Source: Candidatus Bathyarchaeia archaeon (lineage in GTDB: Archaea; Thermoproteota; Bathyarchaeia; Bathyarchaeales; Bathycorpusculaceae). Taken from it: 64,000 nt of DNA. Positions 1 to 64,000 of the stretch are shown in pieces (position 1 is the first letter of the stretch; each line of letters starts with the position of its first letter). The notes under the pieces are model-generated. The model was not told the origin of the DNA and made no database searches. It worked only from the letters and a program-made list of their open reading frames with translations. The stretch spans positions 1 to 64,000 of the forward strand of contig JAVZLS010000006.1 in NCBI GenBank assembly GCA_038883715.1, read 5' to 3'. A program made the position numbers and the translations under genes.

Positions 1-2
1 TT

Positions 3-617
3 GTTGCAAGTCTTTTACTATCACTTTTTTTGGCGGGGTTTATCGCTGATTTAAATTATGGCCTTGCGATGGTTGTTGCAGAATTGCTTCTTGCTGTTGT
101 TCCGTTCGGATATATGCTTTCAAAGAAAATAGACATTAAAAAATACGTTAGGTTTGAGCTTAACCCACGAAACATCTTATTGGGCGTAGCCGTCGGCTCT
201 CTTCTCGTCTATTTTGATTTTCTCATAGTGGTCGCGTTGACGTCTCTATTTGGTCCGAGTAAAGCTGTTGAAGAAAGCAATAGAAGAGTAGCTGAAATGA
301 CTAGCTCTGTTGATGGATTAATCTTTGTTGCCGTCACTCTAATTTCGGCGGGAGTATGTGAAGAATTCGCTTTTAGGGGCTTTCTGCAAACCGCTATGAG
401 CAGCAAGTACCCATCGTGGATGGCTTTAATTGCATCTGCCTTCGCGTTTGGTCTTCTTCTCCACTTTGACCCGCAAGGAGTTTACATAATTGCCGCATTT
501 CTAATAGGGCTTGTGTTGGGTCTTGTCTATCACTTGTCGCGTTCCTATACCGTTTGTGCAACCGCCCACGCAACACTAAACCTTATAATTTTAGTATTAA
601 CACTTCTCCAGCGATAA
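3..617 (+). CDS. CPBP/CAAX-family intramembrane metalloprotease (5'-partial)
   Basis: EEFAFRG, FGLLLH and HATLN motifs in a multi-TM protein; frame is open to the window edge. Confidence 0.85.
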   Translation, partial: VASLLLSLFLAGFIADLNYGLAMVVAELLLAVVPFGYMLSKKIDIKKYVRFELNPRNILLGVAVGSLLVYFDFLIVVALTSLFGPSKAVEESNRRVAEMTSSVDGLIFVAVTLISAGVCEEFAFRGFLQTAMSSKYPSWMALIASAFAFGLLLHFDPQGVYIIAAFLIGLVLGLVYHLSRSYTVCATAHATLNLIILVLTLLQR

Positions 618-620
618 ATT

Positions 621-1484
621 TCAACTACCTATTTTTGTAATCTCAAGGCTTACATCCAACGCTTTTGGACTGTCGGTTATTTCGCCAAGACTTACAATGT
701 CCACTCCCGTTGACACATATTCAACAATGTTTTCAGCTGTTATTCCTCCGCTTGCCTCCAACAAAACTTTTCCTAAAAAGCCAGCTTTTTCTAGCTTTTT
801 AACAGCCTTTTTTATTTGGTTTGGCGAAAAGTTGTCCAGCATTATTATGTCTGCTCCGGCTTTAGCAGCTGCCAAAGCCTCCTTAACGTTTGATACTTCA
901 ACTTCGACCTTTTTGCTGAAAGAGGCTTTTTCCTTAGCGGTTCTAATAGCCCTTTCAACGCTTCCAGCAATTTTGATGTGATTGTCTTTTATTAGAATCA
1001 TGTCGTCCAAGTGAAGTCTATGGGTGTTGCCTCCGCCCACAGAGACCGCTTTTTTATCAAAGTACAGCAGTCCGGGTGCTGTTTTTCGCGTACATGCAAT
1101 TATGGTTTTGTGACCAGCCTTTCTGACTTTTTCAACGAGTTTTCGTGTGGTTGTGGCTATGCCGCTCATTCTTGAAATAATGTTTAGCAGTGTCCGCTCA
1201 ACAGCCAATATTGTTCTGGCATCGCCGTAAATTTTCATAAGCACCTTTTTTGGCTTTATCTCTTCCCCGTCCTTAACTATAGCTTCAAATTTCAAGCCGA
1301 GGCTTTCTAGAAGGACTCCCGCCTCTTCGACTCCAGCAACTACACCGCTTTCTTTCGCTATTATGTCTGCTTCGGCTTTGCACTTTTCTGGTACTATTAG
1401 GGTTGAAGTTATGTCTCCTTGTCCAATGTCTTCAGCTAATATTTGCCTAAGCTTTTCCTCCAAAATTTTCTTTGGCAAGAACAT
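621..1484 (-). CDS. nadC: Nicotinate-nucleotide pyrophosphorylase (quinolinate phosphoribosyltransferase)
   Basis: EDIGQGDITS, TRKTAPG, HRLHLDDMILIKDNH, IMLDNF, EASGGIT motifs. Confidence 0.95.
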   Translation of the reverse strand: MFLPKKILEEKLRQILAEDIGQGDITSTLIVPEKCKAEADIIAKESGVVAGVEEAGVLLESLGLKFEAIVKDGEEIKPKKVLMKIYGDARTILAVERTLLNIISRMSGIATTTRKLVEKVRKAGHKTIIACTRKTAPGLLYFDKKAVSVGGGNTHRLHLDDMILIKDNHIKIAGSVERAIRTAKEKASFSKKVEVEVSNVKEALAAAKAGADIIMLDNFSPNQIKKAVKKLEKAGFLGKVLLEASGGITAENIVEYVSTGVDIVSLGEITDSPKALDVSLEITKIGS

Positions 1485-1535
1485 ACTTTCAACCCTCTGG
1501 ATGAGGCTAAAAAAGCATTTACCTCTCAGCCTATT

Positions 1536-2714
1536 TCAACTTTTGTCTGCCAAATCAATTATCATTTGGGTGGCTTTTTCTAATCCATCATATCTTAAAA
1601 TTTCAGCTTGAACTTGTTCAACTTTTTCCATGTTGTTTGCTGTAAGGGTTTGTTCGACAGTTTTTAGTAGTTTATTTAGGCTTAGATTTTCTTGCTGAAT
1701 GACTTTTGCAATGCCAATTTTCTTGGCTTGGACGGCGTTGTTTATCTGCTCTGTATGGTTCGGCGTGGGCACCAAAATCATAGGTTTGCCGTAACACATG
1801 CACTGGGTTATTGTGCCGTGTCCAGCGCGGCTTATAACCAAGTCACAAGCCTTCAAGTATTCGAAACGGTTTTGAATCCACTTGTAAATTGTTAAGTTGC
1901 CATGGCGTATAGACGTGGTGTCCGCGTTTGGATAACCCATTGACAAAACAGCTTCATAATACTCAGGAAACTTCATCAAAATTTTCCTTAAAATTCCAAT
2001 GAAAAATGCCTTCTCTTTGACGCTGCCGCTGATGGGTGCAAAAATGACAGCCTTATTTTGGGGTAAATTTAGCCTTTTTCGGATGACACTTTTATCCGGC
2101 AATTTTTCCGGGCGAACGGGCAAAATGGGTCCTATAAGGTGTACCTTTTTCCGGTAAGCTTTTGGAATGTTGAGGTTGCCAGCGCAAACAGTGTAAGGTT
2201 GGGGAAAATCCGGTATTAAGACAGTGTTTCCGCTTGCCCATATTTTCCCAATTATTGCAAGGGTGATGGAGTCCGCAAATCTCGCCAGCCTTAGGAAGCG
2301 TTTTCTCCGCGGTATTATTGGTTGGAACTGGTTTAAAATGCAAATTCTCGGTTTTCTCAGAATTTTTGCCGCCAGCAGCGGAGAAACGCGGGAATCCGAT
2401 ACAACAATGTCTGGGTTAAAATTTCCGATGGCATGTAGTTCAGCGTCTATCTGCCTCATTAACGTGAAAGAGGCGAGAAATGGTCCCGGATTTATGGCTG
2501 TTTGCTTAAAATCTATTGTTCCGTCTGGTTTTACTTGGAAACCTATTGGCGGGGCTTTAAATAAAGGGAATTTTTCTTGTTGGATGTAGGGTATTCCTTC
2601 ACGGTATGTTGAAAATATTACTTGGGCTTTTTGTTCCTGAAGTCTTTTGGCTATTGGTATGCATCTTCCAACATGTCCTAGTCCTATGCCGCATGGGGCG
2701 AAGTAAACCCGCAT
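1536..2714 (-). CDS. GT28/MurG-like glycosyltransferase
   Basis: N-terminal GIGLGHVGR and C-terminal ISRAGHGT...PNHTEQ..NA motifs; ATG at 2714 lies just after the AMMECR1 stop. Confidence 0.8.
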   Translation of the reverse strand: MRVYFAPCGIGLGHVGRCIPIAKRLQEQKAQVIFSTYREGIPYIQQEKFPLFKAPPIGFQVKPDGTIDFKQTAINPGPFLASFTLMRQIDAELHAIGNFNPDIVVSDSRVSPLLAAKILRKPRICILNQFQPIIPRRKRFLRLARFADSITLAIIGKIWASGNTVLIPDFPQPYTVCAGNLNIPKAYRKKVHLIGPILPVRPEKLPDKSVIRKRLNLPQNKAVIFAPISGSVKEKAFFIGILRKILMKFPEYYEAVLSMGYPNADTTSIRHGNLTIYKWIQNRFEYLKACDLVISRAGHGTITQCMCYGKPMILVPTPNHTEQINNAVQAKKIGIAKVIQQENLSLNKLLKTVEQTLTANNMEKVEQVQAEILRYDGLEKATQMIIDLADKS

Positions 2715-2718
2715 GAGT

Positions 2719-3351
2719 CTATTTCCCGCCGAGGGTTTTCCGCCTGATTTCACCTCTTGGCTTTTCTTCCTCAAAGATTATGGCTTGAAACTTGTAGACT
2801 TTCGTGCCTTTCATAAGCCAACAGTCTGGGGGCAAACCAGCCTTCACGCAACATTGGCATAGGAATTCTTCCTCATCCCAGTTCCATTCCACCGGTACTT
2901 GTGGCAGAAGAAGCCCTTTGTAAATTCCTCTTTCAATAATTAGCCCGTCTACACCGACTTTTATTTTGGATGGATACTCGTTTGGTTTTTCAACTTCAAC
3001 AAGTTGTGGCGGAGTTAATATACTTACCTCGAAAATAACCTTGTCCAACTCGCTTATGGAGAGGGGATAAAATCTCGGGTCTTGGGTTGCTGAGCTTATG
3101 GCGGATTCTATAACCGCTTTAGCTAGAGGCGTTGTCGGATATGGAAGCCCTATACATCCCCGCAGTTCCTTTTCTCCATTTTCAATGCTGTTTATTGTTA
3201 CGAACACGCCGCATGGTTGCAGCAATTTTTCCGGCATGCCTTCTGGGACGCGTATACGCTTTTTTGTTTTTAGGTATTCTTCTACGGCGTCGCGAGCAAG
3301 TTTGACGAGAATTTTGCCCTCTTCTAGGCTTAAATCGAAAGACAAGCGCAT
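2719..3351 (-). CDS. AMMECR1-domain protein (TIGR00296-like)
   Basis: GVFVT, LRGCIG, DPRF, GLLLPQV motifs. Confidence 0.92.
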   Translation of the reverse strand: MRLSFDLSLEEGKILVKLARDAVEEYLKTKKRIRVPEGMPEKLLQPCGVFVTINSIENGEKELRGCIGLPYPTTPLAKAVIESAISSATQDPRFYPLSISELDKVIFEVSILTPPQLVEVEKPNEYPSKIKVGVDGLIIERGIYKGLLLPQVPVEWNWDEEEFLCQCCVKAGLPPDCWLMKGTKVYKFQAIIFEEEKPRGEIRRKTLGGK

Positions 3352-3380
3352 TTATCCCCGGTTTTAATGGCTATTTTGTT

Positions 3381-4001
3381 TTAGAATTTTATTGATTCCT
3401 CGCGGGCTCCATCCTTTGTTATGAATAGGAAGTCTATGCCGTCGCCGCTCATTATGTCCCTGCTTATAGCGGATTTTATCGCTCTAACGACCAGTTCTCT
3501 GCCTTCCTCCATGCTTAAGCCTTCCCTATAACTTTCCTCGAGGACGCCCATGGCGATTTCTGTACCTGAACCCACAACGGCAAACTTGTCTGGTATAACT
3601 GAGCCCAAAACGTCTAGCACATAAAGGGAAGCGCCTTCGTCGTCTAATCCTCCAACAATCGTTTGGGTTATTAATGGCGCTAACCTATTGGCAAAGAGTA
3701 AGTTTGACATGAGTTTGGCGGCTGACCTAACAGACATTGGTCTTCCAACATCCATGCTGTATAAGTTTGCATAAGCTTCAACTTCACGTATCAAAATTTG
3801 CATGTCTGAAACCAGCCCCGCACATGCCGCGCCAATATGGTCTGTTATTTTGAAGACCTTCTTTCCACCTCTGCTCACAACCAAATATCCATATGAAACC
3901 CTCTTTTCAGAGGCGAGGATGACGCCGTCTTTGCAAACTATGCCCACGGTTGTAGCGCCTGGAACCCATAGGTATTGGGGCATTTGCCCTTCCTTTTCCA
4001 C
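3381..4001 (-). CDS. psmB: Proteasome beta subunit (probably non-catalytic type)
   Basis: TTVGIVCKDGVILASEKR, GSG and RDIMSGDG motifs; GTG start at 4001 with AGGTGA SD. Confidence 0.92.
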   Translation of the reverse strand: MEKEGQMPQYLWVPGATTVGIVCKDGVILASEKRVSYGYLVVSRGGKKVFKITDHIGAACAGLVSDMQILIREVEAYANLYSMDVGRPMSVRSAAKLMSNLLFANRLAPLITQTIVGGLDDEGASLYVLDVLGSVIPDKFAVVGSGTEIAMGVLEESYREGLSMEEGRELVVRAIKSAISRDIMSGDGIDFLFITKDGAREESIKF

Positions 4002-4117
4002 GCTGCTTTCACCTTTCCACGTGATATGCGAGCACAACCTATTAAACTTAATGTCTCATAAGCTCTGCAAAGCTAAATAACCACCAACACCATAACATCG
4101 CTGGGAAGGCATGGAAC

Positions 4118-4729
4118 ATGATAAACTTGTATTCGAAGCTTTATGACAATGTATGGTTTTGGGTGGCATACAATGACAAAAGCGTTTTCGCCACAGCTTT
4201 TTCGACAAACAGGGAACAGGTTCTTCGCAGTTTATTAGCAAGCATTCCATTTGATATTCCCTTCCAATATGCTGAAGAGGGAACATTCCTTGCCGAACGA
4301 GTGCTTGCCACATTAAGGGACATCTATAATGGCAAGGACGTGGATAACAAGTTTTCCCTAAACATGGAACCTTTGTCCGATTATATGCAAAAGGTTTTGA
4401 AGGCTACTGCTAAGATTCCGGCGGGCTATGTGACTTCTTATGGAGCAATTGCGAAGGCTGTTGGTGGAAGCTCTAGGGCTGTTGGGCGGGCTATGGCTTT
4501 AAACCCATTTCCACTGCTCATTCCATGTCATAGAGTTGTTGCTTCAGACTTTTCTCTTGGCGGATATGGAGGAGGCTTGCAAGTCAAGCTGGAAATATTA
4601 AGCCGCGAGAAAAGGGGATACAACAAAGAGGAGGAAATATCCATTGACGGAAGAAGGCTGAAAATTTTCCCCGTAGAGCTTGTCTTGGAAAGAGTTTCAA
4701 AGGAAAACGTAAAGTTTAAACATAAATAA
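4118..4729 (+). CDS. ogt: Methylated-DNA--protein-cysteine methyltransferase
   Basis: IPAGYVTSYG, RAVG, NPFPLLIPCHRVV active-site motif. Confidence 0.92.
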   Translation: MINLYSKLYDNVWFWVAYNDKSVFATAFSTNREQVLRSLLASIPFDIPFQYAEEGTFLAERVLATLRDIYNGKDVDNKFSLNMEPLSDYMQKVLKATAKIPAGYVTSYGAIAKAVGGSSRAVGRAMALNPFPLLIPCHRVVASDFSLGGYGGGLQVKLEILSREKRGYNKEEEISIDGRRLKIFPVELVLERVSKENVKFKHK

Positions 4730-4768
4730 TAAAAATCGAAAGGCTAATTTACTGAGAAGAGTGGTTTC

Positions 4769-5293
4769 ATGATAAAGCGTGGTCTTTTTGTTGGAAGGTT
4801 TCAGCCCTTTCATAAGGGACACCTTAATGTTGTGAAAGATATTTTGAAGGAGGTTGACGAGCTGGTTATCGTTGTTGGCAGCGCACAGTACAGCCACCGC
4901 ATTGATAATCCTTTCACAACCGGCGAGAGGCTTGTCATGATTCGGAGGGCTTTGGAAGAGGCTGGGATAGATTTGGGTCGTATATGGATTGTGCCTGTTC
5001 CTGACATCCACATACATATGATTTGGGTTTCGGCTGTTGAGGGTTATGCGCCACGCTTTGATGTTGTTTACTCCAACGAGCCTTTAACACGGAGACTTTT
5101 CATAGAAGCTGGCTACGAGGTTAAGTCAATACGCTTCCATAGACGCAAGGTCTATTCCGCCACTGAAATAAGAGAGAGGATGCTGAAAGACGGAAACTGG
5201 GAGGAACTCGTCCCAAAAAGTGTGGCTCAATTAATAAAAGAGATTGGCGGCGTCGAAAGGCTTAAAGACTTAACTAAGAGCGATAAAGTATAA
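4769..5293 (+). CDS. nadM: Nicotinamide-nucleotide adenylyltransferase
   Basis: GRFQPFHKGH, GSAQYSH, NPFT, SATEIR motifs. Confidence 0.93.
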   Translation: MIKRGLFVGRFQPFHKGHLNVVKDILKEVDELVIVVGSAQYSHRIDNPFTTGERLVMIRRALEEAGIDLGRIWIVPVPDIHIHMIWVSAVEGYAPRFDVVYSNEPLTRRLFIEAGYEVKSIRFHRRKVYSATEIRERMLKDGNWEELVPKSVAQLIKEIGGVERLKDLTKSDKV

Positions 5294-6065
5294 CCTTGTC
5301 CCCAACCTTAACCTTAAACATTTCAGCGGCACTTCCCTGGTTTACCGATATCTCTAGAAAGTCGTGGCTGCCAATTAGCGCTAGCGGCTTTTTGGCTTCT
5401 ACCTCGGCATAAGCCTTGCAGAGCCTCAGCCTACATGTGGTTTCTCCAATTTTTATGTTCAAACTCTTCCTTATTCCAAGACATTCCAGCTCTTTCAGCG
5501 CGAAGTTTGTAATGATGTTACCGAAACCGTCCACGTGGATGATTTCGCCAACTAGTGTTGAGCCTTTCCTAACAATTTTTGCAAATTGTGGTTTCACAAT
5601 TCTGCGGATTTCCGGTCCAAACTCTGATGGTGGAACGCCTTTTGATAGGTGGGCGGCTGCTGGAGCAAAAATGTCTCTTCCATGGAAAGTTGTTGAAACC
5701 TTGGGGAGCATGTATTTGGGATTAGCTATTTCGTAAACATGCTTTATGCCCTGTTTCTCGGCTGCCAAGGCTAAGACGCCGTTGTCTGGTCCTACGAAAA
5801 AGCCGCTTTCTGTCTCTACCAAAATTGGTTTACGTTTTGTCCCAACACCCGGATCTACGACAGCAACATGTATTGTGCCTTCTGGGAAGTATGGCGCCGC
5901 GCTTGCTAAAATGTACGCGCCCATTCTTATGTTGAACTTTTCTATTTGGTGGCTTATGTCAACTATTTGCACGGAGGGGTTTATGCCTAAAATAACTGCC
6001 TTAATCTCCGCCACATAGGGGTCTGCAAGCCCAAAATCTGTCGTCAATGTTATGAAAGGAGTCAT
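5274..6065 (-). CDS. SAM hydroxide adenosyltransferase / DUF62 family
   Basis: ITLTTDFG, VVDPGVG, GPDNG, TFHGRDIF, DGFGN motifs. Confidence 0.92.
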   Translation of the reverse strand: MTPFITLTTDFGLADPYVAEIKAVILGINPSVQIVDISHQIEKFNIRMGAYILASAAPYFPEGTIHVAVVDPGVGTKRKPILVETESGFFVGPDNGVLALAAEKQGIKHVYEIANPKYMLPKVSTTFHGRDIFAPAAAHLSKGVPPSEFGPEIRRIVKPQFAKIVRKGSTLVGEIIHVDGFGNIITNFALKELECLGIRKSLNIKIGETTCRLRLCKAYAEVEAKKPLALIGSHDFLEISVNQGSAAEMFKVKVGDKVILYRS

Positions 6066-6221
6066 TGCTACTTCACTGTATTCAGTCTCGTTGGTTAAAT
6101 TTTGTGATATTGTACAATTTATTTATATGCGAGTTGCAGCCAGCATTTTTCAAAAGCTTGCCAGCCGTGAGGAGCGCATTTGCGAAACTCCGGAAACATA
6201 AAAAAGCGAAGATTAGTGACG

Positions 6222-6950
6222 ATGGACACGCGAAGTTTGGCTTTAGTTATCAGCTTTTCAGCATTATACGCGGTTTTCTGTGTATTTCCAATATTCCAAA
6301 TTATTGGTTTGCCTAGCAAAGCCATAACGGCAGCAGCGATCATGGCACCAGTTATCGGCATGATTCTCGGACCCTATCTTGGGGCATTTTCAACAATAAT
6401 TGGCGGGGTAATTGGATTATTTACGGGGTTCTTCTCCCACATGAGTCTTGTTGCTGGAGTCGCCGCCTCCCTTTGCGCCGGCTTCCTATACACTGGTAGG
6501 CGAGATTTGTGCGCCCTGACTTATTTCTCGCTCCTATTCCTTTTCGGCTTCTGCCCCTTTGTTGGGCCGGTCTGGCTTTACCCATTATTAATGTGGTTTC
6601 AGATTTTGGGCTTCATAATTCTAATTTCTCCAGTGCAGTCCACAGCTTTAAGAAACATGAAGCATGCGAAAAGCAACAATATGCACATTTTTGGCTTTTT
6701 CACAACATTTCTTGTCTCTACGCTGGCCGGGCAAATTGCCGGCTCGCTTATGTTCGAATTATCTTTCTGGCCATTATTCACAGCTGACGTTAACGCCATA
6801 GGAGGGTACTGGCAAATTGTCACTTTTCTGTACCCCATTGAAAGGGTCATTATAGCTTTAGTTTCAACTTTCATAGGTGCTGGATTGTACAAAGCCCTAA
6901 AACTAGGAAACGTTGGACAAGGCATCTTCAAGGCTCAGTTTTTGGCTTAA
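6222..6950 (+). CDS. Membrane protein, ECF-transporter S-component-like
   Basis: Multiple TM helices; APVIGMILGPYLG pattern typical of S components. Confidence 0.55.
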   Translation: MDTRSLALVISFSALYAVFCVFPIFQIIGLPSKAITAAAIMAPVIGMILGPYLGAFSTIIGGVIGLFTGFFSHMSLVAGVAASLCAGFLYTGRRDLCALTYFSLLFLFGFCPFVGPVWLYPLLMWFQILGFIILISPVQSTALRNMKHAKSNNMHIFGFFTTFLVSTLAGQIAGSLMFELSFWPLFTADVNAIGGYWQIVTFLYPIERVIIALVSTFIGAGLYKALKLGNVGQGIFKAQFLA

Positions 6951-7698
6951 GACCGCTCATGAAAATGCACTGTTCTGGCGGTATAGCCATATCCTTCGGG
7001 CCATAAACTCCGTCGTCAAAGCTTATGGGCGCTTCTTTAATTAGAACCGCCGGGATTGCTTCTGAAGTCTCCCCCATTAGAAGGTGCGCGGCCGAAGCCA
7101 AGTCATCTGCAACAGCATGCAACGTAATAGCTAATTTTTTCCCAAAAATGTCCTTTTTGCCTCTGCAATCCACGACTGGTTTGAAACCGGCGGTGGCTAA
7201 GGCTAATCCTGTTGTGCCAAGCCTTAATGGTCTTAAGCCACTATCAACGATTAAAACCGCAATCTTCTTTCCAGTTTTGTGCATTAATTCTTCCCTAATG
7301 TTTCTCGCACATTTCTCCGGATTTTTAGGCCATAAGACAACAGCGCCGTAAGGAGCGTTTTTATTATCTATCCCAGCATTCGGCGCCAAGACCCCGTTTT
7401 TAAGTGTTAAGACAGCCTTTTCCTCTCCACCGCAGATTTCCTCCGCTTCTTGCATAATCAGTTCGGCAAGTTCTGGTGTTATAGCGTATTTGTTGGCCAG
7501 TTTTTCAGCTTTTTCAGATGGTCTAACTTTTCCTAACTCCACTACACGGTTTTCTGCGCAGGCTATGACTTTTGATGTCAACGCCAAGACATCCTTGTCT
7601 TCAAATTTCAGCCCTTGCTTTTCCATCGCTTTTAAGATGATTTCAACTATGTTGTCTCCTCTTTTTATAACATCAGTCTTAATTGGGAAAAGTTTCAA
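6928..7698 (-). CDS. cofE: Coenzyme F420-0:L-glutamate ligase (CofE) family protein
   Basis: DVLALTSKV, NAGIDNKN, DS.LRPLRLG, AVADDLASAA.LLMGE motifs; TTG start. Confidence 0.8.
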   Translation of the reverse strand: MKLFPIKTDVIKRGDNIVEIILKAMEKQGLKFEDKDVLALTSKVIACAENRVVELGKVRPSEKAEKLANKYAITPELAELIMQEAEEICGGEEKAVLTLKNGVLAPNAGIDNKNAPYGAVVLWPKNPEKCARNIREELMHKTGKKIAVLIVDSGLRPLRLGTTGLALATAGFKPVVDCRGKKDIFGKKLAITLHAVADDLASAAHLLMGETSEAIPAVLIKEAPISFDDGVYGPKDMAIPPEQCIFMSGLKPKTEP

Positions 7699-7702
7699 AG
7701 GC

Positions 7703-7987
7703 TTATCCTCCGTGGGAAACTGGAATTAAAACCACTTCATCCCCGTCTTTAAGGACTGTTTCTAAACCCTTTAAGACGCTGATTTCGCGGCCATTCACAA
7801 TTATTAGGGTGTTTGGTCTCGGGTCACCTAGCTCCGGATCGATTAGGACTCTTTCCATTTTTGGGAATTCTTCAGTAATTCGTTTTACGGCTTCCTTGAG
7901 TTGTGCACCTTCACCTAGTTCCAGCGTTACCTTGCCCTTATTTGTTATGTTGCGGAAACTGCCAACAAATCTAATGTTAACCTTCAT
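7703..7987 (-). CDS. MoaD/ThiS/SAMP ubiquitin-like protein
   Basis: 94 aa beta-grasp pattern VNGREI...LKDGDEVVLIP ending in di-Gly. Confidence 0.9.
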   Translation of the reverse strand: MKVNIRFVGSFRNITNKGKVTLELGEGAQLKEAVKRITEEFPKMERVLIDPELGDPRPNTLIIVNGREISVLKGLETVLKDGDEVVLIPVSHGG

Positions 7988-8018
7988 CTTTCTCGGTCCT
8001 TCCCCCTTATGAAGACGC

Positions 8019-9395
8019 CTATAGTACTATTATGACTGAGATGTCGTTAACGTTTGTGCCCGTTGGACCTGTGAAGATTAGGTCGCCGAGCTGAGAAAAG
8101 AAGTTGTAAGAGTTATTGTCGGCTAGGAATTCCTCAGTCTTAAGCCCCGAGGCTTCTGCCTTTACTATTGTTTTTCCGTCGGCTATTGCTCCTGCAGCGT
8201 CTGTTGGTCCATCCACCCCATCAGTGCTTAATGAAGCTATAACGACGCCTTCAAAGCCTTTAATTTTCAGCGAGGCCGCCAATGCTATTTCTTGGTTTCT
8301 TCCACCCTTGCCTTTTCCAGCAACTGTAACTGTTGTCTCACCGCCAGCCACTATGCCAGCAGGCTTTTTAACTGGGTTGCCGGATGCCAAAATTTCTCGA
8401 GCTAGCGAAGCCAGCATTGTTCCAACATGTCTTGCTTCACCTTCGAGAAGCGATGTTAACAGAAGCGTATTCAAACCTTCTGATTGTAGGGTTTCACATG
8501 CAGTCATGCTTGCGGCTCTGTTGTTTCCAATAACGACGTTGAAAACCTTTTTGAAGATTTCGTCACCAGTCTTCGGCGTTTCTGAGATAAGCCCTTTCTC
8601 CCCATCCGTTAAGACTTTCCTTATTGATTTTGGGGCTTTATCCCACAAACCATATTTCTTTAAGACGTTTATGGCGTCGCTGAAAGTTGTGGAGTCGGGG
8701 ACCGTCGGTCCAGAGGCAATGAAATCCAGCGGGTCGCCTAAAACATCCGATAGGATAAGGTTTAAGATTGTTGCTGGATAAGCCTTCTTAGCAAGCCATC
8801 CGCCCTTAAACTCTGAAATATGCTTCCTAACAGTGTTTATCTCGTTTATTGTGGCGCCACACTTAAGCAGTTCCTCTGTTATCCGCCTCTTATCAGCTAT
8901 TGTTATTTCGCCTCTAGGCATGGGCATTAAGCTGGAGCCACCGCCCGAAATCAAGCATATAATTAAGTCTTCTTCTCCAGCTTTTTCGGCTATTTCTAGC
9001 ATTTTTCTTGTTCCTTCAACTCCGGATTCGTCGGGGATGGGGTGACTTGCTTCGTGAAGTCTAATTATTCCTGTTTTATGCTTGTTCCCTTTTGGAACAT
9101 TTACAAGTCCATCTGTGATTTTGTCACCTAAAACTTCCTCTAAGGCCTCAGCCATTGAGCCGCTTGCCTTCCCTCCACCTATCACATATATGTTCTTGAA
9201 CTTTCCAATGTTGAAAGCTCGCCCGTTAACGTGGAGAATTGAGCCTTCTAGCTTAAGTTTTGATTTAATTAATGATTTTGGGTCTACTGCTTTTATGGCG
9301 GCTTCAAGGCTTTTTAAGGCTAATTCTCTAGCCCTTTTATCGAGAAGTGTCTCGCCGTTCTGAATTAATTGCTCCATATTCTTAATAATCGCCAT
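8019..9395 (-). CDS. Glycerate 2-kinase (MOFRL family)
   Basis: GGGKAS, HPIPD, LISGGGSSL, IASGPT, GGETTV, GGRNQE, TDGVDG, TGTNVND motifs. Confidence 0.93.
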   Translation of the reverse strand: MAIIKNMEQLIQNGETLLDKRARELALKSLEAAIKAVDPKSLIKSKLKLEGSILHVNGRAFNIGKFKNIYVIGGGKASGSMAEALEEVLGDKITDGLVNVPKGNKHKTGIIRLHEASHPIPDESGVEGTRKMLEIAEKAGEEDLIICLISGGGSSLMPMPRGEITIADKRRITEELLKCGATINEINTVRKHISEFKGGWLAKKAYPATILNLILSDVLGDPLDFIASGPTVPDSTTFSDAINVLKKYGLWDKAPKSIRKVLTDGEKGLISETPKTGDEIFKKVFNVVIGNNRAASMTACETLQSEGLNTLLLTSLLEGEARHVGTMLASLAREILASGNPVKKPAGIVAGGETTVTVAGKGKGGRNQEIALAASLKIKGFEGVVIASLSTDGVDGPTDAAGAIADGKTIVKAEASGLKTEEFLADNNSYNFFSQLGDLIFTGPTGTNVNDISVIIVL

Positions 9396-9487
9396 TCGGA
9401 GTACCCTTGTAACTTTTAAGGACGGGGAATCGTAAATGTAATAAGTTAAGCGTTAATAAAGTGTTTTGCACCGCGCAGGTGAACATT

Positions 9488-10495
9488 ATGGCAAAGCCTA
9501 AGGTTTACGTAACCCGTGAGCTTCCAGAAAGAGGAATGAAAATAATAAAGGAACGTTTTGACGCCGAAGTTTGGCCGGAGTATGGTCCGCCGCCGAAGGC
9601 GGAAATAATAAGGAAGGCGCGGGATGTTGACGCCTTAGTCACGCTTTTGTCGGATAAGATTGATGCTGAAGTTTTTGATGCTGCGCCGAAATTGAAAATT
9701 GTCGCTCAGATGGCTGTTGGCTTTGATAACATAGATGTTGCTGAAGCCACAAGGAGAGGCATATATGTGACGAACACCCCTGGCGTTTTAACAGAAACTA
9801 CAGCGGATTTTGCTTGGGCTTTGTTGATGGCTGTTGCGAGGCGGGTTGTTGAGGCAGACAAATATGTTCGCACTGGACAGTGGAAGGTTAGCTGGCACCC
9901 AAGCATGCTTCTGGGCAGGGATGTTTACGGCGCAACACTTGGTATTGTAGGTGCTGGCAGAATAGGAACGGCAGTCGCGAGGAGGGCAAAAGGCTTCAAC
10001 ATGAGGATTCTCTATTATGATGTTGTGCCTATGCCGCCTGAAGTAGAGAAGGAGTTGGGCGCGAAACGTGTGGACTTGGACACTCTTCTAAGGGAATCCG
10101 ACTTTGTCAGTATCCATGTGCCTTTAATGAAGGAGACATATCATCTAATCAACGAGGAGAAGCTTAGGCTGATGAAGAAGACAGCCTACCTAATCAACAA
10201 CTCCAGAGGACCAGTAATAGATGAAAAAGCCCTTTACAAAGCGTTGAAGGAAGGATGGATTGCTGGCGCAGCCCTAGACGTTTTTGAGCAGGAGCCCACG
10301 CCGGTAGATAATCCTCTGCTTAAGCTGGACAACATCGTTGTGGCGCCCCACATCTCAAGCGCCAGCTACGAAACCCGCTCAAGGATGGCTGAGATGGCTG
10401 CGGAAAATTTGGTTGCCTTCTTTGAGGGAAAAACTCCGCCGAACCTCGTTAATCCAGACGTTGTTAAGGTACGCCCGTTATCCAAGCTCTTTTAA
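9488..10495 (+). CDS. gyaR: Glyoxylate/hydroxypyruvate reductase (D-2-hydroxyacid dehydrogenase)
   Basis: [42 protein letters not shown] motifs; AGGTGA SD before ATG 9488. Confidence 0.9.
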
Positions 10496-10591
10496 ACAAT
10501 CATTTCAACATTTTTCAACTATAATGGTTAAATATTCTATCCATGTTAACCTTAACTTTCAATCGCCCTCTCAAAACATTGGTGGTTGTTG

Positions 10592-11770
10592 ATGGTTTCC
10601 ATATTCGCGAAAAGAATGGCATCCCTCGGAACTGAAACGGCTTTTGAAGTGCTTGTCCGTGCAAAAGCCCTTGAAAAACAAGGCAGAGAGATAATCCACT
10701 TGGAAATAGGCGAACCAGACTTTGACACGCCTCAAAACATTAAGGAAGCCGCCGTGAAAGCTCTTTATGCTGGCTACACCCACTATGTGCCAGCGGCCGG
10801 CATCCCAGAATTACGGGAAGCCATAGCCGAGTACATTTCGAAAACCCGAAAAATTACCGTTTACCCAGAAGAGGTTGTTGTCACACCCGGAGCTAAGCCA
10901 ATAATGTTTTTCGCCATATTGGCATGTGTTGAGCGCGGCGACGAGGTCTTATATCCAAATCCAGGTTTTCCAATATACGAGTCCATGATAAATTTTGTTG
11001 GAGCCAAACCAGTACCCATCCCGCTAAAAGAGGAGAACGACTTCCGACTAGACCACGAGTATGTTAAGGCCAAGATAACCAAAAAGACTAAAATGATTAT
11101 TTTGAACTCGCCTGAAAACCCAACTGGCGGCGTTTTAACAAAGGAGGATTTGAAGGTTATAGCTGACTGTATAGCCAAAAGAGACGACGTCATAGTGCTT
11201 TCAGACGAGATTTACAGCAGAATAATCTACGAGGGAAACCATGAAAGTATTGCTTCTCTTCCCGGGATGAAAGAAAAAACCATAATATTGGATGGTTTTT
11301 CGAAAACCTACGCCATGACAGGCTGGAGGCTCGGCTACGGGGTTATGCGAAAAGACCTAGCTGAAAAAATCACACAGCTGATGATTAATTCGAACTCTTG
11401 CACGTGCGCCTTCATCCAAATGGCTGGAGTTGAAGCCCTAAAGGGTCCACAGGACTCTGTTGGAAAAATGGTTGCAGAGTTTAGGAAACGAAGAGAAGTC
11501 ATCGTTTCCGGCTTGAACAACATTAAGGGTATAACTTGCAAAAAGCCTAAGGGCGCTTTCTATGTCTTCCCAAACATAAAGGGGATTGGAAAGACATCTA
11601 AAGAATTTTCAGATTATTTGCTCAATGAGGCTGGTGTGGCGGTTCTGCCAGGCACTTCCTTCGGGAAATATGGCGAGGGATATCTGCGCATATCCTTTGC
11701 AAACTCCATTGAGAACATCAAGAAGGCTTTAGACCGTATAAGCAAGACTGTTGAAAAACTGAAAAGTTAG
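10592..11770 (+). CDS. Class I/II PLP aminotransferase (aspartate aminotransferase-like)
   Basis: GEPDFDTP, NSPENPTG, SDEIY, GFSKTYAMTGWRLGY motifs. Confidence 0.93.
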   Translation: MVSIFAKRMASLGTETAFEVLVRAKALEKQGREIIHLEIGEPDFDTPQNIKEAAVKALYAGYTHYVPAAGIPELREAIAEYISKTRKITVYPEEVVVTPGAKPIMFFAILACVERGDEVLYPNPGFPIYESMINFVGAKPVPIPLKEENDFRLDHEYVKAKITKKTKMIILNSPENPTGGVLTKEDLKVIADCIAKRDDVIVLSDEIYSRIIYEGNHESIASLPGMKEKTIILDGFSKTYAMTGWRLGYGVMRKDLAEKITQLMINSNSCTCAFIQMAGVEALKGPQDSVGKMVAEFRKRREVIVSGLNNIKGITCKKPKGAFYVFPNIKGIGKTSKEFSDYLLNEAGVAVLPGTSFGKYGEGYLRISFANSIENIKKALDRISKTVEKLKS

Positions 11771-11785
11771 GCGGCTTTTCGCTCC

Positions 11786-12160
11786 TTAATCTTCCACTTT
11801 TTCTCCTATCATTGTTTCAACAATTTCCGAGGCTAGCTGTATTAGGTTGTCAGCCTGCTTTACGGCTTTTTCCCCATTCACTTCTTCCAGCTGTGCCATC
11901 TGCTGCATCATCCCCTCAATTTCCACCAAGCATCTCAGAACTGGGTCGTTTCCAAACTGCATTTTTTCAACAGCTTCTCTGACGACGTTTTCTATGAAGG
12001 CTGGCTCTCCTAGGCTGTAGTATATGGCGTTTCTAGCCTTTCTTATGGCTTCTAGAATTAGGCTTGGAGCCATGTAGGGCATTTTCCTTGCGGCTTCAAG
12101 CTCTGCTTTTGCCTCACGTAAGTATCTTAAAGCCCATCCGCGTCTATACTGGTCCATCAT
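11786..12160 (-). CDS. Hypothetical helical protein, HEPN-like
   Basis: 124 aa all-helical; YLREAKAELEAA resembles HEPN helix 1; follows rps17e. Confidence 0.55.
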   Translation of the reverse strand: MMDQYRRGWALRYLREAKAELEAARKMPYMAPSLILEAIRKARNAIYYSLGEPAFIENVVREAVEKMQFGNDPVLRCLVEIEGMMQQMAQLEEVNGEKAVKQADNLIQLASEIVETMIGEKVED

Positions 12161-12210
12161 AGCCTACTGCCTCGCCCGCCTTTTCTAAAATGGAAGGCGG
12201 TCTAATAAAG

Positions 12211-12435
12211 TTACTCGCCTTCCTCTTGGCTTTCGTTGGATGTTGGTGTTTCCATGCCAGAATAAATGTGGGTTATGTATCCAGCAATCTGGTTCCGCAC
12301 CCGAGTTGTTGTTCCCTGCAAAAGCATGGTTACAACCCGCTTGTTCTCTTCAAAGTTGCTGGAAAACTTGTTGGGAAAACGCCTAACAAGTTCTTTGGCT
12401 ATGCGTTTAATGTGTTCTGTGCGAACTTTTCCCAA
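12211..12435 (-). CDS. rps17e: 30S ribosomal protein S17e
   Basis: MGKVRTEHIKR...FEENKR...RNQIAGYIT. Confidence 0.95.
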   Translation of the reverse strand: MGKVRTEHIKRIAKELVRRFPNKFSSNFEENKRVVTMLLQGTTTRVRNQIAGYITHIYSGMETPTSNESQEEGE

Positions 12436-12536
12436 GCTTCATTGTTCCCCCAAGCACCCTCTCCATGCCGTTCCACATTGCACCTGTTTAAAGTGTACAC
12501 TCATAACAAAAAGGCTAAATTTAAATTTACGCGTCG

Positions 12537-13334
12537 CTATTCCTTCGAATTTATCTTCACCCCGAAAAATTCCTCAAAATTTCTGGCTATTTGGTCTGCG
12601 GCTTCCTCAACGCTTATCCTTTTAATTTCGGCTATTTCACCCACAACTGTTGGAATGAAAGCCGGAGTTGTCAATTTCCCGTTGAAGGGACTTTTAAAGT
12701 AGCGCACTGGTCCATCAGTTTCCGTTAATAGATTTGTTAATGGCACTTTCTTGACGATTTCGCGTATACCGTTTGAATAAGCTGTTGGCGGTCCTTCGCT
12801 GATGTAGTATCCCCTTTCAATGGCTTTTGATAACGCGCTTATTGGGTTGCTGAACCAGTGTAAAAGAACCCTCTTTAAATGGTAGGATGGAAGCATATCA
12901 ACAATTTGCGCGGTGGTTCCACGAGAATGAACTATCACTGGCAAGCTTAGTTTTTCGGCTAGATGCAGCATTTCATCAAAAACCTTCAGCTGTTTTTCCC
13001 AAATTTTCTCATACTTGTAGTCTAAGCCGACCTCGCCTATGGCTATTAGAGCTTTATTTTGCCTCTGTTTCACTATAAGCTCTGTTATTTGCTGTAGCTC
13101 CTCCTCAGTTAACGTGTTTACATTCCATGGGTGAATCCCCAAAGCCGCATAAACCATCCCATTATAGCGTTCGGCAAGCTCAAGGCTTTTTATGCTTGTC
13201 TCTAGGTTCATGGAGTTAGAAACTAAAGCCACCACGTTGGAGTTTTTGGCGTCTAAAATGATTTCTTCAACTTTTTCAGCGTATTCGTCGTCTGATAGGT
13301 GAATGTGGGCGTCGACAAACTTTAGGGAGTTCAT
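12537..13334 (-). CDS. TatD-family hydrolase
   Basis: DAHIH, GIHP, IGEVGLD, VHSR, LHWF, ETDGP motifs. Confidence 0.92.
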   Translation of the reverse strand: MNSLKFVDAHIHLSDDEYAEKVEEIILDAKNSNVVALVSNSMNLETSIKSLELAERYNGMVYAALGIHPWNVNTLTEEELQQITELIVKQRQNKALIAIGEVGLDYKYEKIWEKQLKVFDEMLHLAEKLSLPVIVHSRGTTAQIVDMLPSYHLKRVLLHWFSNPISALSKAIERGYYISEGPPTAYSNGIREIVKKVPLTNLLTETDGPVRYFKSPFNGKLTTPAFIPTVVGEIAEIKRISVEEAADQIARNFEEFFGVKINSKE

Positions 13335-13440
13335 AGCGTATGCCACTTTGAGCATAAAACTACAAGCCTAGGCATTTTTATAATTTCCTCTCTTAAATAA
13401 AGAAGGTTAGGTTTTAATGCCAAATTTTGGAAGATAGGTT

Positions 13441-13461
13441 GCAATAAACGTTAAATATTGC
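13441..13461. promoter_or_regulatory. Inverted repeat GCAATA-N9-TATTGC over the putative histone-gene promoter
   Basis: gcaataaacgttaaatattgc encloses a BRE/TATA-like aaacgttaaata about 35 nt upstream of the histone start. Confidence 0.35.
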
Positions 13462-13495
13462 TTTAAATAAAGAAAGAGGCTACGGAGGAGTCTTT

Positions 13496-13717
13496 ATGGC
13501 AGATTTAGAGTTAGCAATTGCCCCCATGCACAGGTTGTGTAAGAAGGCCGGGGCTGACCGGGTAAGCGAGGCAGCCGCAAGAGAGCTGGCAAAAGCCCTA
13601 GAGGAGATAGGGATAAAAATAGCTAAGGAAGCCTTAGACTTTGCAATGCACACTGGAAGGAAGACTATAAAGGCTGAAGACATCGAGATTGCCGCCAGAA
13701 AAGTGATGGGCAGATAA
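13496..13717 (+). CDS. Archaeal histone (HMf/HPh-like)
   Basis: ELAIAPMHRL..KAGADRVS...HTGRKTIKAEDI histone fold; GGAGG SD. Confidence 0.95.
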   Translation: MADLELAIAPMHRLCKKAGADRVSEAAARELAKALEEIGIKIAKEALDFAMHTGRKTIKAEDIEIAARKVMGR

Positions 13718-13828
13718 CACTGCTTCTCCCTTCTTTCTTTTTAAATATGCCGCTAGGGCTAGCAATGTATATAAGAAGCGAGTCTGGAATCTATCCATAG
13801 CCAAAAACGGTTAAGGAGATGCCAGTTA

Positions 13829-14152
13829 ATGGGTGGAAAAAAGAAGCTAAGCCTAAAACAGATGGAACGCATGCAGATGCGGAAGGCTGAAGAGGAGAAA
13901 AAGAAGAAGGAGAAAGAAAAAGCGGCGGCCAAGGAAAAGAAGCTGGCTGGGATACTCGTTCCTGACGTAAAAGGCGAGAAGATTCTCGACGAATTAAAAA
14001 AGATGAGAGTTTTAACGCCTTATACTGTGGCAACCCGCTTCAACATAAGGATAAGCGCGGCGAAAGACTTTCTTGAACAGCTTGAGGAAGATGGTTTGGT
14101 TCAGTTGGTTTCTGGAAACCACGACATCAAAATTTACAAGGCTATAGACTAA
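13829..14152 (+). CDS. rps25e: 30S ribosomal protein S25e
   Basis: Lys-rich N-terminus MGGKKK; VLTPYTVA...IRISAAKDFL winged helix. Confidence 0.9.
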   Translation: MGGKKKLSLKQMERMQMRKAEEEKKKKEKEKAAAKEKKLAGILVPDVKGEKILDELKKMRVLTPYTVATRFNIRISAAKDFLEQLEEDGLVQLVSGNHDIKIYKAID

Positions 14153-14200
14153 ACCATTTTGCGTGATGCCATCTACTAAATTTTCACGGTTGGAGTCCAT

Positions 14201-14677
14201 TTGGCTTATCCAAAAAGAGTGTACACCACCAATGAAGTTAAGGAAGCAGAAAAACTTGTTAGGAAAGGCTATAGACACCGCCTAACAGTCAAAGGAAGCC
14301 CAGATTTTAAACAGAAGGTTAGGGCCGCATTGAAGCTTGTCAAGACTGCTGGCTACTACGATTTTTTAAGGTCATACATTAAAGGCATAATTGAAATTGA
14401 CGGCTTTACACAGCTTCGGGAGTCTGAAGCCTCCATTTGGGCAAACAAGTATGCGGTGGCAAATCCCGTTGACGCCGCTAGTCTCTTCGTGCAGAAGGCG
14501 CATCACATGAAGGAGTATCTTGAAGGAAAAATGTATTATGGAGGAGAAGCCGAAAGACGCTCAGTGGAAAAACGCATAGAATTCCTTGAAACATTGAAAA
14601 AGAAAACCCGAAAAAAAGACGCCAAAGAAGAATGTGAAAAACTTTTAAAAAGTTGGAGCGAAAGTGTATACCTATAA
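14201..14677 (+). CDS. Conserved hypothetical protein
   Basis: 158 aa ORF, TTG start with GGAG SD, co-directional with rps25e. Confidence 0.7.
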   Translation: MAYPKRVYTTNEVKEAEKLVRKGYRHRLTVKGSPDFKQKVRAALKLVKTAGYYDFLRSYIKGIIEIDGFTQLRESEASIWANKYAVANPVDAASLFVQKAHHMKEYLEGKMYYGGEAERRSVEKRIEFLETLKKKTRKKDAKEECEKLLKSWSESVYL

Positions 14678-15055
14678 CCTTTCAACCTTAATAGTTGTTC
14701 CACTCTTTATCTTGCTAAAAAGTTCAAGATTTTTGGTAACTTTGCCTAAAACGTTAACTGGACTGTAGGGCTGGGACTCGCCGAAAAATATGCATAAGGC
14801 GCTTCCCATAGGCCAGAAGGCTATTGTCCCCTTTTCAACAGTGCTTTTTGCTTTTTCTTCGCCCATTTTCACTGGGATTTCAAAGTAGACCTCCTCTTTC
14901 CATAGGGCTGCTCTTCCCTCTATTGGCAGTTTTCGGACAAGCATGTCCACCGTTCTTGGGGCTAGGTGGCGGACAAGCTCGCCTTCGGCTTCGCCCAACC
15001 CCTCAACAATGAATTTTATTTTCACTCTTGAGATTTCGCCCTCTTCATTTCCCAT
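14672..15055 (-). CDS. Cyclophilin-like fold protein (DUF369/AF2241-like)
   Basis: APRTV...LPIEG...WKEEVYF...GTIAFWPMGSALCIFFG...SPVNVLG. Confidence 0.82.
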   Translation of the reverse strand: MGNEEGEISRVKIKFIVEGLGEAEGELVRHLAPRTVDMLVRKLPIEGRAALWKEEVYFEIPVKMGEEKAKSTVEKGTIAFWPMGSALCIFFGESQPYSPVNVLGKVTKNLELFSKIKSGTTIKVERL

Positions 15056-16382
15056 GCTTCTGCACTTTCCCAAGAAATTCTTCCAAAATTTGCTCCAAAG
15101 ACAACGGTCCCAAAACCTTGAGTTCGTACCTCACCCTTACCGTTGGCTTGTTGATTTCCATAACTCTTCTTAGGTCCACTGGTGTTCCGACAACCACAAC
15201 GTCGCATGGTGTACGCATGATCGTTTCATTAAGCTCCTCAATCTGCTTTTCTCCATAGCCTAAAGCTGGCAGAACCGCGCCAAGGTGGGGGTACTTTTCA
15301 TAAGCCTCCTTTATTGAGCCTACAGCGTATGGCCTTGGGTCAGCTAATTCGCTGGCTCCAAGCTGCTTCGCCAATATTGTCGCTGCACCATAGGGCATGT
15401 CACCATGAGTTAATGTTGGACCGTCCTCAATCACAAGCGCCCGCTTACCCTTAATCAGCTCTGGCTTGTCAGCGATTATTGGCGAAGAAGCCTCAAGTAT
15501 GATTGCGTCTGGATTAACCCTCCTTATGTTCTCCTTAACGAGACTGACATTCTTGGAGTCTGCAGTGTCAACTTTGTTTATTATCACCACATGCGCCATT
15601 CTGAGGTTGGCTTCTCCGGGATGATATGAAACCTCGTGTCCCGCCCTATGGGGGTCTGCCACAACTATGTGGAGGTCTGGCTTGTAGAAGGGTATGTCAT
15701 TGTTTCCCCCGTCCCAAACAATGATGTCTGCCTCTTTTTCGGCTTCCCTTAAAATCCTCTCGTAGTCAACCCCGGCGTATACAACTACTCCGTTGTCTAT
15801 GTGAGGTTCATATTCTTCTCTCTCCTCGATGGTGCACTCGTGTCTGTCGAGATCTTCATAGGAGGCGAATCGCTGGCAAACTTGTTTGCGCAAGTCGCCG
15901 TAGGGCATTGGATGCCTAATAACCACAACGTTTAAGCCTTTGCCTTTCAGGATTTTGGCTACTTGCCGCGATGTTTGGCTTTTTCCAGAACCAGTTCTTA
16001 CAGCGCCCACGGAGATTACAGGAACCTTAGCCTTAAGCATCGTCGTCTTTGGTCCCATAAGCCTAAAGTCTGCGCCGTTTGCCAGCGCTATTGACGCCTT
16101 GTGCATAACGTACTCATGGGAGACGTCGCTGTAGGCGAAAACAACTTGGTCGACGTCAAAATCTCTTATCAATCTTGCAAGCTCTTCTTCCGGATAAATC
16201 GGTATACCGTTCGGATAATTTTTGCCAGCTAGCTCCGGTGGATATATCCTTCCTTCTATGCCTGGAATCTGTGTGGCAGTGAAAGCCACAACTTCGTAGG
16301 CATCGTTGCCCCTAAAATAGACGTTAAAATTGTGGAAGTCCCTGCCAGCTGCGCCCATTATAATAACCCTTGTTTTTGCCAT
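15045..16382 (-). CDS. COG2403 P-loop enzyme: arginine synthetase (ArcE)-like / cyclic 2,3-diphosphoglycerate synthetase family
   Basis: GAAGRDFHNFN, TATQIP, P-loop VRTGSGKSQT, RHPMPYG, TIEEREEYEP, WDGGNND, EDGPTLTHG. Confidence 0.8.
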   Translation of the reverse strand: MAKTRVIIMGAAGRDFHNFNVYFRGNDAYEVVAFTATQIPGIEGRIYPPELAGKNYPNGIPIYPEEELARLIRDFDVDQVVFAYSDVSHEYVMHKASIALANGADFRLMGPKTTMLKAKVPVISVGAVRTGSGKSQTSRQVAKILKGKGLNVVVIRHPMPYGDLRKQVCQRFASYEDLDRHECTIEEREEYEPHIDNGVVVYAGVDYERILREAEKEADIIVWDGGNNDIPFYKPDLHIVVADPHRAGHEVSYHPGEANLRMAHVVIINKVDTADSKNVSLVKENIRRVNPDAIILEASSPIIADKPELIKGKRALVIEDGPTLTHGDMPYGAATILAKQLGASELADPRPYAVGSIKEAYEKYPHLGAVLPALGYGEKQIEELNETIMRTPCDVVVVGTPVDLRRVMEINKPTVRVRYELKVLGPLSLEQILEEFLGKVQKHGK

Positions 16383-16462
16383 AAAGCGGGTGCCCCCGCA
16401 AAACCACCAAATTCGGTGAAGGCACTATACTAGACTGGTGTAAATATAAAAACCTAGCTGTT

Positions 16463-17572
16463 TCAACTCCGCCCAATCAAACGAGAAACAGCCTCGCCTA
16501 TAAATTCTATCTGCTCCGCCGTAACTCCAGGATGAACTGGCAGAGAAAGTACCTGCTCTGAGGCTTTCTCCGTTTCTGGAAGCTTCCCTTTTCTAAATTT
16601 ACGGTAGTATGGCATTAGGTGGATGGGCCATGGATAGTAGACTTCGACGCCTATACCTTTCCTCCTCAAATTTTCAACAACAGCATCACGCCTCGCTCTA
16701 TCCGCATCTTTAATTCTCACCGTGTAGAGGTACCAGCTGTTTCTGCAGCCTTTAGGCTCACACGGTAGCTGAAGGTTTTTAACATCGCTTAGTTTTGCTG
16801 TGAGCCTTTCAGCGTTTTCCCTCCGCTTAGCCAGAAAATTGGGCAGTTTCTTTAGCTGTACAATGCCTATTGCTGCTTCAATTTCTGGCATGCGGTAGTT
16901 GTGTCCCAAAAGGACGGACTTGTACTTTTCCTTCTCGCCGTGGCTTCTAATAAGCCTCAAGTTTCCAGCAATTTCATCATCATTTGTGATTACCATGCCG
17001 CCTTCACCAGTTGTCATATTTTTACTTGCATAGAAACTCCAACATGCAATATCCGCAAAGGAGCCAACTGGTTTCCCTTTATAAACTGCACCGTGGGCTT
17101 GGGCTGCATCCTCAATAACTTTTAACCCATGTTTGTCGGCTATCTCCCTTATCGGTTTCAGATCCGCTGGCGAACCATAAAGATCTACAGCAATCACAGC
17201 TTTAGTCTTCTTTGTTAGCGCTTTTTCAACGGCTTCCGGCGAAACATTATAGGTTTCAGGGTTTATATCAACAAAAACTGGTTTCGCCCCAGCCAACACA
17301 ACGGTTTCCGCTGTTGCCACAAAGGTGAAGCTTGGCAAAACCACCTCGTCGCCCTGTTTTACGCCAGCAGCGGCTAAAGCCATGTGCAAGGCTGCTGTTC
17401 CACTGTTTACGGCTATGGCGTGCTTCGCCTCAACAAATCTTGCAAACTCTTCTTCAAACTGCTTAACCATTGGTCCAGCGCCAAGCGCATGTGTTAGGAT
17501 GCCGCTCTTCAAAACTTTTACAACAGCTTCAACTTCCTCTTCTCCGATTTGCGGAGCATTTATAGAAATCAT
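16463..17572 (-). CDS. DegT/DnrJ/EryC1/StrS sugar aminotransferase
   Basis: NSGTAALH, FTFVAT, IEDAAQAHG, SFYASKNMTTGEGG motifs. Confidence 0.93.
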   Translation of the reverse strand: MISINAPQIGEEEVEAVVKVLKSGILTHALGAGPMVKQFEEEFARFVEAKHAIAVNSGTAALHMALAAAGVKQGDEVVLPSFTFVATAETVVLAGAKPVFVDINPETYNVSPEAVEKALTKKTKAVIAVDLYGSPADLKPIREIADKHGLKVIEDAAQAHGAVYKGKPVGSFADIACWSFYASKNMTTGEGGMVITNDDEIAGNLRLIRSHGEKEKYKSVLLGHNYRMPEIEAAIGIVQLKKLPNFLAKRRENAERLTAKLSDVKNLQLPCEPKGCRNSWYLYTVRIKDADRARRDAVVENLRRKGIGVEVYYPWPIHLMPYYRKFRKGKLPETEKASEQVLSLPVHPGVTAEQIEFIGEAVSRLIGRS

Positions 17573-17756
17573 AATCAAGCCTCTGCTACTATGCTAGTTC
17601 CCAAAAATATAAAATGATTGTCGAATTTGACAACGAATAAACAGCAAAATGAGGTTGACTATCAGCGACCAACAAAAGCCAAAAATGACTATGAAGTGTT
17701 CCAGAAACTAGATTTTTATTTGAGTTACGCTTGTTAATTTCTAGAGGGAGGGGGCT

Positions 17757-20441
17757 TTGTTAAGGTTAAAATTGAATCAATTGTTTGCTCTGATTCTAAT
17801 ATGCTTCTTTATTTTGCCCGTGCTCCCTGTAGGTGTTTTAGATACTTTAGAGGATATGCCTAACACTACTGTAGAGGCTATTATTGTTGCGAAAAGTCAT
17901 TTTATTGACGTCCCATTTTATTATCAAGTGAAAACTTACTATTGTGGTCCATCTGCTTTGCAGATGGTTTTTAACTATTTTGGCGAGAATATTTCCCAGC
18001 TTGAGATCGCTGATGTTGCGCGAACAGTTCCTTATGTGACTTATACTGATGAGCTTAGGAGAGCGGCTCACTTTAGTGACATGAGCACTTCCATGGGAAG
18101 CGAAATGTCGGAAAACATAACGGGATACTCTGCTAGAAAGTTGGGATACGCCGCCTTTGAAATGTTCAGTATGACTCTAGATGATTTAAAGACCCTTATT
18201 GACAGGAATTTCCCCATAATTTTGCTTATGAGGTGGGTTCCAAACGAGCCATATGGCCATTATAGGGTCGCTGTAGGCTATAATGCGACGCATGTTTTCT
18301 TGCATGATCCGTGGAATAATGTACTTTGGGGCGGAGACTACGGCGGTCCAAACCTGCCTATGAATTACACTTTCTTTAATGAAATGTGGGACTATTCTGG
18401 CCATTGGGGGTTATTCGTTTCTCCATGGAATGTTAAAATTATAGCACCAACCAACCTTTACGTCGGCCAAACATGCACAGTTACGGCAGCTGTTTCCTAT
18501 GTGTGTCCCCCTCAAACTCCCACCGACATTTATAAAGCCTCTTCATGTAAAGCAACAATAACCTTGCCAGAAGGATTAGCCCTTGCTGATGGTGAATCAC
18601 CAATTAAAAGCTTGGGAGAAATTTACGCCGGTGGTAGCGCTCAAATTTCTTGGAGGGTGAGAGTTGAGCGTCCAGGAAATTATTCGATATCGGTTGAGGC
18701 AGAAGGGAAAATTACTGGAATTGTTGGAGCTAAAACCGATGTCGGCCCAGGCTATCAATATGAAGACAGGATAGGAGGGCGCGGCTTAGGTTTTGTAAGT
18801 GCGGAAGTTGCCCCGCACATATACATCGAAGCAATTAAGCCAGCTGAAGGTGCTCCGGGAACGGAAGTTTTCATTTTTGGAGGGGGAGCCACTCCGAATG
18901 GGACCGTGGTTGCCTTACTCAGTGGACCGATAAATCAGACAACCGTTATTATAGGTTCACAACAAGCAGAAATCCAAGAAGGCGTAACAATCATAGTTAA
19001 CAAGACTTTAGGATATACAGTGGCAGATTCCAACGGGTTCTGGTCTATACAATCCACCGTGCCCAACGTGCCATCGGGAGAATACAAAATCTTTGTTTTG
19101 GACAATTCCACCCAAACAAGCGACGTAACCAGATTTTACGTTTTATCATCAACCCCGGCTCAAATAAAGATAGAGCATATCAGCACAGTTGAGGGATATC
19201 CCGGTACTTTGGTTTTCATTGCGGGACATGGCGCGACCTCAAAAGGTGAAGTTAAGATCTACTTTGACCATTTAAACGTCGCAAGCACAATAGCATACGA
19301 CGACGGAGGGTGGTCAACAACCTTCATTGTTCCAAATGTTAACTCCGGAAACTATACAATTTTATCCTTAGACGTCACATCCAACACCTCTGACACCGTG
19401 GCGTTTAGAGTGCTGGAGATTGCTCAACGAAGCGTTGGAGTCAAGGAAGGCGACTGGGCAAAATACAACATAACCTATTACTATTCAACAAACGATCCCG
19501 CAGCACCCATTTCTCCCATTCCTCCTATCTTCGCCGACATAGATTATCTGCTAATAAGAATCATTTCAGTCGTTAGAACCAACGTCACCTACCAGCTTAT
19601 TATACGCTATAAGAATGGCACTGAACAGGAAAGTATCTCGTGGTTGGATGTAACCACAGGCTTGACCGATTACGGAGTCACAATGCCTTATGGACCGATT
19701 ATTGCGGCAAACCTTACAGCGGGTGATCGGGTTTATCTTAATGCTTACGCCCCAACTATAAATTTAACATCTATAGCATTTTATGCAGGTTTACAAAGGG
19801 AGATTAATTCGCTTTTAATAAAAGCAGAAACCACCATTCCAGACTATTATAGAACAGTTATGACTTTCGAAATTCGCTGGGACAGGATAAGCGGCATGTT
19901 ATGTGAACAAAAAGTGAACGCCAGCTACATCAACATGGAAAAAGGCTACGAAACCAACATGTTTGTTCAGGTAATTATAACAGAGACAAACATTTGGACT
20001 AAACCAAGCGCCATAAATGTGAAAGTGTGTTTCTGCCCGCAAATATTATGCTTAAGAAGCAGAGGCAAATGGATAATTTGCATTGTTAAGCTTCCTAGAG
20101 ACTATACCGTGAAAGATGTCGGCACGTCAGTAATAATGCTTAACGGAACCATTAAAGGCGAAGTTGTTAACAAGGCTGAAAAAAGTCGCTATTTAATTGT
20201 TAAGTTTGATAGAAAAGCTGTCATCGAACTTGTCTATAATGTGACCGCCTGCAATAAAAAGCTTGGAAAGGTATCCTTAACAATAATTGGCGAATTCAAG
20301 GATGGAACAACCTTTTCTGGTACAGCCGCTATATTAATAGTTATGCCACCCGGCAAATATGCCGAGGCTAAAGATTGCACCACTTGCCCATACTTCAAAA
20401 GATCATATTTCATTTTTTGTGGCGTTCCCAATTGCAGCTAA
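17757..20441 (+). CDS. Secreted multidomain C39-like cysteine peptidase with Ig/IPT-like repeats
   Basis: Signal peptide; YYQVKTYYCGPSAL (Gln/Cys), GHYRVAVGY (His), HDPW (Asp); two G.PGT.VFI.G.GAT repeats. Confidence 0.8.
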   Translation: MLRLKLNQLFALILICFFILPVLPVGVLDTLEDMPNTTVEAIIVAKSHFIDVPFYYQVKTYYCGPSALQMVFNYFGENISQLEIADVARTVPYVTYTDELRRAAHFSDMSTSMGSEMSENITGYSARKLGYAAFEMFSMTLDDLKTLIDRNFPIILLMRWVPNEPYGHYRVAVGYNATHVFLHDPWNNVLWGGDYGGPNLPMNYTFFNEMWDYSGHWGLFVSPWNVKIIAPTNLYVGQTCTVTAAVSYVCPPQTPTDIYKASSCKATITLPEGLALADGESPIKSLGEIYAGGSAQISWRVRVERPGNYSISVEAEGKITGIVGAKTDVGPGYQYEDRIGGRGLGFVSAEVAPHIYIEAIKPAEGAPGTEVFIFGGGATPNGTVVALLSGPINQTTVIIGSQQAEIQEGVTIIVNKTLGYTVADSNGFWSIQSTVPNVPSGEYKIFVLDNSTQTSDVTRFYVLSSTPAQIKIEHISTVEGYPGTLVFIAGHGATSKGEVKIYFDHLNVASTIAYDDGGWSTTFIVPNVNSGNYTILSLDVTSNTSDTVAFRVLEIAQRSVGVKEGDWAKYNITYYYSTNDPAAPISPIPPIFADIDYLLIRIISVVRTNVTYQLIIRYKNGTEQESISWLDVTTGLTDYGVTMPYGPIIAANLTAGDRVYLNAYAPTINLTSIAFYAGLQREINSLLIKAETTIPDYYRTVMTFEIRWDRISGMLCEQKVNASYINMEKGYETNMFVQVIITETNIWTKPSAINVKVCFCPQILCLRSRGKWIICIVKLPRDYTVKDVGTSVIMLNGTIKGEVVNKAEKSRYLIVKFDRKAVIELVYNVTACNKKLGKVSLTIIGEFKDGTTFSGTAAILIVMPPGKYAEAKDCTTCPYFKRSYFIFCGVPNCS

Positions 20442-20462
20442 TAGCTTTAAAGTTAGTGATTG

Positions 20463-21089
20463 TTAGTTTAAGTTTTTGATTCTGTTTATGAATTCTTCTC
20501 TTTCTTTTTCCACTTCTTTTATCCTCTGTTTTAGGAATGCGAGTTCTTCGGAGATTTCTTCAAGCCAGCCTTTTATGGCTTTCACGCCTTCTTCCGGTGT
20601 CATTTCTGCGAGGTATTTGGAAACATCCTGCGGTTTGCGTTTTTCCAGAGCGGTTAGCGGATAGTTGATTTTTGGGGGCTTTAGAAAGGGGAAAAAGTGT
20701 CTTGTAGTTCTTGGTTCCATAAGCTTTCCGCTTAGAGCCGCCGTGACCACGTTTTCAGCCGTTATGGGTGAGTTTGAATTTCCAATGTACCTGTGGATGC
20801 GCCTCCTACCGATGCGAATTTGGGGATTTTGAAAAATGTTGACGCATAGAACCGGTATTTGTGTGTAGCCCAAGCTTTTTAGGGCGAGCCAACGGTGCAT
20901 TCCGTCAATTATGACATTTGTCTTTTCATCGGCAATTATTGGATATTTTAGAACGCCGTCTCGTAGAATCTCCTTTTTCAGCATCTCCAAATATAGAGGG
21001 GAGCCTTTCTCATGAGGCTTTAATGCGTCAATTGGTAAAAGTACAATTTTGAACGCCTCTGTCTTTTCGGTTTGGGTTGCGGTTGCCAC
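20463..21089 (-). CDS. ParB/Srx-fold protein resembling free serine kinase SerK/SbnI, with C-terminal coiled coil
   Basis: LKPHE, PIIAD, IIDGMHRW, MEPRTTRHFFPF motifs; likely GTG start at 21089 (ORF track extends to 21152). Confidence 0.65.
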   Translation of the reverse strand: MATATQTEKTEAFKIVLLPIDALKPHEKGSPLYLEMLKKEILRDGVLKYPIIADEKTNVIIDGMHRWLALKSLGYTQIPVLCVNIFQNPQIRIGRRRIHRYIGNSNSPITAENVVTAALSGKLMEPRTTRHFFPFLKPPKINYPLTALEKRKPQDVSKYLAEMTPEEGVKAIKGWLEEISEELAFLKQRIKEVEKEREEFINRIKNLN

Positions 21090-21111
21090 TTGCCTGTCGC
21101 CCTTAAGGGGG

Positions 21112-22473
21112 TTATTTAACAATTGTTGGAACCTCGATTTTTTCCGGCTCATAATCCACCAGTTTTCCTGCCAAGAACTGCTCGTAGGCGCCTAAATCCA
21201 ATAGTCCGTGCCCGCTATAGTTCATGGCGATAACCTTCTTCTCACCAGTTTTTCGACACCGCAAGGCTTCGTCTATAACGAATTTCAGGCTGTGGGCTGT
21301 TTCAGGTGCTATTATTAGGCCTTCTGCTTGCGCTAGAATTTGGGCTGCTTGGAAGACTTCAGTTTGGTGGTAGGCGACTGAACGCATATACCCCCTATGG
21401 ATTAGGTATGATATTGAGGGTGCCATGCCATGGTATCTTAAGCCTCCAGCATGTATTGGGGGACACGCGTAGCCATGTCCTATTGTGAGCATTTTAAGCA
21501 GCGGCGTCATTTCAGCCGTGTCGCCGAAATCGTACGTGTAAACTCCTTTGGTTGTGTGGGGAACAGCCTTAGACTCGCAAGCCACAAACTCTGTTTCAGT
21601 TTTGCCCCTAAGCTTGTCCATCATGAACGGATAGCAGAAACCAGCATAGTTGGAGCCCCCGCCTATGCATCCGCAAACGATATCCGGGTACTCGCCAATG
21701 ATCTCAAGCTGTTTTTTGGCTTCCAAGCCTATGATGGTCTGGTGCAACAGCACATGGTTTAGAACTGAGCCCAAAGAATACCTCGTGTCCTCATGTGTTA
21801 TCGTGTCCTCTATGGCTTCACTTATGGCGATGCCCAAAGTTCCCGGATGATTTGGGTTTTCCTTCAAGAGCTTTCTGCCAAAGTTTGTCTGGTCGCTTGG
21901 TGAAGGAAACATCTCAGCGCCATATAACTGTGCTATGGTTCTTCTTCCGGGCTTCTGCTGGCAGCTTACGCGAACCATGTATATGCGGCATTTCAAACTG
22001 AAAATTGTACACGCGAAAGCCAGTGCCGTGCCCCACTGTCCAGCACCGGTTTCCGTTACAAGCCTTTTTATGCCTTGTTCCTTGTTGTAGTAGGCTTGGG
22101 CTATGGCAGTATTCGTCTTGTGGCTTCCAGTTGGGCTAAAATTCTCGCATTTAAAGTATATTTTCGCCGGAGTTTTCAGAAACCTTTCAAGCCTTCTAGC
22201 CCTATAAAGCGGCGTTGGGCGGGGCAATCGCAAATAGGCGTCTAAAACCTCTTCTGGAATTTTTATGAAACGTTCTGTGGAAACCTCTTGCCTAATCAGC
22301 TCCTTTGCAAATATTCTCTCCAGGAGTTTTGGGTCTATGGGTTTTAGGGTTGTGGGATCCAACGGCGGCGGAAGCGGCTCCGGCAGGTCTGCTTGAATGT
22401 TGTACCATGCAGTGGGGATTTCATCAGCGCCTAACATTGTGAAGTATTCGCTTTTCTGAACTTTAAAGCTCAT
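21112..22473 (-). CDS. trpB2: TrpB2 (tryptophan synthase beta-2 family)
   Basis: IPTAWYNI, RPTPLYRA, SPTGSHK, TETGAGQWG, GSVLNHV, GGGSN, HAGGLRYHG, APETAH, SGHGLLDL. Confidence 0.95.
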   Translation of the reverse strand: MSFKVQKSEYFTMLGADEIPTAWYNIQADLPEPLPPPLDPTTLKPIDPKLLERIFAKELIRQEVSTERFIKIPEEVLDAYLRLPRPTPLYRARRLERFLKTPAKIYFKCENFSPTGSHKTNTAIAQAYYNKEQGIKRLVTETGAGQWGTALAFACTIFSLKCRIYMVRVSCQQKPGRRTIAQLYGAEMFPSPSDQTNFGRKLLKENPNHPGTLGIAISEAIEDTITHEDTRYSLGSVLNHVLLHQTIIGLEAKKQLEIIGEYPDIVCGCIGGGSNYAGFCYPFMMDKLRGKTETEFVACESKAVPHTTKGVYTYDFGDTAEMTPLLKMLTIGHGYACPPIHAGGLRYHGMAPSISYLIHRGYMRSVAYHQTEVFQAAQILAQAEGLIIAPETAHSLKFVIDEALRCRKTGEKKVIAMNYSGHGLLDLGAYEQFLAGKLVDYEPEKIEVPTIVK

Positions 22474-22486
22474 TATTATTCACCTA

Positions 22487-22559
22487 TGTACATTTTGATA
22501 CGTTTAAGCACATAATAAAACATTGAACATATTTATACTTTATTGCACAAAAAAGTACA
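22487..22559. promoter_or_regulatory. TRP-box (TGTACA-like) operator arrays in the divergent trpB2/trpY promoter
   Basis: TGTACA 22487, AGCACA 22507, TGAACA 22524, TATACT 22534, TGCACA 22544, AGTACA 22554; 10-bp phasing; overlaps TTTATA at 22532. Confidence 0.75.
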
Positions 22560-22575
22560 TTAGGCAGACAGAAAC

Positions 22576-23079
22576 ATGTGGAACACGATAAAAAAGCACT
22601 TCGAAAACTATCCAGAACGCCTAAAAGTAGCCAGAATCCTCGTAGAAAACGGACTAAGCATAAAAAATGGAAAAATATACTTGAACGAGATAGAGATTCC
22701 GCCAACACGAATAGCAAGAGTGACAGGAGTAGACAGGAGAACAGTAAACGAAACAATAAACACTATAAGAGCGAACCGCGAACTCCGCCTAATATTCGAA
22801 GGCTTAAGGTCAGCTGGGCACTCCCTAAAAGAAATAGCAAAACATTTGGAACTCGGCGTGGTAGAAATAACTCCAGTGGATGCCAGAATGCCTGGCATAT
22901 TGGCAAATTCAGCCATGATACTAGCAAAAAACGGCCTAAGTATAAGACAGGCAATAGTTGACGACCCAGAGCTGTCACCAGAACCAAAGCTAACACTTAT
23001 TGTGGAAAGGAAAGTTCCGGGCGAGCTCATCCCCGAATTCTTAAAAGTTAAAGGCGTTGCTAAAGTCTCTATTTACTAA
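22576..23079 (+). CDS. trpY: TrpY-type tryptophan-responsive regulator (HTH + ACT, COG2150)
   Basis: MW..I...FENYP.R.KVA, GVDRRTV, GVVEI...DARMPGILA, SIRQA..DDPEL, C-terminal VSIY; divergent from trpB2 with TRP boxes between. Confidence 0.85.
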   Translation: MWNTIKKHFENYPERLKVARILVENGLSIKNGKIYLNEIEIPPTRIARVTGVDRRTVNETINTIRANRELRLIFEGLRSAGHSLKEIAKHLELGVVEITPVDARMPGILANSAMILAKNGLSIRQAIVDDPELSPEPKLTLIVERKVPGELIPEFLKVKGVAKVSIY

Positions 23080-24028
23080 AAAATTTGTCAACGATAAGCT
23101 TTGCGACGGCGGCGTCTTGTATTGCCAGACCAACAGCCTTGAAGATTGTTATTTCCTTATTGTTAGTTCGTCCGGGTTTTTTGTGTGTAACGATTTCGCC
23201 TAATTCGGCGTATATGTGCTTTTCCGTGACGGTTCCTTCTTTAATCGGTATTATTATGTCGCCAGCTTCTTCTAATGCTGCCCTTTTTAGGTCTACGATA
23301 ACCTTTGATTTTACTATGGTTTCTGTGTCTAGCTCTCTGGCGTGTGGGTAATATGAGCCTATAGCGTTGATATGAGTCCCCTCCCTCACCCACTCTCCCT
23401 TAACCACCGGGTCAGCGGATGTTGTGGCTGTTATTATTATGTCGGAATCTTTAACAGCGTCGACAGGTGAATTTACAGGTGCCACGTCTACGCCCAATTT
23501 TTTGGACATTTCATCGGCGAAGGCTCTTTTTGCATTTTCTATTTTGTCGTATGCGTAAACTTTCTCTATGTCTCTAACTTCTTTAACAGCCCATAACTGA
23601 GTTCTGCCTTGCACCCCACAGCCTATTATTCCAACCTTCTTTGAATCTTTCCGCGCCAAATATTTTGTTGCCACTCCGCTGACTGCGCCCGTTCTAATCG
23701 CGGTTAAGTATGTGGCATCCATCACAGCGGTTACTTTCCCCGTTTCCAAGTCATAAACTAAAAGGGTGGCAACTGTTGTTGGAAGATTGTACTTCACGTT
23801 GTTTGGGAATATTCCAAAAACCTTTGTAACGGCTATTTTTGTCTCTTCTAAATATGCGCTCATTTGGGAGATGCTTCCATTTTTCAGCATGAGGGTTGTT
23901 CGTTCCGGCAGCATCGCCTTTCCTAAATATAGCTCCTTAAAGGCTTCTTCGACGGCGTCTATGGCTTCTTGCATAGTTATGAGACGTTGTATGTCAGCAT
24001 CGCTCAGAAAAAGCATTGAAAATGACAC
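23069..24028 (-). CDS. Ornithine cyclodeaminase/mu-crystallin family protein (imine reductase / alanine dehydrogenase-like)
   Basis: LTAIRTGAVSGVAT, GCGVQG, HINAIGS, EEAGD, FKAVGLAIQD motifs. Confidence 0.9.
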   Translation of the reverse strand: MSFSMLFLSDADIQRLITMQEAIDAVEEAFKELYLGKAMLPERTTLMLKNGSISQMSAYLEETKIAVTKVFGIFPNNVKYNLPTTVATLLVYDLETGKVTAVMDATYLTAIRTGAVSGVATKYLARKDSKKVGIIGCGVQGRTQLWAVKEVRDIEKVYAYDKIENAKRAFADEMSKKLGVDVAPVNSPVDAVKDSDIIITATTSADPVVKGEWVREGTHINAIGSYYPHARELDTETIVKSKVIVDLKRAALEEAGDIIIPIKEGTVTEKHIYAELGEIVTHKKPGRTNNKEITIFKAVGLAIQDAAVAKLIVDKFFSK

Positions 24029-25036
24029 CTAGCTCAATAGGAAGCCATATTTTATCGGGTCATCTTTTTCTATTATGCACTGTTGTAAACCTATTATGTA
24101 TGCCCTTGCGGAGAGCTTTGGCACTATCGCCTTATATTTGCCGACTTTTGTTTCCCGGCAGATTTCGCCGATCATTGTTAGGTCTGGATGAACCAAACTC
24201 TCAACGATTAAGCGTTCCCCTGTCTTGAATTTTCCCTTAGCCCAAAGCGTAGCTAACTTGGCACTGACAGATGTTCCGGCCGGTGATACACATATCGTGT
24301 CCGCGTAGACATTTGCGTGCCTAGCGTTGTGTTCGGGTTTGATGGGTTTGGCTGAGAAGGTTACAAGTTCAATTTTGTTTAATTCTGGGTTTTCTGGGTG
24401 CTCCACTTTTATTTGCTTGTTTGCCGCATTAAGTATTTTCATGCCAACTTGGATTAGTTCACGTGCATTTTCCGGCTTAACTTGGACGCCGACATCATCT
24501 GGGTCAACAAATACGTAGTAAAGCCCACCGAAAGCTACGTCCACGTTGATTTCGCCGATATCTGGAACCTTAACTTTCTTTGCGCCTTCATAGAAGGATG
24601 AGATGCCTTCAAAGGATATTTCTTGGACTTCGCCATTCTCAACTTTTGCCTCCACCTTAACGAGTCCTGCGGCGGTGTCAAGGGTTATTTCTGTTATTGG
24701 TTCTTCAACTTCAACCATTCCTTGTTCAATTAAGACTTTTGTCACGCTGAATGTGCTGTCTCCACAAGAGTTGAAGTAGCCGCCGGTGTATGTAAATATC
24801 ACACCATAATCTGCCTTTGGATTGGCTGGTTCGGTGATTATAGCGCCCAATATTCCCGAGAAGCCTCTCGGCTGCATCATTAGGGCTTTTCTCCAGTTGT
24901 CAAAATGCTCTTTACAGTACTGTGTCTTCTCCCACATTGTTTTACCTGGAATCCGTGGGAAGCCGCTCACAACAACCTTGGTTGTTTCACCAGAAGAATG
25001 AGTTTCAACAACCGTTATCACTTTTCCAACCTTCAT
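24029..25036 (-). CDS. Proline racemase-family protein with atypical catalytic motifs
   Basis: THSSGE, PRG, SCGD (cf. MCGH), DVAFGG, SPAGTS (cf. SPCGTG), DDPIKYGF; ATG at 25036. Confidence 0.85.
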   Translation of the reverse strand: MKVGKVITVVETHSSGETTKVVVSGFPRIPGKTMWEKTQYCKEHFDNWRKALMMQPRGFSGILGAIITEPANPKADYGVIFTYTGGYFNSCGDSTFSVTKVLIEQGMVEVEEPITEITLDTAAGLVKVEAKVENGEVQEISFEGISSFYEGAKKVKVPDIGEINVDVAFGGLYYVFVDPDDVGVQVKPENARELIQVGMKILNAANKQIKVEHPENPELNKIELVTFSAKPIKPEHNARHANVYADTICVSPAGTSVSAKLATLWAKGKFKTGERLIVESLVHPDLTMIGEICRETKVGKYKAIVPKLSARAYIIGLQQCIIEKDDPIKYGFLLS

Positions 25037-25146
25037 ACAGATTCCCCGCACGGAGATGACTGTTAAGGGTATGTTGAATATAAAAATCTTGAGCATAAAA
25101 TTTTAAAGGTTTGGGAGAAGATATGCGTGCTAAGTGGTGACGAGAA

Positions 25147-26985
25147 ATGTATGGATGGAACGGCAGAATTTTAAGGGTAAACCTTTCAAAGAAAAAAGTT
25201 GAAGTTGAGGAGTACAACGCTGATTTTGCATTAAAATATATTGGTGGAAGGGGCTTCGCCGCTAAAATCCTCTTTGACGAATTAAAACCGGGAATTGATC
25301 CTCTTGGTCCTGAAAACAAGCTTATAGTTGCCGCTGGTCCGCTGACAGGTCTTCCGGGACCAAGTTTGGGGAAGCTGGTTATAGCTGCTAAAAGTCCGCT
25401 TACTGGGGGTTATGGGGATGGAAATGCTGGAACCATAGCTGCTGTGCAGATGCGCAGAGCTGGCTTTGACGCCTTAGTTGTTGATGGAAAAGCCGAAAAG
25501 CCCGTTTATATTTATGTGGAGGAGGAGAAGGGCTACATTTTAAGCGCAGATGGCTTGTGGGGCAAGACAACTTTTGAGACAGAGAAGGAGCTTAAAGAGG
25601 TGCATGGCAAAGACGTTGGAGTGCTCGTCATAGGACCCGGCGGAGAAAACATTGTTAGATACGCAACAGTTGTTTCACAGGAGGGACGCGCTGGCGGTAG
25701 ACCAGGAATGGGCGCTGTTATGGGTTCTAAAAAGGTTAAGGCTATAGTTTTTAAGGGTTCAAGAGATATTCCTTTAGCAAATCCCGAGGATTATAATAAG
25801 CTTGTTAAGGAATCTTACGACGATATTAAGAACAGAGATTATTATGGTTTCTGGATAAGACAGGGAACTATGGCGACTATAGATTGGGCTAATGAAAACG
25901 GTGTCTTGCCCACCTATAACTTTAGAGAAGGCATCTTTGAATTTGGCAATCTTATCAACGGGTTTGCAATGGAGGCGGCTAAGGTTAAACGCAGAGGATG
26001 CCCCTACTGTAATATGGCTTGCGGCAATGTTGTCCTCGACTGCGAGGGGAGGGAGTCCGAGCTTGACTATGAGAACGTTGCCATGTTAGGCTCGAATATT
26101 GGTTTGGGGCATCTTGGAAAAGTCTCTGTTCTAAACAGGATTGCAGATGAACTAGGCATAGACACCATTTCTTTGGGCAATACCATAGGATTCGCAATGG
26201 AAGCAACCGAGAAAGGACTTATTAAGGACGGAGTGGAATGGGGAGACTTTGAAAAACTAAAAGCCCTAATTTACGATATTGCATACCGACGGGGGGAGCT
26301 AGGAAACCTATTAGCTGAAGGAGTTATGCGAATAAGTCAAAAACTCGGTGGAGACTCGCAAAATTGGGCTATGCATGTTAAGGGACTGGAAGCATCAGCT
26401 TATGACTGCCACACTGTTCCCGGAATGGCTCTCGCTTTTGCAACATCTTCTATAGGGGCTCACCATAAAGAGGCTTGGGTCATTGCCTGGGAAATAAGAA
26501 CGGATAGGGAAGGATATACGGAGGCCAAAGTGGATAAGGTAATAGAGTTCCAGAGGATAAGGGGAGGCATGTTTGAATCCCTTGTTGCATGCCGCCTCCC
26601 ATGGATTGAGCTTGGCTTCCCATTGGATTGGTACCAGAGGCTTATGAAGATGGCTACTGGCATGGAGGTAACCCTTGAAGAAATGCTTTACAACGTGGCT
26701 GATAGGATATACGCCCTAATAAGGGCCTTCTGGGTGAGGGAGTTCGGCCAAAACTGGAGCCGCCTAATGGATTATCCGCCAAAACGCTGGTTTACAGAGC
26801 CCATAACGAAGGGTTCCCACAAGGGGAAAATGCTTAACCAAGCAAGGTTCGAAATGCTTCTTGACATGTATTATGCGAAACGCGGATGGGATAAGAGGGG
26901 GATACCAACGCTGACAACCTTTGAGAGGCTTGGCTTAAAGGACGTGGCACAACAACTATCGAAAACTGTCACTTTAACTCAATAA
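25147..26985 (+). CDS. Tungsten aldehyde:ferredoxin oxidoreductase (FOR-like)
   Basis: [68 protein letters not shown]. Confidence 0.93.
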
Positions 26986-27001
26986 CCTTTTCATTTTTAA
27001 A

Positions 27002-28789
27002 TTAGACGTTTGGGTTTTCGAAGGCTGTTATTATCCATTTTTCTCCACATTTTTCAATTTGTAAAGTCACAATGTGGTCTTTTTCTGTTGCCATTAACTT
27101 GTTCCACTGGATTGCTGGAAGATCCTTTGGGGTTGCCTCCACCCACTCGTAGGTGGCGTTATCCAAGCGGAGAACTATGTGGGTTGTCCCATCCTCCACA
27201 TACTCATATTTGCCCAAAACCTTGGCGCTAACTTCTATTTCGGTTATAACTCCGAAAAGTTTTAGGAAATCCAACCGAGTGCTGCGTACAAGCTGTTCGC
27301 TTGTCATGCCCTCCTCATGCATTTTTATGGCTATTTTACTTGTTTCCTCTGCATCGACTATGGCAAAACCCGCAAGATAGATGGTTTCCTCTTTCCCTGC
27401 GGCTTCACGCCAGTAAATGGGCACATACCAAGCAAGTCGATAATTGCCAGTTGATATTTGCACTGGGTATAGAAGCGGCATTTCAGCGTCGTACATCCCT
27501 GCAGCAGGTTTGGGAAGTCTTCCCTCAACAAGGTCTTCTGCTGTCATGCCTGAAATGTAATTGGCTTGCCTAAAATCGTAGAAGAATATGCTGTTTCTTG
27601 TGGCTTTAAAAACGCCAGAAAGGGTCCGTTTATTGCCAATAGGGTTCACACAGATTAAGGCTACAACATCGCCTGTTTCTGGGTCTACGATATAACGTGT
27701 GTCCTCCGTCATCTCGAAGCGTTCTCGGCTAGGTGGGATAAGCCACAAGAAACCTCCAGCCCAGTAGTCAAAGCCTGCGCCTCTTCTGAAGTTTCCCATC
27801 TCGTTTATCATTTCTTCAAGCCAGGTTTCATCGTAAACTTGCGTAACCCAGCTAGGGACCTGAGGTAGCGACCCTGCTTGGGGATAAAGGTTGCCCTTTT
27901 CATCATAAATTATTGGGGTTTCATAGCGCCTTATTAGGTCAAAGCCGACACTATAGCGGGTTACAACGTACACTGTTTCGTTTGTTTCAAAATTCCATGT
28001 TATGTAGGCAACACCATAACACTTTGACATGTCGTTTATGTAAGAGCGAAAGTGGATGTTATGATCAAACCATAAGGATTCGCCGACGGCAAATTCCCTT
28101 TTCAAAATTTTAGGGGGCGCCAATGGATCTGTGGCGTCTATTATCACAAAACCCTTCACATAGTTTTCAGCTATAACGTTTGTTGAGCCTATGACGGCAA
28201 CCCAGACCAGTTTGCCTTCCGGGGTTTTTGTGATGTGGCATCCCAAAACTTGGGTGTTACTTCCAAACTCTGACATGTGACGTCGGGCTACCGAAATGGC
28301 AAGTTCCTCAGTTACGAGACGCACCATGTTGTCTGGAATTTCGGTATTGAAGGGCAATCCAGACCCCATGTGGATGAAGTTGTTAAAGTATGCGGCGTTA
28401 GCTACTCTCTGAACTTGCCAAAAGGCAACCATTGTGGAGGCTGCAAGCAAGTAAACGAGAAACAAAATGCCCAAAAGCCTCGCCCCAGTTTTTAACGAAA
28501 TTTTCCACGGTAAACGCCTATGAGGATAATAATAGTTCTTTTCAGCTTTCTCTAAATCGATGGGTTTTATGGAAAAGGCAGACTCCACAAAGGCGACAAA
28601 CATTCTAAGGAAAATAAGGAGATAAATGAAAACGCTTAATGGAGTCTGAAGAAACTGGATTATGAAGAATAGAAATAAGCCTAAAAAAAGCGAAATTATC
28701 CTTCTAGATTTTCTCCAGCTATCTTTCCGCGGGGGTATTGGGATATACCATACTATTGCCCAAATCAAAAGGAATGCGAAGAGGTTCAC
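27002..28789 (-). CDS. Hypothetical membrane-anchored protein (N-terminal TM helices plus large soluble domain)
   Basis: 595 aa ORF, GTG start with AGGTGA SD; about 4 TM segments followed by a beta-rich domain. Confidence 0.7.
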   Translation of the reverse strand: MNLFAFLLIWAIVWYIPIPPRKDSWRKSRRIISLFLGLFLFFIIQFLQTPLSVFIYLLIFLRMFVAFVESAFSIKPIDLEKAEKNYYYPHRRLPWKISLKTGARLLGILFLVYLLAASTMVAFWQVQRVANAAYFNNFIHMGSGLPFNTEIPDNMVRLVTEELAISVARRHMSEFGSNTQVLGCHITKTPEGKLVWVAVIGSTNVIAENYVKGFVIIDATDPLAPPKILKREFAVGESLWFDHNIHFRSYINDMSKCYGVAYITWNFETNETVYVVTRYSVGFDLIRRYETPIIYDEKGNLYPQAGSLPQVPSWVTQVYDETWLEEMINEMGNFRRGAGFDYWAGGFLWLIPPSRERFEMTEDTRYIVDPETGDVVALICVNPIGNKRTLSGVFKATRNSIFFYDFRQANYISGMTAEDLVEGRLPKPAAGMYDAEMPLLYPVQISTGNYRLAWYVPIYWREAAGKEETIYLAGFAIVDAEETSKIAIKMHEEGMTSEQLVRSTRLDFLKLFGVITEIEVSAKVLGKYEYVEDGTTHIVLRLDNATYEWVEATPKDLPAIQWNKLMATEKDHIVTLQIEKCGEKWIITAFENPNV

Positions 28790-28946
28790 AGCAAATCACC
28801 TTACCTAAATTTTACCACGCCTTGCTTGAAAGGTTTTGCCATCTCTGCCACACAACACAAAAGTCGGTAATTTAGGCAAAACTCTTAATACCCAATTAAA
28901 GACCCCTAAATGCAAGAGTATTAAATCGCTTTGAACGGGTGCCGAA

Positions 28947-30083
28947 ATGGATAGCAAAAATGAGGCAAGAACCTTCCTACAAGGAAGCGAGGCATGCGTT
29001 GAGGCTGCGCTAATTGCTGGCTGCAAGTTTTTTGCTGGTTATCCTATATCGCCAGCTAATGAAATTGCTGAGCATATGGCGGCACGTCTTCCAAAGGTTG
29101 GCGGTATATTCCTACAAATGGAGGATGAATTGGCTTCCATGGGTGCTGTTGTTGGTGCAAGCTGGTGCGGTGTTAAGGCTATGACTGCCACTTCTGGTCC
29201 AGGGTTTAGTTTGATGCAGGAGACCATAGGTTGGGCTTTTATGACTGAAACACCATGCGTGATAGTTGATGTCCAGAGGGTTGGTCCCGGCACTGGACAA
29301 GCGACCAAGTGTGCGCAGGGCGATGTTATGCAGGCTCGCTGGGGAACCCATGGCGATTACATGGCTATTTCGCTGTGTCCTAACTCCGTCCAAGAAGTTT
29401 TCGAGCTTACCATTAGGGCGTTTAACCTTGCGGAGAAATATCGCACTCCAGTCACTTTGCTGACGGATGAGACCACCGTGCATCTTCGGGAACATTTGGT
29501 TATACCGCCCTTGGAAAGCATAGAAATAGTCAACCGCAAAAAGCCCCAGGCCGGAGAACAGGTCTTTTTCGGCTTGGAAAGTGTGGCGCCCATGCCGTCC
29601 ATCGGTGAAGGATTTAATGTGGCTGTTACTGGCTCAACCCACGACGAGAAGGGGGTTAGGTTTACCGCCGATCCAACAGTGCACAGGCGTGTTATAGAGG
29701 CAATTAACAACAAGATAAGGAAAAATGTGGATGACATTGTGGAGGTGGAAAGCTACCATATTGAAGATTGCAAGGTGGGTATAGTGGCTTACGGCATCAC
29801 TTCAAGGGCAATTTATGAGGCTGTTGAAGAAGCTGAGAAACTGGGCGTAAAAGTTGGCTATGTCCGCCTAAAAACCCTTTGGCCCTTCCCAGAAAAACCG
29901 GTGCAGAGGCTTGCGGAAAACGCCGAAAAAATAATCGTGCCGGAAATGAATTTGGGGCAAATAGTTAACGAGGTTAAGAGGGTTGCTGGTTGCACGGAGA
30001 TTGTTCCACTTAACAAGATAGGCGGCGGCGAACTAATCACACCAGAAGAAATTTTGGAAAAAATTCTGAAGGAGGCAAAATAA
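28947..30083 (+). CDS. korA: 2-oxoacid:ferredoxin oxidoreductase alpha subunit
   Basis: FAGYPISP, QMEDE, TATSGPGFSLMQE, QRVGPGTG, PEMNLGQ. Confidence 0.92.
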   Translation: MDSKNEARTFLQGSEACVEAALIAGCKFFAGYPISPANEIAEHMAARLPKVGGIFLQMEDELASMGAVVGASWCGVKAMTATSGPGFSLMQETIGWAFMTETPCVIVDVQRVGPGTGQATKCAQGDVMQARWGTHGDYMAISLCPNSVQEVFELTIRAFNLAEKYRTPVTLLTDETTVHLREHLVIPPLESIEIVNRKKPQAGEQVFFGLESVAPMPSIGEGFNVAVTGSTHDEKGVRFTADPTVHRRVIEAINNKIRKNVDDIVEVESYHIEDCKVGIVAYGITSRAIYEAVEEAEKLGVKVGYVRLKTLWPFPEKPVQRLAENAEKIIVPEMNLGQIVNEVKRVAGCTEIVPLNKIGGGELITPEEILEKILKEAK

Positions 30084-30085
30084 GA

Positions 30086-30916
30086 ATGAGCGAAAGAACA
30101 TTTTCACCTAGCAACTATTTGAGGCTGGGGTTACGTTTTCCCTTCTGCCCGGGCTGCGGTTTATACGTCCTCAGCGACGCATTTTTAAGGGCTGTTTTTG
30201 AGCTTGGCTACGACGATTTCAGAAAGTTCTGTTTTGTCAGCGGAATCGGCTGCTCTTCGTGGATACCCTCGCCCTACTATTTGGCGGATTCCGTCCACAC
30301 ATTGCATGGGAGAAGCATACCAGTGGCTACGAGTATAAAGCTTCTGAGGCCTGAACTCCATGTTATCGTCTTCGGCGGTGATGGAGATATCGTCGGGATT
30401 GGCATGGGACACTTCATACATGCGGCAAGGAGAAACACCGACATCCTTGTCATAATGGGCAACAATATGATTTATGGCATGACTGGTGGTCAAGTAGCCC
30501 CTACAACACCTTTAAAGACGAGGACAACCACAACTCCTTATGGAAGTTTTGAGCACCCGTTGGACGCCGCCAAACTTGCAGCTGTGGCTGGAGCCAACTA
30601 CTCGGCGAGGTGGACAGCCGCCCATCCAAAAGAGCTTAAAGAGTGCTTTAAAAGGGCGCTTCAAATGGACGGTTTCAGATTCGTCGAAGTTATTACCCAA
30701 TGCCCAACAGCTTATGGCAGAAGAGCCGGATTCAAAGATATTGGAGAGATGCTGAAGTGGTTTAGAGAAAACGCCGTTCCAGTGGCGGAGGCGGAAAAAA
30801 TGGGTGAAGAAGAGCTTGAAGGTAAAATTGTTGTGGGCGAGTTCATCCAAAGGATGAGGCTAACTCTTGTTGAAAGTGTTTATGCTGTTTTAAAGGAGGC
30901 GAAAAAAAATGCCTAA
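30086..30916 (+). CDS. korB: 2-oxoacid:ferredoxin oxidoreductase beta subunit
   Basis: FCPGCG, SGIGCS, HTLHGR, GDGD...NN TPP motif, YGMTGGQ. Confidence 0.92.
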   Translation: MSERTFSPSNYLRLGLRFPFCPGCGLYVLSDAFLRAVFELGYDDFRKFCFVSGIGCSSWIPSPYYLADSVHTLHGRSIPVATSIKLLRPELHVIVFGGDGDIVGIGMGHFIHAARRNTDILVIMGNNMIYGMTGGQVAPTTPLKTRTTTTPYGSFEHPLDAAKLAAVAGANYSARWTAAHPKELKECFKRALQMDGFRFVEVITQCPTAYGRRAGFKDIGEMLKWFRENAVPVAEAEKMGEEELEGKIVVGEFIQRMRLTLVESVYAVLKEAKKNA

Positions 30917-31436
30917 AAGAATTGAGATTGTAATTGGTGGGCATGGCGGCCAAGGCGTCATCTTAGCAGGGCAAATTTTGGGCAAAGCAGCCGCCCTTGA
31001 AGGGAAGAACGTTGTGCAAACCCAAAGTTACGGTGCAGAAGCTCGTGGAAGCCTAGCAAAAAGCGAAGTAATAATCTCCGACAGCCTAATAGGTTTTCCA
31101 GCAGTTCGAAGATGCGATGTGCTTGTGGCTATGAACCAAGAGTTCCTTGACAAATACCTACCCCTCTTGAAAGATGAAGGCACACTAATAGTTGACAGCA
31201 GCATCGAAAAAATCCCAAAAGTGAAAGCCAAAACATTCAAGGTGCCAGCTGTTGAAACAGCCAAGAAGGTCTTTGGAGAGAGCCTCTTCGCTAACATGGT
31301 CATACTCGGTGCATTAACAAAAATAACACAGCTGGTTAGCGTTGAATCTATGGAGAAGAGCATAAGGGAAAGTGTCTCAGAAAAGACATTGGAGACAAAT
31401 TTGAACGCTTTTAGAAAGGGCTTGCAGCTCGTTTAG
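30909..31436 (+). CDS. korC: 2-oxoacid:ferredoxin oxidoreductase gamma subunit
   Basis: GHGGQGVILAG, QSYGAEARG, NMVILGA. Confidence 0.9.
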   Translation: MPKRIEIVIGGHGGQGVILAGQILGKAAALEGKNVVQTQSYGAEARGSLAKSEVIISDSLIGFPAVRRCDVLVAMNQEFLDKYLPLLKDEGTLIVDSSIEKIPKVKAKTFKVPAVETAKKVFGESLFANMVILGALTKITQLVSVESMEKSIRESVSEKTLETNLNAFRKGLQLV

Positions 31437-31517
31437 TGGTATAGAAGGTTTGCCGAACCTTCAAAACAAATTTTATATGCCTTCAACAATCTAGGTTAGG
31501 CTTAAAAGGTGAATGTT

Positions 31518-32735
31518 ATGGTGGATTTCAGCTTCACCGAAGAACAAGAACTTTTCCGCAAAGCGGTCCGCGAGTGGTGCCAAAAAGAGTTGCCACTGGA
31601 AAAGGTTAGGGAAATGGACAGCAAAGGCGAAATTCCAAGGGAGATAATCAAGGGCTTGGCGGATCTAGGGCTGCTTTTAATGACTGTGCCAGAAGAACAC
31701 GGCGGAGCTGGTGCCGACTGGATTACGACCTGCATTGCAGCTGAGGAGTTGGGCTATGCCGACATAAGCATTGCAGTGCCAGTGCTCTTCCTAGTTGAGG
31801 CTTCATGGGGCTTCGTAACCGACAAGTACTGCACAGAACAAGTCCGAGAAGAAGTCATAAGAAAAGCCGCTAGAGGCGAAGCCTTCATAGGCATAGCCTC
31901 AACAGAAGCCGGCGGAGGCTCAGATGTTGCAGCCATAAAGTCAATAGGCACAAAAGACGGAGATCATTGGATCTTGAACGGGGAAAAGACCTACATAAGC
32001 GGAACAGAAGAAGCCAAAAAACTGGGCGGAGGACACTTTACGCTAGTTAGAACCGCGCCGCCGCCTCCCGGAGCAACCCACCGAGGCATGACAGCCTTCT
32101 ACCTACCAATAAATGCGCCAGGCGTGGAGGTTGGCAAACGCTTCGAGGAGATGGGGCGCATGGCAATTTCAACCGGAAGCATAGTTATGGACAATGTTAA
32201 GCTTTCCGATGCCTATCGCATAGGCGAAGAGGGAAGGGGCTTCTACCTAACAATGGAGGGCTTTGACAACGCGAGGCTACTGATAGGCGCCACCTGTTTG
32301 GGTGCCGCCCAAAAAGCCTTGGAGCTGGGAATGGAGTACATTAAGGAGCGAAAAGCCTTTGGAAATCCCATTGGCAAGTACGAGGGCATCCAGTTTGACT
32401 TGGCGGACATGTGGGCTGAACTTGAGGCTTTAAGGTCTCTTGTCTACCGCACAGCGTGGATGAACGACGAAAAGTATAAGCGGGGACGCTTCACATCACT
32501 GGAAGTCACAAAATATATTTCAGCGGTTAAGTTGAGGGTCCCGCCCTTCGCCTTCAAAGTTTTCGAGCATGTGCTCCTTTGGATGGGGGCTTGGGGCTAC
32601 ACAAGAGACTGCCCACTAGAAATGGGGCTGCGAGGCATAATGTCCTACTATATCGGGGCTGAGGGCGCCATGAATATCCAAAGAATAATCATAGCCAGGG
32701 AACTGCTGGGCAGAGACTACATACCATACAAATAA
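31518..32735 (+). CDS. Acyl-CoA dehydrogenase
   Basis: TEAGGGSD, LNGEKTYIS, RKAFGNPIG, GAWGY, EGAMNIQRIII; AGGTGA SD. Confidence 0.93.
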   Translation: MVDFSFTEEQELFRKAVREWCQKELPLEKVREMDSKGEIPREIIKGLADLGLLLMTVPEEHGGAGADWITTCIAAEELGYADISIAVPVLFLVEASWGFVTDKYCTEQVREEVIRKAARGEAFIGIASTEAGGGSDVAAIKSIGTKDGDHWILNGEKTYISGTEEAKKLGGGHFTLVRTAPPPPGATHRGMTAFYLPINAPGVEVGKRFEEMGRMAISTGSIVMDNVKLSDAYRIGEEGRGFYLTMEGFDNARLLIGATCLGAAQKALELGMEYIKERKAFGNPIGKYEGIQFDLADMWAELEALRSLVYRTAWMNDEKYKRGRFTSLEVTKYISAVKLRVPPFAFKVFEHVLLWMGAWGYTRDCPLEMGLRGIMSYYIGAEGAMNIQRIIIARELLGRDYIPYK

Positions 32736-32776
32736 CCCTCCCTTTTCAATATCATTACTGTTTAAGGCTGCCTTTA

Positions 32777-33886
32777 ATGAGCTATAAAATAAAATGCACC
32801 GTTTGCGGACAAGAATCCCGAAGCCTAATAGATTACAAGTGCCGAGAATGCGGAAACCCGCTGGATATAAAACTTAACACAGCCTTCAACATTGGAGACA
32901 TCCAAACAAGCATTTATGGCGCTTGGCGTTACACAAAATTTTTCCCCTACGTGAAAACCTCAGAGATTGTCACCCTTGGTGAGGGCTGGACACCGCTAGT
33001 TAAGTTTTCGGAAAACCTCTACTTCAAGCTTGAAAACCTAAACCCAACAGGCTCTTTCAAGGATAGAGGCTCAACAGTGCTGCTATCCGCTATCCATAAG
33101 CAGATTAAGGCTTGTGGCGGCTATATTGCCGAGGACTCTTCTGGAAATGCTGGAGCATCAATAGCAGCTTATGCTGCCCGTGCGGGAATAAAAGCCAAAA
33201 TATACGTGCCGGAAAACGTTTCTGGACTGAAATTCAACCAGATAATGTTTTATGGCGCAGAGGTCACCAAAGTTGCTGGTTCTAGAAGTCGTGTGGCTGA
33301 TGAAGCCCAAAAGCCAGAAACGGGAAAATTTTATGTTGGGCACATTTTGCATCCCCTCTTCCGCGACGGAATAAGAAGCCTAGCCTACGAAATAACCGAA
33401 CAACTAAGATGGAAACCTCCGGAAAGGGTTTACCTTCCAGTATCAGCTGGAACACTGCTCTTAGGCGTTATAAACGGTTTTAGGCATTTGAAAGAGGCTG
33501 GCATAATCAAGGATTTACCGAAAATTGTGGCGTGCCAAACAAGGCAAGTCTCACCATTATACCACCGTTTTAAAGGCCTGCCTTACCAACCCCCAGAAAA
33601 GATAAACTCTATCGCGGATGCGCTGGTAAGCACAAAACCGCCACTCTTAGAGCTTATGGTTAAAAGTTTAAAAGAGGTTAAAGGCGACGCTATAATGGTT
33701 GAGGAAGAGGAAATTCACCAAGCCTTCAGAGAATTAGCTAGAATGGGATTCTTTGTTGAGCCAAGTTCAGCCGTGGCTTATGCAGCCTACCAAAAACAAC
33801 GAAGAAAAGAAGTAGCAGCACTAAAAGAGAAGACGGTAATAATCCTGACCGGAACGGGACTGAAAACATCCATAAAACCAAGCTAA
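32777..33886 (+). CDS. Threonine synthase-like PLP (fold type II) enzyme
   Basis: N-terminal Cys pairs, TLGEGWTPL, NPTGSFKDRG, EDSSGNAG, EPSSA, LTGTGLK. Confidence 0.85.
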   Translation: MSYKIKCTVCGQESRSLIDYKCRECGNPLDIKLNTAFNIGDIQTSIYGAWRYTKFFPYVKTSEIVTLGEGWTPLVKFSENLYFKLENLNPTGSFKDRGSTVLLSAIHKQIKACGGYIAEDSSGNAGASIAAYAARAGIKAKIYVPENVSGLKFNQIMFYGAEVTKVAGSRSRVADEAQKPETGKFYVGHILHPLFRDGIRSLAYEITEQLRWKPPERVYLPVSAGTLLLGVINGFRHLKEAGIIKDLPKIVACQTRQVSPLYHRFKGLPYQPPEKINSIADALVSTKPPLLELMVKSLKEVKGDAIMVEEEEIHQAFRELARMGFFVEPSSAVAYAAYQKQRRKEVAALKEKTVIILTGTGLKTSIKPS

Positions 33887-34005
33887 AACATAAGCCTATA
33901 TGAAAGATTATTTGCAAAATTGGCATAGTCCGATAATGGAAATTAAATTAACTCTTAGAGTTGAGTTGCGCAAAACATAGAGTTATAAAAAGTGTGGTTG
34001 GTGGC

Positions 34006-35661
34006 TTATAATTTCAGCTTTCTTTTTGAAAGGATAAGGGCTGCTGGGGAAATCATGAGCAGTGGTAGGATTAGACTTGGTGGGAATTCCGGAATTACGT
34101 GGGTTCCTTGGATAGTGACCGTTTTTGTGCTGTGGTTGTAGGTGAAGTAGAGATATGTGAAGTTTTCATCTTCAAATTCAAGATAGTTGGTTATAGGCTG
34201 ATCCCCTATAGTTATGGTCCATCCGTCTTCTACCCACATAAGGCTTTTCGGAATAGTTACTCTGCAGAAGCCCATTGTTCCATAATCGCCGGTAACGTTA
34301 AACCGTAAGAAAGCTCCCCCGTCTGGATTAAAATAGAAACTTGAAACGGTGGAATTGCTAATAACTTCAACATTGTAGGCAACACTATTCCATATGCCAG
34401 CATCGAACTTGTTGAATGGAGCCATGAGTGGATAACGGTCTTGATTACGAGAGTTAATACTGCATGCCTTATCGCCTATTCCATCACTTCCTGTTTTATT
34501 TTGATAAATTCCACTTTTTGTATCAGTGCCTACATAGTTGCTCCAAAAGTTACCGCCAGATGGGTAACCATCGTCCCAAATGTTAACCGAACTATCAGTG
34601 TCTACATTCAGCGCATTGCCAATAAAATTATTATGATATATGAAGTTGGTCGAGGTGTCAGCAATACCTACGCCGTGCCAGTTATTTTTAATAATGTTAG
34701 CAAATATTTTATTGTTTTTTGGGTACTCGCCACCAATTGGACGCCCTTTTATACATATTCCTACATCACAACCTTCAATTTCATTATTGCAAATGATATT
34801 TTTGAATGCCATAATCGTAATGCCCTCACCATCAACATCAACAATTCTGTTCCCAGAAACAAAATTTTCATCTCCATCTAAGTGAATCCCCTGACCAGAT
34901 TGAGGCCCACTTACATAATTGTTTTGTATAACATTTTGCGGGCTGTCAATTTTGATACTTCGCACTTGATTGTCAACGACGCGATTTCCGGAGATAGTGT
35001 TATTTGACCCAATAATATAAATGCCGAATTCCGTTCTTTCGACGCGATTTTCTATGAAGGAATTATTGTGGCTTCTTAGCATAACTATACCATATGCTAT
35101 ATCATATGTAGTAAAGTTTGCAAGAGTATTGTCATCTATAACGTTAAAATGAGAATCTTCAAGGTATATGCAATATGCAGTTTCAATAGTGTTTTTTGAA
35201 ATGAGATTATTATGAGAGTTAATTACATGTATTCCATAATCGGCTATTTTAATTTTGTTTGAAAAATAACTACAATGGGAAGAGTTAGCTGAGTAAATCG
35301 CATTTCCAAAACCAATTATTTTCATATTGCATATGGTGACATTACGCCGATGCTGAATTGCGATGCCTTTATAATAATATCCTTGTGCGTTTGGACTACT
35401 TTGGATGACAAATCCTGCACCATCAAGCAATATGTTGTCCCTTTCAATTATAATCGCATCATTGTAGCTTGTAATGTTGTCGGTTAAGGTATATACGTCA
35501 CCATTTCTTTGAATTGGTGCGCCTTCAGGGTCTATGGTCCCATCAGCTCTAATATAAACTGTTCCGGTCCAGTCTGTCTTGGCTGGTTTAATGTTAAATG
35601 CAAAAGCCGAAATGCCTATCAAAAAAATTGTGAGCACAATTGTATAAATTATCCTCTTCAT
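34006..35661 (-). CDS. Secreted NosD/parallel beta-helix protein with PEF-CTERM-like sorting signal
   Basis: Signal peptide; Asn-rich SxNNxIxxN repeats; WDDGYPSGGNFWS, DGIGD, DRYPL; VIPEFP + hydrophobic + KRK tail. Confidence 0.85.
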   Translation of the reverse strand: MKRIIYTIVLTIFLIGISAFAFNIKPAKTDWTGTVYIRADGTIDPEGAPIQRNGDVYTLTDNITSYNDAIIIERDNILLDGAGFVIQSSPNAQGYYYKGIAIQHRRNVTICNMKIIGFGNAIYSANSSHCSYFSNKIKIADYGIHVINSHNNLISKNTIETAYCIYLEDSHFNVIDDNTLANFTTYDIAYGIVMLRSHNNSFIENRVERTEFGIYIIGSNNTISGNRVVDNQVRSIKIDSPQNVIQNNYVSGPQSGQGIHLDGDENFVSGNRIVDVDGEGITIMAFKNIICNNEIEGCDVGICIKGRPIGGEYPKNNKIFANIIKNNWHGVGIADTSTNFIYHNNFIGNALNVDTDSSVNIWDDGYPSGGNFWSNYVGTDTKSGIYQNKTGSDGIGDKACSINSRNQDRYPLMAPFNKFDAGIWNSVAYNVEVISNSTVSSFYFNPDGGAFLRFNVTGDYGTMGFCRVTIPKSLMWVEDGWTITIGDQPITNYLEFEDENFTYLYFTYNHSTKTVTIQGTHVIPEFPPSLILPLLMISPAALILSKRKLKL

Positions 35662-35922
35662 CTTCCTCTCCTTATCCGCGTATGGGTAGGAGAAAATAGA
35701 TTCACAATATTTAAACTTTTAGGAAAAATCCTCTATAAGTTTTTAACATAACATTCACCATCTTACTTCTGTTAAGAGACATTAAAAGGAACTGCTAATG
35801 AATTTGTAATAGAAGGCCGATGAGGCGTGTTTGCTTTAGAAACGTTGTTAGTTGGGCGTAGTTGAGGAAAAATTTATATTGTAATGCTGTTTCTCATTGT
35901 GACGCATTAGGGGGTTGTTGGT

Positions 35923-37554
35923 TTGTCATCACCCGCATCAACAGGAGTCCCAGTTCTCATATTAAAGGAAGGCTCAACCCGCTCGAGGGGTAGGGAGGCC
36001 CAGCACACGAACATTATGGCGGCTCGCATAATAGCCGAAACAGTGAAAAGTTCTCTCGGGCCGAAGGGCATGGATAAGATGCTTGTGGACAGTTTTGGCG
36101 ACGTCACAATAACCAGCGATGGGCGCACAATTTTGGATGAGATGGATGTTCAGCATCCAGCTGCCAAAATGATGGTTGAAGTGGCTAAAACGCAGGACAA
36201 TGAGGCTGGAGATGGAACGACAACAGCTGTTATTTTGGCTGGAGAATTGCTGGCGAAGGCTGAAGAGCTTATTGGCAAGAACATTCACCCAACAATTATA
36301 ATTGATGGTTATAAGAAAGCCTTGGATAAGTCCCTTGAAGTTTTGGAGAAAATCGCCATACCGGTTGACCTAAACTCTCAGGAGTATTTGCGAAAGGCTG
36401 CAATGACATCTATGGCGAGCAAGCTTGTTGCCGAACATAGAGAATACCTAGCCGACTTGGCTGTTAAGGCGATTTTACAGGTGGCGGAGAAGGAAGACGA
36501 CAAATACAAGGTGGACGTGGACGACGTCAAAGTTGAAAAGAAACCAGGCGAATCCGTTAGGGACACCATGCTCATAAACGGCATAGTCTTAGACAAGGAA
36601 GTTGTCCACTCAGGTATGCCTAAGCGAGTGGAAAACGCCAAAATCGCCTTGCTAGACTGCCCACTAGAAATTGAGAAGACGGAGTTTGACGCAAAAATAA
36701 ACATTGAAAGCCCAGAGCAGATGGACGCCTTCCTAAGACAAGAGGAAGCCATGCTAAAGGATATGGTGGAAAAGCTCGCTGCGGTAGGCGCCAATGTTGT
36801 GCTCTGCCAGAAGGGCATAGATGACATGGCACAACACTTCCTAGCCAGAAAAGGCATTTTGGCAGTGAGACGCATCAAAAAGTCGGACATGGAGAAGCTC
36901 GCAAAAGCCACCGGAGGAAAAATAATAACCAACCTGGATGACATGAGCCCGGCAGACTTGGGCTATGCAAGCCTTGTGGAAGAGCGGAAAATCGGCGACG
37001 ACAAAATGACCTTTGTTGAAGGTTGCAAACATCCACGGGCAGTCACCATCCTCATAAGGGGAGCAACAGAACGCGTGGTGGAAGAGGCTGAACGCTCGGT
37101 GCACGACGCCTTATGCGTTGTCCGAGACATAGTTGAAGAACCAAAAGTTTTGGCTGGTGGTGGCGCACCAGAGCTGGAAATAGCTAAAGCCCTAAAGAAA
37201 TATGCCGAAACCCTTCCAGGCAGAGAACAATTAGCCGTTAAAAGTTTTGCAGAAGCCCTGGAGGCTATTCCGGCAACGCTCACTGAAAACGCAGGATTAG
37301 ACCCGATAGACATACTCTCAGAGTTGAGGGCGAAACATGAGAAGGGCGAAACATGGGCTGGAATTGAAGTTCACTCTGGAAAAGTTCAGGACATGCGGGA
37401 AGCCGGGGTCTTTGAACCTATATCCGTTAAGAAGCAGGTGGTTAAGTCTGCAACCGAAGCCGCGTCTATGATTCTGAAAATCGACGACGTTATAGCCGCC
37501 GGAAAGGCTAAAACTCCCCCGATGCCTAAGGGTCCACCTGAAGGCGAATATTAG
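35923..37554 (+). CDS. ths: Thermosome (group II chaperonin) subunit
   Basis: [31 protein letters not shown]. Confidence 0.96.
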
Positions 37555-37573
37555 GGCACTGGGGAGTTAGAAC

Positions 37574-37840
37574 ACGTCTGGAAAAGAGAAGAAAATTTTG
37601 ATTGGTCCTCCAAGGCTTACCCGCTTCGAGAAAGCCAGAGTAGTCGGCGCAAGAGCCCTACAAATATCCATGGGCGCCCCAATCCTCGTGGACGTCCCAG
37701 AAGGCTATTCAAGCCCAATAGACATAGCCCTAAGAGAACTTGAAGCTGGCATACTTCCTATAACGATTAGGCGAACCCTTCCAGACGGCACTTATCAAGA
37801 TATCCCGCTTAAGTGGCTTCTTGAAGAGGAGAAGAAGTAA
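37574..37840 (+). CDS. rpo6: DNA-directed RNA polymerase subunit Rpo6 (K)
   Basis: [26 protein letters not shown]...LPITIRR; start is ACG 37574 or TTG 37598. Confidence 0.93.
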
Positions 37841-37854
37841 AACTCGCCTCTTTT

Positions 37855-38337
37855 TCAGCTTTTTTCTGTTTTTGCAAGCTCCTTTGCCGTTTCAAGAGTT
37901 CTCCTTATCCTTGCCCAGTGAGCCCCCTGCCAGTAGATTTGCCCGCATTTTGGACACTGCCAGAACTCGTTGTAGTAGGCGTATGTGGTTTCTTCAACCT
38001 TGCCTCTAACGTTTTCCTTTGATGTCGGCTTCACTTGTGCGTTGCATTTTGGACAGCGCGATACAGCCATGTTTATGTCTAGGCTTATGCTGAATTTTTT
38101 GGCGAGCTGTGCTAGCCTTTCGGCTTCTGTTTTGCCATCCACATAGAAGGCTTGCACGCCTTTTGCCGTGGCTTGCTGGTAAAGCTCCAAATCCCTCGTT
38201 AGGAGTATACGCCTCTCCCTTTTCGCTATGGCAATCAGTTGCACGTCGTCCAGCTTGTTCGAGTATTTCACATTGTGCCCCAGCATCCTAAGCCAACGGG
38301 TGAGTTTTCCAAGCATACCGTCAACAATGAATTTCAA
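37855..38337 (-). CDS. Mut7-C RNase (PIN + Zn ribbon) protein
   Basis: FIVDGMLGKLTRWLRMLG, LLTRD, RCPKCN, CPKCGQIYWQGAH. Confidence 0.92.
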   Translation of the reverse strand: MKFIVDGMLGKLTRWLRMLGHNVKYSNKLDDVQLIAIAKRERRILLTRDLELYQQATAKGVQAFYVDGKTEAERLAQLAKKFSISLDINMAVSRCPKCNAQVKPTSKENVRGKVEETTYAYYNEFWQCPKCGQIYWQGAHWARIRRTLETAKELAKTEKS

Positions 38338-38344
38338 GGCTGTT

Positions 38345-39697
38345 CTACTCCCCAGTTTTTGCTTCGTGTTTGATTATTTTTCCGCATCCAGGTTTAGCCA
38401 CTATTTCGCCTTCATCCATAACTAGTTTCCCGCCTACAAAAGTTTTGACAACCATGCCTTTGACGGCTCTACCATCGAAGGGTGAAAACTTCGCCTTGGA
38501 ATGAAAACGGGAAGCGTCAATCCGGAACTCTCTTTTCAAATCAACAGCCACTAAATCGGCTTTAAAACCCTCCTTTAAGCTTCCAAAGCCCTCTAACCCC
38601 AAGATTTTCAATGGATTTTCACCCATAAGCCTGACAACATCGGCTATGCTAAGCCTTCCGGCGTTCACCTCGGTAAGCAGTAAGGGGAGGGTTGTTTCAA
38701 GTCCGGGGATGCCAACTTTAACATCCCAGACGCTGCCAGCATTTTTCTCCGTCAAAGTGTGGGGTGCATGGTCTGAGCCCACCACGTCAATCCAACCATT
38801 TTTTAAGCCTTCCCATAAGGCTACGTTATGGCTTTTGCTTCTAAGCGGAGGCATTGTCAAAGCCAATGTTCCAAAACGCCTCAAATCCTCGTCTGACAAG
38901 AACAAGTGGTGGGGCGTAACCTCACATGTTACTGGTAAACCAGCCTTTTTTGCTTCAGTCACTAGGTTTAAGCCTTGTTTTGTGCTTATGTGGCAGAAGT
39001 GCACGCGCACCCTTGTCTCTTTAGCTATTTTTAGTACGCGTTTTATGGCTTCTGCTTCCGCCCTTTCAGAATGCGCCTCAAGAAAAGCCTCTATATCCCT
39101 TTTCCCTTCCCGCTTAAGCCTTTCCTCAACACTTTTAATTATGCTCTTATCTTCGGCGTGCACAGCAATTGGGATTCTTGAAGCCACCTTTTTGAAGGCT
39201 TCTGCAAGCGCACCATCATCTTCTATGTTTATTCCGCCCACCTGCTCGCTTAGGAAAAGCTTGAAAGCCATAGCGCCAGCGCCGATTACCTCGTCTATTT
39301 CATTTATGTTTTTTGGAAACTCGGAGTAGAAGCCCACATTAACCAAAATTTTTTCCTCAGCTTTTTTCATTCTATTTTTCAAAGTTTCAGCGTTCATAGT
39401 GACTGGACTGTTGTTAGGCATATCCAAAACAGTTGTGAAACCACCTGCCGCAGCAGCTGCCGTGCCACTGTAGAAGTCTTCTTTGTAGGCTTTGCCCTCA
39501 TCCCTTAAGTGCACGTGAACGTCAATTAAGCCTGGCAGAACAAGGAGCCCTTTAAGGCTTATTTCGGCTTCAGCCTTAGGCATCTGCGGCTCTTTTCCAA
39601 TTTTTGCTATTTTGCCATTTTCGATGGCTAGGCAGCACTCTGCGACGGCGCCGTTTACGTAGGCTTTCAGGTCTTTTAGGACAAGTTCAGCTTTCAA
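38345..39697 (-). CDS. pyrC: Dihydroorotase
   Basis: PGLIDVHVHLR, DMPNN, HAED, HIST, EVTPHHL, SDHAPH, SPFDG. Confidence 0.88.
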   Translation of the reverse strand: MKAELVLKDLKAYVNGAVAECCLAIENGKIAKIGKEPQMPKAEAEISLKGLLVLPGLIDVHVHLRDEGKAYKEDFYSGTAAAAAGGFTTVLDMPNNSPVTMNAETLKNRMKKAEEKILVNVGFYSEFPKNINEIDEVIGAGAMAFKLFLSEQVGGINIEDDGALAEAFKKVASRIPIAVHAEDKSIIKSVEERLKREGKRDIEAFLEAHSERAEAEAIKRVLKIAKETRVRVHFCHISTKQGLNLVTEAKKAGLPVTCEVTPHHLFLSDEDLRRFGTLALTMPPLRSKSHNVALWEGLKNGWIDVVGSDHAPHTLTEKNAGSVWDVKVGIPGLETTLPLLLTEVNAGRLSIADVVRLMGENPLKILGLEGFGSLKEGFKADLVAVDLKREFRIDASRFHSKAKFSPFDGRAVKGMVVKTFVGGKLVMDEGEIVAKPGCGKIIKHEAKTGE

Positions 39698-39733
39698 CTT
39701 TCCACTCTTGGCTGGAAAATAAGCATTGGAAAG

Positions 39734-41158
39734 CTAAATAAATTTAGCCGAAAGATTTTCAAAAAAGCTTTTTTCAGTTATCGCTGCAACGGTGCTTTTA
39801 ACTTTTTCAAAAAGCGCCTCGCTTACGATGCCTTTTTCCAAGGCTTTTTCAAGTTTTTCCATATCAACAACCTTTGTTTCACCATTTGGGCGGATGCAGA
39901 CATCCACTTCCAAGTCTATGTAGCGCACCGCATCTGGATAAATTTCCACTGGCGTGTTTATGTTTATGTAGGCGCCTTTCCAACGTCCATCCTTTGAGAA
40001 GTAGTTGGTGGTTATGTACCATTCGCCAAGCTTTGTTTGGCTTACCGCCCTGTCGCCAGCCTCTTTGGCTACGCCTAACCCATCATAAAAGCCATCAGCC
40101 CTGATGATTCTGCTGTATTTTAGCTCTTGGCTGTTTATGGCTTCTATTTTTGCCTGTCCAAGATGGAAGACTGCCCCGCTGAGTTTAACGTGTTCCACAT
40201 CAACCGCTGATCCCTCATCAGGAAATTCTGGCTGAACTTGCCCTCTTAAAAGTTGTTCAACATCGCTTTTGCTTCGTCCCTCCTCTAGGAGCTTTTCAGC
40301 CATTTCTAGGGCTGCTGAAACCTTGCCGCCGCAACTTTTGTAGAAATGGTGCCCCTCAATGGTTGGCGAAACAGAAGCCCTCAACAAGTCTAATTTTGCT
40401 TTTGAAAGGCTTGGGAACTCAACATCCATAAAATGTAAGCCTTCAATAATTAGGGCTGGCGCATCAGCCGAAGACGCAGCCACATTTAAGGCTTCAACCT
40501 TTTCACAGAGCTTTGCCACCTCATTTTCCAGAACCGATTTGGGAGCGGGGGCGGCTGGCTCCCGCCAAATTATCCCCCAACCTTCCGGCGCCAGCTTTTT
40601 CCCAAGCGCGTAAAGCTCTGCCCTCTTGTGTATATCTCTAATTTTTAGGCTCACGCCGCCATTGCTTTTCTGCGCAAGTATGGCGTAGTTTCCAACGATT
40701 TTAAGCTGAGATGTTAAAACTGGAGATTTTCTTCCAATGCGTCTCCTTGCAACTTGGACTATTACGGCGTTTTCGTTTTGGCTTTTGCTTGGAGCTTCAT
40801 GCTTGGGTAGCAGACCAACAACATCCTCGCTTATTTTAACCTGAAATACATCGTCGCTTTCGCCTATAATTGTACCTTTGTATATGCCATCCACGCTTAT
40901 GTTCCATTTCCTTGCTATGGCATCCTCAAACGTGCAATGAAGAATCTTTTGGAAAGCTTTTGTGGCTTCTGGTGTGCCTAGCGCCACCACTCCTTGAAGG
41001 TCGTGTCTATCCTTTATTTTTAGGTCTGGAGGCTCGCTGTTGTCTGGAATGCTGAACCGCGTCTTTATGGTTTGGGATGGCCGGACTATTTGGAAGCCGT
41101 TTTCCAAGAGCAGTTTTGTTAAGGCTGTTGTGTATATTCCCCTAACCTTGGCTCTCAA
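39734..41158 (-). CDS. fau-1: FAU-1-family RNA-binding ribonuclease (RNase E/G-like + DUF402)
   Basis: KVRGIYTTALT, GHHFYK, GFYDGLG, YININTPVE, RYIDLEVDV. Confidence 0.88.
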   Translation of the reverse strand: MRAKVRGIYTTALTKLLLENGFQIVRPSQTIKTRFSIPDNSEPPDLKIKDRHDLQGVVALGTPEATKAFQKILHCTFEDAIARKWNISVDGIYKGTIIGESDDVFQVKISEDVVGLLPKHEAPSKSQNENAVIVQVARRRIGRKSPVLTSQLKIVGNYAILAQKSNGGVSLKIRDIHKRAELYALGKKLAPEGWGIIWREPAAPAPKSVLENEVAKLCEKVEALNVAASSADAPALIIEGLHFMDVEFPSLSKAKLDLLRASVSPTIEGHHFYKSCGGKVSAALEMAEKLLEEGRSKSDVEQLLRGQVQPEFPDEGSAVDVEHVKLSGAVFHLGQAKIEAINSQELKYSRIIRADGFYDGLGVAKEAGDRAVSQTKLGEWYITTNYFSKDGRWKGAYININTPVEIYPDAVRYIDLEVDVCIRPNGETKVVDMEKLEKALEKGIVSEALFEKVKSTVAAITEKSFFENLSAKFI

Positions 41159-41160
41159 GG

Positions 41161-42198
41161 CTAGCCAACCTTCTCAACCTTGTAAAGCCCATTAACACTT
41201 TTAACACCGAATTTTACGCCCAGAAGGGTTTCAGCCAGCCAGATGTTTGTCTCCAAATGGTCTGAGAGGGCTCTTGTTATGTAGGCTGACCTGCCCCTAG
41301 CTAAAGCCACGTATGGAATGAGCATGTCAGCCAAGTGAACGTCAACGGTAGCCCTAGAAGAGATTTCAGCGTGAAGCTTTTCTGCGGCTTCAACCCCAAC
41401 GGCTTCGCTTGTCTTTCCAAGCTCCCCAATAGAGTCTGCGCCTAGCACTGCTCCCTTGTCAGTTTCAGCCCAAAGCACTAGGGAGCTCCCCTTCTGAAGT
41501 GGATTAGAGCGGTCGTTCACTATTTGGATGTCGGCTTTCAACCCAAACTTTTCGAGGTGTTTGTTTGCGGCTGCTGCTTGGCGTTCAGCCACCCGCCTAT
41601 CCGCCAGAAAAGTGCAGACCGAAACGCCCATAACAGACTTTATGTTGCCAAAATCTTCTAGGTATAGGGGTTTAAGCTCTTTACAAGGCTCAACTGTTAA
41701 GGTTGCTTCTCCCATGCCTTTCGGATAATAGCCATACTTGTGGACGGTTATTTCGGCGTTTATGCCCATCCGCCTTAAAACCGGCAGAAAGACGAACCGC
41801 ATATAGTTTATTGTTGGCGAGTGGGAGACATCTGTTCCACCCTTAGAGATGCGGAGGCGGACACTGTTTTTTGCAAAGATACAGATGGGTAGAACGGTCA
41901 TGATGAGCATTGGTATGCTTCCAGCAGTGCCAATCTCAGCCTCAAAAACTCCTCCTTTAACCTCCTTCGGCGTGAACCAAAGCTCCCTAGAGTTTAAAGC
42001 TGCACCTTTGACTTCCGCGTCGCAGAGCTTCGCCGCTGTCAAAACAGCCTCTAAATGCTGTGGCCGTAAGCCGGGTTGCGGTCTGTTTTGGCGTATGTTG
42101 TATATATGGAGAGGCTGCCCAAGAATGGAGGCTAAGGCTACTGAAAGCCTTAGGATGGTTCCACTTCCGCTTTTCTGGCTTCCGTCAATCTCAATCAA
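41161..42198 (-). CDS. rtcA: RNA 3'-terminal phosphate cyclase
   Basis: IEIDGS, RPQPGLRPQH, TAGSI, GGTDV, GYYPKG, DVHLADML. Confidence 0.93.
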   Translation of the reverse strand: MIEIDGSQKSGSGTILRLSVALASILGQPLHIYNIRQNRPQPGLRPQHLEAVLTAAKLCDAEVKGAALNSRELWFTPKEVKGGVFEAEIGTAGSIPMLIMTVLPICIFAKNSVRLRISKGGTDVSHSPTINYMRFVFLPVLRRMGINAEITVHKYGYYPKGMGEATLTVEPCKELKPLYLEDFGNIKSVMGVSVCTFLADRRVAERQAAAANKHLEKFGLKADIQIVNDRSNPLQKGSSLVLWAETDKGAVLGADSIGELGKTSEAVGVEAAEKLHAEISSRATVDVHLADMLIPYVALARGRSAYITRALSDHLETNIWLAETLLGVKFGVKSVNGLYKVEKVG

Positions 42199-42300
42199 CA
42201 GTGGACTAGCCCCTTTCCATTTGACGCTGTGGTGGCTTTCACAGACAATAATTAAATACGGCTATAAGGTATTAAGCATTTGAAGAGCGTGAAACGAAAC

Positions 42301-42702
42301 ATGAGCACCGAGAAAGAGCACATCCAAAAACTCGCAGAAAAAGTAGACGAACTCCTTGTGGTTTTAAACAACATAGCGGAAGACCTAAGAATAGTCTCGG
42401 CATCGCTAAGGTCAATAGCCGTCTCACAGCTTGCCCAACCGCCGCCAACAACACCAGCCCCAGAAAAGCCCGAAGCAGAGAAACCTCTAGGCATCGATGA
42501 TGTCAAAATGATGTTCCCAGAAGATTTAGAAGGACTCCTAAACTTCGAGGATAAGGGCGAATACATCAAAATTACTCCCCGCCAATATTTAGGTGCAGAA
42601 AACTTCGCCAAAATAGCCCAAATAGCTAGAGGAGCCGGAGGAGATTACATAAGCGCTGGAAAGGATAGCCACTTCCGCATCCCCAAGAAAAGAGTAAGCT
42701 AA
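42301..42702 (+). CDS. Hypothetical protein (coiled coil, Pro-rich linker, small C-terminal domain)
   Basis: 133 aa ORF, divergent from rtcA. Confidence 0.7.
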   Translation: MSTEKEHIQKLAEKVDELLVVLNNIAEDLRIVSASLRSIAVSQLAQPPPTTPAPEKPEAEKPLGIDDVKMMFPEDLEGLLNFEDKGEYIKITPRQYLGAENFAKIAQIARGAGGDYISAGKDSHFRIPKKRVS

Positions 42703-42974
42703 TATCTTATTTCGAAGTCTCGAAACTCGCCGGTATAATTCTCCCACCGCACATCAACTTTTGTGACTTTTGCGCCGGGCGGTCCATGCCTACAAAAGTC
42801 TATTAGCTCTTTCACGGCTTCTTCCTCGCCTTCGAAGACGGCTTCAACCCTGCCGTCTGGAAGATTGCGAACCCAACCCTTAACACCGCGCAACCTAGCC
42901 TCTTGCCTAGTTTCATACCTAAAGAAAACGCCTTGAACGTGTCCGCTGACAAAAACATGTGCCCTAACTTTCAT
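42699..42974 (-). CDS. acyP: Acylphosphatase
   Basis: VSGHVQGVFFR, GWVRNLPDGRVE, GPPGA. Confidence 0.95.
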   Translation of the reverse strand: MKVRAHVFVSGHVQGVFFRYETRQEARLRGVKGWVRNLPDGRVEAVFEGEEEAVKELIDFCRHGPPGAKVTKVDVRWENYTGEFRDFEIRY

Positions 42975-43019
42975 GGCACCATCTCTCGTTTCTAAATTTT
43001 GTTTTCTCGGTTTATTATT

Positions 43020-43901
43020 CTACTCAAAAGGTTTTCTTGCTTGAACAATCACATCGGAATATTCATCGCCCTCGATTGGCAACAAATCCATGGGGTGGTA
43101 GGGCCAAACCCCAGAATAAACTTCTTCAATACATTCGAGTGTGAAACCGGTTTTTTCCAAAACTTTTTTCAGCCTTTTTTCGTTTGCTATCTGCGCCACT
43201 CCATACTTTTCAGCAACTTCTATGCTTTTAGAGCCTTCATTTAACCAAATGGATGTGAAAACTGTCTTCCCGCCGGGCTTTAGAACGCGGAAGCATTCTT
43301 TAAGTGCTAACACCGTTTCTGGGATGTTGTCGAACCCGAAAAAGGATGATATTGTTTGAAAAGATTCATTTTTAAACGCCAAATGTTTGGCGTCGGTCAC
43401 CACAAGTGAAAGCTTGCTGTAAAATCCGGCTTTCTTAGCTTTGTTCATGGTCCCGCGCAGTGGTTTCTCGTCGATGTCCGTGCCTATGATCAGCATTTTC
43501 TCGGGACTGTTTCTCGCTAATTGAAGAATAAATGTTCCCATTCCGCTTGCGATGTCTAGAATCATGTCGTTAGACTCCTTAAATGAGGCGATTACGTAGT
43601 GGGCAAGTTTCTCTTTGAGTTTTTCCAGTGCTGCCTTTTGATCTTCGCGTAAATATGAGGCATATTGTCTTTGTATCTCATCGTATCTGCGTTCGTCAAT
43701 CACGTCAACTTTCCATTCAAACTCGCCTGCTGAAAGCTTCGCGTCTTTAATTAATCCAATCTCCTCCTTAACTTGGTACATGTGTCCTTTGCCACATTCT
43801 AAAATTCCATTGACGAGGCGGTATTCTGATGTTTCTCCATTAAAAGTCAGCGGAGTTTTGCATATTGGGCATACAAGAACTTTCAGCAACTTATTGTGCA
43901 T
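43020..43901 (-). CDS. Class I SAM-dependent methyltransferase with N-terminal Trm112-like Zn domain
   Basis: LVCPICK...LECGKGHMY; ILDIASGMG, GTDID, RVLKPGG. Confidence 0.85.
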   Translation of the reverse strand: MHNKLLKVLVCPICKTPLTFNGETSEYRLVNGILECGKGHMYQVKEEIGLIKDAKLSAGEFEWKVDVIDERRYDEIQRQYASYLREDQKAALEKLKEKLAHYVIASFKESNDMILDIASGMGTFILQLARNSPEKMLIIGTDIDEKPLRGTMNKAKKAGFYSKLSLVVTDAKHLAFKNESFQTISSFFGFDNIPETVLALKECFRVLKPGGKTVFTSIWLNEGSKSIEVAEKYGVAQIANEKRLKKVLEKTGFTLECIEEVYSGVWPYHPMDLLPIEGDEYSDVIVQARKPFE

Positions 43902-44059
43902 AGCTCTCCCATAATGGAAACGTCTAGCCTTGTTTAAAACATTGTCGTCTTTTAACGTTTCTTCTTCACTTTAACTTAACTCTCTCCCCGGGATGGTTTT
44001 GCCGTTGCACCGCTCGCCTTTAAAAGGGATAAGAGCAAACCGGTTTTGAGGCCTAAACT

Positions 44060-44395
44060 TTGCTGGAAGACAATCGTGGGAAATTGTTGGTTTATGTCTC
44101 AAACGTGGGGATTCACACGGAAAGACTGAAAGCGGTGAGCGCCGCCGTCGAGAAGACTGCTAGAATGTTGAATCTAGAAGTTGAAATAGTCCCATTAAAA
44201 GGAGCAAATGCCCTAATCTATATCTATTACAAGGACGGCGTAAACGAACCTGTTCCCCTTTACTGCGACAAGGAAAGCGAAAACAGCACAGAAAAAGTTT
44301 GCACAACCCTAAGGAGCATGATGTTTGTCTTGTCTTTTCACCCAAAATATTCGGCTTTAAAGAAGATTAGGAGGGAGATTATCCGCTTTTCCTAA
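44060..44395 (+). CDS. Hypothetical protein
   Basis: 111 aa ORF filling the gap; ends MFVLSFHPKYS.LK.IR. Confidence 0.6.
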   Translation: MLEDNRGKLLVYVSNVGIHTERLKAVSAAVEKTARMLNLEVEIVPLKGANALIYIYYKDGVNEPVPLYCDKESENSTEKVCTTLRSMMFVLSFHPKYSALKKIRREIIRFS

Positions 44396-44711
44396 ACCTT
44401 ATGGACTGATTTTCGAGGGTTATCTCATAAATCTGGTTAACATCGAAATCTATGCCTAAACTCTCGTATTCCTGCTCTGTTAGGAAGAGAATTATCTTCG
44501 GGATTGTGAACTGCACACGCCCCGGAAAGATTGGCAGTTGCTGCTGAAGCGCTTGGAGAACATCTTGTACCATTTTTGCCTCTTCGGTTTGAGGTCTAAT
44601 GGCGAATTGGGGGATTGGACGCTCTTCAACAAGTTCTATGCGCTTCCCAAGGTTCCCATCAATGTCGCGAATAGACTCAATCTTGTTCACTCTAACACGG
44701 AACATAATCAT
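44379..44711 (-). CDS. Arcadin-1 family protein
   Basis: RIELVEERPIP, EEAKMVQDV, PKIILFLTEQEYESLG, DVNQIYEITLEN match my recollection of Pyrobaculum arcadin-1. Confidence 0.7.
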   Translation of the reverse strand: MIMFRVRVNKIESIRDIDGNLGKRIELVEERPIPQFAIRPQTEEAKMVQDVLQALQQQLPIFPGRVQFTIPKIILFLTEQEYESLGIDFDVNQIYEITLENQSIRFRKSG

Positions 44712-44788
44712 CCACTTTAGAAAAGCGGAAACAGCTATTTAGGAGTTAGGGTTTTAGAGCAGTTTATATTGTTGAATGCGTTTTTGAG

Positions 44789-46036
44789 GTGCGATTTCAG
44801 TTGTGGAGCAAGATTAAAAGGGAGTTTGCCTTCATTCGAGGAAATTTCCTAGTGCTTCTTTTAAGCTACCTTCTATTCAATTTGGGCTATGCCATGACGT
44901 CGCCTTTCGAGTCGCCCTTCGTAGAAAGCCTCGGAGCTACACCAGCCTTGATAGGCGCAATCGGCGCCATAGGCTCATTTATCCTATTCCTCGTCCGCAT
45001 CCCAGGAAGCTACATAACAGACAAGCATGGCAGAAGGCAGATAATTGTAACAATGACTTATGGCGTTGTCTTGGCAAACGTCTTTTTCATTCTGGCTCCC
45101 AACTGGATTTTCTATGCCGTTGGAGTAATCGTCACAAACATATGCCTAATTTACCAGTCAGCTCTTGAAGCTATTGAAGCAGACTCGCTTTCGCCTGAAA
45201 AACGTGGTTTTGGTTATGCCGCCTTCAGAGTTTTACCCTTTCTTCCCTCAATCTTTTCACCTTTAATTGCTGGAGCAATAGTAAGCCGATTTTCTATCGA
45301 CCCTGGGATGCGGATAATCTACGCCATGGTGCTTGCTGTGGGTTTGGTTGCCGCAGTTCTGCGCCACGCCTTCCTTAAAGAGACTTTGAAGGAGCCGAAG
45401 CCCATTAGTTTAAAAGAGCTTAAGCTGGCTTTTAGGAACTCTGCAAAGGAAATTTTTGCTTCTTGGAAGCTGATGCCAAAAAGTTTAGTTTTCCTCCTAA
45501 TGTCAACCCTTATTATTGCGTTTACAGACCCCTTCTTCTATCGCTTTGGTTCTCTTTACGTCCTGAATGTTGTCAGACTAAGCGATGTTGAGTGGGGCGC
45601 GGTGAACACGATAAATCTTGCGACGATGCTGGCAGTTGGACTTTTACTGGGCAAAGCCATAGATGTTTTTGGAAGAAAGAAAGCCCTCATAATGGCGCAT
45701 GCAATCTTTACGCCAACAGTGATTTTCTTTATCCTTTCCAAAAGTTTTCTAATGTTTGCCATAGTCTACGTTTTCTTCGCTATAGCCTCGGTTCTTTTTG
45801 GTCCAGCGACTGCGGCGCTGCAGGCAGATATGGTTCCAAAAGAGATGCGGGGCAGAATAATGGGAAGCACGGGCGCCCTTTACATCCTTGCCAGTGCTTT
45901 GGGTTCTTTTGTGGGAGGCGTTCTATACGAAAATCTGAATCCAATAGCGCCATTCCTATTATGTATTCCACTGGACATAATTGCCCTACTAATAGTCTTG
46001 TTTAAAGTTAGGGAGCCAGAGAAAAAGGAAACTTAA
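44789..46036 (+). CDS. MFS transporter
   Basis: 12-TM pattern; GSYITDKHGRR and GKAIDVFGRKK motif A. Confidence 0.92.
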   Translation: MRFQLWSKIKREFAFIRGNFLVLLLSYLLFNLGYAMTSPFESPFVESLGATPALIGAIGAIGSFILFLVRIPGSYITDKHGRRQIIVTMTYGVVLANVFFILAPNWIFYAVGVIVTNICLIYQSALEAIEADSLSPEKRGFGYAAFRVLPFLPSIFSPLIAGAIVSRFSIDPGMRIIYAMVLAVGLVAAVLRHAFLKETLKEPKPISLKELKLAFRNSAKEIFASWKLMPKSLVFLLMSTLIIAFTDPFFYRFGSLYVLNVVRLSDVEWGAVNTINLATMLAVGLLLGKAIDVFGRKKALIMAHAIFTPTVIFFILSKSFLMFAIVYVFFAIASVLFGPATAALQADMVPKEMRGRIMGSTGALYILASALGSFVGGVLYENLNPIAPFLLCIPLDIIALLIVLFKVREPEKKET

Positions 46037-46042
46037 ACACGC

Positions 46043-47245
46043 CTACTCCATTTCAATGGTGGCTGGCGGTTTAGGCGTAACATCATAGTAAACAGCTGAA
46101 ACATTTAGACATTTTTCGATAATCGCGTTTGCCGCTCCCTCCAAGGTTTTCCATGGTATTTCTGAAACCTGTGCCGTTAGGAAGTCCTTTGTCTGCACCG
46201 CCCTTATACTTATGACGTAGGGCTTTTTCTCCGGCATTTCCCTAACAGCGTAGAGCACCCTTGTTATTGTCGGGTTTTCGCTGGTTATCTTCGCCTGCAA
46301 CGAAACGAGTTTAGGTATATCTGTTTGGTAGGTTTTGCCCTCTGCCGTTTCAGCTTTTATGCCTACAATTTTTCCGTAGCGTCTTTCGCCGCCCTTCACG
46401 CCAGTGGCTTTGTCCCTAAAAACCTTCACGTGAACGTTCCGAGAAGGCACATTTAGGAGCCGCGCCACAGTCTCTTTCACATGCGATATCGAGGGCTCTG
46501 CTGGTGCCTCTTCATTGTCTATTATTGCCGCGAAATATTGGCTTGGCTTATGCTCGGCAAGGGCGCCTTCAACTATTGTTGTAGCTTTTTTCAGTGTTTC
46601 CAACTTGTCTGGGCGGATTTCACCCACAACTCGAACCGACAAGCCTGGTCCCGGGAAAGGTTGTCTTTCAGAAACTTCTGGTGGCAGACCAAGACATCTG
46701 GCGACCATACGCACTTGCTCTTTGTAAAGCATCAAGAGTGGTTCTACAACTTTGAAGCCAAATTTTTCCACGGGGTTTATGCCTATCTGCTCTAAAACGT
46801 TATGCTGGGTTTTCACGCCGCCAACAGTTTCCACAACATCCGCGCGGATTGTCCCTTGAACGAGAACGCGGCAATTTTCCCTTTTTGCAGTCTCGCTTAG
46901 GACCGTGTAGAAGGTTTCCCGAAACTTTTTCCGCTTCTCCTCAGCATCGCGCAAGCCTTTCATGGCGTTAAGGAAGCGTTCCCTAACATCAACTATTTTA
47001 ACTGGCACTTTAAACGGTTCTTTTGAAAGGATTTCGGCAACCTTTTCTGGTTCGCCCTCCCGCATGAAGGCGTCATCCAAAATCACGCACACAAGGTTTT
47101 CGCCTATAGCCTTGCGGGTTAGAACAGCGCATGTTGTGCTGTCAACACCACCAGAAACAGCCACCAAAGCCCTTTCACCGCCTATAACCTTCCTTATTTC
47201 CACAATTTGCGCTTCAACAAATTTTTCTGGGTTAAAGCTCTCCAT
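46043..47245 (-). CDS. guaAB: GMP synthase ATP-pyrophosphatase subunit (B), extended C-terminus
   Basis: SGGVDS PP-loop, LVQGT, KTQHNV, RQPFPGPGL, YDVTPKPPATIE. Confidence 0.93.
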   Translation of the reverse strand: MESFNPEKFVEAQIVEIRKVIGGERALVAVSGGVDSTTCAVLTRKAIGENLVCVILDDAFMREGEPEKVAEILSKEPFKVPVKIVDVRERFLNAMKGLRDAEEKRKKFRETFYTVLSETAKRENCRVLVQGTIRADVVETVGGVKTQHNVLEQIGINPVEKFGFKVVEPLLMLYKEQVRMVARCLGLPPEVSERQPFPGPGLSVRVVGEIRPDKLETLKKATTIVEGALAEHKPSQYFAAIIDNEEAPAEPSISHVKETVARLLNVPSRNVHVKVFRDKATGVKGGERRYGKIVGIKAETAEGKTYQTDIPKLVSLQAKITSENPTITRVLYAVREMPEKKPYVISIRAVQTKDFLTAQVSEIPWKTLEGAANAIIEKCLNVSAVYYDVTPKPPATIEME

Positions 47246-47267
47246 ACGTGTTTGAGCTCCTTCACTT

Positions 47268-47711
47268 TTAAGTGATTAACTGATTTACTATTTCGCGATT
47301 TATGTATTTACCGCCCCTAGGCACCTTCAAAACGCCTGAAAGCCTCTTAAAAGCCTCAAAAGAGACGGGGTTTTCAAGCTCGCAGAAGTTTGTAAACCTA
47401 ATGAATGTGGCTTTCTCTCTTCCCTTAAGAAAAGCCAAATATTCCTTGAAAGAGTTTAGGCACGTTTCATCCCCATACTTTTCCCAAAGTTCCTTAGAAT
47501 CGCCAGCAACCCGCTCTATGAAGTCTGCAACCCCCTTAATCTGCATAGATGGACGCTTAACATAAAATAACAATTTTTCAGCTCTTTTGGGACCAACAAC
47601 GTTTCTCCGAACAAAAGCATGTGTTTTCTTGCCACTTTTGCACCTTTCACAAAGCCTACCCCACCACTTCTCGTCGGAAAGCAAAATGAAACCGTAATGC
47701 TCATCGGTCAA
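47268..47711 (-). CDS. PUA-like (ASCH/EVE/DUF365-type) domain protein
   Basis: KLLFYV..P..QIKGVA, ELWEKYG, EYLAFLKGR, PVSFE, P...KYI pattern; TTG start with AGGTGG SD. Confidence 0.55.
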   Translation of the reverse strand: MTDEHYGFILLSDEKWWGRLCERCKSGKKTHAFVRRNVVGPKRAEKLLFYVKRPSMQIKGVADFIERVAGDSKELWEKYGDETCLNSFKEYLAFLKGREKATFIRFTNFCELENPVSFEAFKRLSGVLKVPRGGKYINREIVNQLIT

Positions 47712-47945
47712 GTTGGCAAACCACCTGCACAAACCACGGTTATTTAGGTTTCAGAAATAATATTTTTGGTTAATCTACGTCGTCGCCGAACAAAATTTCA
47801 CTCTTTAAACATCAAAAGCCAAATGAAACCAGACGGAGTTTGAAACAGACTTTTAAAAACGGCAACCCTTCTTAGACTTGAAAAGCATGAAAAAGCTCTT
47901 TTCTCAACTGTTAAAGTTTTTCTACATTGTTGCATCACTTGTCTT

Positions 47946-48314
47946 TTGCAAAAAGGAGGGTTCCCTCTGAAACCAGAAGAGGCTAAAGCCCTAGCTACAG
48001 CATTAAACGAGTTAAATGATAGTTATGCCGACTTCCTCCAGTCTTTAAGTGGCACCGTAAGGGAGGTGAAGGCTTCCAAAAAGCTTTGGAAAAACGGCAA
48101 TAAGCCATGGCTCATCAAGCTGGGCTTAGCCCTAATAGTTTTCCCAGAACCCGTCCTAAGCGATGTGTTGGGAAGCCTCCTGATAGCTGCTGGAACCGTT
48201 CAGGAGGGAATTCGCCGCAGAGCCATACACATAGAAGACATACCAAAAACATTTCAAAACGTAATGCGGGAGTTACGGGCTTCAGAGGAGCGCATAATTG
48301 GAAAACTTGTTTAA
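47946..48314 (+). CDS. Hypothetical protein with hydrophobic hairpin
   Basis: LIKLGLALIVFPEPVLSDVLGSLLIAAG; possible CTG start at 47967. Confidence 0.65.
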   Translation: MQKGGFPLKPEEAKALATALNELNDSYADFLQSLSGTVREVKASKKLWKNGNKPWLIKLGLALIVFPEPVLSDVLGSLLIAAGTVQEGIRRRAIHIEDIPKTFQNVMRELRASEERIIGKLV

Positions 48315-48342
48315 ATCTTATATTTGGAGCATATTATAAACA

Positions 48343-48352
48343 TAACATGTTA
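48343..48352. promoter_or_regulatory. Palindrome TAACATGTTA upstream of the RHH gene (candidate operator)
   Basis: Perfect 10-bp palindrome between a TATA-like AT tract and the GAGGTGA SD. Confidence 0.35.
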
Positions 48353-48366
48353 GAGGTGAAGAGGGC

Positions 48367-48519
48367 GTGAAACTCGTAACAGTGCTGTTACCCGAAGCCT
48401 ATTTGGAAGGGTTAGATGAGCTTGTGAGGGCGAACATGTACCCCAGCAGAAGCGCAGCCATAAGATCAGCCGTAAGAGACCTTCTCAAAAAGGAGCTTTG
48501 GGAAAGAAAGGAGAGATAA
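48367..48519 (+). CDS. Ribbon-helix-helix (CopG/CdrS-like) transcription factor, 50 aa, not in ORF track
   Basis: GTG start with GAGGTGA SD; MKLVTVLLPEAYLEGLDELVRANMYPSRSAAIRSAVRDLLKKELWERKER. Confidence 0.88.
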   Translation: MKLVTVLLPEAYLEGLDELVRANMYPSRSAAIRSAVRDLLKKELWERKER

Positions 48520-48536
48520 ATCGTACAATCTCTCTT

Positions 48537-49307
48537 TCATTTAACGCTTTTGGCAGCGTCCCTAATCCTTTTGGCTATTTCAGCCGAATTTTCAGAAAGG
48601 GTTATCGCCCGCCCTACAATGAGATAAGAGGCGCCAGCCTTTAGGGCGGATTCTATTTCACCCCCTTGAACGCCCACGCCCGGCGAATAAATCGGGATTT
48701 TCCTGCCCAAAACCTTGTGCACTTCCCTTATTTTTTCAGGGTATGTAGCGCCGACCACAACGCCATCCGCACCCCACGTTAGAGCTTTTTCGGCAAAAAC
48801 AATATATTGGGGCTTTTTCTGTCCGCTTTCGGCGTCCACCACCATTTGCCCATAGCCTTCGCCAGCTCCTTTATGGCTCATATAGACGAGTAGGATAACA
48901 CCTTTACGCTGATTACTTGCCACTTCGAAGACTGGTTTTAGGCCTTCCTCCCACCCAACGAAGGGGTTAGCAATCAAAGCGTCAAAGCCAGCCTCATAAT
49001 AGTATTCGGCGATTACCTGGTTTGTCGAGCCTATGTCGTTTACCTTGCAGTCCATTATGGTGAGGAGCCCCTTTTCATGTGCCTTTTCCAAGAGTTTTTG
49101 GACACCGTTGAAGACTCCCAGCGGCAGAACAAGGTGATGGTTAAATTTGACAGCACAGATATAGGAACCCACATCTTCAATAATCTTTTCAGCCCTTTTA
49201 TAGAGGGTTTGGTGGCTTTCAGGCTTTTCGTAGGGGAAGTCTAAAGCCAAAACGATGTTTGACCCCTTTTTTCTGGCTGTTTCGGCCATTTTCTCTTTAA
49301 AGGACAA
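48537..49307 (-). CDS. pyrF: Orotidine 5'-phosphate decarboxylase
   Basis: LALD, DCKVNDIGST, VVGAT, SPGVGVQGG, IVGRAI. Confidence 0.93.
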   Translation of the reverse strand: MSFKEKMAETARKKGSNIVLALDFPYEKPESHQTLYKRAEKIIEDVGSYICAVKFNHHLVLPLGVFNGVQKLLEKAHEKGLLTIMDCKVNDIGSTNQVIAEYYYEAGFDALIANPFVGWEEGLKPVFEVASNQRKGVILLVYMSHKGAGEGYGQMVVDAESGQKKPQYIVFAEKALTWGADGVVVGATYPEKIREVHKVLGRKIPIYSPGVGVQGGEIESALKAGASYLIVGRAITLSENSAEIAKRIRDAAKSVK

Positions 49308-49324
49308 GGCTAAGCACCCAGAAC

Positions 49325-50023
49325 CTATTTTGGTGTGGAGCTAAAAACCTTTATCATTTCAATTTCTCCTCCGCAGCACGCCCTAATGTATTCTAAGGCT
49401 ATCTTAACCGCCTCTTCAAGCTGCTGGCGGGTTATTCCCGGCGCACCATACGCCACCAAAAGTATGTTTTTTGTGTTAAGCGTGATTTTTGTTTGGTCTG
49501 CGTCTCTGTGGGGATATATACATAAAACCCTTCTGGTGTCGGCTAAAACAAGCATGTTACTTGTCAACGCCATTGGCTTTTCCATTCCAATCCCAGTGAA
49601 TGGCTCGCCGTTCTCCGCAAACCGCACGTTGAAGGGTGGATTAAGCGTGCCCCTATCAAAGCCGCTTATGGGAATTATTGTCTTCATAGAAGCCAAATTG
49701 TAGGCATCCACAGCCGTTGAGATGGTCGGGAGTTCATCGCCATGTAAAACCCGCCTAAGCAGCGCTTCGCCTGAAGGCCTTGTTTTAGTTGGGTCTATGC
49801 CAAGCCGCCAATAAAAGTCTCTGTAGGCTCTAACGGTTGGGTTTTCCTTAAGCCCTTCAATAGCATGTTGGGCTCTGGCCTCCGCGTACAAGGCTTTTTT
49901 AAGCTCTTTTATTTTCAGGTTTTCCTTCTCCACCATAACGTTGTTTATTGTGCCTATGCTTATGGCCAGTTGTGGAAATTTTGAGGTAACTTCTGCGCAC
50001 CAGTAAACAGTGAGGGACTGCAT
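49325..50023 (-). CDS. Stand-alone B3/B4 (PheRS-beta editing-like) protein
   Basis: AYRDFYWRLGIDPTKTRPSGEALLRR, VDAYNLAS, RDADQTKIT. Confidence 0.88.
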   Translation of the reverse strand: MQSLTVYWCAEVTSKFPQLAISIGTINNVMVEKENLKIKELKKALYAEARAQHAIEGLKENPTVRAYRDFYWRLGIDPTKTRPSGEALLRRVLHGDELPTISTAVDAYNLASMKTIIPISGFDRGTLNPPFNVRFAENGEPFTGIGMEKPMALTSNMLVLADTRRVLCIYPHRDADQTKITLNTKNILLVAYGAPGITRQQLEEAVKIALEYIRACCGGEIEMIKVFSSTPK

Positions 50024-50097
50024 TCCAGTTCAGCTCATGAAAGATTAAAATATTTTAATGGTTTTAGCAGTTTCTCCTCTAAAGTTGGCTGTCTATA

Positions 50098-51000
50098 ATG
50101 ATTGGCGAGTTGGCTGCCCTTGGAGCAGCTTTATGCTGGACTTTTTCGGCTGTGCTTTACAAGAAGGCTTTGGCTGAAACAAAGCCGGTTTCGGCGAATG
50201 TTGTGCGCTGCGTCGGGACAAGCCTTGTTTTGGTTTTGATTTTCGCCTTGATCGGGAAAGTTCACGTTTTCGCTGGTCTGCCAGCTCAAGTTATTATGTT
50301 AGCCTCTGTTAGTGGTTTGATTGGGTTGGGTTTAGGTGATACACTTTATATGAACAGCCTTGAAATCTTGGGGGTTGCGCGGGCCGTTCCGATAACGTGT
50401 ATTTATCCTCTTTTCAGCCTTGTTTGGGCTTATTTTTTGGCTGGTGAGAACATAACGTTGCCAATTATCCTTGGTGCTTTGGCGATTGTTTTTGGAATTT
50501 GGCTTCTAACGGGCGAGCAGAGACAAAAAAGTGTAAACAAGGATAGGTGCCAGACAAAACTTCGCATGAGAGGTCTTGTTTTTGCTTTGGCAACGGCTGT
50601 TGCTTGGTCTGTGAGCATTTCAATGATTAATTTGGCTGTTAAAGCAACCGCAAGTTTGGAGCAAGCCTACGCCATAAACGCCTTAAGGCTTGTGGCGGTG
50701 ACAATTTTTCTGTTGGCTTTGACTCCCTTCGGCGGTGTAAAACGTTTCGTTCGAGAAATGCGGTTAAAGGTTGCGGGTATGCTTTTGGCTGGTGGCTTAA
50801 TAGCCATAGGACTGGGATGGTTCCTTCTAACAACAAGCTTCATCTACATCCCAGAATCACAAGCCGTGCCAATATCTTCAACGACGCCCTTGTTTTCGGC
50901 TTTATCAAGCGTGGTTTTTCTTCGTGAAAAAGTTACAGTTAAAGTCGCCATAGGCTCCATCATGGTGGTGGCCGGAATCTTCCTAATCTTCATGGATTAA
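50098..51000 (+). CDS. DMT/EamA family transporter
   Basis: 10-TM duplicated EamA pattern (YPLFS...LAGE; TPLFS...FLRE). Confidence 0.9.
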   Translation: MIGELAALGAALCWTFSAVLYKKALAETKPVSANVVRCVGTSLVLVLIFALIGKVHVFAGLPAQVIMLASVSGLIGLGLGDTLYMNSLEILGVARAVPITCIYPLFSLVWAYFLAGENITLPIILGALAIVFGIWLLTGEQRQKSVNKDRCQTKLRMRGLVFALATAVAWSVSISMINLAVKATASLEQAYAINALRLVAVTIFLLALTPFGGVKRFVREMRLKVAGMLLAGGLIAIGLGWFLLTTSFIYIPESQAVPISSTTPLFSALSSVVFLREKVTVKVAIGSIMVVAGIFLIFMD

Positions 51001-51091
51001 GGTGACCACGATGTTTCCATGAAGCGGTACAGTTTTATATTGGCATGTTTCTAGAGGTGAAACTTGGCGGACTGAAGGGAAAGGCGTTTAC

Positions 51092-51859
51092 ATGTCTGTG
51101 TCTCCAAGCGTTCGCGAAGTTCTTGCAAGGCGAATTGCCGGCGAGATTATCCTCTCCAACAAGCCGGGCGCCACCATGCGGAAGTGGCGGGAGCTCTTCG
51201 GCGTTTCGCAGACAACGCTTTCGGATAAAATGATGCTTTCGCCTTCTGTGATAAGCGACTATGAAAGTGGGAGGCGGAAAAGTCCGGGAACAAAGTTTGT
51301 GCGCCGTTTTGTTTGGGCACTTTTGAAGATTGATGAGGAGCGGGGAAGCCGTTTCACACGCGAATTCGCAAAACTCACCAGTTCGCCCAGCATGGCCGTT
51401 ATTGATTTACGGGAGTTCCCTATCCCAGTACGCGTGGAATATTTGTGTAAGGCCATTAAAGGCGAGATTGTGGCTTGCTCCAGCCTACACGTCCGGGATG
51501 TTTTGGGCTACACGGTTGTGGACAGCAAAAAAACCATTGAAACGCTTTCGGGTTTCGAGTATTCCCAGCTCTTTGGCGCCACAACGGAACGCGCATTAAT
51601 CTTCACCAACATTGGGGATGAGAATTCTCCCATGATGCTTGTCCGCATGAGCAGCCTAAAACCAAAAGTTGTAGTTTTCCACGGCGTGAAGCCAGACGAA
51701 TACTCAATTAGGCTGGCGGAGTATGACCGCATACCCCTAATTTATTCGGCTCTGCCAACAGTGGAACAGCTTGTAAAGTCGCTACGGAAGCTTTACCGCA
51801 TAGCCCTAAGAAGGAAGCTTGGTAAGGCAGTCCGCCCACCCCCGAAAATAAGTGCTTAA
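51092..51859 (+). CDS. HTH transcriptional regulator (COG1709)
   Basis: RIAGEIILS..PG.TMRKWRE.FGVSQ, SVISDYESGRRKSPG, GATTERALIFT. Confidence 0.88.
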   Translation: MSVSPSVREVLARRIAGEIILSNKPGATMRKWRELFGVSQTTLSDKMMLSPSVISDYESGRRKSPGTKFVRRFVWALLKIDEERGSRFTREFAKLTSSPSMAVIDLREFPIPVRVEYLCKAIKGEIVACSSLHVRDVLGYTVVDSKKTIETLSGFEYSQLFGATTERALIFTNIGDENSPMMLVRMSSLKPKVVVFHGVKPDEYSIRLAEYDRIPLIYSALPTVEQLVKSLRKLYRIALRRKLGKAVRPPPKISA

Positions 51860-52628
51860 AAAGGCCAAGAAAATGTTGCCCAAGCAGTTCAAAAACTATA
51901 AACTGACTAATAAGCGCCACTGGAATGCCATAGCTCAGCGTGAACGGGCCCACAAGATGGAAATGTTCAGGCTAATTAAAGATGATGTTTCTTCTTATTT
52001 TGAAAAGTGGGAACCAAAACTCGCTCCATATCTAAAACACATTATGGGAAAGAGGATTATTGTTCCCCAATTTGGTGATGGTTTGTTGATGCTAGCGTGC
52101 GCCAAGATGGGCGCTGATGTCACCGGCGTCGACTTTTCCCGTGAACAGATCAGGCTTGCGAGGGAGGCTGCTGAGTATTGTGGTGTTAAAGTGAATTTAG
52201 TGGAGGCAGATTGGCAAAATCTTCCAAAAATTATTCCAAGAAATTATTTTGATTTGGTTGTTACGGAGTGCGGCATTTTCATCTGGATAAATGATTTGGA
52301 TGTTTGGATGAAAAATGCCTTTAGAGTTTTAAGAAAGTATGGCAAGCTAATTGTTTCGGATTTCCACCCACTTTCGCTAATAACGGATGAGAAGGATGGA
52401 AGAATAACCTTTAAAAGAAGCTATTTTGACCAGAGTCCAGAAATTTGTGAAGGTGAGGGGAATATTCCACCATCGGTTGAGTTCCGCTGGAAATTAAGCG
52501 ATATCATCAACGCAGCAATTCATGCGGGATTTCGTATCGATCGTGTTGAAGAATATTATGTAAGACAAGAGTGTAAACGGCTTCCACTTTTACCAACAGA
52601 CTTTCTTTTAGTAGCAACAAAAAGGTGA
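51852..52628 (+). CDS. Class I SAM-dependent methyltransferase
   Basis: GADVTGVDFS, FDLVVT, FRVLRKYGKL, DFHP, LSDIINA; motif I is degenerate (PQFGDG). Confidence 0.8.
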   Translation: MLKKAKKMLPKQFKNYKLTNKRHWNAIAQRERAHKMEMFRLIKDDVSSYFEKWEPKLAPYLKHIMGKRIIVPQFGDGLLMLACAKMGADVTGVDFSREQIRLAREAAEYCGVKVNLVEADWQNLPKIIPRNYFDLVVTECGIFIWINDLDVWMKNAFRVLRKYGKLIVSDFHPLSLITDEKDGRITFKRSYFDQSPEICEGEGNIPPSVEFRWKLSDIINAAIHAGFRIDRVEEYYVRQECKRLPLLPTDFLLVATKR

Positions 52629-52634
52629 TTTTAC

Positions 52635-53549
52635 ATGATTAAGGTTGGGTGTTGTGGTTTTCCAACATCCATGAAACGCTACTTCGAAAACTACGGCTTA
52701 GTGGAGCTAAACAGCACATTCTACGAATATCCAAAGCTAGAGACGGTTGAAGGATGGCGGGAAAAAGCACCAGAAAACTTCGAATTCACGGTTAAAGCCC
52801 ACCAAGACATAAGCCACAAGGCGAAAATGCGGCTGAACGAAACAAGCAGAAAAGCCTTCGAAACCATGAAACAAATATGCAAAATGCTAAAGGCCAAAAT
52901 GCTGCTGATACAGACTCCCGGCTCTTTCCGACCAGACAAGCTCAGCGAAGCAGAAAAATTCTTCGAGGCGGTGAACCGTGAAGACTTAACACTTGTATGG
53001 GAGACTCGCGGACCAGAATGGGAAAAACCAGAGGTCTATGAAAGACTAAGGCAAGTTTTAAGCCGCCTAGACGTAGTGCATGTGACAGACCCATTTAGAG
53101 TTTTGCCAGCCTACACGAGCCAAACAGTCTATTTTAGGCTGCATGGCTTAGGTGAGGAATTATACTACTACCAGTACACAGACAAGGAACTGCGGCAACT
53201 CGGCGAAATAGCCAAAAATTTTGAGGGAGAAGGCAAAACGGTTTATGTGCTTTTCAATAACCTCGCCATGTTCGAGGACGGACTACGCTTTAGGCAATAC
53301 CTCTCCAGCGGGAAATTCCCAAAAATCACAGGCTCTGTTGGCTTGGAATCCGTTAAAAGTGTTATTGAAAAGACGCGTTATCCAGCGCCAAAAAGCGTGC
53401 TTGTTAAAAAGGTTGGCTGGAGGCTTGTGGAAATCGAAGAGGACAAACAGGTTAGGCTTGAGGAGCTGCTGGCGGAACTGCCATCAAAAACATACAAAAA
53501 CCCAGAAGAAGTCCTAAAGGAGTTGAAGGCCGTCAAAAAGTTAGGTTAA
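52635..53549 (+). CDS. DUF72 family protein with extra C-terminal helical domain
   Basis: KVGCCGF, VELNSTFY, FTVKAHQ, QTPGSF, YFRLHG, VLFNN. Confidence 0.9.
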   Translation: MIKVGCCGFPTSMKRYFENYGLVELNSTFYEYPKLETVEGWREKAPENFEFTVKAHQDISHKAKMRLNETSRKAFETMKQICKMLKAKMLLIQTPGSFRPDKLSEAEKFFEAVNREDLTLVWETRGPEWEKPEVYERLRQVLSRLDVVHVTDPFRVLPAYTSQTVYFRLHGLGEELYYYQYTDKELRQLGEIAKNFEGEGKTVYVLFNNLAMFEDGLRFRQYLSSGKFPKITGSVGLESVKSVIEKTRYPAPKSVLVKKVGWRLVEIEEDKQVRLEELLAELPSKTYKNPEEVLKELKAVKKLG

Positions 53550-53566
53550 ACGGCTAAGCTCAACTC

Positions 53567-54148
53567 TTAGATTTTCGCCTTGAGCAGCTTAAAATCGCCA
53601 ATGAGCAATTGTTTATATTTGGCGCTGTAAAGTCCAGCCGCCGGATGAAAAGTTGGAAAAACAGTTACAGCCAAGCCTAAAACGTTTGCTTGGTAAAATT
53701 TTCCCCTAGCCTCTGTTATGCCCTTAAAGAGTATTCCAGCCTTTGCAAAAATGTAGGCAGTTGAATAATTTCCAAGGGTGACTACGAGTTTTGGTTTTAT
53801 AGCCATTATCTGCCGATCCAAAAACGGCGTGCAAGCCTCAATTTCAGCGGGCGCTGGCTCACGGTTTCCAGGCGGACGACACTTCAAAACATTCCCAATA
53901 AAAACTTGGCTTCGCAGAAGACCAGCCTCTGCCAAAAGCGAGTCCAAAAACTTTCCAGCAGCCCCAACAAAAGGCTTGCCCTTCACGTCTTCCCAGTAGC
54001 CCGGCGCCTCCCCAATAAACATTACTTTGGCGTTTGGGTCACCCTCGCCCGGAACAGCGTTTTTGCGGGTTCTCCAAAGACCACAACGTGTGCAAGCTTT
54101 AACTTCTGAAGCAACAGCCTCCAAAACAGCTGCACTTGAGGAATCCAC
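53567..54148 (-). CDS. udg: Family 4 uracil-DNA glycosylase
   Basis: CTRCGL, GEAPG, PFVGAAG, NVLKCRPPGNR, HPAA. Confidence 0.95.
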   Translation of the reverse strand: MDSSSAAVLEAVASEVKACTRCGLWRTRKNAVPGEGDPNAKVMFIGEAPGYWEDVKGKPFVGAAGKFLDSLLAEAGLLRSQVFIGNVLKCRPPGNREPAPAEIEACTPFLDRQIMAIKPKLVVTLGNYSTAYIFAKAGILFKGITEARGKFYQANVLGLAVTVFPTFHPAAGLYSAKYKQLLIGDFKLLKAKI

Positions 54149-54231
54149 GCCTCTCCAGCCCAGTTTAGTGGTATCTGGGAAGCACTTATTAGGATTGTCA
54201 AAAAATAATCAAATGGAGAAAGTGCCCGAAA

Positions 54232-54591
54232 ATGGGTTATGTTAAGGTCAAGGTGAAAATTCGGAACATTCACAATCCGGAACTGGAAGCTGAAAAAGAG
54301 CTCCTCGCCGACACGGGCTCAATATACACAATGATTAGACGCAAGTTCCTCGAAGAACTCCACATAAAGCCACGGGGAAAGCGGAAATTCAAAACCGCCG
54401 ATGGGAGACTTGTCGAACGGGAGGTTGGAGCCGCAGAAATAGAGATAAATGGACAGAGCACTTACTCAATCATAATTTTCGGCGAAGAATCAGACGCGGA
54501 AGTTCTGGGCGTAACAACCCTTGAAGAACTCGGACTGCGAGTCGACCCTGTGACAGGCGAGTTAAAACCACTAGAACTTCTACTCTTATGA
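54232..54591 (+). CDS. Retropepsin-like (clan AA) aspartyl protease
   Basis: LADTGS catalytic motif, TADGR, LGVTTLEELGLRVDP. Confidence 0.88.
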   Translation: MGYVKVKVKIRNIHNPELEAEKELLADTGSIYTMIRRKFLEELHIKPRGKRKFKTADGRLVEREVGAAEIEINGQSTYSIIIFGEESDAEVLGVTTLEELGLRVDPVTGELKPLELLLL

Positions 54592-54648
54592 CAACCTTTC
54601 CAACAAAAATAAGGCACTTCAACGATTAAAGGTCACGGAGGTTAATTC

Positions 54649-55428
54649 TTGAAGAGTCTTTTGAAAATTGCAAGGAAATTTGTGAACGAAAAGTTCGTGG
54701 GCTGCAATGATATTTTGGGCGTTTTGCTGGAAGGCTCCGCCGCCATAGGAGTAAGAGACGAGTTTGTAGATTTAGATTTCGAAGCTATAATTACAGAGAA
54801 ACGCTACAAGGAGGGCGTTTTCCTAGCTGATGAAACTGTATATGAGGGCGTTGAGGTTTGTTGGGGATGGACTAGTTTTGAAAGGCTGGAATCCAAACTA
54901 AATGGTTGGCACAATGACATTAATCTATGGGTATACTCCACATCAAAAATAATGTATGACCCCGCCGGAAAAGTGAAACGCCTACTAGAGAAGTATAAGT
55001 GGTATCCCGAAGACATTCGAAGGGAGAAAATGTTCGCTTACTTCTACTATGGGTGGGCTGAGGCACCATACAACTTCGAGAAGGCGCTGCTTAGAAAAGA
55101 CCCTATAACTGCACAGTTCTGCCTAACCAATGCCGTTGAAATATTTACAGCCCTCCTTTTCATTATCAACAACAATTTTGTGCCTTATCGGAAATGGAGG
55201 CTTCGCGAACTGCGAAAATTGGAAAAGAAACCAGAGAAATATGAAGAAAAGATAAGGCAGCTGGTTCAAACAAACAGTTTTGAATGTGAAATCTTTAACT
55301 TAAAAAGGAAAATGGTCCATGAGGTTGTTGATGAACTGAGAGAACTTCTAATTCAAGAGGGAGTCCCCTCAGAAAAAGTTGGAAAGGACATGTGGAGGTA
55401 CGAACCCAAATATCAGCCTTCAGTGTAG
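54649..55428 (+). CDS. Pol-beta-fold nucleotidyltransferase with DUF4037-like helical domain
   Basis: GS..IG..DEFVDLD motif, YDPAG, N..FVPYRKW. Confidence 0.78.
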   Translation: MKSLLKIARKFVNEKFVGCNDILGVLLEGSAAIGVRDEFVDLDFEAIITEKRYKEGVFLADETVYEGVEVCWGWTSFERLESKLNGWHNDINLWVYSTSKIMYDPAGKVKRLLEKYKWYPEDIRREKMFAYFYYGWAEAPYNFEKALLRKDPITAQFCLTNAVEIFTALLFIINNNFVPYRKWRLRELRKLEKKPEKYEEKIRQLVQTNSFECEIFNLKRKMVHEVVDELRELLIQEGVPSEKVGKDMWRYEPKYQPSV

Positions 55429-56153
55429 TTTGTTGTGAATTTTGGCTTCCAGTCAAGAGTTTCTACTATTTTTCTTGTTGAAACGGTAGGCTTACAAGCC
55501 ACATTAAAAACCTGACCGTAAGCCTTACTGTTTAATGTCGCTAGGATAAATGCTCGGACAACATCTTTTACGTGTATCTCCCCTTTGCTGGGCGGTTCGA
55601 AAACGTATCCAATCCTTAAGATGGTTACCGGCAACCCATACTCGCTGAAGTATAGGAGGCATAAACGCTCCGTTACAAATTTCATTATTCCATACGCTGG
55701 TCCAGGGTCTCCATTGAAAAGCTCTGGTTTGCAGACGCTTTCTTCATCCACGACCTCTGCGCTTCCATTTCCGTAAACTGCGGTACTGCTTGCAAACATG
55801 AAGTGTTTAACTCCTTCAGACTTCGCCTCTTCCAATAGGTTTAAGGTTCCTCTAATGTTAACATCAAACAAGTCTGGCAAGGGAACTTTATGCTTCCATG
55901 TTGCTCCATCCCAATTTAGGGCTAAATGGTAAACCACCTCCACGCCTCTAACAGCTTGCCTCACAATATCCCCGTCAACCATGCCACCGCGTAAATCATC
56001 GCTTCCAACACCGAAAAACTCCAGCTTATCCTTGCAATCCACTAGTTCTCCATATCGAACATCAAGAACTCTAACAGTCCAATTTTTATTCAATAGGGCA
56101 CGTACAAGCCTGGAACCAATAAAACCTCCTCCGCCAGCAACAAGCGCCTTCAT
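55413..56153 (-). CDS. NAD-dependent epimerase/dehydratase (short variant)
   Basis: GGGGFIG, NIRGT.NLLE, SSTAVYG, YGIMK, IHVKDV; ATG at 56153. Confidence 0.85.
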   Translation of the reverse strand: MKALVAGGGGFIGSRLVRALLNKNWTVRVLDVRYGELVDCKDKLEFFGVGSDDLRGGMVDGDIVRQAVRGVEVVYHLALNWDGATWKHKVPLPDLFDVNIRGTLNLLEEAKSEGVKHFMFASSTAVYGNGSAEVVDEESVCKPELFNGDPGPAYGIMKFVTERLCLLYFSEYGLPVTILRIGYVFEPPSKGEIHVKDVVRAFILATLNSKAYGQVFNVACKPTVSTRKIVETLDWKPKFTTNYTEG

Positions 56154-56332
56154 CGCGTTTCCTACTCTCACTTTTGGCAATAACGAAAAAATATTATTTT
56201 CACTATTTGAAGCGGCAAAAGTATGCCTTAACGGCATACTCGAAATGTTTATTAGCGAAAAGCTTAGACGATAATTGCAGGACGTTGAAAGGCATGATTG
56301 CTTAGTAATTGTAGGTTTTCACGCGTCCTAAA

Positions 56333-57573
56333 ATGGTTAGGGTTTGGAGTTCTATGTTAAAGCATTTCAGAATGGAGTTTAGCTTCATATCTGGGAACAT
56401 TTTAATACTTCTGGTCGTTTGGGCAGTTACGGATTTCGCTCATTTTCTCCCAGACACCTATTATTCCCTTTACGCTGAGTCCCTTGGCGCTTCGCCTCAA
56501 ATAATAGGCTCAATTTTATCAGCATCATTGTTTATCATGGCTTTTCTTCAGCTGGCTGGCGGTTATTGGGCAGACAAAAGAGGGAGAAAAATCATAATTG
56601 TGGCTACAAGCTTTGCCAGAGCCCTAATATACCTCGTTTTCGCTACAGCTCCGACTTGGCACTTCATCCTTTTTGGTGAAATGCTAGTTGGAGTGGCCGC
56701 CCTCTCTTATCCGGCGATGTCAGCTCTTGTCGCAGACTCGCTTCCACCGGATAAGAGGGGGCTGGGCTATTCACTTTCCATACTGGCTGGTGTAACTTCC
56801 ATCCTCTCGCCGGTTGTTGCAGGAACACTCTACTTAAAATATGGATTGGTATTTGGCATGAGAACAGCCTACCTTATAGTTTCTATCTGCTGGTTTGCCT
56901 CCGGTGTAATGCTTCTAAAGTTAAAGGAAACCCTAAAACCTGAAGTAACCAGCGCTTCTTTAACGAGGTTTTGGAGAGAATGCCCTAAAGCCTTTAAAGA
57001 ATGCATAACAGTATGGAAGTTTGTTCCCAAAACTATGCTTTATCTTTTCCTAATTTTCACCCCCCTCATGTTTTTTGTCAGGATGTGCATGCCCTACTAT
57101 GTGCTGTATGCAAGCCGATTCTTGAAAGTGGACGAGTTTCAATGGGCGGTCTTGCAAACCGTATACTCCCTAACCTTCTATTGCTCATTGCTTCCCGCAG
57201 GCAAGCTGGTGGATACGTTTGGCAGGAAAAAACCGCTCATTTTATCCTCAGTATCAGGAGCCATTGGAATGGCATTGTTTCTACACGGACACCAATTGGG
57301 ATTATACCTTTTTTCAATGTTTTCTGCGGTTTGCAACGCTTTAGCCTTCACAGCGTATCCATCCATGCAAACCGACCTAACCCCAAAGGAGGAAAAATGA
57401 TGGGTTTCTCAAATTTTTCCGACTGCATCTTAGGATCCATAGCGCTGCTTTTAGGCGGCATTCTATACGAGTTTTCACCAATAACACCATTCCTTCTACT
57501 GCTTGCTACCATGACATTAACAGCCATAACAATAGCCATTTTCATAACTGAACCTCAAAAGAAAGAGGCATAA
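56333..57573 (+). pseudogene. Frameshifted MFS transporter
   Basis: First frame stops at 57400 after DLTPKE; the last two TMs (GKMMGFSN...EPQKKEA) continue in another frame to 57573. Confidence 0.8.
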
Positions 57574-57812
57574 CAAAATCTAGAGGGGGCTGTCGCTATT
57601 GGCTTTTTTCTCAGCCAAAATTAATGGAAAATTCTAGCGGGGAGGGGGAGGCTACCTTAAGCTGTTTTCCTCAACCATTTTCCCAATGAGCTAAAATTCT
57701 ATAGAGGGTATCCAATTTACAAGAGCCGCACAGCCTAAAATTGCCACTAGCAATGCAAAATCTAGAGGGGGCTATCAATTTTGCAGTTCGCCACCAGCAA
57801 CAAAATTGACAT
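57574..57812. repeat. Four-unit degenerate tandem repeat (AAAAT(T)CTA...GAGGG core)
   Basis: Identical 18-mer CAAAATCTAGAGGGGGCT at 57574 and 57756; variants at 57627 and 57692. Confidence 0.7.
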
Positions 57813-58106
57813 TTATAGCATGCACTTTAAGGCTTCTGCGCCTCGCATTCCAGGCTGAACGCCTAGTCTTTTAGCCTCTGTTGTTGCGGCTTTAATCTCG
57901 GCATTTAAAACATCCTCGAAGGTTTTTACTCCAGTCACCATGGCGGTAGCCACGCCGAGGCGTTCTGCAGCCTCAAGGTTTAGGAAGCCGCACATGATGA
58001 AGCCCTTCTCCGCCACAATCAGCAATAGTGGTGGCGAGTCTGGAAGCTCAACTCTGATGCCCAAACACGTTTTATCGTCAACCTTAACTTGAGCTACACT
58101 TATCAA
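57813..58106 (-). CDS. DUF1805/YunC family protein
   Basis: PLLLIVAEKGFIMCGFLN, A.VTGVKTFEDVL, GMRGAEAL; TTG start with GGTGA SD. Confidence 0.88.
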   Translation of the reverse strand: MISVAQVKVDDKTCLGIRVELPDSPPLLLIVAEKGFIMCGFLNLEAAERLGVATAMVTGVKTFEDVLNAEIKAATTEAKRLGVQPGMRGAEALKCML

Positions 58107-58180
58107 GGTGTTCACCACAACAGTCTAGGTTATGTTGTAATTTTTAAATAAGAATTGCCACACAGAGAAAGCGAAACACT

Positions 58181-58795
58181 ATGTTGACAAGGCTAAAAAC
58201 CAAAGTGCAGGCAGCCATAAAAGCGCAAGCCCAAACAGTCAACAAGTTAGGCTTAACACCAAACATTATAAGTGCTATAGGTATCGTTTTAGCCCTCCTT
58301 TCGGCAACAGCCTACGCCAATGGACGCCAGACAGTAACGTTGGCTTTGGCTGTTTTTCTGCTGCTTCTTTCGGGATACTGCGACATACTAGACGGAGCCT
58401 TAGCAAGACTATATCAAAAGTCAACGCCTTTCGGTGGCTTTTTGGATTCCCTTCTTGATAGGTATGCGGACTCAGCGGTTTATGTGGGCATAATATTGGG
58501 TGGACTATGCTCGGCGCCGTGGGGGCTAATAGCCCTTATAGGCTCTTTGCTGGTAAGCTATTCCCGCGCCAGAGCTGAAGCAGCGGGCATAAAAATGGAG
58601 ACTGTTGGTTTGGCTGAAAGAGCTGAACGAATAATCATAATTGCGGTTGCAAGCTTAGCCGAAATATTCTTTGCTGGCGTTATTGAAGTTGGCATGATAG
58701 TGTTGGCGGTGCTTACAAACCTAACAGTGTTTCAGAGAAGCCTATACGCGTATAAGGCGTTAAAGAAGAAAGGAGAAGCGAAGCAGGAAAGCTAG
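58181..58795 (+). CDS. CDP-alcohol phosphatidyltransferase (archaetidylinositol-phosphate synthase-like)
   Basis: DILDGALAR...GGFLDSLLDRYAD signature, SYSRARAE, ERAER. Confidence 0.92.
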   Translation: MLTRLKTKVQAAIKAQAQTVNKLGLTPNIISAIGIVLALLSATAYANGRQTVTLALAVFLLLLSGYCDILDGALARLYQKSTPFGGFLDSLLDRYADSAVYVGIILGGLCSAPWGLIALIGSLLVSYSRARAEAAGIKMETVGLAERAERIIIIAVASLAEIFFAGVIEVGMIVLAVLTNLTVFQRSLYAYKALKKKGEAKQES

Positions 58796-59082
58796 AATCT
58801 TCTGCCAATGCGGAGTTTCCGCTCTTCTCTGGCGCGAACCTTCACAATGCCATAATGAACGGCGCATGAAACACAATAATATTTTGTGTCAACCGGCGCA
58901 GAAATATAAGCGCCCTTCTGGCGAAGCTCTTTTGCTAGGGCTGGGTCCACGAGGGATAGCCTCCGCGTAACTTTTTTGGCTTTATCCCTTGGCACAAGCT
59001 CCCCACAGTTGGCACACTGAACAAAGCCACTTCTACCCTTGGCGCCCTTTGACCTTCCACGACTCTTCCTCTTGTACGGCAT
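58792..59082 (-). CDS. rps26e: 30S ribosomal protein S26e
   Basis: MPYKRKSRGRSKG, CANCG..VPRDKA, YCVSCAVH, VKVR. Confidence 0.95.
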   Translation of the reverse strand: MPYKRKSRGRSKGAKGRSGFVQCANCGELVPRDKAKKVTRRLSLVDPALAKELRQKGAYISAPVDTKYYCVSCAVHYGIVKVRAREERKLRIGRRF

Positions 59083-59126
59083 AACTAACCCACAAGCAAT
59101 TCTATGCATGATATAGCCATGCACGC

Positions 59127-60017
59127 CTATATATCTGTTCTCAATTTCAAAACGTAAGCAATGTTAGCCCTGGAATCTATTCTAGGGATAATCTTCCCAG
59201 TAGACGACGTGAAGAGGGTTGTGACACCTGGACCATGCCCAGAAGTTACACAGTTCGTGTGGACAACTATGCCCACTGAAACGGCGCCCTTGCGGTATAT
59301 TCGCCCATAAGAATGGTCCGCGTCCAGTATAGCCACCAAGTCTCCAAGTCTCAAATCGTCAAGTCCATACTCCTTCCGTGTGGCTTCATCGAAAAGTTGT
59401 ATGTCATAATCTCCAGAATAAGTCTGGTTTGCACCTAAACCAGAGCCCATAATCGCCGCTGGAATAACATGCGTCACCGGAACCTCCAACTTGTCGCCCA
59501 CCGGCTTCGGGTCTAAGGCTTCCAAGAAACGGGGGTCCATATTCATAACCTTAATTTCTGGAAAATCCAAAAGCTTCAAGCCAACGCCGAATGCCTTCAC
59601 CAAAACTTTATCGCCCAGCATAAGCTTTTCAAAAGTTTCAGGCTGAAAATCCACAAGCACATGCTCTATCCCACCGTGCTTTCCAGTGACAACACCCTTT
59701 GCGCCTTTGGCGTCGCCAGAAACCACAACAGCCTCATTTCCAACGCATGAAAGCACGTTTAAAGCTGTGTTAGCACCACGACCAAAAGTGGGATCATTCT
59801 CCTTGTTCTCTATGCTCACGCCGGGTTCAACATGGTCTGCTTCCCAGCCGCAAGCCAGGTCGCCAACCCTCACGTTGTAGGTTATTCCGCCTACGCCTGG
59901 CAAGACCAATGGCACTCCTTCGGCTGAAATGTTGTATATGCCTCTTCCATAAATTGGGCTTGCCACCTCGCCAACAACAGAAATCTTAACAAGTTTGTCA
60001 ACGTTTGTCCTTAACAT
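59127..60017 (-). CDS. DUF4438 family protein
   Basis: PGVGGITYN, DHVEPGVS, TGKHGGIEH, MGSGLG, GDYDI, GHGPGVT. Confidence 0.85.
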   Translation of the reverse strand: MLRTNVDKLVKISVVGEVASPIYGRGIYNISAEGVPLVLPGVGGITYNVRVGDLACGWEADHVEPGVSIENKENDPTFGRGANTALNVLSCVGNEAVVVSGDAKGAKGVVTGKHGGIEHVLVDFQPETFEKLMLGDKVLVKAFGVGLKLLDFPEIKVMNMDPRFLEALDPKPVGDKLEVPVTHVIPAAIMGSGLGANQTYSGDYDIQLFDEATRKEYGLDDLRLGDLVAILDADHSYGRIYRKGAVSVGIVVHTNCVTSGHGPGVTTLFTSSTGKIIPRIDSRANIAYVLKLRTDI

Positions 60018-60179
60018 GCTTTTCTCCTCGACGGATAAAAGTCAACATCAGTCTCGGATAATAAGTTTCCCCTCTATAAATGATGTAAACGCTTGGAACA
60101 TAACAAGTTTTAAATGCCTCTTTACATTTTGAGTTGAGTGAAAAGCAGAGCGCACAAAACCGACAGTGGCGAAAACCAG

Positions 60180-60767
60180 ATGGCTGAAATTGGTCTAAGG
60201 TCAAGAATGCTGGTTAAAGACGTCATGAGCAGCCCAGTGATAACTGTGGAAGAAGACGCTACAGCAAACCGAGTGGCAGAGCTCATGGACAAACATGGAT
60301 TGGGATGCATTATAGTAACTAGTAAGGAAGGAAAGCCCATAGGAATCATAACTGAGAGAGACCTAGTGACAAGGGTTCTTGCAAAAAACGTTAAACCTGA
60401 CGCTTTAAAGGCAAAAGACGTTATGACAACCCCCCTAATAACAATAGAGCCAGACGAAACAATAAGCGAAGCAGCCCGGAAAATGAGCAGACTAAACATT
60501 AGAAGGCTAGGCGTAGTCTACAAGGGACAGCTCATCGGAATCCTCTCCAGCAAGGACATATTGGCAGTAATGCCAGAACTCATCGAAACAATACAGGAGA
60601 GAGCCCTCATAGAGGGAGAAAACCTAGCCCAAGCAACCATAACAGAAGAGGAAGAATCCTCTCTTGCCGGGTACTGCGACCGCTGTGGCGGATGGTCAGA
60701 CAACCTTAAAGAGGTGGATGGAGAGTTCCTCTGCGAAGACTGCAGAGCAGAATTGGAAACTGAATGA
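60180..60767 (+). CDS. CBS-pair protein with C-terminal Zn ribbon
   Basis: GIITERDL and GILSSKDI CBS motifs; CDRC...CEDC. Confidence 0.9.
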   Translation: MAEIGLRSRMLVKDVMSSPVITVEEDATANRVAELMDKHGLGCIIVTSKEGKPIGIITERDLVTRVLAKNVKPDALKAKDVMTTPLITIEPDETISEAARKMSRLNIRRLGVVYKGQLIGILSSKDILAVMPELIETIQERALIEGENLAQATITEEEESSLAGYCDRCGGWSDNLKEVDGEFLCEDCRAELETE

Positions 60768-60790
60768 AAAAGGTTTAAAGGGGAGATTTT

Positions 60791-61576
60791 TTGCGTGTCA
60801 AAGAAATATTGAATGAAAAACACCCCTTCATTTACGATGATGAGCTTGCAACAAAAGCCCGGGCTCTCATCCGTGACTTCTCCCTAAGAATATTGCCGGT
60901 CACAAACCGTGAAAGAAAACATTTGGGAATAGTTTCCCGCGGTGCAGTCATGACTATATCCTCGTCTGTTTCGCCAATAAAGGTGAAGGGCATAATGACA
61001 AACCCAAAATATGTCGCCACAACCGAAGATGATGCTTTCCAAACAGTTAGGGCGATGCTACGTGTGGACGAATGGTGCACACCAGTTGTAAACAACAGAA
61101 CAGAAAACATGTTAAAAGGGGTCTTAGGCTTAGAGAACTTCATAGAAAATATAATTAAAACAAGCCCTGAAAAACTTGCAAAGCCGGTTTCAGAAATAAT
61201 GTCGACAAACATCCTAACATGCTCTCCAGACGATGAGATTGATGACGTCTGGCGCTTGATGCAAGACAAATCTTTAGCCGGACTCCCAGTCGTCACCAAA
61301 AACAAGCTTGTGGGCATCGTAACCCAGAAAGACCTCCTAGAAAGCGGGGCACTCATGCCGACATTCGAGTCCCATAAAGGAAGATTTAAGGCTTCAACGA
61401 AAATTTCAGCCGTTATGAAGACAAACGTGATAACTGTTCAGCCATCGGTGAAGGCAATAAGAGTTGCAAAAGTTATGGTTTCAAAAGACATTGGGCGAGT
61501 CCCAGTCGTGGACGAAGAGGGAAAGCTAATAGGTATAGTGGACCGAGAAGACATAGCAAGGCCCATAATCAAATGA
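60791..61576 (+). CDS. Four-CBS-domain protein
   Basis: LPV...GIVS, GIVTQKDL, VPVVD..GKLIGIVDREDI. Confidence 0.9.
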   Translation: MRVKEILNEKHPFIYDDELATKARALIRDFSLRILPVTNRERKHLGIVSRGAVMTISSSVSPIKVKGIMTNPKYVATTEDDAFQTVRAMLRVDEWCTPVVNNRTENMLKGVLGLENFIENIIKTSPEKLAKPVSEIMSTNILTCSPDDEIDDVWRLMQDKSLAGLPVVTKNKLVGIVTQKDLLESGALMPTFESHKGRFKASTKISAVMKTNVITVQPSVKAIRVAKVMVSKDIGRVPVVDEEGKLIGIVDREDIARPIIK

Positions 61577-61582
61577 GAAGGC

Positions 61583-62497
61583 GTGGAAATGAGTAGAGAA
61601 ACTTTTAGGAGAACACTAAGAGGAAAGGGGCCAGTTTCGTTAAAAGGTTCAGCCGCCAAAAAACGCGAAGGCGACGTTATGCACATAGCAAAAAGCCCAG
61701 TCATAACAATGGCTCCAACAACACCCATATACGACGCCATAAAAATAATGGCGAAAGAAGGATTCCGAAGAATCCCCATCGCTGATCCAGGCACAAAAAC
61801 ATTGGCTGGAATAGTAACAGCCACCGACATAGTTGACTACCTCGGCGGAGGCAAAAAATTCGAAATAGTCCAACAGAAGTTTTCCGGAAACATCTTTAAA
61901 GCCATAAACGAGCCGATAAAACTCATAATGAACCAGAAAGTTTTCGCGGTAAAAACCACAGCGGACATAAGCGAGGCAATCCAACTTATGAAAGAGAAGA
62001 ATGTAGGTGGCTTACCAGTTGTGGACAACGAAAACCATGTTAGGGCAATAGTCACTGAAAGGGATGTAGCCCGCATGTTCGCAGACAGAATAAGCGGGAT
62101 AAAAGTTTCACAGCTAATGACCGAAAAAGTGGTAACCGCACTGCCAAAAACAACAATCTTTGAAGCAGAGAAAACCATGATTGGACAAGGCTTCAGAAGG
62201 CTCCCAATAGTCTCAGACGGCAAAGTTGTAGGTATAGTAACATCTATGGACATAATACGCTTCTTCGGCTCAGGAGAAGTCTTCAGACACCTAAAATCGG
62301 GAACAATAACGCAGGTTTTGAACACACCAGCCCTCGAAATAGCCACAAAAGAAGTCACAACAATCACGCCTGAAGCAGACGTTGGACAAGCGGCAAAAAT
62401 CATGCGGGAGAAAAACCTTGGCGCCTTACCAGTCGTCCAGAACGAGAAGCTTGTTGGAATAATAACCGAAAGGGACTTCTTCAAAATAATAGAGTAG
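61583..62497 (+). CDS. Four-CBS-domain protein
   Basis: GFRRIPI, GIVTATDI, IVTERDV, GIVTSMDI, GIITERDF. Confidence 0.9.
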   Translation: MEMSRETFRRTLRGKGPVSLKGSAAKKREGDVMHIAKSPVITMAPTTPIYDAIKIMAKEGFRRIPIADPGTKTLAGIVTATDIVDYLGGGKKFEIVQQKFSGNIFKAINEPIKLIMNQKVFAVKTTADISEAIQLMKEKNVGGLPVVDNENHVRAIVTERDVARMFADRISGIKVSQLMTEKVVTALPKTTIFEAEKTMIGQGFRRLPIVSDGKVVGIVTSMDIIRFFGSGEVFRHLKSGTITQVLNTPALEIATKEVTTITPEADVGQAAKIMREKNLGALPVVQNEKLVGIITERDFFKIIE

Positions 62498-62513
62498 AAT
62501 ATTAGGCAATTTT

Positions 62514-63584
62514 ATGCCGAAGGAAGCCCTCTGCCTAAAAGTCCCAAAAATTAACGGCGAAAAAGCCATAACAACAGCCCACAAACTAGAATTGGTTAAC
62601 AAAGAACTAGAAGTTCAAAGAAATAACGCCTACATTTACATCCCCCTAGCTAGAAACCCATCAAAAGATGACGTTCAAGCCCTCCAAAAACAAGCCATAA
62701 GCCTTGAAATCACAACTTACACTTTTCCAGAAAGAAAAACGCGTCCAAAAACACTTATGGAGTTGTTGGAAGGCAAACTTCCGCCCCACCTATTAGCTTG
62801 TGTTCCACGAGCCATGGATGTTGTAGGCGACATAGCCATAATTGAAATCCCGCCAGAACTTGAAAGCTACAAAACGGAAATTGGAAATGCAATCCTACAA
62901 ATTCACAAAAACTTGCGGACAGTTCTCGCCAAGGCTGGAGCAATAAAAGGCGAATACCGAACAAGACAATACATCGTCATAGCTGGAGAACCAAAAACAG
63001 AAACTATACATAAAGAGCATGGATGCCAGTACCATGTAGACTTAGCCAAAGCCTATTTCTCACCCCGTCTATCCAACGAGCATAAGCGAGTAGCATCAAT
63101 AGTTAAAGAAGGCGAAACGGTCATAGACATGTTCGCTGGAGTTGGTCCCTTCTCGATACTCATAGCGAAAACTCATAGCCGTGTTAAGGTTTACGCCATA
63201 GACATAAACCCAGAAGCCATCACTTTACTCGAAAAAAATGTTAGGCTGAATAGGGTTGAGGGAAAAGTTTACCCAATTTTAGGTGACGCAAAACAAGTCA
63301 TTAAACAAAAACTCCGCGGACAAGCAGACCGCATCATCATGAACCTACCAGAAAAAGCCATAGAATTCGTCGGAGCCGCATGCGAAGCCTTGAAGCCCGA
63401 GGGAGGCGCCATACACTTTTACGGTTTCGTCACAGCGGAAAATACATTGGAAAAATTGGAACAACGATTTAGGGAAGAGGTTGAAAAGTCCAGTAGAAGC
63501 GTGGCAAAAATCCTTTTCGCGAGAACCATCCGCGAAACAGCCCCCTACGAGTGGCAAGCCGTTTTAGACGCGGAAATTCGCTAA
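62514..63584 (+). CDS. trm5: tRNA (guanine-37-N1)-methyltransferase Trm5 family
   Basis: DVVGDIAI, YFSPRL..EH.R, DMFAGVGPF, DINP, RIIMNLP, IHFY. Confidence 0.88.
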   Translation: MPKEALCLKVPKINGEKAITTAHKLELVNKELEVQRNNAYIYIPLARNPSKDDVQALQKQAISLEITTYTFPERKTRPKTLMELLEGKLPPHLLACVPRAMDVVGDIAIIEIPPELESYKTEIGNAILQIHKNLRTVLAKAGAIKGEYRTRQYIVIAGEPKTETIHKEHGCQYHVDLAKAYFSPRLSNEHKRVASIVKEGETVIDMFAGVGPFSILIAKTHSRVKVYAIDINPEAITLLEKNVRLNRVEGKVYPILGDAKQVIKQKLRGQADRIIMNLPEKAIEFVGAACEALKPEGGAIHFYGFVTAENTLEKLEQRFREEVEKSSRSVAKILFARTIRETAPYEWQAVLDAEIR

Positions 63585-64000
63585 ACCTCAACAGTTAAAG
63601 TTACCCTAACCATCTGCCCTGGAATCTGAAGCCTCTTCACAAGAGCCCTTGACAAGTCGCAAGCCGCCTTATCCGCATTAATCGCCAAAGTTCTACCACA
63701 AATGTATCCGCTTTTTCTCACAACCATATCTGCCGGATGCGACAAAATCAGTTTAGGGTTTCCCCGAGCCTTTACAACATCGACAGCTCCGCCAGCTTCT
63801 ATGAGGATCGTAAGCCTCGCATTTTCTTTCTGGAGAAATTCCCTAAACTCCGGTTTGAGATCAGAAAAACCTTTATCAGCGGAAACAGCGACAATACAGT
63901 CCCCTCTAACGGAAAGCTCTTTCTCCCTTGTAAATTCAAGCGTGGTTCTGTGGGTAGCTCTGATGTTCCTATGACCAAATGCTGTTAGATATTCGGTGAT
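63581..64000 (-). CDS. DUF371 family protein (5'-partial, not in ORF track)
   Basis: Manual translation: GHRNIRATHRTTLEFTRE...RGDCIVAVSADK...DMVVRKS...RTLAINADKAACDL, TAG at 63581-63583. Confidence 0.88.
   Translation of the reverse strand: MTEYLTAFGHRNIRATHRTTLEFTREKELSVRGDCIVAVSADKGFSDLKPEFREFLQKENARLTILIEAGGAVDVVKARGNPKLILSHPADMVVRKSGYICGRTLAINADKAACDLSRALVKRLQIPGQMVRVTLTVEV

Follow-up and report, generated by a model that had tools for sequence, protein, structure and literature searches.

Background

Stand-alone TrpB2 enzymes, which are found outside trp operons, have long been a puzzle, and we know of no physiological context that has so far been given to the O-phosphoserine preference reported for them. 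A passage of PMC11917138, citing Busch et al. 2014, names O-phospho-L-serine as the substrate of TrpB2 enzymes, and a passage of an earlier neighbourhood analysis (PMC1854888) gives trpB2 no second conserved neighbourhood besides the trp operons. The free serine kinase SerK is described, in the abstract and discussion of PMC5120207, as supplying O-phosphoserine to a PLP-dependent cysteine synthase. As for regulation, TrpY is said in a passage of PMC6737238 to occupy TRP boxes that lie between divergent promoters and to repress when tryptophan is present.

Here we describe a locus of a hot-spring archaeon of the Bathyarchaeia that brings together a trpB2 gene, a small SerK-like gene and a divergent gene for a TrpY-family regulator. 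The initial annotation knew of no earlier description of this module, and none was found in the literature searched. We propose, with a probability of roughly 0.6, that the SerK-like kinase makes O-phosphoserine for a TrpB2-based indole salvage that is repressed by tryptophan.

Results

Organization of the locus

In the window, the whole stretch of 64,000 nucleotides that was analysed, trpB2 and the small SerK-like gene are separated by a gap of 22 nt (21090-21111) on the same strand (Table 1). These coordinates agree with the initial annotation, which had placed a gene of ParB/Srx fold 22 nt behind trpB2; its expectation that the gene would be labelled 'ParB-like' matches the public annotation, which reads only 'ParB N-terminal domain-containing protein'. 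Translation might instead begin at an in-frame ATG at 21152, which would lengthen the SerK-like open reading frame to 229 aa and make it overlap trpB2 by 41 nt; the conserved part of the protein starts at about residue 12-13.

Table 1. Coordinates of genes, protein motifs and spacer elements in the window
Feature	Position	Strand	Remarks
Small SerK-like gene	20463..21089	-	208 aa; GTG start 21089-21087; alternative in-frame ATG possible
PRTTRHFFPF motif, P126-F135	20685..20714	-	Counterpart of PKTTRHVLPF near the SerK C-terminus
DGMHRW motif, D62-W67	20889..20906	-	Counterpart of SerK DGHHRW
PHE motif, P25-H26-E27	21009..21017	-	E27 lines up with Glu30 in the SerK of Thermococcus kodakarensis
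trpB2	21112..22473	-	453 aa; stop TAA 21114-21112
Putative divergent promoter/operator spacer	22474..22575		102 nt; five TGTNCW boxes and a TATA-like element
TGTACA	22492-22487	trpB2-sense	Box in spacer
TGTGCT	22512-22507	trpB2-sense	Box in spacer
TGTTCA	22529-22524	trpB2-sense	Box in spacer
TATA-like element, AAAGTATAAATA	22541-22530		In spacer; conserved in the alignment of nine orthologous spacers
TGTGCA	22549-22544	trpB2-sense	Box in spacer
TGTACT	22559-22554	trpB2-sense	Box in spacer
trpY	22576..23079	+	167 aa; TrpY-family transcription regulator, divergent from trpB2

Judged by its sequence, the trpB2 product is a stand-alone TrpB2-type tryptophan synthase beta chain. It passes the TrpB2 models NF009057 (695.4 bits, cut-off 366) and TIGR01415 (680.9 bits, cut-off 518.85), and the TrpB1 model TIGR00263 gives only 157.9 bits against a cut-off of 392.45. 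Its closest PDB relatives are 6hul_B (E 6.7e-152) and 4qys (E 1.2e-139), TrpB2i and TrpB2a of Sulfolobus solfataricus, respectively. TrpB2 enzymes are cited in the passage of PMC11917138 as O-phospho-L-serine dependent.

Kinship of the small protein with SerK and SbnI

Sequence comparison and the predicted structure place the 208-aa protein, in shortened form, next to SerK and SbnI and mark it as a putative free serine kinase whose kinase-like core spans residues 12-152. Its best PDB sequence match in a phmmer search is the SerK entry 5x0b (E 2.2e-9), and it fails the curated NCBIfam cut-offs for both SerK (NF053625, 55.4 bits against 380) and SbnI (NF033589, 34.3 bits against 350). Unlike SerK, which has 242 aa, it lacks about 90 central residues (SerK ~113-203): in the HMMER alignment SerK 112 is followed directly by 204, and the second aligned stretch of the PDB phmmer match pairs residues 110-145 with SerK 204-238. 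The same central segment is kept in Bathyarchaeia relatives of ~285 aa. Among 614 homologues, all those with names are labelled Bathyarchaeia, whereas the 2016 SerK paper reports clear homologues only in Thermococcales and Desulfurococcales (PMC5120207).

The PHE, DGMHRW and C-terminal P.TTRH..PF motifs noted in the initial annotation can be read in the translation and align with SerK, with which the protein shares the catalytic Glu in a K-P-H-E context, DGxHRW and P-x-T-T-R-H-x-x-P-F. Glu30 of the Thermococcus enzyme is presumably the catalytic base; consistent with this, the entry titles of PDB 5x0j and 5x0k (E30Q) and of 5x0e and 5x0g (E30A) refer to its mutation, and the PHE column of the alignment reads 'kpheq' in 5x0b and 'kphqq' in 5x0j. 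P, H and E of the PHE motif are invariant in all 63 orthologous loci that cover the position, as are T129, R130, H131 and F135 (63/63 covered loci), while D62, G63, H65, R66 and W67 do not vary in any of the 64 loci that cover them; G63 and R66 are also invariant across 30 diverse relatives.

The AlphaFold2 model, a confident one (pLDDT 91.6, pTM 0.84), predicts that residues 165-207 form a single long C-terminal helix of 43 residues that has no counterpart in SerK. In a Foldseek search against the PDB, the best nine matches of the model were all free serine kinases (SerK 5x0b, 5x0k, 5x0g, 5x0j and 5x0e, Pyrococcus 1vk1, and SbnI 6nr6, 5ujd and 5uje; E 2.3e-8 to 8.4e-7), and Noc, ParB and Srx appeared from E 1.7e-4 on. 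VIA-align likewise placed the SerK and SbnI structures on top (Z 11.7-17.2, 125-139 residues, rmsd 1.5-2.9 Å), followed by sulfiredoxin at Z 7.1. The ParB/Srx-derived fold is shared with ADP-dependent T. kodakarensis SerK (TK0378; 5x0b) and Pyrococcus 1vk1 at Z 12.6-17.2 over 125-139 residues, and with Staphylococcus SbnI, a free serine kinase that also regulates staphyloferrin B synthesis (5uje, 5ujd, 6nr6), at Z 11.7-14.3, the latter also having the N-terminal motifs. Besides the N-terminal ParB/Srx-type fold, the model has the small C-terminal lobe of these kinases.

Canonical partition ParB, Noc and sulfiredoxin have the N-terminal nucleotide-binding fold in common with the window protein (Z 5.7-7.1), but as identities for it they were rejected: both structure searches put them clearly behind the serine kinases. 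The protein scores 19.6 bits with Pfam ParB_N (cut-off 26.3) and 16.4 bits with TIGR00180 (cut-off 58.45); a domain profile scan found in it no HTH, no ParB C-terminal dimerisation domain and no other domain, and no ParA partner was found among the genes scanned across the window. Profile and structure comparisons thus both group the protein with SerK/SbnI and not with partition ParB or sulfiredoxin; a place among the latter two would have gone against the initial reading.

Conservation of the gene neighbourhood

We located 65 loci encoding the small protein in species-representative genomes of related Bathyarchaeia. The initial annotation had suggested a survey of this arrangement, and it proved constant: trpB2 lies immediately upstream of the SerK-like gene on the same strand in all 65, and a divergent trpY is seen in 59, each of the other six loci being truncated by the end of its contig. 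The flanks are not conserved, OCD and proline racemase genes occurring in one locus and the C39 gene in one, and the partner trpB2 falls into two subclades (79-98% identity in most loci, 49-57% in five). In two other genomes a distinct SerK-like form of ~150 aa, 38% identical, is encoded between trpY and trpB2, and in a third genome a 223-aa form stands behind trpB2. Unlike trpB2 in the passage of PMC1854888, trpB2 of the type found in the window has a conserved neighbour gene. The orthologue is carried by only 9 of 201 surveyed class members, and many genomes have a trpB2 68-78% identical to that of the window with no adjacent SerK-like gene; TrpB2 accordingly needs no dedicated kinase, which counts against our main reading.

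Tryptophan and phosphoserine pathways in the genomes

Neither TrpA nor TrpB1 above cut-off was found in the genome of the window (90.3% complete), nor was any IGPS (trpC), TrpD or chorismate-binding TrpE. The absence of trpB1 and trpA was among the points that the initial annotation had proposed to check; that of trpA is insecure, since a second trpB2 in this genome has its start 8 nt from the end of a contig, so that an assembly gap may hide missing trp genes. In the closest surveyed relative (G145), trpA stands beside the copy of this second trpB2; that genome carries the module together with TrpA and IGPS, a further point against the main reading. The other eight of the nine surveyed module genomes, three of them rated 100% complete, show neither TrpA nor IGPS. 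Within the window's own family, TrpA was found in every one of the 21 genomes that lack a SerK-like gene linked to trpB2, but in only two of the six that have one.

No SerB above cut-off was found in the genome of the window. Its SerA-like dehydrogenase, which scores 339 bits against a cut-off of 454, and its class V aminotransferase of AGT-like type mean that phosphoserine might also come from 3-phosphoglycerate.

Fused paralogue and wider family

This genome has just one further SerK-like sequence, 41% identical, which forms the N-terminus of a 574-aa protein; the PLP domain of that protein matches O-phosphoserine sulfhydrylase of Aeropyrum pernix by a wide margin best (1wkv, E 3.8e-62; the next cysteine synthase, 2.8e-33). 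The fused N-terminal 280 residues are covered to at least 99% by 97 of 119 database relatives. Fusion to an enzyme of phosphoserine-consuming sulfhydrylase type would serve a purpose only with a kinase domain that produces phosphoserine. Other SerK-like genes of Bathyarchaeia adjoin CysK-like genes (loci L109, L127, L129 and L131), a SepSecS/SepCysS-like gene (L132) or, in 8 of 20 loci, ThiS/Urm1-like genes.

Outside the orthologous clade, the nearest relatives (31-39% identity) have the same length and the same C-terminal helix, and are fused to NMNAT/PPAT-like, sugar-phosphate nucleotidyltransferase or asparagine-synthase-like domains; in SerK-like relatives at greater distance the fusion partner is an MTA-nucleosidase-like or FNR-like domain, and a BacA gene precedes the mini-form in 6 of 13 loci. 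Given these varied partners and the BacA-linked loci, the wider SerK-like family is probably not serine-specific throughout.

The TrpY-family regulator and the spacer

The divergent regulator scores 195.1 bits with the NCBIfam model TrpY_fam (NF053754, cut-off 180), its residues 2-164 of 167 matching profile positions 1-163 of 163. A TrpY-type regulator facing trpB2 across an array of boxes, as described in the initial annotation, is thus borne out by the model score and by the five TGTNCW boxes of the spacer, among which TGTACA is what we take to be the TRP-box consensus. Exact TGTNCA occurs three times in the 102-nt spacer, against ~0.16 predicted from the density in the window as a whole, where the motif is not enriched (99 observed, 110.7 expected). 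Across nine aligned orthologous spacers the box positions are conserved, and the G-T-A-C columns and the TATA-like block are invariant.

The TrpY-family regulator, the divergent layout and the repeated TGTNCW boxes overlapping a TATA-like element recall the TrpY system of Methanothermobacter thermautotrophicus, on which a publication entitled 'TrpY regulation of trpB2 transcription' is cited. Unlike in that species, TrpY would here control a putative operon of two salvage genes, and most of the genomes that carry it yielded no trp operon. Since a Thermococcus homologue of TrpY, according to the excerpt of PMC6737238, does not regulate trp genes, regulation by the TrpY of the window is not to be assumed.

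Discussion

We infer the substrate of the module, its nucleotide donor, the direction of its reaction, its regulation and the co-transcription of its genes, and the sequence of events would be as follows. When tryptophan is plentiful, TrpY on the TGTNCW boxes would repress the divergent trpB2/serK-like operon, by analogy with Methanothermobacter. With the operon on, the 208-aa kinase would use a nucleotide to phosphorylate free L-serine to O-phospho-L-serine, which TrpB2, going by published TrpB2 enzymology, would combine with scavenged indole, forming tryptophan and releasing phosphate. The one phosphoryl bond spent would provide a good leaving group for the beta-replacement, and this would suit organisms in which the other steps of the trp pathway are missing and which scavenge what little indole there is. 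Every computational check suggested in the initial annotation turned out in favour of its reading. Counted in favour of the proposal are the fold, the catalytic motifs, the synteny, the kinase-sulfhydrylase fusion, the pathway context and the literature. Against it we count, besides the points named above, the sub-cut-off SerK and SbnI scores, the missing SerK segment, the varied fusions of the relatives, the possible supply of phosphoserine from 3-phosphoglycerate, and an archaeal SerK-like protein that is reported to bind CTP and not ATP (PMC12704722).

The same evidence was weighed for other roles of the small protein. A SerK-fold kinase acting on another substrate (such as threonine, homoserine, glycerate or something ethanolamine-like), whose product TrpB2 uses for a compound other than tryptophan or which is unrelated to TrpB2, would fit the diverse domains fused to near and distant relatives, the mini-form loci behind BacA, and the failed SerK equivalog cut-off with the loss of SerK ~113-203. 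We nonetheless consider it unlikely: wherever the locus is not cut by a contig end the partner is trpB2 and the regulator trpY, the genome's own paralogue is joined to an enzyme of O-phosphoserine sulfhydrylase type, the TTRH common to SerK and SbnI is invariant, and O-phospho-L-serine is the phospho-substrate that the passage of PMC11917138 cites for TrpB2. ParB-fold proteins act as CTP switches, and the protein might be a nucleotide-binding switch or regulator of TrpB2 or of the promoter, with the C-terminal helix serving dimerisation or docking. Its ParB/Srx fold, the helix at 165-207 that SerK lacks, the NCBIfam name of SbnI (bifunctional transcriptional regulator/O-phospho-L-serine synthase) and the diverse nucleotide binding of the fold (PMC12704722) speak for such a role. 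A pure switch would need neither the catalytic Glu nor the substrate-side TTRH, both of them invariant; the scan gave no DNA-binding domain, HTH or other, TrpY is already part of the module, and helix-less forms of ~150 aa also adjoin trpB2, all of which make this improbable.

A reaction running the other way, in which the enzyme consumes phosphoserine and gives free serine to a serine-using TrpB2, can draw on the lack of a SerB above cut-off in the genome of the window, on its SerA-like dehydrogenase and AGT-like aminotransferase, and on a serine-kinase-like family proposed to replace SerB in the 2026 GapMind paper (compare the SerBK proposal for DUF1015; PMC13759103). We think it very unlikely, because the same paper puts the equilibrium constant of this thermodynamically unfavourable direction at an estimated 4e-4, TrpB2 enzymes are cited as phosphoserine-dependent (PMC11917138, in the passage referred to), and the paralogue is fused to a sulfhydrylase of phosphoserine-consuming type. 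That the small gene is simply carried along with trpB2, its position having no functional meaning, would agree with its sparse distribution (9 of 201), but it is hard to believe and disfavoured when the adjacency holds in 65 of 65 loci with differing flanks, extends to trpB2 of two subclades, is echoed by a different SerK-like subfamily on the other side of trpB2 in two genomes, and goes with strictly conserved motifs.

The proposed feeding of TrpB2 would follow the same logic as the feeding of cysteine synthase by SerK (PMC5120207). The partner differs from that of SerK, being TrpB2 and not cysteine synthase, and the gene belongs to a predicted operon under TrpY. The position of the gene resembles that of sbnI in adjoining a PLP enzyme that would consume its phosphoserine; in Staphylococcus we take this enzyme to be SbnA. 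The protein differs from SbnI in lineage, partner enzyme and length, and there is no heme- or DNA-binding evidence for it.

If the main reading is true, a trpB2 and serine-kinase-type operon under a tryptophan regulator would supply the physiological context for the O-phosphoserine preference of TrpB2, and uncultured Bathyarchaeia without a trp pathway would perhaps not be strict tryptophan auxotrophs where indole is available. With two small soluble proteins, the question is directly testable. Together with the kinase-sulfhydrylase fusion, the module would suggest, as a general principle, that phosphoserine is synthesised when needed beside the enzyme that consumes it. One may speculate further, though we regard the full form as rather doubtful, that Bathyarchaeia run a modular 'phosphoserine economy', each O-phosphoserine-consuming PLP enzyme having as its dedicated feeder a shortened SerK-type kinase to which it is physically coupled. 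Such kinases would be fused to O-phosphoserine sulfhydrylase, operonic with CysK- or SepCysS-like enzymes, and docked to TrpB2 through the C-terminal helix. Trace indole would then be scavenged with high affinity at one nucleotide per tryptophan, and in several lineages a TrpY-gated route of two enzymes would have taken the place of the seven-step trp pathway. The locus would also enlarge the free-serine-kinase family by a shortened form; the curated models miss it, which leaves hundreds of genes labelled only 'ParB N-terminal domain-containing protein'.

Gene organization and candidate operator boxes

The genes of the module lie as initially annotated (Table): trpB2 is followed on the same strand by a ParB/sulfiredoxin-fold gene, with 22 nt between the trpB2 stop codon and the small-gene GTG, and a TrpY-type gene diverges from the pair. 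The start of the small gene is uncertain because an in-frame ATG at 21152 competes with the GTG at 21089; conservation starts at about residue 12-13. Against curated models, the trpB2 product scored 695.4 bits with NF009057 (cut-off 366), 680.9 bits with TIGR01415 (cut-off 518.85) and 157.9 bits, under the cut-off of 392.45, with the TrpB1 model TIGR00263; by these scores the large gene is assigned to TrpB2, not TrpB1. The divergent product passed the TrpY family model (195.1 bits, cut-off 180), in agreement with its first description as a TrpY-type regulator.

The 102-nt spacer between the divergent genes contains five TGTNCW boxes, three of them exact TGTNCA, and a AAAGTATAAATA TATA-like element, all of which hold their position in nine aligned orthologous spacers. 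We take TGTACA to be the TRP-box consensus. Over the whole window TGTNCA is not enriched (99 found, 110.7 expected), so that the evidence is confined to the local clustering of the boxes and the conservation of that cluster. Rfam and tRNA scans over the window gave no match.

Coordinates of the module and of other features mentioned in the text. G000 is the genome carrying the window; C5 and C6 are contigs of G000, L002 and L005 loci. Positions without a prefix are those of the window.
Feature	Position	Strand	Remarks
Glycerate 2-kinase-like gene	8019-9395	minus	in three-gene cluster
Glyoxylate/hydroxypyruvate reductase gene	9461-10495	plus	543 bits, above cut-off
Aspartate-aminotransferase-like gene	10586-11770	plus	
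C39-like gene	17757-20441		894 aa; N-terminal peptidase C39-like domain, Ig/TIG-like repeats
Small gene	GTG at 21089, frame ends 20463	minus	208 aa
trpB2	22473 to 21112	minus	453 aa
trpY	22576-23079	plus	167 aa; 102 nt from trpB2 start; divergent
Ornithine cyclodeaminase/mu-crystallin family gene and proline-racemase-family gene	23069-25096	minus	tandem; beside trpY
NosD-like parallel beta-helix repeat protein	34006-35661	minus	
Second TrpB2	G000:C6:70954-72222 (L005:1477-2781)	minus	434 aa; 7 kb past window end; NF009057 592.3 bits; 54% identity to the window's
Kinase-sulfhydrylase fusion	L002:1495-3219 (G000 contig C5, outside window)	plus	574 aa; SerK-like domain, degenerate second copy, PLP domain

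Kinship of the small protein with SerK and SbnI

The small protein carries the motifs PHE (residues 25-27), DGMHRW (62-67) and PRTTRHFFPF (126-135). It scored 19.6 bits with Pfam ParB_N, under the gathering score, 55.4 bits with the SerK model (cut-off 380) and 34.3 bits with the SbnI model (cut-off 350). In a sequence search of the PDB, the best seven matches were all SerK, its Pyrococcus homologue or SbnI (E 2.2e-9 to 1.1e-7), with Noc next at E 0.088. Residue E27 is aligned with Glu30 of SerK, in a column where the E30Q crystal entry has Q.

An AlphaFold2 model of the small protein, made with an alignment of 30 relatives (pLDDT 91.6, pTM 0.84), was compared with known structures. The first nine Foldseek matches were all serine-kinase entries (E 2.3e-8 to 8.4e-7), while ParB, Noc and sulfiredoxin ranked lower, from 1.7e-4. 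VIA-align superposed residues 7-152 of the model on residues 1-242 of the serine-kinase chains (Z 11.7-17.2, 125-139 residues, rmsd 1.5-2.9 Å), as against Z 7.1 for the best match outside the serine kinases. The kinship proposed from the motifs was thus borne out, and the protein clusters with neither partition ParB nor sulfiredoxin. The sequence alignment with SerK falls into two pieces (query 12-107 with SerK 15-112, and query 110-145 with SerK 204-238), and therefore about 90 central SerK residues are absent from the small protein, whereas residues 165-207 of the model form a single long helix that has no SerK counterpart. The small protein is accordingly a deletion variant of the SerK/SbnI kinases with an added helix; on sequence and model it is a descendant of these kinases that putatively works like them, and by the curated cut-offs and its architecture it falls outside the SerK equivalog family.

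The N-terminal residues 2-73 of the Aeropyrum O-phosphoserine sulfhydrylase 1wkv_B align weakly with the kinase-like model (VIA-align Z 5.0, 71 residues); this segment may be what is left of a SerK-like domain once fused there, or the match may be due to chance.

Conservation of the gene pair

Relatives of the small protein number 614 in the protein database at E <= 1e-3, the best 120 of these being 66-96% identical to it. Those with names are Bathyarchaeia entries called "ParB N-terminal domain-containing protein" or "hypothetical protein", much as had been expected of automated labels. Of 201 sampled genomes of the class, 9, spread over three families, have a full-length orthologue (57% identity or more), each time with trpB2 directly upstream (9/9). 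Among 401 genomes sampled across the phylum, six contained orthologues (E <= 1e-25), and all six belong to the window's own order.

A locus scan in which each species was represented by a single genome gave 65 loci, most with the label Bathyarchaeia or Bathyarchaeota (two "uncultured archaeon", one "Acidiferrales bacterium"), and bore out the synteny that the initial annotation had suggested surveying: trpB2 is the immediate upstream gene, in the same orientation, in all 65, and a divergent trpY is present in 59, the remaining six loci stopping at a contig edge before the trpY position. In most loci the partner trpB2 shares 79-98% identity with that of the window, and in five it shares 49-57%; the linkage has therefore outlived a change of trpB2 subtype. 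An in-frame stop occurs in one of the 65 best alignments. Two further genomes have a distinct SerK-like form between trpY and trpB2 (142-158 aa, 38% identity, without the helix), and a third has a 223-aa form behind trpB2.

Of the 20 sequencing runs listed, 18 contain the stretch in full or in part, each with the label hot-springs metagenome; among these runs no RNA is on record, two "metatranscriptomic" libraries being flagged "probably DNA". Contigs from the four runs compared cover the region, and one of 1222 nt spans the small gene together with the 3' part of trpB2, which has no bearing on transcription.

Tryptophan and serine pathways

The genome carrying the window (1.33 Mb) is rated 90.3% complete, and in it neither TrpA nor TrpB1 was found above cut-off, nor were IGPS, TrpD or a chorismate-binding enzyme found. 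The second trpB2 of this genome begins 8 nt from the end of its contig, and in the closest surveyed relative, G145, trpA divergently precedes the equivalent gene; the absence of trpA is therefore insecure. The short TrpB2 equivalents in G145 and in two other genomes, G020 and G181, all have a divergent TrpA gene alongside. Neither TrpA nor IGPS was found in 8 of 9 genomes with the module, three of these eight being rated 100% complete, and TrpA is present in 88 of 201 genomes of the class. Within the window's family TrpA was found in all 21 genomes that lack a trpB2-linked SerK-like gene and in only 2 of the 6 that carry one; since the genomes are relatives, this contrast describes a pattern and does not amount to a statistical test.

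As to phosphoserine biosynthesis in this genome, the search for SerA, SerC, SerB and SepRS returned just a short SerA-like dehydrogenase under cut-off, class V enzymes of the cysteine-desulfurase type and one AGT-like aminotransferase, and neither SerB nor SepRS was found above cut-off. The three-gene cluster at 8019-11770 could be a non-phosphorylated serine/glycerate route, which would give free serine, not phosphoserine.

Other SerK-like genes in the genome and the class

The only other SerK-like sequence of this genome (41% identity) forms the N-terminus of the 574-aa fusion, on a different contig. The PLP domain of the fusion is by far closest to the Aeropyrum pernix O-phosphoserine sulfhydrylase 1wkv (E 3.8e-62), the next-ranking cysteine synthase reaching E 2.8e-33. 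Two more of the surveyed genomes carry the intact fusion, and 97 of 119 database relatives, annotated merely as PLP-dependent enzymes, cover at least 99% of its N-terminal 280 residues. It is likely to be a bifunctional serine-to-cysteine enzyme. By the classic Rosetta-stone argument, the union of a kinase domain with a phosphoserine consumer in one protein indicates phosphoserine as the product of that domain. Proteins P0373-P0388 (about 534-545 aa) combine a ThiS domain (PF02597) with a PALP domain by fusion and show relationship to the linker/second-repeat region of the kinase-sulfhydrylase fusion, with about half of the query covered.

Full-length SerK-like genes of about 285 aa in Bathyarchaeia match the SerK model end to end (82-104 bits). 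A ThiS/Urm1-like sulfur-carrier gene directly adjoins this form in 8 of 20 loci (L103, L114, L115, L117-L121); at locus L122 it follows ThiF, and at L109 it follows a cysK above cut-off, beside seryl-tRNA synthetase. Genes of the cysK type adjoin SerK-like genes at L109, L127, L129 and L131. The ThiS/Urm1, ThiF and cysK neighbourhoods hint at a route from phosphoserine and a thiocarboxylate to cysteine. Mini SerK-like genes (about 136-172 aa; 13 loci, L124-L136) lie away from trpB2 in varied settings: a CysK-like gene follows three of them, at L132 a SepSecS/SepCysS-like gene precedes, in 6 of 13 a BacA (undecaprenyl-diphosphatase family) gene precedes, and in two a class I lysyl-tRNA synthetase gene does so.

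Database proteins also join SerK-like domains to NMNAT/PPAT-like cytidylyltransferase-fold domains (at either end) and to sugar-phosphate nucleotidyltransferase, asparagine-synthase-like, MTA-nucleosidase-like and FNR-like reductase domains (P0126, P0129, P0133, P0136, P0137, P0145, P0185, P0236). In the first six of these the matched region includes the helix at the C-terminus of the 200-aa form.

Proposed mechanism and alternative explanations

The title of one paper concerns TrpY regulation of trpB2 transcription. In the scheme that we favour, TrpY would repress the divergent, presumably co-transcribed trpB2/kinase operon in the presence of tryptophan; upon expression, the putative kinase would turn serine into O-phosphoserine with a presumed donor, and TrpB2 would couple O-phosphoserine with indole. 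To this reading, including its presumed activity, donor, regulation and co-transcription, we assign a probability of about 0.6. TrpY is reported to bind TRP boxes (PMC6737238), phosphoserine is given as a TrpB2 substrate in PMC11917138, citing Busch 2014, and SerK is described as feeding cysteine synthesis (PMC5120207).

That the small protein is a kinase for a substrate other than serine seems improbable, if the least so of the alternatives. The BacA and lysyl-tRNA synthetase contexts of the mini forms do not fit a supply of phosphoserine. A non-catalytic nucleotide switch or regulator is judged marginally less probable still. The motifs are invariant in the covering orthologues of the small protein (PHE in 63/63, DG-HRW in 64/64, T129/R130/H131/F135 in 63/63). 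An archaeal SerK-like protein has been reported to bind CTP (PMC12704722, whose supplementary text has no SerK or Bathyarchaeia term). We consider it very unlikely that the small protein carries out the reverse reaction. A meaningless adjacency of trpB2 and the small gene is hardly credible: the window's other neighbours are not kept, the ornithine cyclodeaminase and proline racemase genes recurring in 1 of 65 loci and the C39-like gene in 1 of 65.

Relation to published work and other features of the window

Our full-text literature search returned no paper linking a SerK-like gene with trpB2, in line with the first impression that the module was undescribed, and no description of the kinase-sulfhydrylase fusion. 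The main text of a 2025 survey of ParB-fold fusions mentions neither PLP nor cysteine-synthase partners, and a 2007 study of trpB2 reports no conserved neighbourhood outside trp operons (PMC1854888). PMC5816558, considered as a prior description, contains "trpB2" and "ParB-like" as unrelated genes. All parts of the module are of known kinds; new are the shortened kinase form and its predicted operon with trpB2 under TrpY.

The ornithine cyclodeaminase and proline-racemase genes beside trpY look like a pair for proline or hydroxyproline conversion. On the other side of the module, the C39-like gene and the small kinase gene are convergent, their stops lying 21 nt apart. Further along the window, G+C falls to 0.38 at 34001-36000, compared with about 0.44-0.47 elsewhere, and the gene for the NosD-like protein lies within this dip.
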